The notes under the pieces: generated by a model | Told to the model about the DNA's origin: nothing | Database searches by the model: none | What the model saw: only the letters and a program-made list of their open reading frames with translations | Program-made: the position numbers and the translations under genes | Source: an uncultured virus (IMG/VR IMGVR_UViG_3300023109_000020) | Lineage: Duplodnaviria > Heunggongvirae > Uroviricota > Caudoviricetes | Direction: 5' to 3' (one strand) | Length of the DNA stretch: 20,000 nt | Virus record (IMG/VR): IMGVR_UViG_3300023109_000020 | Part shown: in pieces, positions 1-20,000 of the stretch | How positions within the stretch are numbered: the first letter of the stretch is position 1 | How the letters are laid out: each line of letters starts with the position of its first letter

Positions 1-3000
1 GTTTAAAGTAGTAGCTAGAATATTATTAGTTTGTATTTTTATATCGTCAACTTCTAGACCGTGGATGCTAAGACCTAGATTATTAACTTCGCCTGTAATA
101 ATATTGGTATTTGTAAATTCAATCGAATCACTGTTTGCTAAAACATTTGTGCGTCTGTTACTTGAATAAACACCATTAAAGGAGACAATGTTACTGTTAT
201 CGTTGTAGCCTTCAAAAACGTTGCTAGTTGTATTAAAGCGTATACTGTTATTAACTACTTGTCTTTGGGCAGTGTCGCCTACTGGAATTTTAACTGCGTT
301 AGACGAATCTATGTTTACTAAACTATTAGAAGCAATATTAATATCTGCTATGCTAGTACTAATAGAATTGCTATTAACTAATATATTTTGTAATTCTATA
401 TTACTGTTATCTATAGTTCTTAATTCTAAGTTTGAGTTAGAATCTGTTGTGGTTATTACATTATCAAAAATTGTAATATTAGAACTTAACTCAAAGTCTT
501 CAAAACTAAAATTATTATTAATATTAATGTTAGGTGCAATAATATCGCTAACGTTTAAGTTTGTATCAACTTGAACATTATTACCAGGAACTTCAATTGC
601 TCCTGCACCTTGTGCCGATAGTTCTAAATTAGCATTACTGTCTTGCGATTCAATAATATTTCTATCAATTAATATGTCATCTAACTGCAAATCATCTTGA
701 ATATTCGAAGTACTAACTGTAACGTTACCTGTAACACTTATGTTACCTAGTTGTGTTCTATTACCAGTTTGTGTAATATTGCCTACAATAGTTGTGTCGT
801 CAATGTCAGTTATTCTACTTACTGTTAAGTTGTTATCAACTGTAACGTTCGCACTAGGAACATACACCAGGTTGTCTTCAAAAGCACGTAATTCTAAATT
901 TGCATTTGATATTATTGTAGAGATAAAGTTGTCATCTAAGGTTGTAGTATTAGATGTTGTAAAGTTAGTTGATGAAATGGCAGCATTGCTTGGTGCAACA
1001 ATAGTGTCTGCAAATAACGTATCCGATACTAACAAGTTGTTTGCAATATTTACAGTCGGATTTGAAAAGACAACATTACCTGTTCCGGCTGCCCTTAGTT
1101 CTAGATTCGGATTAAAATAGTCGCCGTCAAAAATAATGTTATTAAAATATCCAGGAGTTGCATTCTCTAATATTATCATTTCTTCTAATATTGATGCAAT
1201 TTTAATATCAATTCCTGCATTACCAGAAGTGCCATTTGCAATGTATTGAAGATATGCAAGGTAATCACTAGTAGTAACCGAACCGTTGTTGTTAATGTCT
1301 GCATAATCATTGTCTACTAAAAAGTTAATTAAATTCTTTTCTGTTTGACTTGCATAATCGTCAGCTGTAGATCCTGCTGCAATTGCTTGAACAATTGCAG
1401 GAATACTATTAGGATCGTTTGGCTCTCTTGCAGTTCTTAATCCTTCACCAGTATTTTGAATTATATTTTCGTTAATATTAATGTTACTTTTTGTAAACTC
1501 GTTGCTTACAGTTAAGTTACCAATAGCATTAATATTACCAGTTTGAGTAATATTACCAGTTTGTACAGTATTACCAGTTTGTGTGTTTGTTCCGGTTATA
1601 TTAACTTCAACCGGCGTAAATTCTGTAACAAGCCCAATGTCTTCAAACATACTAACATTGTCCCATTCAACAATGTTATCAACTGAACGGAAAATAATAT
1701 CAATTTCTGTACTTTGTGGTACAAAACTATAAGTTAAAAGTTGATCTGCTGTTAAGCCACTTGTTTCGTTCCATTCTTGAAGTGTACCTACTCCTGATTC
1801 AAATATTCTTAAATAAAATGGATTTCCATTTGATACACTTCTAAACTGTGCTTCAAAGTCATATGCTTTGCCTGCAACAACAGTAATTTCTTGTGATACG
1901 TTTCTTGCAGCTCCTGTAGAGTTAATTTGTAAATTACCGTTTACATCATTAGCACTACCGCCACCTGCTTGAGCCCATCCATTAACGTTTGTATCAAAAG
2001 TTCCGTTAACAACTAATTCAGGACCATATTCATATGTTGTAGTTCCGTTTTGTAAAAATGTTTTTTTATTAACAGTTAAATTTTGATTCAGTAATGTACT
2101 GTCTTCTACGTTAACATTGCCTGTGCCGCTTGCACGTAATTCTAAATCTGTATTGCTATTATTTGTAGAAATATAGTTGCCAACAATATCAAAATCACCA
2201 ACGTCAGCACTTACAAATTCTGTTTGTAGAGTAATATTAACATTGTTATTGTTAAAAATATTATCTGCACTTAGATTGTTATTAACTTGTACATTTTCAG
2301 TTGGAACTAAAATTCTGCCAGTTCCGTTTGCAATAAGTTCTAAATCTGTGTTAGATGTAGTTGTAGTAATAAAATTACCATCAAACAAAATTTCCTCAAA
2401 CTGTGCTTGACTACTAATGTCAATGTTGCCGTCGATATTATAATTAGCGAGAGTATAGTCACCTGTCTGAACTCTATTGCTAGTATGTGTTAGTGTTCCA
2501 GTAATTATAGTATCTTGTAAATCTGTTAGAGTACTAACTGTTAAATTATTGTCTATTTGAATACTATCTGATATTAATACTTCACCTGTGCCGCTTGCAC
2601 GTAATTCTAAATCTGCATTTGAATCAGTTGTATGAATGAAATTGTCTTCAATTTCTATAGTGCCATTTGAAATCTCACCAAAAATACTATAATTACCAGT
2701 TTGTGTTCTGTCGCCTACATAATTAATTGTACCTGACAAATCAGTACCTTGTATGTTAATTGTGCCGTCGACTGTTAGATTGTTATCAATTTGTAAATTA
2801 TTGTTTGGAACATATATTCTGTTTGTTGAACGCAAATCTAAGTTTGCATTTGAAATATCAGTAGTAATATAATTTTCGTCAATTATAATGTCATCAATTT
2901 CTGCACGATCTAGATTAACATTTAGCCAGGGACGTACTGCTTCACCTAAACTATGTGTTAGTGTAACGTGTGGCTTAAAGTCTTGTTCTAAGTCTACATT

Positions 3001-4875
3001 AAAAGTAAGTGTATCGGAATCGGTGTTTCTGCCTGGCTGATTCCCTGCAACTGTTAGTGTGCCTCCGAAACTAAAATCGTCTCGTATATCCAAGTTACCA
3101 AATACATTAGTGCCACTAGTAATATTAATAGTATTAGTAGCACCTTCAAGATTTAGATCTCCTACAGGTGTGCTAATATTATTACCTGTAATAATAATAT
3201 TTCCAGTTTGTATATTAGATCCTGCTATTACAGTAGTGCCGCCTGGGCTAGTAATATTTAAACCACTTAAACTGTCAATGTCGGCAGTATCAATACTAAT
3301 ACTAGAATTTCCTGTTTCTAGATCTACAAAGAAATTATCGCCTACTCTAAAGTTACCTTTTTGGTCTGTACTTACAAAGTGTATTTGGCCTGAATTAAGT
3401 TCAACAACTTCATTTGCTTGTATTACATCAGCTTCATTATTATCGTTTTTGTTTCCTGCACCAATATATCCAAAGTTATGTTGTATTAGATACATTAATG
3501 TATCAGCACCGTCTGCTACAGCGCCGTAGTTACCGTATACGTTAGCTGAACCAATTGAGCGCAGTTCTGCACCTCCGCCTGTGCCTGCAAAAGCATACAA
3601 TCCTCTATTAGCATAATATGTAAACGAGTTGAGCCATTCTACTCTAACATTGTTTGTCATATTAATTACATCAGCACCAGGTGATATAAATGTACAACTA
3701 TGGAACAACATTGTTTTATTAACTGTTGCTGCGTTTAGCTCGTCGCCGTCGATCCAGGCACCGCGTCCTGCATCTCCTGTTCCGAGTGCAGTTTCTTGTG
3801 TTAAAACAGTTACATTTTGAATATATGGCGAGCGTTCGCTCATTACAGCGTTAGGTGCAAAGCGGAAAGCGTAACCTGTATTGTTTACACTATCATAGTA
3901 GTGATTCTTAATTGTTAAGTTTGCAATAGTAGTTTTATCGTTTAGGTGAAAAACGTCTGCACTTTGACTACTTGTATCTGGTGTAATTACTGTGTTACGA
4001 ATGTCTTGTCCTATAACACTAACATTAGCAGGAACAACTAATGGCAGTGCTTCTTGATATTCGCCAGCTGCAACTAAAATTGTAAAAGGTTGTTCACCAC
4101 TTGCATCTGCACGTGAAAGTGCTTCAGAAATAGTTGCTAACGGATCAAGGATGTGATCGCCGCTGTTTGCGTCATTACCTTCTTGGGCAACGTAAATTAT
4201 GCCGCCGTGGCGTGTAAGTAAATCTACTCCGTTTAGTGTATATCCGTCTACTTCAGCTGCACGACCATTTAGAAGATTAGTATAAAGTGTTTCCCAGCGT
4301 TTACTTTCAGATCCTAAATCATACGTATTATTTGAGTCAGGAATAATATCACTACTAATATCGCTTTCAAATGTTACGTTATCAGTATCAGCATCACCTA
4401 ATGTAATAGTACCGTCAAATGTAATATTTCCCGGAGTGTACATGTCTCCGAAAACATTTAGATCTTTTAGTACTTCAGTAGTACCAGTTCCATTAGGAGT
4501 TATGTCAATGTCTGCATTTGATTCTATTGTACTAACAATATTATCATTAATACGAATAGTTCCATTTTCTAATGTAGTAAATACAATAGCTGTTGCAGCA
4601 TTTAGATTCAAATTACCAATCGTACTTAATGTCGAATCAGTAACAGTGTAACCTGCAATATTAGAAAAGTCCGATATTAAGTTTGTAGTTTGAATAGTGC
4701 CTAATACGTCTAGTTCTGCTGATGGTGCATTGTGATTAATAGCAATTTTGCCGTTAATTACGTCTAAATATATTAGTTGTGAAGTGTTTAAGTCATTACG
4801 AAATGCTAAATCTATACCATTACGTTCTAGATTAGCTTGTAATAAAGGACCGGATATTCTACCTACTTGTGCCAC
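1..4875 (-). CDS. Very large multi-domain virion structural protein (tail fibre/adhesin-like), 3' end truncated by the window edge
   Basis: GTG at 4875 preceded by GAGGAG RBS and a GATAAATA box. Reads MAQVGRISGPLLQANLERNGIDLAF and is still in frame at base 1 (...EVDDIKIQTNNILATTLN); probably missing from the ORF track because it has no stop in the window. Contains repeated S-N-x-D-L-E-L-R-A-x-G-T-G units, a beta-helix-like region, a CBM-like domain and a dockerin-like loop. Confidence 0.88.
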   Translation of the reverse strand, partial: MAQVGRISGPLLQANLERNGIDLAFRNDLNTSQLIYLDVINGKIAINHNAPSAELDVLGTIQTTNLISDFSNIAGYTVTDSTLSTIGNLNLNAATAIVFTTLENGTIRINDNIVSTIESNADIDITPNGTGTTEVLKDLNVFGDMYTPGNITFDGTITLGDADTDNVTFESDISSDIIPDSNNTYDLGSESKRWETLYTNLLNGRAAEVDGYTLNGVDLLTRHGGIIYVAQEGNDANSGDHILDPLATISEALSRADASGEQPFTILVAAGEYQEALPLVVPANVSVIGQDIRNTVITPDTSSQSADVFHLNDKTTIANLTIKNHYYDSVNNTGYAFRFAPNAVMSERSPYIQNVTVLTQETALGTGDAGRGAWIDGDELNAATVNKTMLFHSCTFISPGADVINMTNNVRVEWLNSFTYYANRGLYAFAGTGGGAELRSIGSANVYGNYGAVADGADTLMYLIQHNFGYIGAGNKNDNNEADVIQANEVVELNSGQIHFVSTDQKGNFRVGDNFFVDLETGNSSISIDTADIDSLSGLNITSPGGTTVIAGSNIQTGNIIITGNNISTPVGDLNLEGATNTINITSGTNVFGNLDIRDDFSFGGTLTVAGNQPGRNTDSDTLTFNVDLEQDFKPHVTLTHSLGEAVRPWLNVNLDRAEIDDIIIDENYITTDISNANLDLRSTNRIYVPNNNLQIDNNLTVDGTINIQGTDLSGTINYVGDRTQTGNYSIFGEISNGTIEIEDNFIHTTDSNADLELRASGTGEVLISDSIQIDNNLTVSTLTDLQDTIITGTLTHTSNRVQTGDYTLANYNIDGNIDISSQAQFEEILFDGNFITTTTSNTDLELIANGTGRILVPTENVQVNNNLSADNIFNNNNVNITLQTEFVSADVGDFDIVGNYISTNNSNTDLELRASGTGNVNVEDSTLLNQNLTVNKKTFLQNGTTTYEYGPELVVNGTFDTNVNGWAQAGGGSANDVNGNLQINSTGAARNVSQEITVVAGKAYDFEAQFRSVSNGNPFYLRIFESGVGTLQEWNETSGLTADQLLTYSFVPQSTEIDIIFRSVDNIVEWDNVSMFEDIGLVTEFTPVEVNITGTNTQTGNTVQTGNITQTGNINAIGNLTVSNEFTKSNININENIIQNTGEGLRTAREPNDPNSIPAIVQAIAAGSTADDYASQTEKNLINFLVDNDYADINNNGSVTTSDYLAYLQYIANGTSGNAGIDIKIASILEEMIILENATPGYFNNIIFDGDYFNPNLELRAAGTGNVVFSNPTVNIANNLLVSDTLFADTIVAPSNAAISSTNFTTSNTTTLDDNFISTIISNANLELRAFEDNLVYVPSANVTVDNNLTVSRITDIDDTTIVGNITQTGNRTQLGNISVTGNVTVSTSNIQDDLQLDDILIDRNIIESQDSNANLELSAQGAGAIEVPGNNVQVDTNLNVSDIIAPNININNNFSFEDFELSSNITIFDNVITTTDSNSNLELRTIDNSNIELQNILVNSNSISTSIADINIASNSLVNIDSSNAVKIPVGDTAQRQVVNNSIRFNTTSNVFEGYNDNSNIVSFNGVYSSNRRTNVLANSDSIEFTNTNIITGEVNNLGLSIHGLEVDDIKIQTNNILATTLN
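2120..2615. repeat. Exact 31-bp direct repeat CCTGTGCCGCTTGCACGTAATTCTAAATCTG at 2120-2150 and 2585-2615 (encodes DLELRASGTG)
   Basis: Identical copies read directly, 465 bp (155 codons) apart and in frame. Confidence 0.9.
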
Positions 4876-4895
4876 TTATATTCTCCTCGACACAG

Positions 4896-4903
4896 TATTT
4901 ATC
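4896..4903 (-). promoter_or_regulatory. T4-late-like promoter box GATAAATA
   Basis: Intergenic, about 20 nt upstream of the GTG of the giant ORF; near match to T4 late consensus TATAAATA; the motif recurs in other intergenic gaps. Confidence 0.65.
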
Positions 4904-4905
4904 GG

Positions 4906-5436
4906 TTATTTGTCGAAGTTGTGTAGTACCGTAATAGGCTTTGCTAAGTCAGGTGCTGATGTAAATTGTAAATAGTAACCAAGTGCGTACGGAGCATTAT
5001 CGCCAACAGTTGGATTTTGTACTAGAGTATAGTTATTGTTGGCCACTTGAAAGACGTTTTCGACAAATACTAAAATGTTTTGTGCTGCTGCTGGAGCAGT
5101 GTAAGTAGTATTTGGGTCTTGGCTATTTAGCGGACCAAACAATACTTCGCTTGCATCACCGTTACCTAAGTTTTGTTGCACAATACCCGGATCATTGTTT
5201 GGTTCTTTGTAGCGCACACTGCGCCATTCTGACTCTGAATAAACTTGTATTTCGTTTAAGTCTGTATTGTATCTCATATGCCCAGACACCGGAGATGAAA
5301 CAAACTCGTCAGTAGTGCCTTTGGGCACAAGCATAACATTAGTAGTATCCATTACAACTTGACCGTTTACATCATACTTAACACCTTTACCATAAATGTT
5401 TCGTAAATTTGTATTTTGCGCTTTTAATAATCTCAT
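4906..5436 (-). CDS. Hypothetical virion structural protein (tail/baseplate-associated)
   Basis: 176 aa, start overlaps the upstream stop (TAATG). LVPKGTT..GHMRYNTDLNEIQVY and ILVFVENVFQV..YTL motifs resemble modules of T4-like fibre/baseplate proteins. Confidence 0.75.
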   Translation of the reverse strand: MRLLKAQNTNLRNIYGKGVKYDVNGQVVMDTTNVMLVPKGTTDEFVSSPVSGHMRYNTDLNEIQVYSESEWRSVRYKEPNNDPGIVQQNLGNGDASEVLFGPLNSQDPNTTYTAPAAAQNILVFVENVFQVANNNYTLVQNPTVGDNAPYALGYYLQFTSAPDLAKPITVLHNFDK

Positions 5437-5783
5437 TACACTTCCAAGTAGCTTACTGATACTGCTAAATTTGCTGCATTTGTGGCATCACCGACAAAAC
5501 TTAATTTTTCGCCTTGTGATAAAATGATTTTTTCTGAATCAAATGTAAATGTTTCCCCAGCGGGTAACTCTAATTCTCTAACAACACAAGTAACAGCATT
5601 GTCTAAACTTTGGTTATCTTTTAAAAAGTGCATGTCAAAGTTTGCAGTCTCATTTATTGGAGTGGATCCGCTTGGTGAATATGTGTTACATACCATTATA
5701 CTTGTAATTGCATAACTTTTTCCTGTAGGAACTACAAGAATATCCTGCTGTGTGTTAGTTAGTGTTGCGTTTTCTATAGCCAT
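5436..5783 (-). CDS. Hypothetical phage protein (small beta-rich, probably structural)
   Basis: 115 aa, AAGGA RBS, packed in a late operon. Confidence 0.75.
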   Translation of the reverse strand: MAIENATLTNTQQDILVVPTGKSYAITSIMVCNTYSPSGSTPINETANFDMHFLKDNQSLDNAVTCVVRELELPAGETFTFDSEKIILSQGEKLSFVGDATNAANLAVSVSYLEV

Positions 5784-5792
5784 CTTATTTCC

Positions 5793-7091
5793 TTAAAAAA
5801 TTATACTGTACAGCAAAGCTCTATTCTTACTTATAATTTCATCTTGGTAGTCATTTTCATTTACGAAGTAAAGTCCTGTTTTGCCCGACCCTTGTGTTTT
5901 AGAATAAATCTTAATACCGTCAGTTGGCGCATTGGGGTCTACTAAAATGTCATCATCTCCAGGAGTTTTAGTAAGTTCTAGTGTGTCTTTAATTTTTACA
6001 CTACCTGATCCGTTAGCATTTAATATCAAATCATCATTACTTGATGCTGTAAATATTTCAGTTCCTTGAAATTCTATATCTGCAAGATTTACTCTATTAT
6101 TATAAAAGTTTGCAATGTTAGAACTTTCTACAATTACATTAATGCCTGATTCAGATGATATAGTTCTACCACTGTTTGTAATATAAAATGATTTGTTGCC
6201 ACCAAGTGTGTTTGCGTTTATTTCTATTGAATTACTTGACGGAATACCAGTAACGGTCCAAGAAGATAATCCTACATTATTTAAAGATTGTATTATAGCA
6301 TCATTTGGAACAGATTGTATTCCGTTAATTACAATAGTATCATTAATTGCATAGCCGTGACTGTTTTGGGTTGATATAATAGTTCTAGAACCTACTTCAA
6401 GTATAGAAGCAATAGTGTTATTTTTGTCAATAATTTCAATTGAAGAATTGTCTTCTTCAATTTTATCAATTGAAATAGTTTCAACTGTAAAATCTACTAA
6501 GTCTTTTACAGCTTTTGCATTTGGAATATAGTCGTCATCTTGTGTGATTTGGTTAGTAATCGGATCTGGAGTAATTGCGCCGTCTACATAATTCCAAATT
6601 TTATTTTCGTAGTTATTTGTGCCTGATACTGTAATAACACCGTCATTAGTATCAATATACAAATCAGCGTCAGATATAATACCAAATGTTTTTATTGGTA
6701 GTTGTTGTTCGCTGCCGATATCACCTTGTGTTCCTATCCAAGCGCCTCTACCAGTTACTCCTAAGTCCCAAGTAATATTATCGTCATAAATCCAACGCGA
6801 ATTTCCTAACGATCCTCTTTCAATTTCGATACCAGCACTATACGGTCTATCTAATCCAGTTGCAGGGAGTCCAGCGGTAGTAGTTCCCGACGCTAATACA
6901 ATCATACCATCTTCTATTGTTGTAATAGTTGATTCAATTGTAGTTGTGCCGCCATTAACTTCTAAGTCACCGGTAATAACAACTCTTCCGCTGTCGTCCC
7001 CTGTGGCATTAGTAGTGTCTAATGTTATTGTACCGTTTTGACCCGTTATAATTCGATAGTCGGAGTCAGTTGTTCTAATTATCTTAGACAT
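5793..7091 (-). CDS. Putative virion structural/fibre-associated protein
   Basis: 432 aa, rich in G/T/I/D/N. VITGDLEVNGGTTTI and AGIEIERGS motifs resemble T4-like fibre proteins; shares the SSNDDLILNANGSGSV unit with the giant ORF. Confidence 0.78.
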   Translation of the reverse strand: MSKIIRTTDSDYRIITGQNGTITLDTTNATGDDSGRVVITGDLEVNGGTTTIESTITTIEDGMIVLASGTTTAGLPATGLDRPYSAGIEIERGSLGNSRWIYDDNITWDLGVTGRGAWIGTQGDIGSEQQLPIKTFGIISDADLYIDTNDGVITVSGTNNYENKIWNYVDGAITPDPITNQITQDDDYIPNAKAVKDLVDFTVETISIDKIEEDNSSIEIIDKNNTIASILEVGSRTIISTQNSHGYAINDTIVINGIQSVPNDAIIQSLNNVGLSSWTVTGIPSSNSIEINANTLGGNKSFYITNSGRTISSESGINVIVESSNIANFYNNRVNLADIEFQGTEIFTASSNDDLILNANGSGSVKIKDTLELTKTPGDDDILVDPNAPTDGIKIYSKTQGSGKTGLYFVNENDYQDEIISKNRALLYSIIF

Positions 7092-7094
7092 GTG

Positions 7095-7460
7095 TTATGT
7101 TGTCTCCGTTAACAATAAGATACTAGATGTTGAATCATTATCAACTTCGTATGTATATACGTTGTTTTTAAAATCTGTTATCAATCCTTGTGCTATTTGA
7201 GAGATAAAAATAAATGTTGTACTTTTTAAAACATATCCCATAATAGACATTTCATTGTTGTTTAACTCATTTACTTGTTTATTAACAAGTGTACAAACAC
7301 CTTCATTGCCATGATCATCTTTGACTTTAAAAGTTTTTTCAGATAGTTGCGCCAAGACAACCCCGTAAAGAGTTGCCTTAGCGTTTCCTATTTTAACTGA
7401 AACTACTAAGTCCTTTAATGACTGTAATAAATCGTAAAAGATGTTAATAGGACGTTCCAT
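7095..7460 (-). CDS. Hypothetical protein, apparent paralog of 7472..7936
   Basis: 121 aa, AAGGA RBS; shares M-x-R-P-x-N, G-xx-x-Q-xxx-K-x-F, CTL and EM-x-I motifs with its neighbour. Confidence 0.75.
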   Translation of the reverse strand: MERPINIFYDLLQSLKDLVVSVKIGNAKATLYGVVLAQLSEKTFKVKDDHGNEGVCTLVNKQVNELNNNEMSIMGYVLKSTTFIFISQIAQGLITDFKNNVYTYEVDNDSTSSILLLTETT

Positions 7461-7471
7461 TAAATTAGTCC

Positions 7472-7936
7472 TTATGCGTCTTCTGTGAAGTCGTCGTCAT
7501 CGGTTCCAACTAGCACGTTGTTGATACCAGCTTCTTCAACTTGTGCTGCGCCATCTACTAGTGATGTTGCAAAGTTCCATGGAACACTCTTGCCATCATA
7601 AGCATTACTGCCTGTTGCACTTGGTGCTGACAAAGTAACTTTACGACCAGCAATTTTACTTACTGTGTATGTTTCTTCGTCGTCCATTTTGAATGAAATA
7701 GCCATTTCACCTGCCGCTAATGCCGCTGGTAGTTTACCAGTTGTTAGCGTACAAGTAAATTGCCCTGGCGTTCCAATTTCTTCACATACAAATTTCTTTG
7801 ATGCTACTTGCTTTATGATATAACCTTCTTTAACTGCTGTGCCGTTATGAAAGTTTACTTTGATTTCGTCTCCAGTTGCAGCACCAGGGCCTACGTTTGG
7901 TACAGCGAATAATCTTTTGTTTAGTGGTCTTCCCAT
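7472..7936 (-). CDS. Hypothetical late protein, possibly abundant head-associated/decoration protein
   Basis: 154 aa, strong AGGAGA RBS, own late box and structured leader, first protein gene after the capsid gene. Function inferred from position only. Confidence 0.78.
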   Translation of the reverse strand: MGRPLNKRLFAVPNVGPGAATGDEIKVNFHNGTAVKEGYIIKQVASKKFVCEEIGTPGQFTCTLTTGKLPAALAAGEMAISFKMDDEETYTVSKIAGRKVTLSAPSATGSNAYDGKSVPWNFATSLVDGAAQVEEAGINNVLVGTDDDDFTEDA

Positions 7937-7954
7937 TTGTTTTCTCCTATAAAA

Positions 7955-8025
7955 AGTAGTCCTATGCCCGTTCTATGGGCTACGCTGTGGGTACAGCATA
8001 AGTCCGCCTTGCGGCACACTATCTG
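7955..8025 (-). promoter_or_regulatory. Candidate structured 5' leader RNA (three hairpins)
   Basis: Minus strand: GCC-GCAA-GGC (GNRA loop), TATGCTGT-ACCC-ACAGCGTA, GCCC-ATAGAAC-GGGC, between the late box and the RBS; GC-rich relative to surroundings. Confidence 0.55.
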
Positions 8026-8032
8026 ACATATG

Positions 8033-8040
8033 TATTTATC
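8033..8040 (-). promoter_or_regulatory. T4-late-like promoter box GATAAATA
   Basis: Immediately after a terminator and upstream of the 7936 operon. Confidence 0.65.
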
Positions 8041-8047
8041 TAAAGAG

Positions 8048-8082
8048 AAAAAAGGCCTACCGCTTCAGTGGGTAGACCTTTT
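8048..8082 (-). terminator. Rho-independent terminator ending the candidate ncRNA
   Basis: AAAAGGTCTACC-CACTGAAGC-GGTAGGCCTTTTTT: GC stem followed by a U tract. Confidence 0.8.
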
Positions 8083-8295
8083 AATAATAAAGTGATAGGT
8101 TGGACTTTGAGAATACCAACAACCTCCTAGTAGCTCTCGCTAAATTCGGAGGAGCCTAGCATCGGATAGTTACTTCCAAAAACATATCTTTGTATCTCTA
8201 CAATCATATGTTGCCACTACAGCTACTAGCCAAGTTGTGTCACTACGCAACACCGTTCCTTGCACTATCTAATCTAAACCGTCGTTTAGCTTATA
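8048..8295 (-). ncRNA. Candidate standalone structured ncRNA (~240 nt), family not recognised
   Basis: Bounded by a sigma70-type promoter and an intrinsic terminator; no minus-strand ORF in the track; several helices, a GAGA tetraloop and a 9-bp long-range complementarity. Confidence 0.6.
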
Positions 8296-8300
8296 TATAC

Positions 8301-8328
8301 ATAATAGCATCTATATACAAGATGTCAA
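8301..8328 (-). promoter_or_regulatory. Sigma70-type promoter TTGACA-N16-TATTAT with extended -10 (TGc) and upstream A tract
   Basis: Minus strand AAAAAAAGTGG TTGACA TCTTGTATATAGATGC TATTAT: perfect -35, 5/6 -10. Confidence 0.75.
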
Positions 8329-8350
8329 CCACTTTTTTTAAAAAAGTCAT

Positions 8351-8378
8351 AAAAAAACAGGGCCCAAAGGCCCTGTTT
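8351..8378 (-). terminator. Rho-independent terminator of the capsid operon
   Basis: AAACAGGGCC-TTTG-GGCCCTGTTTTTTT, about 25 nt after the gp23 stop. Confidence 0.9.
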
Positions 8379-8403
8379 AATACTTTTACTATCTAAGTAA
8401 AAC

Positions 8404-9582
8404 TTAGCTAAAGCTAACGTTACCGTTAGTGATAGCAACTTTACCTAGGTAGTCAGCTGCGTTACCAAGCGATGACGCAGTGTTAGTTAACTCAACATAA
8501 CCATAACGTGTCATAAATGATACTGTTGGTTCGAATGTTGATGGATCTAGTACAACGCCTGAGCTCATTAGTGGGATGTATGGGCAATAGAATGCCGCTG
8601 CATCTGATTCACTTGAACCTTTGTAGCCGATTAGTACTGGTGCTGCATCTGATGCATATGTGTTTACATATACTTTCATAGCATTGTTCAATGTACCAAC
8701 CATTTTAGTGTTAGTTGGTGCTTCGAATGTACCTTCAGTTGTACGAGCGAACGCAGAAGTAGTTGCAGACTGTAGGATTGTAAGCGCGAATGGCGATACA
8801 ACTGCCCAGTTACCTGCGCCACGACGTGTGCGCTGTGCAATCAAGTTACTTACGCGGTTGATTTGTACTGCTAGTGCAGCATGCTCATCACCTACGAAAG
8901 TTGCAGTACCACTTACAGCCGCTTGGTTGTAAGTTTCAGCTGCGTTACCTGCTAGCGAAGTAAGAGATCCTAGAACCTCTTGGTCGATCTCAGCAGTAAT
9001 CTCTTGAGCAAGTGCTGCCATGATTTCTGCTTCTACGTCGATACCATGCTGCGACTGTGCGTCTTGTGCAGCTTCGAATGTCCAGCGTGCGCTGAGCTTA
9101 CGAGTTTTAGCTTCGACTGTTTGCTTTAAGATCTGAATTGACATTCTGTTACCAGCTGCGCCTTCTAGTGAAGCTGTTGAAGCTGCACGATCAGTTGCTG
9201 CGTCTCCAGAATAACCTTCTGCAATCTTAAATGGTGAAAGTGCTTCTTCACCTGCTGTCACATCTGTGCCATTTGTGCTGTCGAAACCGTCAGCATAACG
9301 TACACGTAGAGTGTGAATTTGCCCTACTGGGCCAGTCATTGGTTGTACACCAACTAATTCGTTAGCAATGACTGTTGGCATTACACGACGAATAACTGGT
9401 AGGATAACACGGTTAAGTGTTGCGACATTACCGGCGGATGTTGCACCAGCTGTTGCGGATTCTGAAAGATACTTGCGTGTATTTTCCAATGTTGAAGCCA
9501 TTACAGCTTTCTTGTTGCCTTGTAGGCCTTCAAGAAGTGCAGTTTTTGTATCCTGCCAGCGACTTTCTAATAGTTCTGACAT
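8404..9582 (-). CDS. gp23: Major capsid protein (T4 gp23-like)
   Basis: gp23 motifs LVGVQPMTGPVGQI, KQTVEAKTRKLSARWTFEAAQD, EITAEIDQE, FYCPYIPL, FMTRYG. Confidence 0.97.
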   Translation of the reverse strand: MSELLESRWQDTKTALLEGLQGNKKAVMASTLENTRKYLSESATAGATSAGNVATLNRVILPVIRRVMPTVIANELVGVQPMTGPVGQIHTLRVRYADGFDSTNGTDVTAGEEALSPFKIAEGYSGDAATDRAASTASLEGAAGNRMSIQILKQTVEAKTRKLSARWTFEAAQDAQSQHGIDVEAEIMAALAQEITAEIDQEVLGSLTSLAGNAAETYNQAAVSGTATFVGDEHAALAVQINRVSNLIAQRTRRGAGNWAVVSPFALTILQSATTSAFARTTEGTFEAPTNTKMVGTLNNAMKVYVNTYASDAAPVLIGYKGSSESDAAAFYCPYIPLMSSGVVLDPSTFEPTVSFMTRYGYVELTNTASSLGNAADYLGKVAITNGNVSFS

Positions 9583-9592
9583 AATTATCTCC

Positions 9593-10693
9593 TTAATTTA
9601 ATCCAGCTAGACGACGAATGTCTAATACATTTCCGTCATCTGCTTTTGAACTTGAACTAACGTTAGTTTGTTTTTTATTGCCTGTGATTTCTTTGCCTTC
9701 TGCTAGTACTGCCTTCTTCTTCGCTGGAGTTTTACTGTCGATAACTGACGGTAAGTATTTGTCAAAAGACTGTTGTAGCCTATCTGTCTGTACTGATTCC
9801 AGTAAGTCTGTCATAATTTCACGCTGGGCTTTACCTAATGGTGCAACCAAGTCGTTTAATTTTTTTTCTCTCTTAGCAGTCTCTACAAGACGTTGTTTTT
9901 CAACGGTTGCAGTTTCTGCTAGTGTTTTTGCTTTTACAGCAAACGCTTTTGATTCAGCAATCTGACGATCTTTAACAGCTAAAACTTTCATAAGTTTAGC
10001 AGTTTCGGATTTTTCGTTTAGATAGCTGTTTGAATATTCAGAAGCAAAAGCTTCGAATAGTTTGCGACCAAAGTCGTTTGTACGTGCAACTTCGATATCT
10101 TCTTTAAGTTGACCAATTTCTTGTGTAAGTTTTTGTTCAACTGTTTCAGATACAAGAGCAGCACTCTTTGCAACAAATTCTTTTCTAACTGTTGCAAGTT
10201 TTTCTTTAGCTTCTTTTACAAGTTTTACCTTGGTTTCGGCTAAATCCTTTTTATCTTCGTAAAATTCTGCAAGTTCTTTAGCAAGTGATTCTACCACAAA
10301 TTCTTCGAGCTGTGAAAATTTTGTTGCCATTACTTTTTGATCTTCATGAAGTTCTGAAATCTCAGTACCTAACTGTTCCATTACAAAGCCTTTTAGTAAA
10401 TTTGCGTTTTCACGCATCTTAACAGCATACTTTGCTTTTGCTTCAGCTAGTTGTTTGCGATCTTCTGCAAACTCTGAAATTTCTTCAGCTAAACGCTCTT
10501 CAAGCAGTTTATCGATTGATTCAACCATAGTCTGCTTGTCATGCTCGTATTTTTGAGCAAATTCTTCACGAAGTTCAGCAGTAGCAGCACGACGATTCTC
10601 TTGAATCTTCGATTCCCATGCTTCTTCGATTTCGCGGCGCACTTCTTCGTTAACTACATCATTTTCAAAAAGTGTTTTTAGTGCATCCAACAT
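9593..10693 (-). CDS. gp22: Prohead core scaffolding protein (T4 gp22-like)
   Basis: 366 aa E/K/A-rich coiled coil between protease and capsid genes. Confidence 0.85.
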   Translation of the reverse strand: MLDALKTLFENDVVNEEVRREIEEAWESKIQENRRAATAELREEFAQKYEHDKQTMVESIDKLLEERLAEEISEFAEDRKQLAEAKAKYAVKMRENANLLKGFVMEQLGTEISELHEDQKVMATKFSQLEEFVVESLAKELAEFYEDKKDLAETKVKLVKEAKEKLATVRKEFVAKSAALVSETVEQKLTQEIGQLKEDIEVARTNDFGRKLFEAFASEYSNSYLNEKSETAKLMKVLAVKDRQIAESKAFAVKAKTLAETATVEKQRLVETAKREKKLNDLVAPLGKAQREIMTDLLESVQTDRLQQSFDKYLPSVIDSKTPAKKKAVLAEGKEITGNKKQTNVSSSSKADDGNVLDIRRLAGLN

Positions 10694-10707
10694 TGTGTTT
10701 TCTCCTG

Positions 10708-11340
10708 TTATTGGAGTCGACTGATTATATTAATCAGCGATTCTTTTAGATATTTTTGTGCCTTGTCGTCTTGTTTTGTTGCCTGTGCTAATTCGTATGC
10801 CTTATACCCTCCACGGGCATTCATTAGATGCTCGTAAATTGGTGTTGGGTATGCACCAGGGGCGCTAGGCTGAGCCACTACGTCCACAGTGATTATTTCG
10901 AAATCAGAAACTTCATTACTACCGTCTTCTGATACGTTTCCTGAACCTCTAGAACTGACGCCAAGTTTGACGCCAGCTTCTAGCATAGTTTGTACTAACT
11001 GCCCCATTGGGGTTGGTAATATTTTTAATTTTCCATAACCGTTTGGTCCATCCATCCACATATCTGTGATCATATGGCTTACACGGTCTAAATTAATATT
11101 AAGTCCTTCTGGATGATCAACTTCGCCGAGAACACTGTATCCTCCTGATACTTGATCGTTGAGAGTTTTGACAGCCCTACCAATTTCATTTACAGGATAT
11201 ACACGTTGGTTTGCGTTACGCACGCCTCCTTGTATGCAGATGCCCTTCATAAAAAGGTCTTTGCCGCCTGTAGCGTTATCGGTAGACTCAACAACCATGC
11301 CTGCTTGGTCGAATGTCAAATGCTCTCGTAGGTTTTTCAT
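10708..11340 (-). CDS. gp21: Prohead maturation protease (T4 gp21-like)
   Basis: gp21 motifs NANQRVYP, LGEVDHP, LDRVSH, LGVSSRGSG, DVVAQPSAPGAY. Confidence 0.96.
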   Translation of the reverse strand: MKNLREHLTFDQAGMVVESTDNATGGKDLFMKGICIQGGVRNANQRVYPVNEIGRAVKTLNDQVSGGYSVLGEVDHPEGLNINLDRVSHMITDMWMDGPNGYGKLKILPTPMGQLVQTMLEAGVKLGVSSRGSGNVSEDGSNEVSDFEIITVDVVAQPSAPGAYPTPIYEHLMNARGGYKAYELAQATKQDDKAQKYLKESLINIISRLQ

Positions 11341-11360
11341 TCAGTTATCCTTAACGTTGC

Positions 11361-12353
11361 TTACTTAGCGCGAGTACTTACTTTATTAAGTGTGCTACTT
11401 GCGCCTTTGTCAGCACTTTCTGGTTTACCTTTTTTCTCGGCTCCATGTCCAGCTGGGACAGTTTTACCTGCCTTTGCTGCTTTCCCGCCCGGTACATTAA
11501 CATTACCTGTACTCATGTCCTTCGGAGAAGTATCGCTTAGTGCGTTGCCTTTTACTGCACCGCCTGCTGCGCCTGCTTCGCTACCTTCGCCTGTCGTTGA
11601 CTGGTTTAGATTGCTTACTGTACCACCCATGTCATTTTTACCTGCTACTGCTGACTTAGTGCCATTGGTGCCGGTATCACCCATAGATGCTGATACTTTT
11701 TCTACATACTCACGCATTGTTTCAGTTTGTGATTTCTCACCTTCTTCATCGTCAGCTGCTTCTTCAACTTCTTCGTCGTCCGATTCAAAAGCATATGACT
11801 CTTCTTCAGCTTCGTCTTCGTCGCCTTCTTCGTCTTCTTCGCCTTCGTCGTCCATGTCCATGTCCATGTCCATGTCGTCGCCTTCGTCGCCGTCCATCAT
11901 TGAATCAAATTCTGCTTTTAGATCTGCTAATGCATCTTCTAGATCCATAACACGATCTTCAATTTCTTCTTCTTCACCGTCTACTTCTGGTGCTGCATCT
12001 GCATCTGGCATTGCTACGTCCATTTCTAGGTCATCGCCTGCATCGCCACCCATCATTGCATCCATTGGGTCTGCTTCAACTTCGAACTCGTCTAAGTTAA
12101 AACCTTCGTCTAGATCTTCATCTGACTCGTCAACTTCTTCATCGTCTGACTCGTCTAAATCTTCATCTGACTCGTCAACTTCTTCATCAGTAGCTTCTTC
12201 GACTTCTTCGTCGTCCATGTCTGACTCTAGTAGTGACTCGTAAATATCTCTTGATTTTTCAACCACAATCTCGTGGAATAATTCTTCAGCACCTTCACGA
12301 TCTTCATTGATCAAGCGCTCAAGCATTTCTTCAAACTTTTTTGAATCTGCCAT
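11361..12353 (-). CDS. Highly acidic prohead core/internal protein (positional analogue of T4 gp67/gp68)
   Basis: 330 aa, D/E-rich low-complexity centre, G/A/K-rich tail, AGGAG RBS, directly upstream of gp21. Confidence 0.75.
   Translation of the reverse strand: MADSKKFEEMLERLINEDREGAEELFHEIVVEKSRDIYESLLESDMDDEEVEEATDEEVDESDEDLDESDDEEVDESDEDLDEGFNLDEFEVEADPMDAMMGGDAGDDLEMDVAMPDADAAPEVDGEEEEIEDRVMDLEDALADLKAEFDSMMDGDEGDDMDMDMDMDDEGEEDEEGDEDEAEEESYAFESDDEEVEEAADDEEGEKSQTETMREYVEKVSASMGDTGTNGTKSAVAGKNDMGGTVSNLNQSTTGEGSEAGAAGGAVKGNALSDTSPKDMSTGNVNVPGGKAAKAGKTVPAGHGAEKKGKPESADKGASSTLNKVSTRAK
11850..11876. repeat. (GTCCAT)x4.5 coding microsatellite (Asp-Met repeats)
   Basis: Read directly; encodes DMDMDMDMD. 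Confidence 0.85.
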
Positions 12354-12398
12354 TTTTTTCTCCTATAAATGTTTTACCTATGGTAAGGCTGTCAGTTG

Positions 12399-12406
12399 TA
12401 TTTAAC
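12399..12406 (-). promoter_or_regulatory. Late promoter variant GTTAAATA for the core-protease-scaffold-capsid operon
   Basis: Intergenic TAAATAC core as in the other boxes, about 45 nt upstream of ATG 12353. Confidence 0.5.
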
Positions 12407-12462
12407 ATCGATAGTAAAAAGTATGCGAAAATAGGCTCAAAACAAGCTATTTTATAGATGTG

Positions 12463-13182
12463 TTAAGAAATATTGAACATTTTAATAAAATCTTCAATAA
12501 AAATATGTTTTAAGTTGTTAAATTTATTTAGTTCTTGCGGTTGATAATTATCAGGTGCTATAACCCTATAATATTTTATTAACGGATTATTTTTAATAAC
12601 TGTCTGTGTTTGTTTGAGCCAGTTACCATAATATGTTGCAGCATCTGTAGTTTTTTTATAGTTTGGTGTGCTAGCATATACGTTATTAACTCGTTTACCG
12701 TTCTCTAAACCTTTATAATCAAAACCTAAAATAAAGATAGAACTGTTCTGATGTTCGCTTGCTAAATGTAATGCAGTTGGTCCTGAACTCCATCCTTTAC
12801 TAGGCTTAAAATAGTTCAAACCTTCAATGTATTTGTAAGCTTTGTTAGGATTAGTCCATACATTCGGATTGCGTTTTTGATATTCTTTTCGATCAATTTC
12901 TAATATCATTTTAGCATCTACTGCAACTAGATAATCTGGATCAAATTCTCTATACAATGCATTACACCCGTATACTTTTCCAAATTCTTTAAGAGATTCT
13001 AAAGGAATTCTATTACGACTAGTACCATTTCCTAGTACAAATCCATAAGTTTTATTAGTATGTTCGTTAAGAGTTTTTTGTTGAACATTTTTTATTTGTT
13101 CAATAGATTTTTGTCTTCTGCGCTCTGCTAGAAGTGCTTTAGATTGTTGTTTAGTTAACCCAGTCTTATCAACCTTAGGCAT
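12463..13182 (-). CDS. Maf/DUF115 (MptE-like) or sialyltransferase-like Rossmann-fold protein
   Basis: Motifs FVLGNGTSR, VYGCNALYREFDPDYLVAVD, GWSSGPTALHLA, IFILGFD match the GNGxS / GCN / SG..A / LGFD pattern of Maf_flag10/DUF115 and CstII-like enzymes. Confidence 0.65.
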   Translation of the reverse strand: MPKVDKTGLTKQQSKALLAERRRQKSIEQIKNVQQKTLNEHTNKTYGFVLGNGTSRNRIPLESLKEFGKVYGCNALYREFDPDYLVAVDAKMILEIDRKEYQKRNPNVWTNPNKAYKYIEGLNYFKPSKGWSSGPTALHLASEHQNSSIFILGFDYKGLENGKRVNNVYASTPNYKKTTDAATYYGNWLKQTQTVIKNNPLIKYYRVIAPDNYQPQELNKFNNLKHIFIEDFIKMFNIS

Positions 13183-13434
13183 TTAGATGCCGGCGCCTGC
13201 AGCAGATTGAGCAGATATTCCATACATTTGTCGTACAAACTCAAGCTCATTAGCTTGTTCTTTAGTGTGTACATCAGATGCTTTTCTTGCTCGGTTAATC
13301 TGGCGCAGTGTTAGTCTCGACTTTCTAGTGTCAGAACTTTTAACAATAGATGTATCGTACTGAGGCTCGTAAGAATTATCTTCTGTCGGCTCAAGTGTTT
13401 CTTTGTCGTAATAAAAAAGTTCTCTTAGTATCAT
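13183..13434 (-). CDS. Small hypothetical protein downstream of portal
   Basis: 83 aa, abuts the next gene; late box 5 nt upstream of the ATG. Confidence 0.75.
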   Translation of the reverse strand: MILRELFYYDKETLEPTEDNSYEPQYDTSIVKSSDTRKSRLTLRQINRARKASDVHTKEQANELEFVRQMYGISAQSAAGAGI

Positions 13435-13439
13435 GTTAG

Positions 13440-13447
13440 TATTTATG
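13440..13447 (-). promoter_or_regulatory. T4-late-like promoter box CATAAATA
   Basis: In the 15-nt gap between the portal stop and the next ATG. Confidence 0.6.
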
Positions 13448-13449
13448 CC

Positions 13450-15201
13450 TTAGATTGTTTGTTCGCCAGTTGACGCTGCACTGCCGATAGTTTGCCCTGT
13501 TGCAGTTTCTGGTGGTGTGTCCTCGCCGCCAAACTCTGGTTCAACTCCGTCGTCTGCAACATCTTCAGTAGAGCCTAAATCAGCACCGATGCCTGCATTA
13601 CTAATTCCTGCTGTACGCATTTCTCCAGCAGTGTCAGTGTCAGGTGCTCCTAAAGTTTCGTCGTTTTCTTCGCGCCACAGTCTTTCGTTTTCTGCAACTT
13701 CTTCTTGACTCATTCCTAAGAAACGCATCATAGCAAATCTATTTGATACATATGGTATAGCACTCATTTGCGTAAATGTTGGCACACGAGCATTGTCAAG
13801 TTCTGACTGCCTGTAAGCAGCAAAGTTTTGTGGTTCTTGGAATTCTAAATCAAACATCGAAGTATCGATATTAACTCCAACTTCGAGCAAGTAACGTTTA
13901 AAGTCTTGATTAAATTCTTCAACTATTAAACCTTGTAAACGTTCACAATAATTATTAAATCTTAATTCTTGTATATATGCTGTACCTACTCTTCCATCTT
14001 GGAAGCTAGAAGCGCCATCATCGGCGCCTGTGGGTAAGTAGCTACTAGGGATTCGTAAACCACGTACGAGCTTATTAGTAAAATATCTAAGGTCATCAAT
14101 TTCTCCTAGGTTAGTACCGCCCGGTAGTGTTTCAACTTTTGATCCACGTCCTTCAGCAGTTTGTGGGAAAAAGTAATCTTCGTTGATTGACAGTGGATTG
14201 TAAGAACTGTCTATGACATTTTGTCCTCCACCTGTTGACGATGGGATACGTCTTTGATGTATTTCCGTCTTAACACGTTCTACAAATTGCATCGCTAAGT
14301 GCGATGGCATGTTACCCACATCAACGTAGAATACTCTACGCTCTGGCGCTCTTTGAACTCTGTAGATGATAATTGCATCTTCAAGTAATTCTTTTTGTTT
14401 GTAAACTTTAAAAATACTTTCTAGCAAGCTTTGTCCAAACGGATAGTTTTGGTCAAGACCTTCGCTTAGACTTAAATGAACAACATGTTCGGCATCAATT
14501 GCTGTTTCGCCCTCTTCAACATTAAATCTACTGCCTTGTGCTTGATTAGAATTGCCAACCATGCCTCTGCCACTTCCAGTAAAATATCCTGTATTTGGAT
14601 TGCCTGCGCCGGTAATATTTCCAGTTGTTTGAAATGGTGTAGTAGCAACCATATCTCTAAAGTTTAAATTAAAGTCTTTAATAATGTATTGTTCAGGTGT
14701 CTTGCCTTCGCTTTCGTTAACAATAATTCGATTAAGCTTTGCAGGATCAATATGGTACCATTTTTTAGTTTCTGGATCTCGAATAAACAGAGCATCTCCG
14801 TATTTAAAAACATTACGGAATATGCGGAACATGCGTGTTTCAAACTTTTGTGTTTTACACCATTGTTTTAAATATTGACCTAAAATAGTTACTTCGCTGT
14901 TTGTAGCACTTTTAAAATAGTTAAATTTAAAATTAGTTCCGTTTTCGTCATTAATTTGCGTACAAAACTCTGCAAGAATGTCAAGAGCAGCATTTACTTC
15001 TGAATCTTGATCCATTGTGTTATACTGTCCGTAGCGTTCAACTCTGTTCGGCGAACCTACATATACATCTGGTAAATAGGAACTATAATTTGAGCGTGCT
15101 GGCCCAGGTCGAGATCCTGCTGCGGCGCCACTAATTGGTCCGTAAGTACCGTTTATCGAATTATCCGACGATACCGGTGTAAAATATTTTTTCCAACTCA
15201 A
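13450..15201 (-). CDS. gp20: Portal vertex protein (T4 gp20-like)
   Basis: gp20 motifs LLEDAIIIYRVQRAPERRVFYVDVGNMP, EDYFFP, GRGSKVETLPGG, LRIPSSYL, ELRF. TTG start with AAGGAG RBS. Confidence 0.97.
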   Translation of the reverse strand: MSWKKYFTPVSSDNSINGTYGPISGAAAGSRPGPARSNYSSYLPDVYVGSPNRVERYGQYNTMDQDSEVNAALDILAEFCTQINDENGTNFKFNYFKSATNSEVTILGQYLKQWCKTQKFETRMFRIFRNVFKYGDALFIRDPETKKWYHIDPAKLNRIIVNESEGKTPEQYIIKDFNLNFRDMVATTPFQTTGNITGAGNPNTGYFTGSGRGMVGNSNQAQGSRFNVEEGETAIDAEHVVHLSLSEGLDQNYPFGQSLLESIFKVYKQKELLEDAIIIYRVQRAPERRVFYVDVGNMPSHLAMQFVERVKTEIHQRRIPSSTGGGQNVIDSSYNPLSINEDYFFPQTAEGRGSKVETLPGGTNLGEIDDLRYFTNKLVRGLRIPSSYLPTGADDGASSFQDGRVGTAYIQELRFNNYCERLQGLIVEEFNQDFKRYLLEVGVNIDTSMFDLEFQEPQNFAAYRQSELDNARVPTFTQMSAIPYVSNRFAMMRFLGMSQEEVAENERLWREENDETLGAPDTDTAGEMRTAGISNAGIGADLGSTEDVADDGVEPEFGGEDTPPETATGQTIGSAASTGEQTI

Positions 15202-15202
15202 T

Positions 15203-17377
15203 TTATACGCTCCTTAGCATATCGGATCCAATGCTGCCGATGCCTTTTTTAATTTTATCACTTGTGTCTGCATTTCTTGTGTTAACTTGTACTAGCTGTT
15301 CCATCCTTGGAACTAATGTGTTATTTAATGCCTCTTCTAACGGAACTCTCATTTGCGAAGCTAATCTTGACATTGCATTTTCTAACTCCGAAGTACCTGT
15401 TGTTTGCTGCATTTGATCAGACATCTGTGCCGGTATGTTTCTTATTGTATTTAACATTCCGTCCAGAGAACTGCTGTTGTTTGTGAATCCCGATGCCATA
15501 ACCGATTGCATAGTAGCTCGCATTGCACCTAATGCAGAATGTTCAACTATTGATGCCATTTGCTCTGGAGTGGTTACAGATTCAATACCGTGCAACGGAG
15601 TTAATGTTTCTTTGCCAAAATCTTCAAATAGTTTTCCTGTAGTTCCAAGTGTTCCTGTAGACCTACCGTCGTCGCCACCAGTGATTAAATCTACAAAGTC
15701 AGCAATAATACTAACACGGTCAGTGTCTACTCTTAGCAGCTGACTACGACTCTCAAGCATTACTCTTGATTGTTCTAGTAACATTTGTATTTGGGTTCTC
15801 GTTGACTGATCTTCAGGGTCAAAATCACTTGCTGCGTTTGCTAATGCAGCTGAAGTTTCTAATAGTGCATCCGCTCCTGCACGATCAGTATCTTGAATCA
15901 TTGCTGCAATGGCATTTAATTCTGCTTGCCTGTTTTGAGCAGCTCGTGTAAGGGCGTCACCTGCAGGGTCAATATCAGTTACACCACTTGCCCAGCCTCT
16001 TAAATCACTGAGTATATCCTGAAGTCCGCCTGCTAAATTAATACCGTCAAGGTTATTTCTTAATGTCTGCGCTGCTCCCGAAATAGAACCGAATATAAGA
16101 TTTACTGTTTCTTCTTGTGCTACAACAGCAACTTCTCTGCCTTCTCTTAATAAACTTTGTATTTCTTCAAGTACTTTCTGCCCTTGACCGCCTGTCTCAG
16201 TTTGTGACTTAGTTAACTTTCGAAGCATTTCTTCTCGTGTTGCAAGAACATCAGCATTACTAATAAATGCATCGTCAGAAAGGCCGCGCTCTTCTCGAAG
16301 CTGATCTCTAATTGCACTAGCAGACAATGCTAGTGCAGAACTTGAACTATTAGTTAACAGTGTTACCGCGGCACTAGTGTATTCAGTTACTCCTCCTAAC
16401 ATTGCATCTCTTAACAATATCTGATTTTCTCTAATACCCGATGCTGCTGTTATAGCCATATCGCTAGACATACTTGCAAGTGTCTCATTGTTGCCTAACA
16501 AATGACCTCGCATGTCAACTAACGCATCTCTTAGATCCGGCATTGAACGTTGTATCTGTACCATTGCAGGATCGTCAGGGTCTATGAATCCTCGAGTTAA
16601 CATCTGTGTTGCATATCGTTCCATTTCTGGACCCATAGTTTTAAACACACCTAGTGTACTAGTAAGCTCGTCACGTACCTCCTCGTCAATCATTTGAGTA
16701 AATGCAAAAACATCACCTTGCATAGATATTTCGCGCTGCTGTCTAGCTAGTTCGTCTGACTGGATACCTGTAAGCTTTGACAATTTATCAAGATTTTTAG
16801 CATACTCTGCCATGCCACGATTTCGTTCGTTTTCAGTGCGCCTTTCTCTAAAACCAAGAATAGATGTTAATGCATTGTATTCTACTATTCTTTCAGCAAC
16901 TTCATTTACTCCCATTCCTAGTTTTTCTAATTCAAGAAATAATGGATCAAATCCATCGCTTCCTTTTCTAACAAATGATGTAAGTTGTGATAAGAATTGC
17001 TGGGCGCCTTGATCAGTTGTTATTGCACTGCCAGCTAAGAAATTTGAATACTGATCTACAATGTTTACAAATTTTTCCATCTGTAAGTTAGCAGCACCTA
17101 CAGTTGTAATCATGTTATCTAGTTCGTTGCCGAAGTTTACACCTCTAGTAGTAAGATCTCTCCAAACTCCTACATATGCATCTGCACCTTGGAGAGCTTG
17201 ACTAAGACCTGAGCTCAAACCGTCAGCAAACGTTGAAAGTCCCTGCGGAGCACCACGAAGAACATTACCTAATACTGTATTCAGACCACCCAATCCTCGA
17301 TTCAATCGGGCAATTGCAGCACTTTCTCGTTCTCTAGCTGCAATGGCAGCTTCAATGCTTTCTTGTTCTTCGCTCAA
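15203..17377 (-). CDS. Tape-measure-like / gp29-like baseplate hub protein
   Basis: 724 aa helical A/L/Q-rich protein with YAKNLDKLSKLTG and a C-terminal LHGIESVTTP motif typical of tape-measure-like proteins; TTG start with AGGAG RBS; adjacent to the gp26-like gene. Confidence 0.65.
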   Translation of the reverse strand: MSEEQESIEAAIAARERESAAIARLNRGLGGLNTVLGNVLRGAPQGLSTFADGLSSGLSQALQGADAYVGVWRDLTTRGVNFGNELDNMITTVGAANLQMEKFVNIVDQYSNFLAGSAITTDQGAQQFLSQLTSFVRKGSDGFDPLFLELEKLGMGVNEVAERIVEYNALTSILGFRERRTENERNRGMAEYAKNLDKLSKLTGIQSDELARQQREISMQGDVFAFTQMIDEEVRDELTSTLGVFKTMGPEMERYATQMLTRGFIDPDDPAMVQIQRSMPDLRDALVDMRGHLLGNNETLASMSSDMAITAASGIRENQILLRDAMLGGVTEYTSAAVTLLTNSSSSALALSASAIRDQLREERGLSDDAFISNADVLATREEMLRKLTKSQTETGGQGQKVLEEIQSLLREGREVAVVAQEETVNLIFGSISGAAQTLRNNLDGINLAGGLQDILSDLRGWASGVTDIDPAGDALTRAAQNRQAELNAIAAMIQDTDRAGADALLETSAALANAASDFDPEDQSTRTQIQMLLEQSRVMLESRSQLLRVDTDRVSIIADFVDLITGGDDGRSTGTLGTTGKLFEDFGKETLTPLHGIESVTTPEQMASIVEHSALGAMRATMQSVMASGFTNNSSSLDGMLNTIRNIPAQMSDQMQQTTGTSELENAMSRLASQMRVPLEEALNNTLVPRMEQLVQVNTRNADTSDKIKKGIGSIGSDMLRSV

Positions 17378-17403
17378 ACTTTAAACTCCTAAATTCATGT
17401 AGA

Positions 17404-17430
17404 TATAAATAACTGCATAATATATTTATC
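17404..17430. promoter_or_regulatory. Pair of face-to-face late boxes: TATAAATA (+, 17404-17411) and GATAAATA (-, 17423-17430)
   Basis: Perfect T4 late consensus on + and a variant on -, within a 67-bp gap between divergent genes. Confidence 0.65.
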
Positions 17431-17444
17431 TTAGGAACAGGTGC

Positions 17445-18281
17445 ATGGAAAACTCTACAAATCCGTTAGCAAAATATACTAGACAGCCTAAGCTGTTTAT
17501 TGATCTGCCTAGTAAAGGAAACGCTTATCCGTCTGGTGCATTAGACAAAGTTGAAGAACTAGAAGTGTATAGCATGACAGCCAATGACGAGATTGCTATT
17601 AAAACTCCAGACGGACTATTTAGCGGCAAGGCAACAATGGGTGTTATTCAAAATTGCGTTCCGTCAATTAAAGATGCAAATTTTATTACTAATCGAGATT
17701 TAGATTATATCCTTGCTGCTATACGAATTGCAAGTTACGGCGATTCAATTAGTTTAACTAAAGTATGCGAGTCTTGCGAAAACGAAGACACTTTTGCATT
17801 TCCATTACAACAACTGCTTGATCATCTAACTGCTGCTGAATTAGTTTACGAAACTACTGTTAACGAGTTTAAATTTAAAATAAGACCGCTATATTATAAA
17901 GAAATTGTTTCAAATCAACAAGAAAGTGTTAAACTAAGGCGCCACCTAAATCAAATCTTGTCTAAATTAGAAGATGCTAACGAGCGTGCTGAGCAAATTG
18001 ATTTAATATATGAACAAATAAATGAACAGACTAAAAATGTTATTTGTAGTGTTGTTACAGAAGTAACAACACCCGACGGAACTTCAGAAACAAATCATCT
18101 TTTTATTAAAGATTTTATTCTTAACAATGAAAGTGATTTTTATAATACTATTCAAGATTTATATGCTAAAAATGCTAAAGCACTTGAAATACCAGCTGCT
18201 ACAGTAGAGTGCAGTAATTGTAACAAAGAACAATCTATTCAACCTAATTTGGATTATTCAAGTTTTTTCTCGAAACGCTAG
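17445..18281 (+). CDS. gp26: Baseplate hub assembly protein (T4 gp26-like)
   Basis: Motifs FIDLPSKG, MTANDEIAIK, IQNCV, DLDYILAAIRIASYG and two CxxC (CESC, CSNC), ending in FF, as in gp26-family proteins. Confidence 0.78.
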   Translation: MENSTNPLAKYTRQPKLFIDLPSKGNAYPSGALDKVEELEVYSMTANDEIAIKTPDGLFSGKATMGVIQNCVPSIKDANFITNRDLDYILAAIRIASYGDSISLTKVCESCENEDTFAFPLQQLLDHLTAAELVYETTVNEFKFKIRPLYYKEIVSNQQESVKLRRHLNQILSKLEDANERAEQIDLIYEQINEQTKNVICSVVTEVTTPDGTSETNHLFIKDFILNNESDFYNTIQDLYAKNAKALEIPAATVECSNCNKEQSIQPNLDYSSFFSKR

Positions 18282-18502
18282 TCCATCGCTCGGACTCTGA
18301 AGTTCACGAACTTTCAAAAGAATATGAAAATTCAATAAAACAACTTAAACACGAAATCTATAAATTGTCTTGGTATATGAGAGGCGGTGTAGATTCGCAC
18401 ACATTGCTAACAGCTACAGACATTGAAGATATTACAATTCTTCAAAAAATAATCAAAGAAAACATTGAATCTAGCAAAAAAGCTAACATGCCGTTAATTT
18501 AA
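18263..18502 (+). CDS. Unannotated -1 frame extension of the gp26-like gene (gp51-like/chaperone GT-like segment)
   Basis: Frame open 18248-18502: FFLETLVHRSDSEVHELSKEYENSIKQLKHEIYKLSWYMRGGVDSHTLLTATDIEDITILQKIIKENIESSKKANMPLI*. No start codon before TTG 18365/ATG 18377 and no evident RBS; fills the gap to the convergent gene. Confidence 0.7.
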   Translation, partial: FFLETLVHRSDSEVHELSKEYENSIKQLKHEIYKLSWYMRGGVDSHTLLTATDIEDITILQKIIKENIESSKKANMPLI

Positions 18503-18506
18503 TTTA

Positions 18507-19625
18507 TTAATCAAAAACATTATCTAGTCCGGAGCCGGTGCCTTGAGCAGCCGGAGTGACTTCCGCCGCGCCTTGACCTACTTCTGTGTCGCTCACAGTT
18601 GGCGCAGCGCCGCCTTGTGTTGCAGCAAATTCATCAACAGCGTCTTTTACAGCAGCAACCGCATCGTCGTCATCTGTAGCAAGATCTATTGCACCAACTA
18701 TTGCACTGCCTATGACATTATAACTTATATCCATCGCTTTTGCAAATTGCATTCCGTAATAACTAGCAACAAATTTTATCAGAGCATTTCGAACATTTTC
18801 ATTACGCATAATTGCTTGTGCTGCAAAATAAATTCCAACTTCAGTTAGAAGAAGTACTAGTGCGTTGAATACTGCCATACCTAAAAACCCAGGGCCGGAT
18901 GCAATACTTATACCCTGTCTAATCGCAGCGGCAGCTGCCATCATTGATCTTATTGGCGTTAAAAGCGCCATTATGGCTCTACGTCCCTTTCTAAGTATAG
19001 TAATAAGAGCTGGAACTACAAATGTTCCTACCCAAGTAGCAAAATATCTGCCAGCAGCTATCTGATATTGTTCTTCAGACATAGGGTTTGCCCATAGCTG
19101 TGGGTCATGCCCATCTTCGCCAGGTGGGATAGGATATTTAAGATTATGAAGTTCCTTCAGCTCTTGCTCTAACTGAGAATACGCAGCCAACGGCAAACCT
19201 AAACTTAGAGATATACCAAGTGTGCCTTGAAAAGCTCTTTTACTAGCTGCCCAGGCGCCACGACGTCTTAGTCTTCGTTCACTATCAGCTTCTGTTTCTC
19301 GACTATCGTTATTTCCAGGTGTCACACCAACCGGTGTATTATTTATTTGTCCTCTAACGCCGCCACCGCCGTCAAAGTCAATTCTCTGCAATCCAGAACT
19401 AGCTCGTAAAGCATTAACAAACCCGCCTCGATATTTTCTTGGCAATGGTTGATTAACACGAACATCTGGATAATTGTCACGAGCTGTTGCATTCATACTA
19501 GTTACTTGGAATTGATTTCCTTTCCATTCAGCAGTAATGCCGTTATGAACAATACGATCACCAGCATTAAGCATAAAGTCTCCAACACTGCCAGCTTCGT
19601 TTATAATATCGTATACTGCTACCAT
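18507..19625 (-). CDS. Hypothetical late protein with several hydrophobic helices
   Basis: 372 aa, AAGGAG RBS, late box upstream; about three hydrophobic stretches. Confidence 0.8.
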   Translation of the reverse strand: MVAVYDIINEAGSVGDFMLNAGDRIVHNGITAEWKGNQFQVTSMNATARDNYPDVRVNQPLPRKYRGGFVNALRASSGLQRIDFDGGGGVRGQINNTPVGVTPGNNDSRETEADSERRLRRRGAWAASKRAFQGTLGISLSLGLPLAAYSQLEQELKELHNLKYPIPPGEDGHDPQLWANPMSEEQYQIAAGRYFATWVGTFVVPALITILRKGRRAIMALLTPIRSMMAAAAAIRQGISIASGPGFLGMAVFNALVLLLTEVGIYFAAQAIMRNENVRNALIKFVASYYGMQFAKAMDISYNVIGSAIVGAIDLATDDDDAVAAVKDAVDEFAATQGGAAPTVSDTEVGQGAAEVTPAAQGTGSGLDNVFD

Positions 19626-19651
19626 CTAAGATAATCTCCTTAACATATGTG

Positions 19652-19659
19652 TATTTATT
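19652..19659 (-). promoter_or_regulatory. T4-late-like promoter box AATAAATA
   Basis: 26 nt upstream of ATG 19625, followed by CAC like the other boxes. Confidence 0.55.
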
Positions 19660-19775
19660 AAATATATTTAGTATATCTACTTCGTAGATATAAGTTTTCG
19701 TTAGCACTCAAACTATAACACTTCGTTTTGATTAAATGATTTATATATAATTGCAATATTACGAATGTAATATTG
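19659..19775. repeat. Cluster of perfect AT-rich inverted repeats and palindromes
   Basis: TAAATATATTTA (19659-70), TATATCTAC-TTC-GTAGATATA (19672-92), TTATATATAA (19741-50), CAATATTAC-GAAT-GTAATATTG (19754-75). Confidence 0.8.
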
Positions 19776-19779
19776 TTTA

Positions 19780-20000
19780 AGTTTCATGTAGATCGTTTCA
19801 GTCAGACGGAACCTGTTACGGTCCCATCTAATCTCAAAATGCGCTTCATGTGAGTCATGCACCAGCCGAGACATTGGAAGTAGGTAATTGTTTATACACA
19901 AAGTACAATGGGCTCTGACCTTTCCCAACCTACGTCGACATCGCTGTTTCCAGCTACCTCTCGCTTCGTTCCTATTGCTAAAGAGTTTTTATGTACTGTG
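19780..20000 (-). ncRNA. 3' part of a candidate large structured non-coding element (truncated by the window edge)
   Basis: GC-enriched with nested helices: GCTG-GAAA-CAGC, GTAGGT/ACCTAC, TGGG/CCCA, AGATGGGACC/GGTTCCGTCT, long-range GTCAGA/TCTGAC. G-U pairs and the GNRA loop favour the minus strand. Confidence 0.5.

What the first reader, a model, noticed from the sequence alone, without database searches (positions are those of the whole stretch)
8048..8328. Standalone, probably pseudoknotted ~240-nt RNA gene with host-type promoter right after the capsid gene
Seen: a complete unit insulated from capsid transcription by the gp23 terminator, with TTGACA-N16-TATTAT (extended -10), ~240 nt lacking a credible ORF, and its own terminator. 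Minus-strand helices: CTAAAC/GTTTAG (8274-8289); closing GATAG/CTATC (8265-69 with 8094-98); GTTGCGT/ACACAAC (8234-51); AACATAT..TTGTA-GAGA-TACAA..ATATGTT with a GNRA loop (8181-8212); CCTCC/GGAGG (8123-52), whose loop carries AGCTACTA(G), complementary over 9 bp to CTAGTAGCT at 8221-29 (pseudoknot/kissing); and a 3' GTTGG/CCAAC hairpin just before the closing strand, loosely like a T-arm plus acceptor stem. The 5' GATAGT has a second partner, ACTATC (8165-70), suggesting a switch. Inference: an early, sigma70-driven phage ncRNA (tRNA/tmRNA mimic, protein decoy or ribozyme) inside a late cluster. I do not recognise it as a known family.
Basis: partly seen in the sequence, partly recalled or inferred. 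Interest (0 to 1): 0.8.

Follow-up and report, generated by a model that had tools for sequence, protein, structure and literature searches.

The report
Stand-alone manA RNA with kissing loops
Behind its capsid gene this uncultured giant marine phage carries a real, separately transcribed folded RNA of the known but functionally orphan manA family, and related phages keep its loop-to-loop contacts complementary, the kind of contact recently shown to build RNA-only cages.

Summary
The unit is real but not a new family. Window 8289-8089 (-) matches the whole Rfam manA model (45.4 bits, E 4.5e-10; cut-off 55.2). One relative passes the cut-off, and a model of this subtype recovers 19 of 20 canonical manA RNAs. 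Of 76 distinct relatives, 74 keep the sigma70 promoter and 51 an immediate terminator; 1 of 74 has an ORF start within 40 nt. It therefore behaves as a gene, not the 5' leader Rfam lists. Most helices covary. Instead L3:L8 (8246-42:8134-30) and L8:L9 (8138-35:8112-09) stay complementary through many sequence changes; L5:L7 and a GNRA loop are conserved. These appear to match the interfaces of manA decamers and a 60-mer cage in a 2026 cryo-EM preprint. Best reading: an early, mobile, accessory RNA that self-assembles and acts in trans. Expression, oligomer state, target and host are not shown. This scan already reported stand-alone manA genes on other genomes; one search of its notes found no mention of the kissing-loop covariation.

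The parts
8404..9582 (-). gp23 major capsid gene (392 aa), upstream neighbour
   Evidence: PHROG 138 and Pfam Gp23; about 68-72% identical to jumbo phages Phosso, Vibrio 2.275.O, GAP32, PA5oct
8350..8378 (-). intrinsic terminator of the capsid transcript
   Evidence: 10-pair stem plus T run
8301..8328 (-). sigma70-type promoter, -35 8328-8323, TG 8309-8308, -10 8306-8301; start near 8294 inferred
   Evidence: conserved in 74 of 76 relatives; the only such site on the - strand of the window by my pattern
8089..8289 (-). manA-class structured RNA core
   Evidence: Rfam RF01745 positions 1-192 of 192, 45.4 bits, E 4.5e-10; covariation
8274..8289 (-). P1 hairpin with GACG loop
   Evidence: 3 of 3 counted pairs change on both sides
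8094..8269 (-). closing helix P2 (8269-8265 with 8098-8094) and inner helix CAAG/CTTG (8262-8259 with 8234-8231)
   Evidence: invariant in 76; two-sided changes in divergent and canonical copies
8237..8253 (-). P3 with 7-nt loop L3; 8246-8242 kisses 8134-8130
   Evidence: at least 4 of 5 pairs in 76 of 76 with a one-column shift allowed; 0 of 10000 permutations reach it
8156..8229 (-). P4 (8229-8224 with 8161-8156) closing a junction of P5, P6, P7; L5 (8220-8216) kisses L7 (8170-8166); L6 GAGA tetraloop 8198-8195
   Evidence: P4 92% paired, 3 pairs with two-sided change; L5:L7 95.8% paired, 1 pair with two-sided change; GAGA in 75 of 76
8123..8152 (-). P8 with large loop carrying two adjacent kissing segments, 8138-8135 (to L9) and 8134-8130 (to L3)
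8099..8120 (-). P9; loop segment 8112-8109 kisses 8138-8135
   Evidence: 4 of 4 pairs in 67 of 76 with a one-column shift allowed; 0 of 10000 permutations
8048..8080 (-). intrinsic terminator of the RNA gene
   Evidence: an immediate terminator in 51 of 76 relatives
8033..8039 (-). ATAAATA, T4-late-type promoter motif for the downstream gene
   Evidence: within 60 nt after the terminator in 47 of 50 relatives; 6 of the 7 ATAAATA sites in the window lie just ahead of a gene start or its leader. The T4 late consensus is recalled
7934..8018 (-). freshwater-2 RNA, leader of the downstream 154-aa gene (separate element)
   Evidence: Rfam RF02980, 70.5 bits, cut-off 49.9
7472..7936 (-). 154-aa gene of unknown family, downstream neighbour
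   Evidence: no PHROG or Pfam hit; relatives usually follow the cassette

Best explanation
A divergent subtype of the manA RNA, built as its own small gene. Host RNA polymerase transcribes about 245 nt from the sigma70 promoter to the terminator early in infection (inferred). The RNA folds into a nine-helix multi-junction core (shown by covariation). Three loop-loop contacts (L5:L7, L8:L9, L3:L8) and a GNRA loop then join copies into a closed oligomer built from pentamers, as published manA RNAs do in vitro (contacts shown by conservation; intermolecular use inferred by analogy). The particle acts in trans as an optional accessory of host takeover, most likely a multivalent scaffold or decoy for host RNA-binding proteins or nucleases, expressed with the phage's tRNAs and other small RNAs (weakest step, inferred). 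My odds: manA-class stand-alone RNA 0.9; oligomer through these loops 0.65; decoy or scaffold role 0.35.
For: Full-length Rfam match; 21 of 25 relatives tested match manA at 34.7-58 bits, one over the cut-off; reciprocal recovery of 19 of 20 canonical manA. Promoter 74 of 76, terminator 51 of 76. ORF start within 40 nt in 1 of 74, and the 24 without a terminator have no ORF start within 120 nt; several run into tRNAs or other non-coding stretches. 94.5% of cells paired, 36 of 58 pairs with two-sided change, 0 of 500 shuffles as high, slid controls 33-45%. Kissing covariation. The preprint names L5-L7', L8-L9', L3-L8' and an L6 GNRA contact as the intermolecular interfaces. Patchy and mobile: 24 of 65 gp23 relatives carry it at this site; 13 changes on the gp23 tree; RNA and gp23 identity uncorrelated.
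Against: The window scores 9.8 bits under the Rfam cut-off. Covariation cannot tell intra- from intermolecular pairing. My loop numbers are mapped to the preprint's from its text, without its figures or supplement. L5:L7 shows little covariation of its own (2419 of 10000 permutations reach it). Nine of 76 lack L8:L9. On fixed alignment columns L3:L8 is only 72% paired and needs a one-column shift in part of the set. My automated test on nine more divergent copies gave ambiguous registers. No evidence of a discrete transcript. The cages were made at about 3 mg/mL in vitro. No partner or phenotype is known.
Confidence: 0.6

Rival explanations
1. Same stand-alone RNA, but the kisses are mostly intramolecular: a compact monomer that binds a host protein or metabolite, with cages an in-vitro by-product.
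For: All covariation fits intramolecular pairing equally. The preprint reports different oligomers for different variants and makes no in-vivo claim in the parts read.
Against: In the solved manA structures these contacts are intermolecular. Conservation of intermolecular contacts was also reported for ROOL and GOLLD cages (passages).
Confidence: 0.25
2. A cis-regulatory leader or riboswitch controlling the downstream gene, as Rfam and Weinberg 2010 propose for manA.
For: Canonical cyanophage-type copies often sit just ahead of an ORF: start within 40 nt in 38 of 85, terminator in 10 of 85. A terminator right after an aptamer could in principle be an expression platform.
Against: Here the terminator is a separate hairpin whose sequence varies freely among relatives. 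The next gene has its own late-promoter motif (47 of 50) and its own leader RNA, which also occurs in loci without the manA cassette. Downstream neighbours vary. I did not search systematically for an antiterminator.
Confidence: 0.06
3. A pRNA-like morphogenetic RNA: a pentameric ring that docks on a five-fold vertex of the prohead or is packaged in the virion.
For: Lies behind a gp23 gene in 41 of 50 relatives with long flanks. manA builds pentamers; phi29 pRNA forms rings through loop-loop pairing (passages).
Against: Absent at this site in 41 of 65 relatives, from five 133-210 kb partial genomes and, as a credible match, from four cultured relatives (best 12 bits). No co-evolution with gp23 (Spearman 0.02, Mantel p 0.38). 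The promoter is host-type, not late. The site also takes small ORFs, tRNAs and a glutamine riboswitch.
Confidence: 0.04
4. A tRNA/tmRNA mimic or a self-cleaving ribozyme.
For: Some copies lie in or before tRNA genes; complex fold with invariant junction bases.
Against: ARAGORN finds nothing; no tRNA, tmRNA or ribozyme family at E up to 10; no CCA end in 76 of 76; no conserved tag frame.
Confidence: 0.05

Closest known systems
manA RNA motif, Rfam RF01745 (Weinberg et al. 2010, PMC2864571)
   Same: Whole model aligns: GACG-capped P1, closing helix, L5 GUrGU, L7 UAAC, P9 GGUA..CC. Marine T4-like phage setting, tRNA neighbours. Canonical copies show the same L3/L8 and L8/L9 complementarity (read) and mostly their own sigma70-type promoter (62 of 85). 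One row of the original alignment has a similar long GAGA-capped arm (seen by eye).
   Different: Scores 35-58 bits against 152-196 for canonical copies. Usually terminated at once (51 of 76 against 10 of 85), almost never ahead of an ORF (1 of 74 against 38 of 85). Longer bulged P6. The two L8 kissing segments are contiguous, and the L3:L8 letters vary widely, whereas canonical copies keep GGCA/UGCC. Found in non-cyanophage jumbo-like phages (no psbA in 5 of 5 partial genomes); none of 33 pattern hits in cellular genomes is a full copy.
manA cages: A0F1 60-mer, pho34_A767 and other decamers (Ren et al., bioRxiv 10.64898/2026.07.01.735769)
   Same: All four interface types named there have a counterpart here: L5-L7, L8-L9, L3-L8 and a GNRA L6.
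   Different: Those are other sequences under 200 nt studied in vitro. The text assigns L8-L9' to the 60-mer and L3-L8' plus GNRA to a decamer; this subtype conserves both sets. Its oligomer state is untested.
ROOL and GOLLD phage RNA nanocages (bioRxiv 10.1101/2024.12.08.627333)
   Same: Phage-encoded, often near tRNAs, kissing-loop assemblies, function unknown (passages).
   Different: Unrelated folds, three to four times longer; no Rfam match here.
phi29 prohead RNA (PMC5066667)
   Same: Phage RNA that forms rings through intermolecular loop-loop pairs (passages).
   Different: pRNA is essential for packaging; this RNA is patchy, mobile and uncoupled from the capsid gene; no Rfam match to it.

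Membership tests
manA RNA (RF01745) | Score at or above the Rfam gathering cut-off of 55.2 bits | tested here: not met
   45.4 bits, E 4.5e-10; absent at gathering level. One member of the same subtype, L104, scores 58
manA RNA (RF01745) | Full consensus architecture P1-P9 with closing helix | tested here: met
   model positions 1-192 of 192; covariation on an alignment not fitted to the structure
manA RNA (RF01745) | Homology to canonical members (reciprocal search) | tested here: met
   model R1 finds 19 of 20 Rfam-confirmed canonical copies over its full length, 22-38 bits, rough E 1e-10 to 2e-5
manA RNA (RF01745) | L5:L7 pseudoknot or kiss | tested here: met
   at least 4 of 5 pairs in 76 of 76; one A-U to G-C exchange in 7; weak as covariation
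manA RNA (RF01745) | Position in a potential 5' UTR (Rfam type cis-reg) | tested here: not met
   terminator 51 of 76; ORF start within 40 nt in 1 of 74
manA RNA cages | L8-L9, L3-L8 complementarity and GNRA L6 | tested here: met
   67 of 76, 76 of 76 (4 or more of 5 pairs) and 75 of 76; loop numbering mapped from the preprint's text
manA RNA cages | Pentamer, decamer or 60-mer assembly | not testable with these tools
   needs SEC or cryo-EM
tRNA / tmRNA mimic | Cloverleaf or TLD recognised by ARAGORN or Rfam; CCA end | tested here: not met
known self-cleaving ribozymes | Match to a ribozyme covariance model | tested here: not met
   none among 16 matches at E up to 10; cleavage itself not testable
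phi29-type pRNA | Present in all members and tied to the head genes | tested here: not met
   24 of 65 at this site; 13 changes on the gp23 tree; Mantel p 0.38

The most novel reading that the evidence does not exclude
Jumbo marine phages carry a mobile gene for an RNA-only cage that forms in the infected cell. Its kissing loops work as lineage-specific address codes, at least ten different complementary L3:L8 and six L8:L9 letter sets, so each phage's RNA assembles mainly with itself. A local hairpin in L8 that competes with the L3 contact (weak covariation) may gate assembly. The particle sequesters or shields host or phage molecules early in infection.
Probability: 0.3. Interest if true: 0.8.

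Novelty: new variant of a known kind. Interest (0 to 1): 0.47.

Why it matters
manA has been listed as a riboswitch candidate since 2010 with no ligand, and a 2026 preprint shows manA RNAs forming protein-like cages in vitro without showing that this matters in cells. This subtype bears on both: it is laid out as a free-standing gene, and natural selection keeps the apparent cage contacts complementary while their letters change. It supplies natural orthogonal loop pairs and ready swap-and-rescue tests. The family itself is known, the function is still open, no cultured phage with this subtype was found, and the scan has met such copies several times.

Tried and rejected
RNA expression: the look-up of sequencing runs listed 24 runs, 20 holding 0.23-0.39 of the words of 7900-8500. 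Four were laid, all contigs: one 265-nt contig spans 8087-8338 and so includes the promoter, one bridges into gp23, one runs on into other sequence on both sides, and one 251-nt contig from a run only guessed to be RNA stops at 8285. No discrete transcript, strand or level can be read; inconclusive. Two of the four were virus-fraction libraries, which says nothing about packaging. Cultured representative: blastn of 7930-8400 against 50,697 phage records gave 16 short chance matches; model R1 on four cultured jumbo relatives gave nothing credible. Cellular copies: 0 of 33 pattern hits extend beyond the pattern. Small-ORF explanation rejected. Automated kiss test on divergent copies ambiguous: L3:L8 5 bp in L031 and L072, L8:L9 4 bp in L057 and L075, competing registers in the rest. 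My upstream-terminator detector fired in only 29 of 72, so insulation from upstream is shown for the window, not for the whole set. Host not identified; no psbA in five partial genomes. Literature: searches for 'manA RNA', manA with RF01745, cyanophage transcriptome with manA (0 papers), freshwater-2 (0 papers), decoy terms and kissing-loop terms showed no paper describing a stand-alone jumbo-phage subtype or this covariation; subscription papers are not covered. The preprint's supplement and Weinberg's Additional files 1 and 3 could not be read and may already note promoters, terminators or these contacts.

Full report
Setting. The window is the head-gene cluster of an uncultured T4-like phage, read on the minus strand: portal, protease, scaffold-like genes and gp23 at 9582-8404. 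Its gp23 is about 68-72% identical to those of jumbo phages Phosso, Vibrio 2.275.O, GAP32 and PA5oct. The own assembly is not held. Runs that hold part of the stretch are mostly marine by their labels.

Identity. An E-value scan of 7500-9000 against Rfam gave two strong matches among 16: manA (RF01745) at 8289-8089 over the whole model, 45.4 bits against a cut-off of 55.2, E 4.5e-10, and freshwater-2 at 8018-7934, 70.5 bits. A scan at gathering level shows only the second, which is why routine annotation misses the RNA. Of 25 relatives scanned, 21 match manA at 34.7-58 bits and one passes the cut-off. A covariance model built from the subtype finds 19 of 20 Rfam-confirmed canonical manA copies. 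The window fails the formal cut-off, but the full-length and reciprocal matches make it a divergent branch of the manA class.

Relatives. Eighty gp23 loci were fetched; 65 have 250 nt or more downstream, and 24 of these carry the RNA: 15 close copies and 9 more divergent ones. After dropping truncated and duplicate copies, 76 distinct full-length sequences remained. The pattern fixed two short motifs, so their invariance in this set is by construction.

Gene layout. The sigma70-type promoter is present at the same distance in 74 of 76; the two exceptions follow a tRNA gene. An intrinsic terminator follows at once in 51 of 76. Of 74 with enough flank, one has an ORF start within 40 nt; the 24 without a terminator have none within 120 nt, and several run into tRNAs or other non-coding stretches; 47 of 50 terminators are followed by an ATAAATA motif ahead of the next gene. 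By the same tests, 85 distinct canonical-pattern copies out of 121 loci have a promoter in 62, a terminator in 10 and an ORF start within 40 nt in 38; 20 loci of that scan were checked against Rfam. The subtype is thus a free-standing gene, while the 5'-UTR label fits canonical copies better, though these too mostly have their own promoter.

Structure. On the MAFFT alignment, RNAalifold gives 46 pairs, 29 with two-sided changes. My 58-pair structure has 94.5% of cells paired and 36 pairs with two-sided changes; none of 500 shuffles reaches this and slid controls give 33-45%. These shuffles ignore relatedness; the effective number of sequences is about 22. Its 5' half is P4 plus P5. The proposed switch partner ACTATC is L7 plus P7, with no two-sided change against GATAGT.

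Kissing loops. Mutual information pointed to contacts that the printed Rfam structure line lacks. L3 (8246-8242) pairs with 8134-8130: at least 4 of 5 pairs in 76 of 76 and 5 of 5 in 57 when a one-column shift is allowed; over 21 distinct types the mean is 4.57 against 3.56 permuted, 0 of 10000. On fixed columns it is 72% paired, all 5 pairs with two-sided changes. The adjacent 8138-8135 pairs with L9 (8112-8109): 4 of 4 in 67 of 76, 0 of 10000 permutations; nine copies lack it. L5:L7 is 95.8% paired but nearly invariant, so its covariation is weak. L6 is GAGA in 75 of 76. A local hairpin in L8 competes with the L3 contact and covaries weakly (3.39 against 2.91; 3 or more points in 60 of 76). 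Canonical copies show GGCA/UGCC and CUGU/ACAG or AUGU/ACAU at the same places (read by eye). In nine divergent copies the automated registers were ambiguous.

Literature. Ren et al. (bioRxiv 10.64898/2026.07.01.735769; parts 1-4 of 5 of the main text read, figures and supplement not seen) report manA decamers, octamers and a T=1 60-mer built from pentamers through L5-L7', L8-L9', L3-L8' and an L6 GNRA contact. Weinberg et al. 2010 (passages and parts of supplements 2, 3, 5, 6) class manA as a cis-regulatory riboswitch candidate. Passages only: S-CREM1, Rfam 14, CaCoFold, ROOL/GOLLD, pRNA review. Two papers had no mention of manA.

Mobility. Of 50 copies with long flanks, 41 lie behind a gp23 gene and 9 elsewhere, one inside a tRNA array. 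On a gp23 tree of 57 rows (24 of 80 loci dropped for short flanks) presence changes 13 times, at least 6 forced by well-supported branches, against 19 for shuffled labels. Among 41 loci, RNA and gp23 identity are uncorrelated (Spearman 0.02, Mantel p 0.38). The cassette is an accessory that moves between phages, and the site behind gp23 is an insertion hot spot rather than a sign of capsid function.

Mechanism. Shown: a conserved, structured, non-coding manA-class unit with its own promoter and terminator, and three conserved loop-loop contacts. Inferred: early transcription by host polymerase, intermolecular use of the contacts, a closed oligomer, and action in trans as scaffold or decoy. The main rival is a compact monomer with intramolecular kisses. 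Expression data were inconclusive.

Verdict. Real feature, known class, new variant in layout and in loop codes. Earlier reports of this scan reached the stand-alone manA reading on other genomes; I had reached it before looking and tested it here. A word search of those notes for the kissing-loop covariation returned nothing. Interest 0.47.

Noticed in passing
window 8018-7934 (-): freshwater-2 RNA above the Rfam cut-off, leader of a conserved 154-aa gene of no known family, behind its own ATAAATA late-type motif; present in many gp23 relatives with or without the manA cassette.
   Followed up: partly
L088, L125, L167; L100, L151, L159, L164; L042, L115, L133; L109, L197; L106, L137; L104, L162, L178, L195 (just 3' of the RNA): Six recurring kinds of apparently non-coding, partly hairpin-rich sequence replace the terminator. 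Those scanned gave no Rfam match there. Candidates for further uncatalogued phage RNAs co-transcribed with manA.
   Followed up: no
L021 4234-4281, L055 4236-4282: Glutamine (glnA-type) riboswitch aptamers between gp23 and the manA-like RNA.
   Followed up: no
L040, L094, L146; L161, L192: RNA followed directly by tRNA-Gly, or lying inside a tRNA array without its own promoter, which implies release by tRNA processing.
   Followed up: partly
L004, L005, L013, L031, L035, L052, L057, L072, L075: More divergent manA-like copies at the same site with exchanged closing-helix pairs; all eight printed have promoter and terminator motifs.
   Followed up: partly
L043, L115, L129, L160, L161, L171, L192, L195, L197: A sub-branch that keeps L3:L8 but has lost L8:L9 complementarity; a natural test for which oligomer forms.
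   Followed up: no
window 4902, 8039, 13446, 17429, 19658 (-) and 17405 (+): ATAAATA motifs just ahead of structural-gene starts, consistent with T4-type late promoters.
   Followed up: no
window 12463-13182 (-): 239-aa gene between portal and head genes with a weak match to a sialyltransferase-labelled PHROG (E 3e-4) and a stronger match to an unnamed family.
   Followed up: no

Follow-up and report, generated by a model that had tools for sequence, protein, structure and literature searches.

Few large phage RNAs have an assigned function. At the oriF and oriG origins of phage T4 replication starts from R-loops; these origins are multiple, transcript-primed and followed by an AT-rich unwinding region, and to our knowledge they neither need a conserved pseudoknotted RNA nor have twin repeats. 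In ColE1 the G-stretch/C-stretch step brings a distal RNA segment to pair with template DNA further downstream. HEARO and OMEGA RNAs are the partners of the nucleases IscB and TnpB, and the ncRNA of DRT2 carries repeated ACA motifs for template jumping. According to the available passages of two reports, the RNA II preprimer of ColE1 works as an RNA-primed origin (PMC6380287), and a pas-type hairpin serves primosome assembly (PMC5778457).

The window, a stretch of 20,000 nucleotides from an uncultured virus, comes from a large T4-like phage. PHROG matches identify portal, head protease, major head protein and baseplate genes in it, and its capsid protein is 67-72% identical to the homologues in Phosso, GAP32, BF and PA5oct. 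At the right edge, upstream of a minus-strand ORF of 372 aa (18507-19625), lies a non-coding block (19780-20000, minus strand), which is the 3' ~60% of an RNA of uncultured Rak2-like aquatic phages. The RNA is real, large and uncatalogued, in that it has no Rfam family. The initial annotation had seen in the block the 3' part of a large phage RNA, non-coding and with several pseudoknots, and this is borne out by covarying helices and unconserved reading frames; what it gave as an alternative, a structured replication element, is the best reading, which we hold tentatively. The features of the locus are as follows, L043 being the locus that continues the window past its edge.

19783..20000, minus strand: 3' domain of the structured RNA (type A), from L043 identity and covariation
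19992..19996, minus strand: 5' strand GTACA of the long-range pseudoknot helix with the best support, 103 two-sided changes in 90 sequences
19903..19907, minus strand: 3' strand TGTAC of the same helix, from covariation
20000-19992 and 19907-19897, minus strand: initially annotated motifs CACAGTACA and TGTACTTTGTG, positions confirmed
19958..19985, minus strand: stem CTCT/AGAG around an invariant GGAAC (19972-19968), with 48 two-sided changes
19943..19954, minus strand: hairpin of variable length, here GCTG-GAAA-CAGC, far longer in some relatives
19880..19933, minus strand: core helices GTAGGT/ACCTAC (19933-19928 with 19885-19880) around TGGG/CCCA (19927-19909), with the nearly invariant loop AAAGGTCAGAG, from covariation
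19919-19914 and 19806-19801, minus strand: GTCAGA/TCTGAC, candidate pseudoknot
19845..19855, minus strand: repeat copy 1, ACTC + ACATGAA (heptamer 19851-19845), proposed guide segment, matching copy 2 at positions 1-6
19804..19829, minus strand: GC-rich hairpin separating the two repeats; the sequence of its 3' strand, GTTCCGTCTGA, is constant also where that of the 5' strand is not
19783..19793, minus strand: repeat copy 2, ATCT + ACATGAA (heptamer 19789-19783), proposed DNA target
19754..19775: 9-bp AT-rich hairpin CAATATTAC-ATTC-GTAATATTG, the first downstream hairpin, from sequence
19672..19714, minus strand: hairpin block in a stretch of 22% GC, the motif GAGTGCTAACGAAAAC followed by TATATCTAC-GAA-GTAGATATA (C-GAA-G triloop)
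19652..19660, minus strand: TAATAAATA, which we take to be T4 late-promoter-like; it precedes the 372-aa ORF and ends the non-coding block
L043:2243-2689: SegE-type GIY-YIG domain (PF19835)
L043:2672-3050, plus strand: complete element, ~380 nt, overlapping the last codons of the SegE-type GIY-YIG gene

All motifs of the initial annotation were recovered in place on the minus strand. It had also suggested extending the contig past position 20000 and looking for a neighbouring gene: L043 matches the window over 224 of 224 nt, supplies the 5' part and carries an endonuclease gene upstream. The RNA runs ~154 nt past the window edge, the share of the window being the 3' 218 nt. Among 52 unique relatives the element measures 372-500 nt, and an exact 21-mer of the 3' hairpin is present in 91 viral-contig stretches. 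The segment is richer in GC than the 150 nt downstream (0.443 versus 0.220) but equal to the next gene (0.434), so that the noted GC-richness stands on one side only. A TATAAT promoter was not found for the L043 element, whose transcription would start with that of the operon. In four marine RNA libraries, out of 23 listed runs, contigs span genes and RNA alike; strand, ends and level are not readable from such contigs.

The type A set holds 157 full-length elements (115 unique, 90 of these under 93% identity, mean identity 0.65), loci without either anchor being left out, and the covariation figures derived from it count sequences, not independent events. A covariation check on homologues had been proposed for the RNA, and the compensatory changes are strong: in the 90 relatives GTACA/TGTAC is paired in 428 of 444 cells, with its 103 two-sided changes. 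GTAGGT/ACCTAC is paired in all 540 cells (3 two-sided and 11 one-sided changes), TGGG/CCCA in 352 of 360 (4 two-sided), and the 3' hairpin in 869 of 899 (3 two-sided and 86 one-sided changes of the G-U type). GGAAC could pair with the GTTCC of the 3' hairpin; both are invariant (450/450 cells) and show no covariation either way. Among the other motifs, the GAAA tetraloop hairpin is present and its closing pairs covary, its size not being fixed, as it is a site of variable-length insertion. GTCAGA and TCTGAC, proposed to pair over ~110 nt, are indeed complementary (626 of 630 cells), but they show no two-sided change, compete with the base of the hairpin and, in the L110-type and L011-type lineages, have one pair that does not form. 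Outside the window, five more helices covary in the 5' part, one of which is a second long-range pseudoknot. Folding energy alone does not exceed chance (z -1.32, a value reached by 20 of 200 shuffles; plus strand z +1.77), and the evidence for the structure is comparative.

Two further RNA types share the genomic place and the 3' layout of type A and have different 5' folds. Type B (79 unique) was found among loci fetched by the GIY-YIG protein, and type D by a B motif. In L560 and L561 a D-like 5' half is joined to a type A 3' half, and the RNA family is therefore modular.

A scan with Rfam 15 (including GOLLD, ROOL and OLE) gave no match over the element in the window, in eight full-length loci and in three cultured loci; membership of the GOLLD, ROOL or OLE families, to which the RNA had been likened, thus finds no covariance-model match. 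The window contains no tRNA. When the element of the window or the complete L043 RNA was compared with cultured phages by blastn, all matches were at chance level. A plasmid search gave no match. A group I or group II intron derivative, which had also been considered, or the end of a coding gene, would fit the GIY-YIG neighbour and an A-rich, P4-P5-like internal loop seen by eye in the 5' half. We regard this as extremely improbable: Rfam intron models do not match, flanking exons that could be joined are absent, the upstream ORF ends intact, and the downstream DNA is non-coding and then continues in a variable gene with its own start. Nor are frames conserved, since 103 of the 115 relatives have no open frame through the segment and lengths fall 37/48/30 over the three frames. 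Resemblances to RNase P, a T-box and a DnaA box, noted by eye, were supported neither by covariation nor by Rfam.

The window also holds other signals, away from the element. A freshwater-2 RNA (Rfam) is found at 7934-8018 on the minus strand (70.5 bits, gathering score 49.9), directly upstream of a 154-aa ORF (7472-7936). A manA-like match at 8089-8289 on the minus strand (E 6e-9; its 45.4 bits fall short of the gathering score, 55.2) sits between the terminator of the major head gene and the freshwater-2 RNA. A TTTTTTC run at 18263-18269 on the plus strand ends the gp26-like ORF 17445-18281, after which a short reading frame extends to 18499.

The usual gene order is a gp46-like gene, an ORF of 65-80 aa, a SegE-type GIY-YIG gene (PF19835, phrog_447) and the RNA, followed 3' by AT-rich hairpins, a variable gene and a convergent gp26-like hub gene. 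The small ORF is a histone H1-like Hc1 protein in L240:108-290 (PF07432, E 2e-13), whereas its counterpart L043:2003-2236 has no family match. The place of gp46 upstream of the GIY-YIG gene is taken by haem-biosynthesis-like ORFs in L021 and L061 and by a flavin-halogenase-like ORF in L003, all assigned by eye. Just upstream of the RNA, L196 has about ten copies of a 14-mer, with an RNase HI-like ORF (by eye) upstream, and L197 and L240 have AGGCAC-rich short tandem repeats. In PHROGs and in many phage records phrog_447 is labelled 'NAD synthetase', in conflict with the Pfam match.

The GIY-YIG gene lies directly upstream in 90 of 90 unique type A and 27 of 28 type B RNA-anchored loci, often overlapping the RNA 5' end, and the GIY and YIG-like motifs are conserved in 141 proteins. 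This constancy would suit an RNA that guides or scaffolds the adjacent nuclease, in a mobile or anti-competitor system of the HEARO/OMEGA kind. However, within 1150 nt a co-oriented GIY-YIG gene is lacking from 16 B-pattern loci out of 72 and from one type A locus out of 71: a resolvase-like ORF takes its place in six, another six are without any nuclease, the gene is inverted in one, an ORF is inserted in two, and a further one is a false hit. For two of the resolvase-like ORFs phrog_244/PF24608, of the PD-(D/E)XK type, was confirmed. The copies in cultured phages (below) have no GIY-YIG gene, the homologues of this gene in Melnitz, phiM12 and S-SSM4 are not accompanied by an RNA of this kind, and the guide would be nearly constant and match its own locus. 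The guide explanation is therefore very improbable, and an obligate nuclease partner finds no support, the initial annotation having thought of a nuclease-associated RNA: the slot contains a GIY-YIG, a PD-(D/E)XK or an endonuclease VII protein, or nothing. Judged from gene order alone, the nuclease appears to fill the junction-resolvase slot of a recombination operon. The GIY-YIG protein has no sequence match in the PDB, its single-sequence fold (pLDDT 36) is unusable, and TnpB (PF07282) gave no match over the cut-off in five genomes.

The twin repeats provide a sharp, testable signature, as the heptamers change in concert. The hexamers following ACTC and ATCT are identical in 115 of 115 type A and 74 of 74 type B elements, with a pattern that fixed positions 1-3 to [AG][CG]A. 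A finder without fixed positions detected at least six shared bases in 136 of 137 B/D loci, and in 111 the shared run measures exactly seven. The B/D search gave four further loci in which a pair is absent: three are false hits, and L178 is without the module. With copies chosen by their flanks alone, hexamers were identical in 132 of 137 B/D loci, the five misses being four mis-picks and L193, with 5 nt in common. Chance identity is ~0.5 at B positions 1 and 5. The hexamer has at least twelve states; on RNA trees made without it we count 9 (115 A), 27 (74 B) and 53 (132 B/D cores) state changes, and 39 on the GIY-YIG tree of 141 proteins, all of which are inflated by short alignments and recombination. 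L178 is a type B element without copy 1 and the GC hairpin, by natural deletion or assembly error.

A complement of the repeat in a consistent position was not found within ~1 kb around the RNA (complements occur in 5 of 98 ACATGA loci, at scattered places), so a base-paired partner would be the opposite DNA strand. The concerted repeats thus point to pairing with that strand or to a shared protein. Position +8 has a G/A mismatch in 157 loci and position +9 a T/C mismatch in 44, the reverse being seen about once at either position. Copy 1 fits the complement of copy 2 at +8 in a fraction of 0.81-0.91, versus 0.17-0.30 for the reverse pairing. The other direction suits the fixed bases at -1 and -3 better, and G-T wobble is never used in positions 1-6. 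The copies are 47-68 nt apart, without helical phase and not in multiples of three, and none of the residues in 141 GIY-YIG proteins predicts the hexamer. A reading of the repeats as dispersed promoters or Chi-like sites was dropped, because genome-wide hexamers show no clear excess or strand bias and because a looser module pattern is no commoner than its control in most records.

Strict identity starting at the ACTC/ATCT boundary, with wobble tolerated further out, is also what the fit of a primer 3' end would require, and the element might be a template on which a polymerase jumps: the nascent complementary strand would copy copy 2 and re-anneal on copy 1. Template jumping of this logic is known from DRT2, telomerase and the coronavirus TRS. 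The variable spacing, which is not a multiple of three, argues against it, as does the lack of a joint between the copies among the joints listed (15 of 18). A reverse-transcriptase association had been suggested initially; RVT_1 matches occur in 0 of 9 related records, two of which are aquatic genomes 99-100% complete, a result that leaves divergent or host enzymes possible. We rate the jump as quite improbable.

The 200 nt that follow the element are AT-rich. Hairpins with a C-GNA-G triloop, of which the window has an example at 19672-19692, occur at 1.06 per 200 nt downstream versus 0.011 in shuffles (~100-fold) and at 0.00-0.02 in the first 200 nt of the RNA. They are found in 70 of 88 type A and 47 of 55 type B loci, on both strands. 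The RNA body is nearly free of such loops, that of type B having GNRA loops instead, and GNA triloops are especially stable in DNA. The C[ATTC]G loop of the first hairpin has 26 occurrences downstream of 95 type A loci. On the transcript-sense strand the locus reads as a pseudoknotted scaffold that ends in copy 1, hairpin and copy 2; beyond it the triloop hairpins lie in AT-rich DNA.

A similar arrangement is present in cultured phages. In GAP32 and 121Q an 800-nt gap at the gp46/gp26 locus, beside endonuclease VII, contains a promoter, a B/D-like core, repeat-hairpin-repeat and triloop hairpins. This cultured-family element occurs, unannotated, at 293 places in 72 GenBank phage records, among them phage Sharanji, with E. 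coli K-12 MG1655 as recorded host. There are four copies in 121Q, five in GAP32 and three in RaK2, co-oriented and widely spaced; those of GAP32 lie at 35, 99, 177, 261 and 341 kb, on the strand with most genes. The minimum gap has P=0.005 in GAP32, P=0.05 in 121Q and P=0.13 in RaK2 under uniform placing. A TATAAT promoter and both repeats are present in 12 of 12 copies, and a terminator-like hairpin just after copy 1 in 8 of 12, compared with 0 of 115 type A and 1 of 74 type B elements. Paralogues of one genome share one hexamer (CGTCAA in 121Q, CGTCAG in GAP32, CTTCAA in RaK2). The aquatic genomes of ~350 kb, two of them nearly complete, have one detectable copy each. In RaK2 the copies L426 (280 kb) and L429 (191 kb) are near-identical in the 3' half and the downstream block and differ in the 5' half, which suggests recent gene conversion.

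Trained on 44 B/D cores alone, a covariance model placed type A sources first in 2 of 6 cases (E 0.005-0.02) and cultured copies next in 6 of 11 (E 0.03-1.3), and had no match to the element of the window at E<=2. Over 1.25 Mb three GAP32 copies are among its five best non-self matches. Nhmmer sequence profiles gave no cross-hits between type A and the cultured family. By locus, layout and weak scores, a link between the two is plausible. The element was not found in PA5oct and Atu_ph07; for PA5oct there was no blastn, nhmmer or descriptor match, the descriptor scan being insensitive, as it missed all GAP32 copies. A stretch at the same locus of PA5oct as the GAP32/121Q gap (L419:10528-12042) has a perfect TTGACA-17-TATAAT promoter, then ~1.3 kb with only tiny annotated ORFs; a GC hairpin and triloop hairpins close the stretch. 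It is possibly a very diverged equivalent, matched by no model used here. The four published ncRNAs of PA5oct map elsewhere, going by the available part of their report (PMC7318152).

In 2 of 5426 E. coli genomes an integrase-bearing island at ffs carries the promoter, the RNA, both repeats and the downstream hairpins, with a hexamer of the GAP32 type. The island (L559:4958-14857) comprises an IS3-interrupted integrase, the RNA cassette, DUF4326, DUF488 and dual-OB genes and a recombinase, and is a candidate jumbo-phage satellite or defence island.

The single hexamer common to all paralogues of a genome, the own promoters and multiple copies, the extensive pseudoknots and the interchangeable 5' domains (L560/L561) would all be expected of a trans-acting ornate RNA or RNP, GOLLD/ROOL-like and possibly oligomeric, whose heptamers are two sites for one phage protein with a genome-specific preference. 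A protein that tolerates dozens of hexamer changes should, however, permit unlike pairs, of which there are almost none, and the hexamer is not predicted by any GIY-YIG residue. Moreover, copy 2 lies beyond the terminator-like hairpin in 8 of 12 cultured copies and DNA-type hairpins always accompany the RNA, so that we hold this explanation to be somewhat unlikely.

The element has a fixed place by gp46 and by a junction nuclease, for which three unrelated folds occur (SegE GIY-YIG, phrog_244/PF24608 and endonuclease VII). This can also be taken to indicate a cis-acting DNA-processing site other than an origin, namely a packaging start, a site of concatemer resolution or a recombination hot spot, with either the RNA or the repeat-hairpin-repeat DNA as its mark. 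Recombinase overlap regions resemble a 6-7-nt identity requirement such as that of the repeats, and the capture of the element by an island would fit as well. Yet a spacing of 47-68 nt without helical phase is short for duplex recombination, three of the four 121Q and four of the five GAP32 copies lie far from the gp46/nuclease locus, and a module-less variant was seen once only (L178). Such a site is in our view unlikely.

The reading that we prefer, as a possibility and with due reserve, is a cis-acting, RNA-directed DNA-opening site, most likely an R-loop replication origin like those of ColE1 and T4. The folded RNA would present copy 1, which would pair with the template DNA strand under copy 2, ~60 nt downstream, by seven strict and two wobble-tolerant pairs. 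A persistent R-loop would result, with the inter-repeat hairpin on the displaced strand; the RNA, cut or trimmed by RNase H or the junction nuclease, would become the leading-strand primer, and the downstream hairpins, once single-stranded, would load helicase and primase. The adjacent GIY-YIG gene would be the interchangeable Holliday-junction-resolvase slot of a gp47-gp46 operon and not the dedicated enzyme of the RNA. A phage RNase H is present in two of five genomes (121Q and GAP32; absent from RaK2, G005 and G006).

We favour the origin because the hexamers remain identical (115/115 A, 132/137 B/D) despite many state changes, because the +8/+9 mismatches are directional and fit copy 1 with the complement of copy 2, and because C-GNA-G hairpins are enriched downstream. 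The cultured element, in addition, is multi-copy and co-oriented with a promoter in every copy, and the E. coli island carries the cassette as a satellite borrowing a cis site would. Against it speaks the single hexamer per genome, for which a shared protein or gene conversion is simpler than strict cis pairing, as well as the absence of core wobble and the -1/-3 bases. Likewise, 115 of 115 type A and 73 of 74 type B elements have no terminator after copy 1, the ~350-kb aquatic genomes hold a single detectable copy, and the link of type A to the cultured family is weak. GC skew tracks the coding strand and makes no turn at the element, RNase H is missing from three of the five genomes, and PA5oct and Atu_ph07 gave no copy.

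A bolder proposal, rather unlikely to be right, is that this jumbo-phage clade starts replication by RNA-guided DNA opening, using a pseudoknotted RNA of 400-500 nt with a short, reprogrammable guide. If so, the guide would find and open a matching DNA site, at its own locus or at a sister copy anywhere in the genome, and the heptamer would be a genome-specific replicon password, to be copied by satellites. Should the origin reading be true, initiation would be RNA-directed in a new way and the RNA possibly a programmable opener of DNA; if that reading is false, there is still a widespread large RNA family outside Rfam. In the literature searched we found no description of this RNA and none of the replication start of Rak2-like jumbo phages. 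The available part of Fremin 2023 (PMC10690425) contains no motif of the element, fragments of which may be among the candidates of that study.

Compared with the known systems, the element shares with DRT2 the identical short repeats that flank a structured segment, but no reverse transcriptase was found with it (9 records), its repeats are 6-7 nt and their spacing varies. As with HEARO and OMEGA RNAs, a structured RNA abuts or overlaps a small nuclease gene and has a candidate guide near the 3' end; here, however, the nuclease is exchangeable or absent, TnpB stays below the cut-off (5 genomes), and the element occupies a fixed genomic site with a candidate guide that matches its own locus. 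GOLLD, ROOL and OLE are likewise large, covarying, pseudoknot-rich and phage-borne, as described in the available portion of (10.1101/2024.12.08.627333), whereas the present element has no Rfam match and no tRNA in the window, and has twin repeats and a DNA-hairpin tail. With T4 oriF and oriG it has in common the multiple copies, the T4-like phage and the AT-rich region downstream, transcript priming being proposed here. As in ColE1, an upstream segment is able to pair with the template downstream (copy 1 equals copy 2), a pairing that we infer. A further likeness to ColE1, judged from the available parts of the reports, would be a long folded RNA, probably made from a promoter, that lies over its own DNA and precedes putative single-strand DNA hairpins (PMC6380287, PMC5778457). 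Unlike in ColE1, the pairing segment would be a fast-changing heptamer of mixed sequence, priming is a proposal, and the element resides in lytic phages of 350 kb, with up to five copies per genome.
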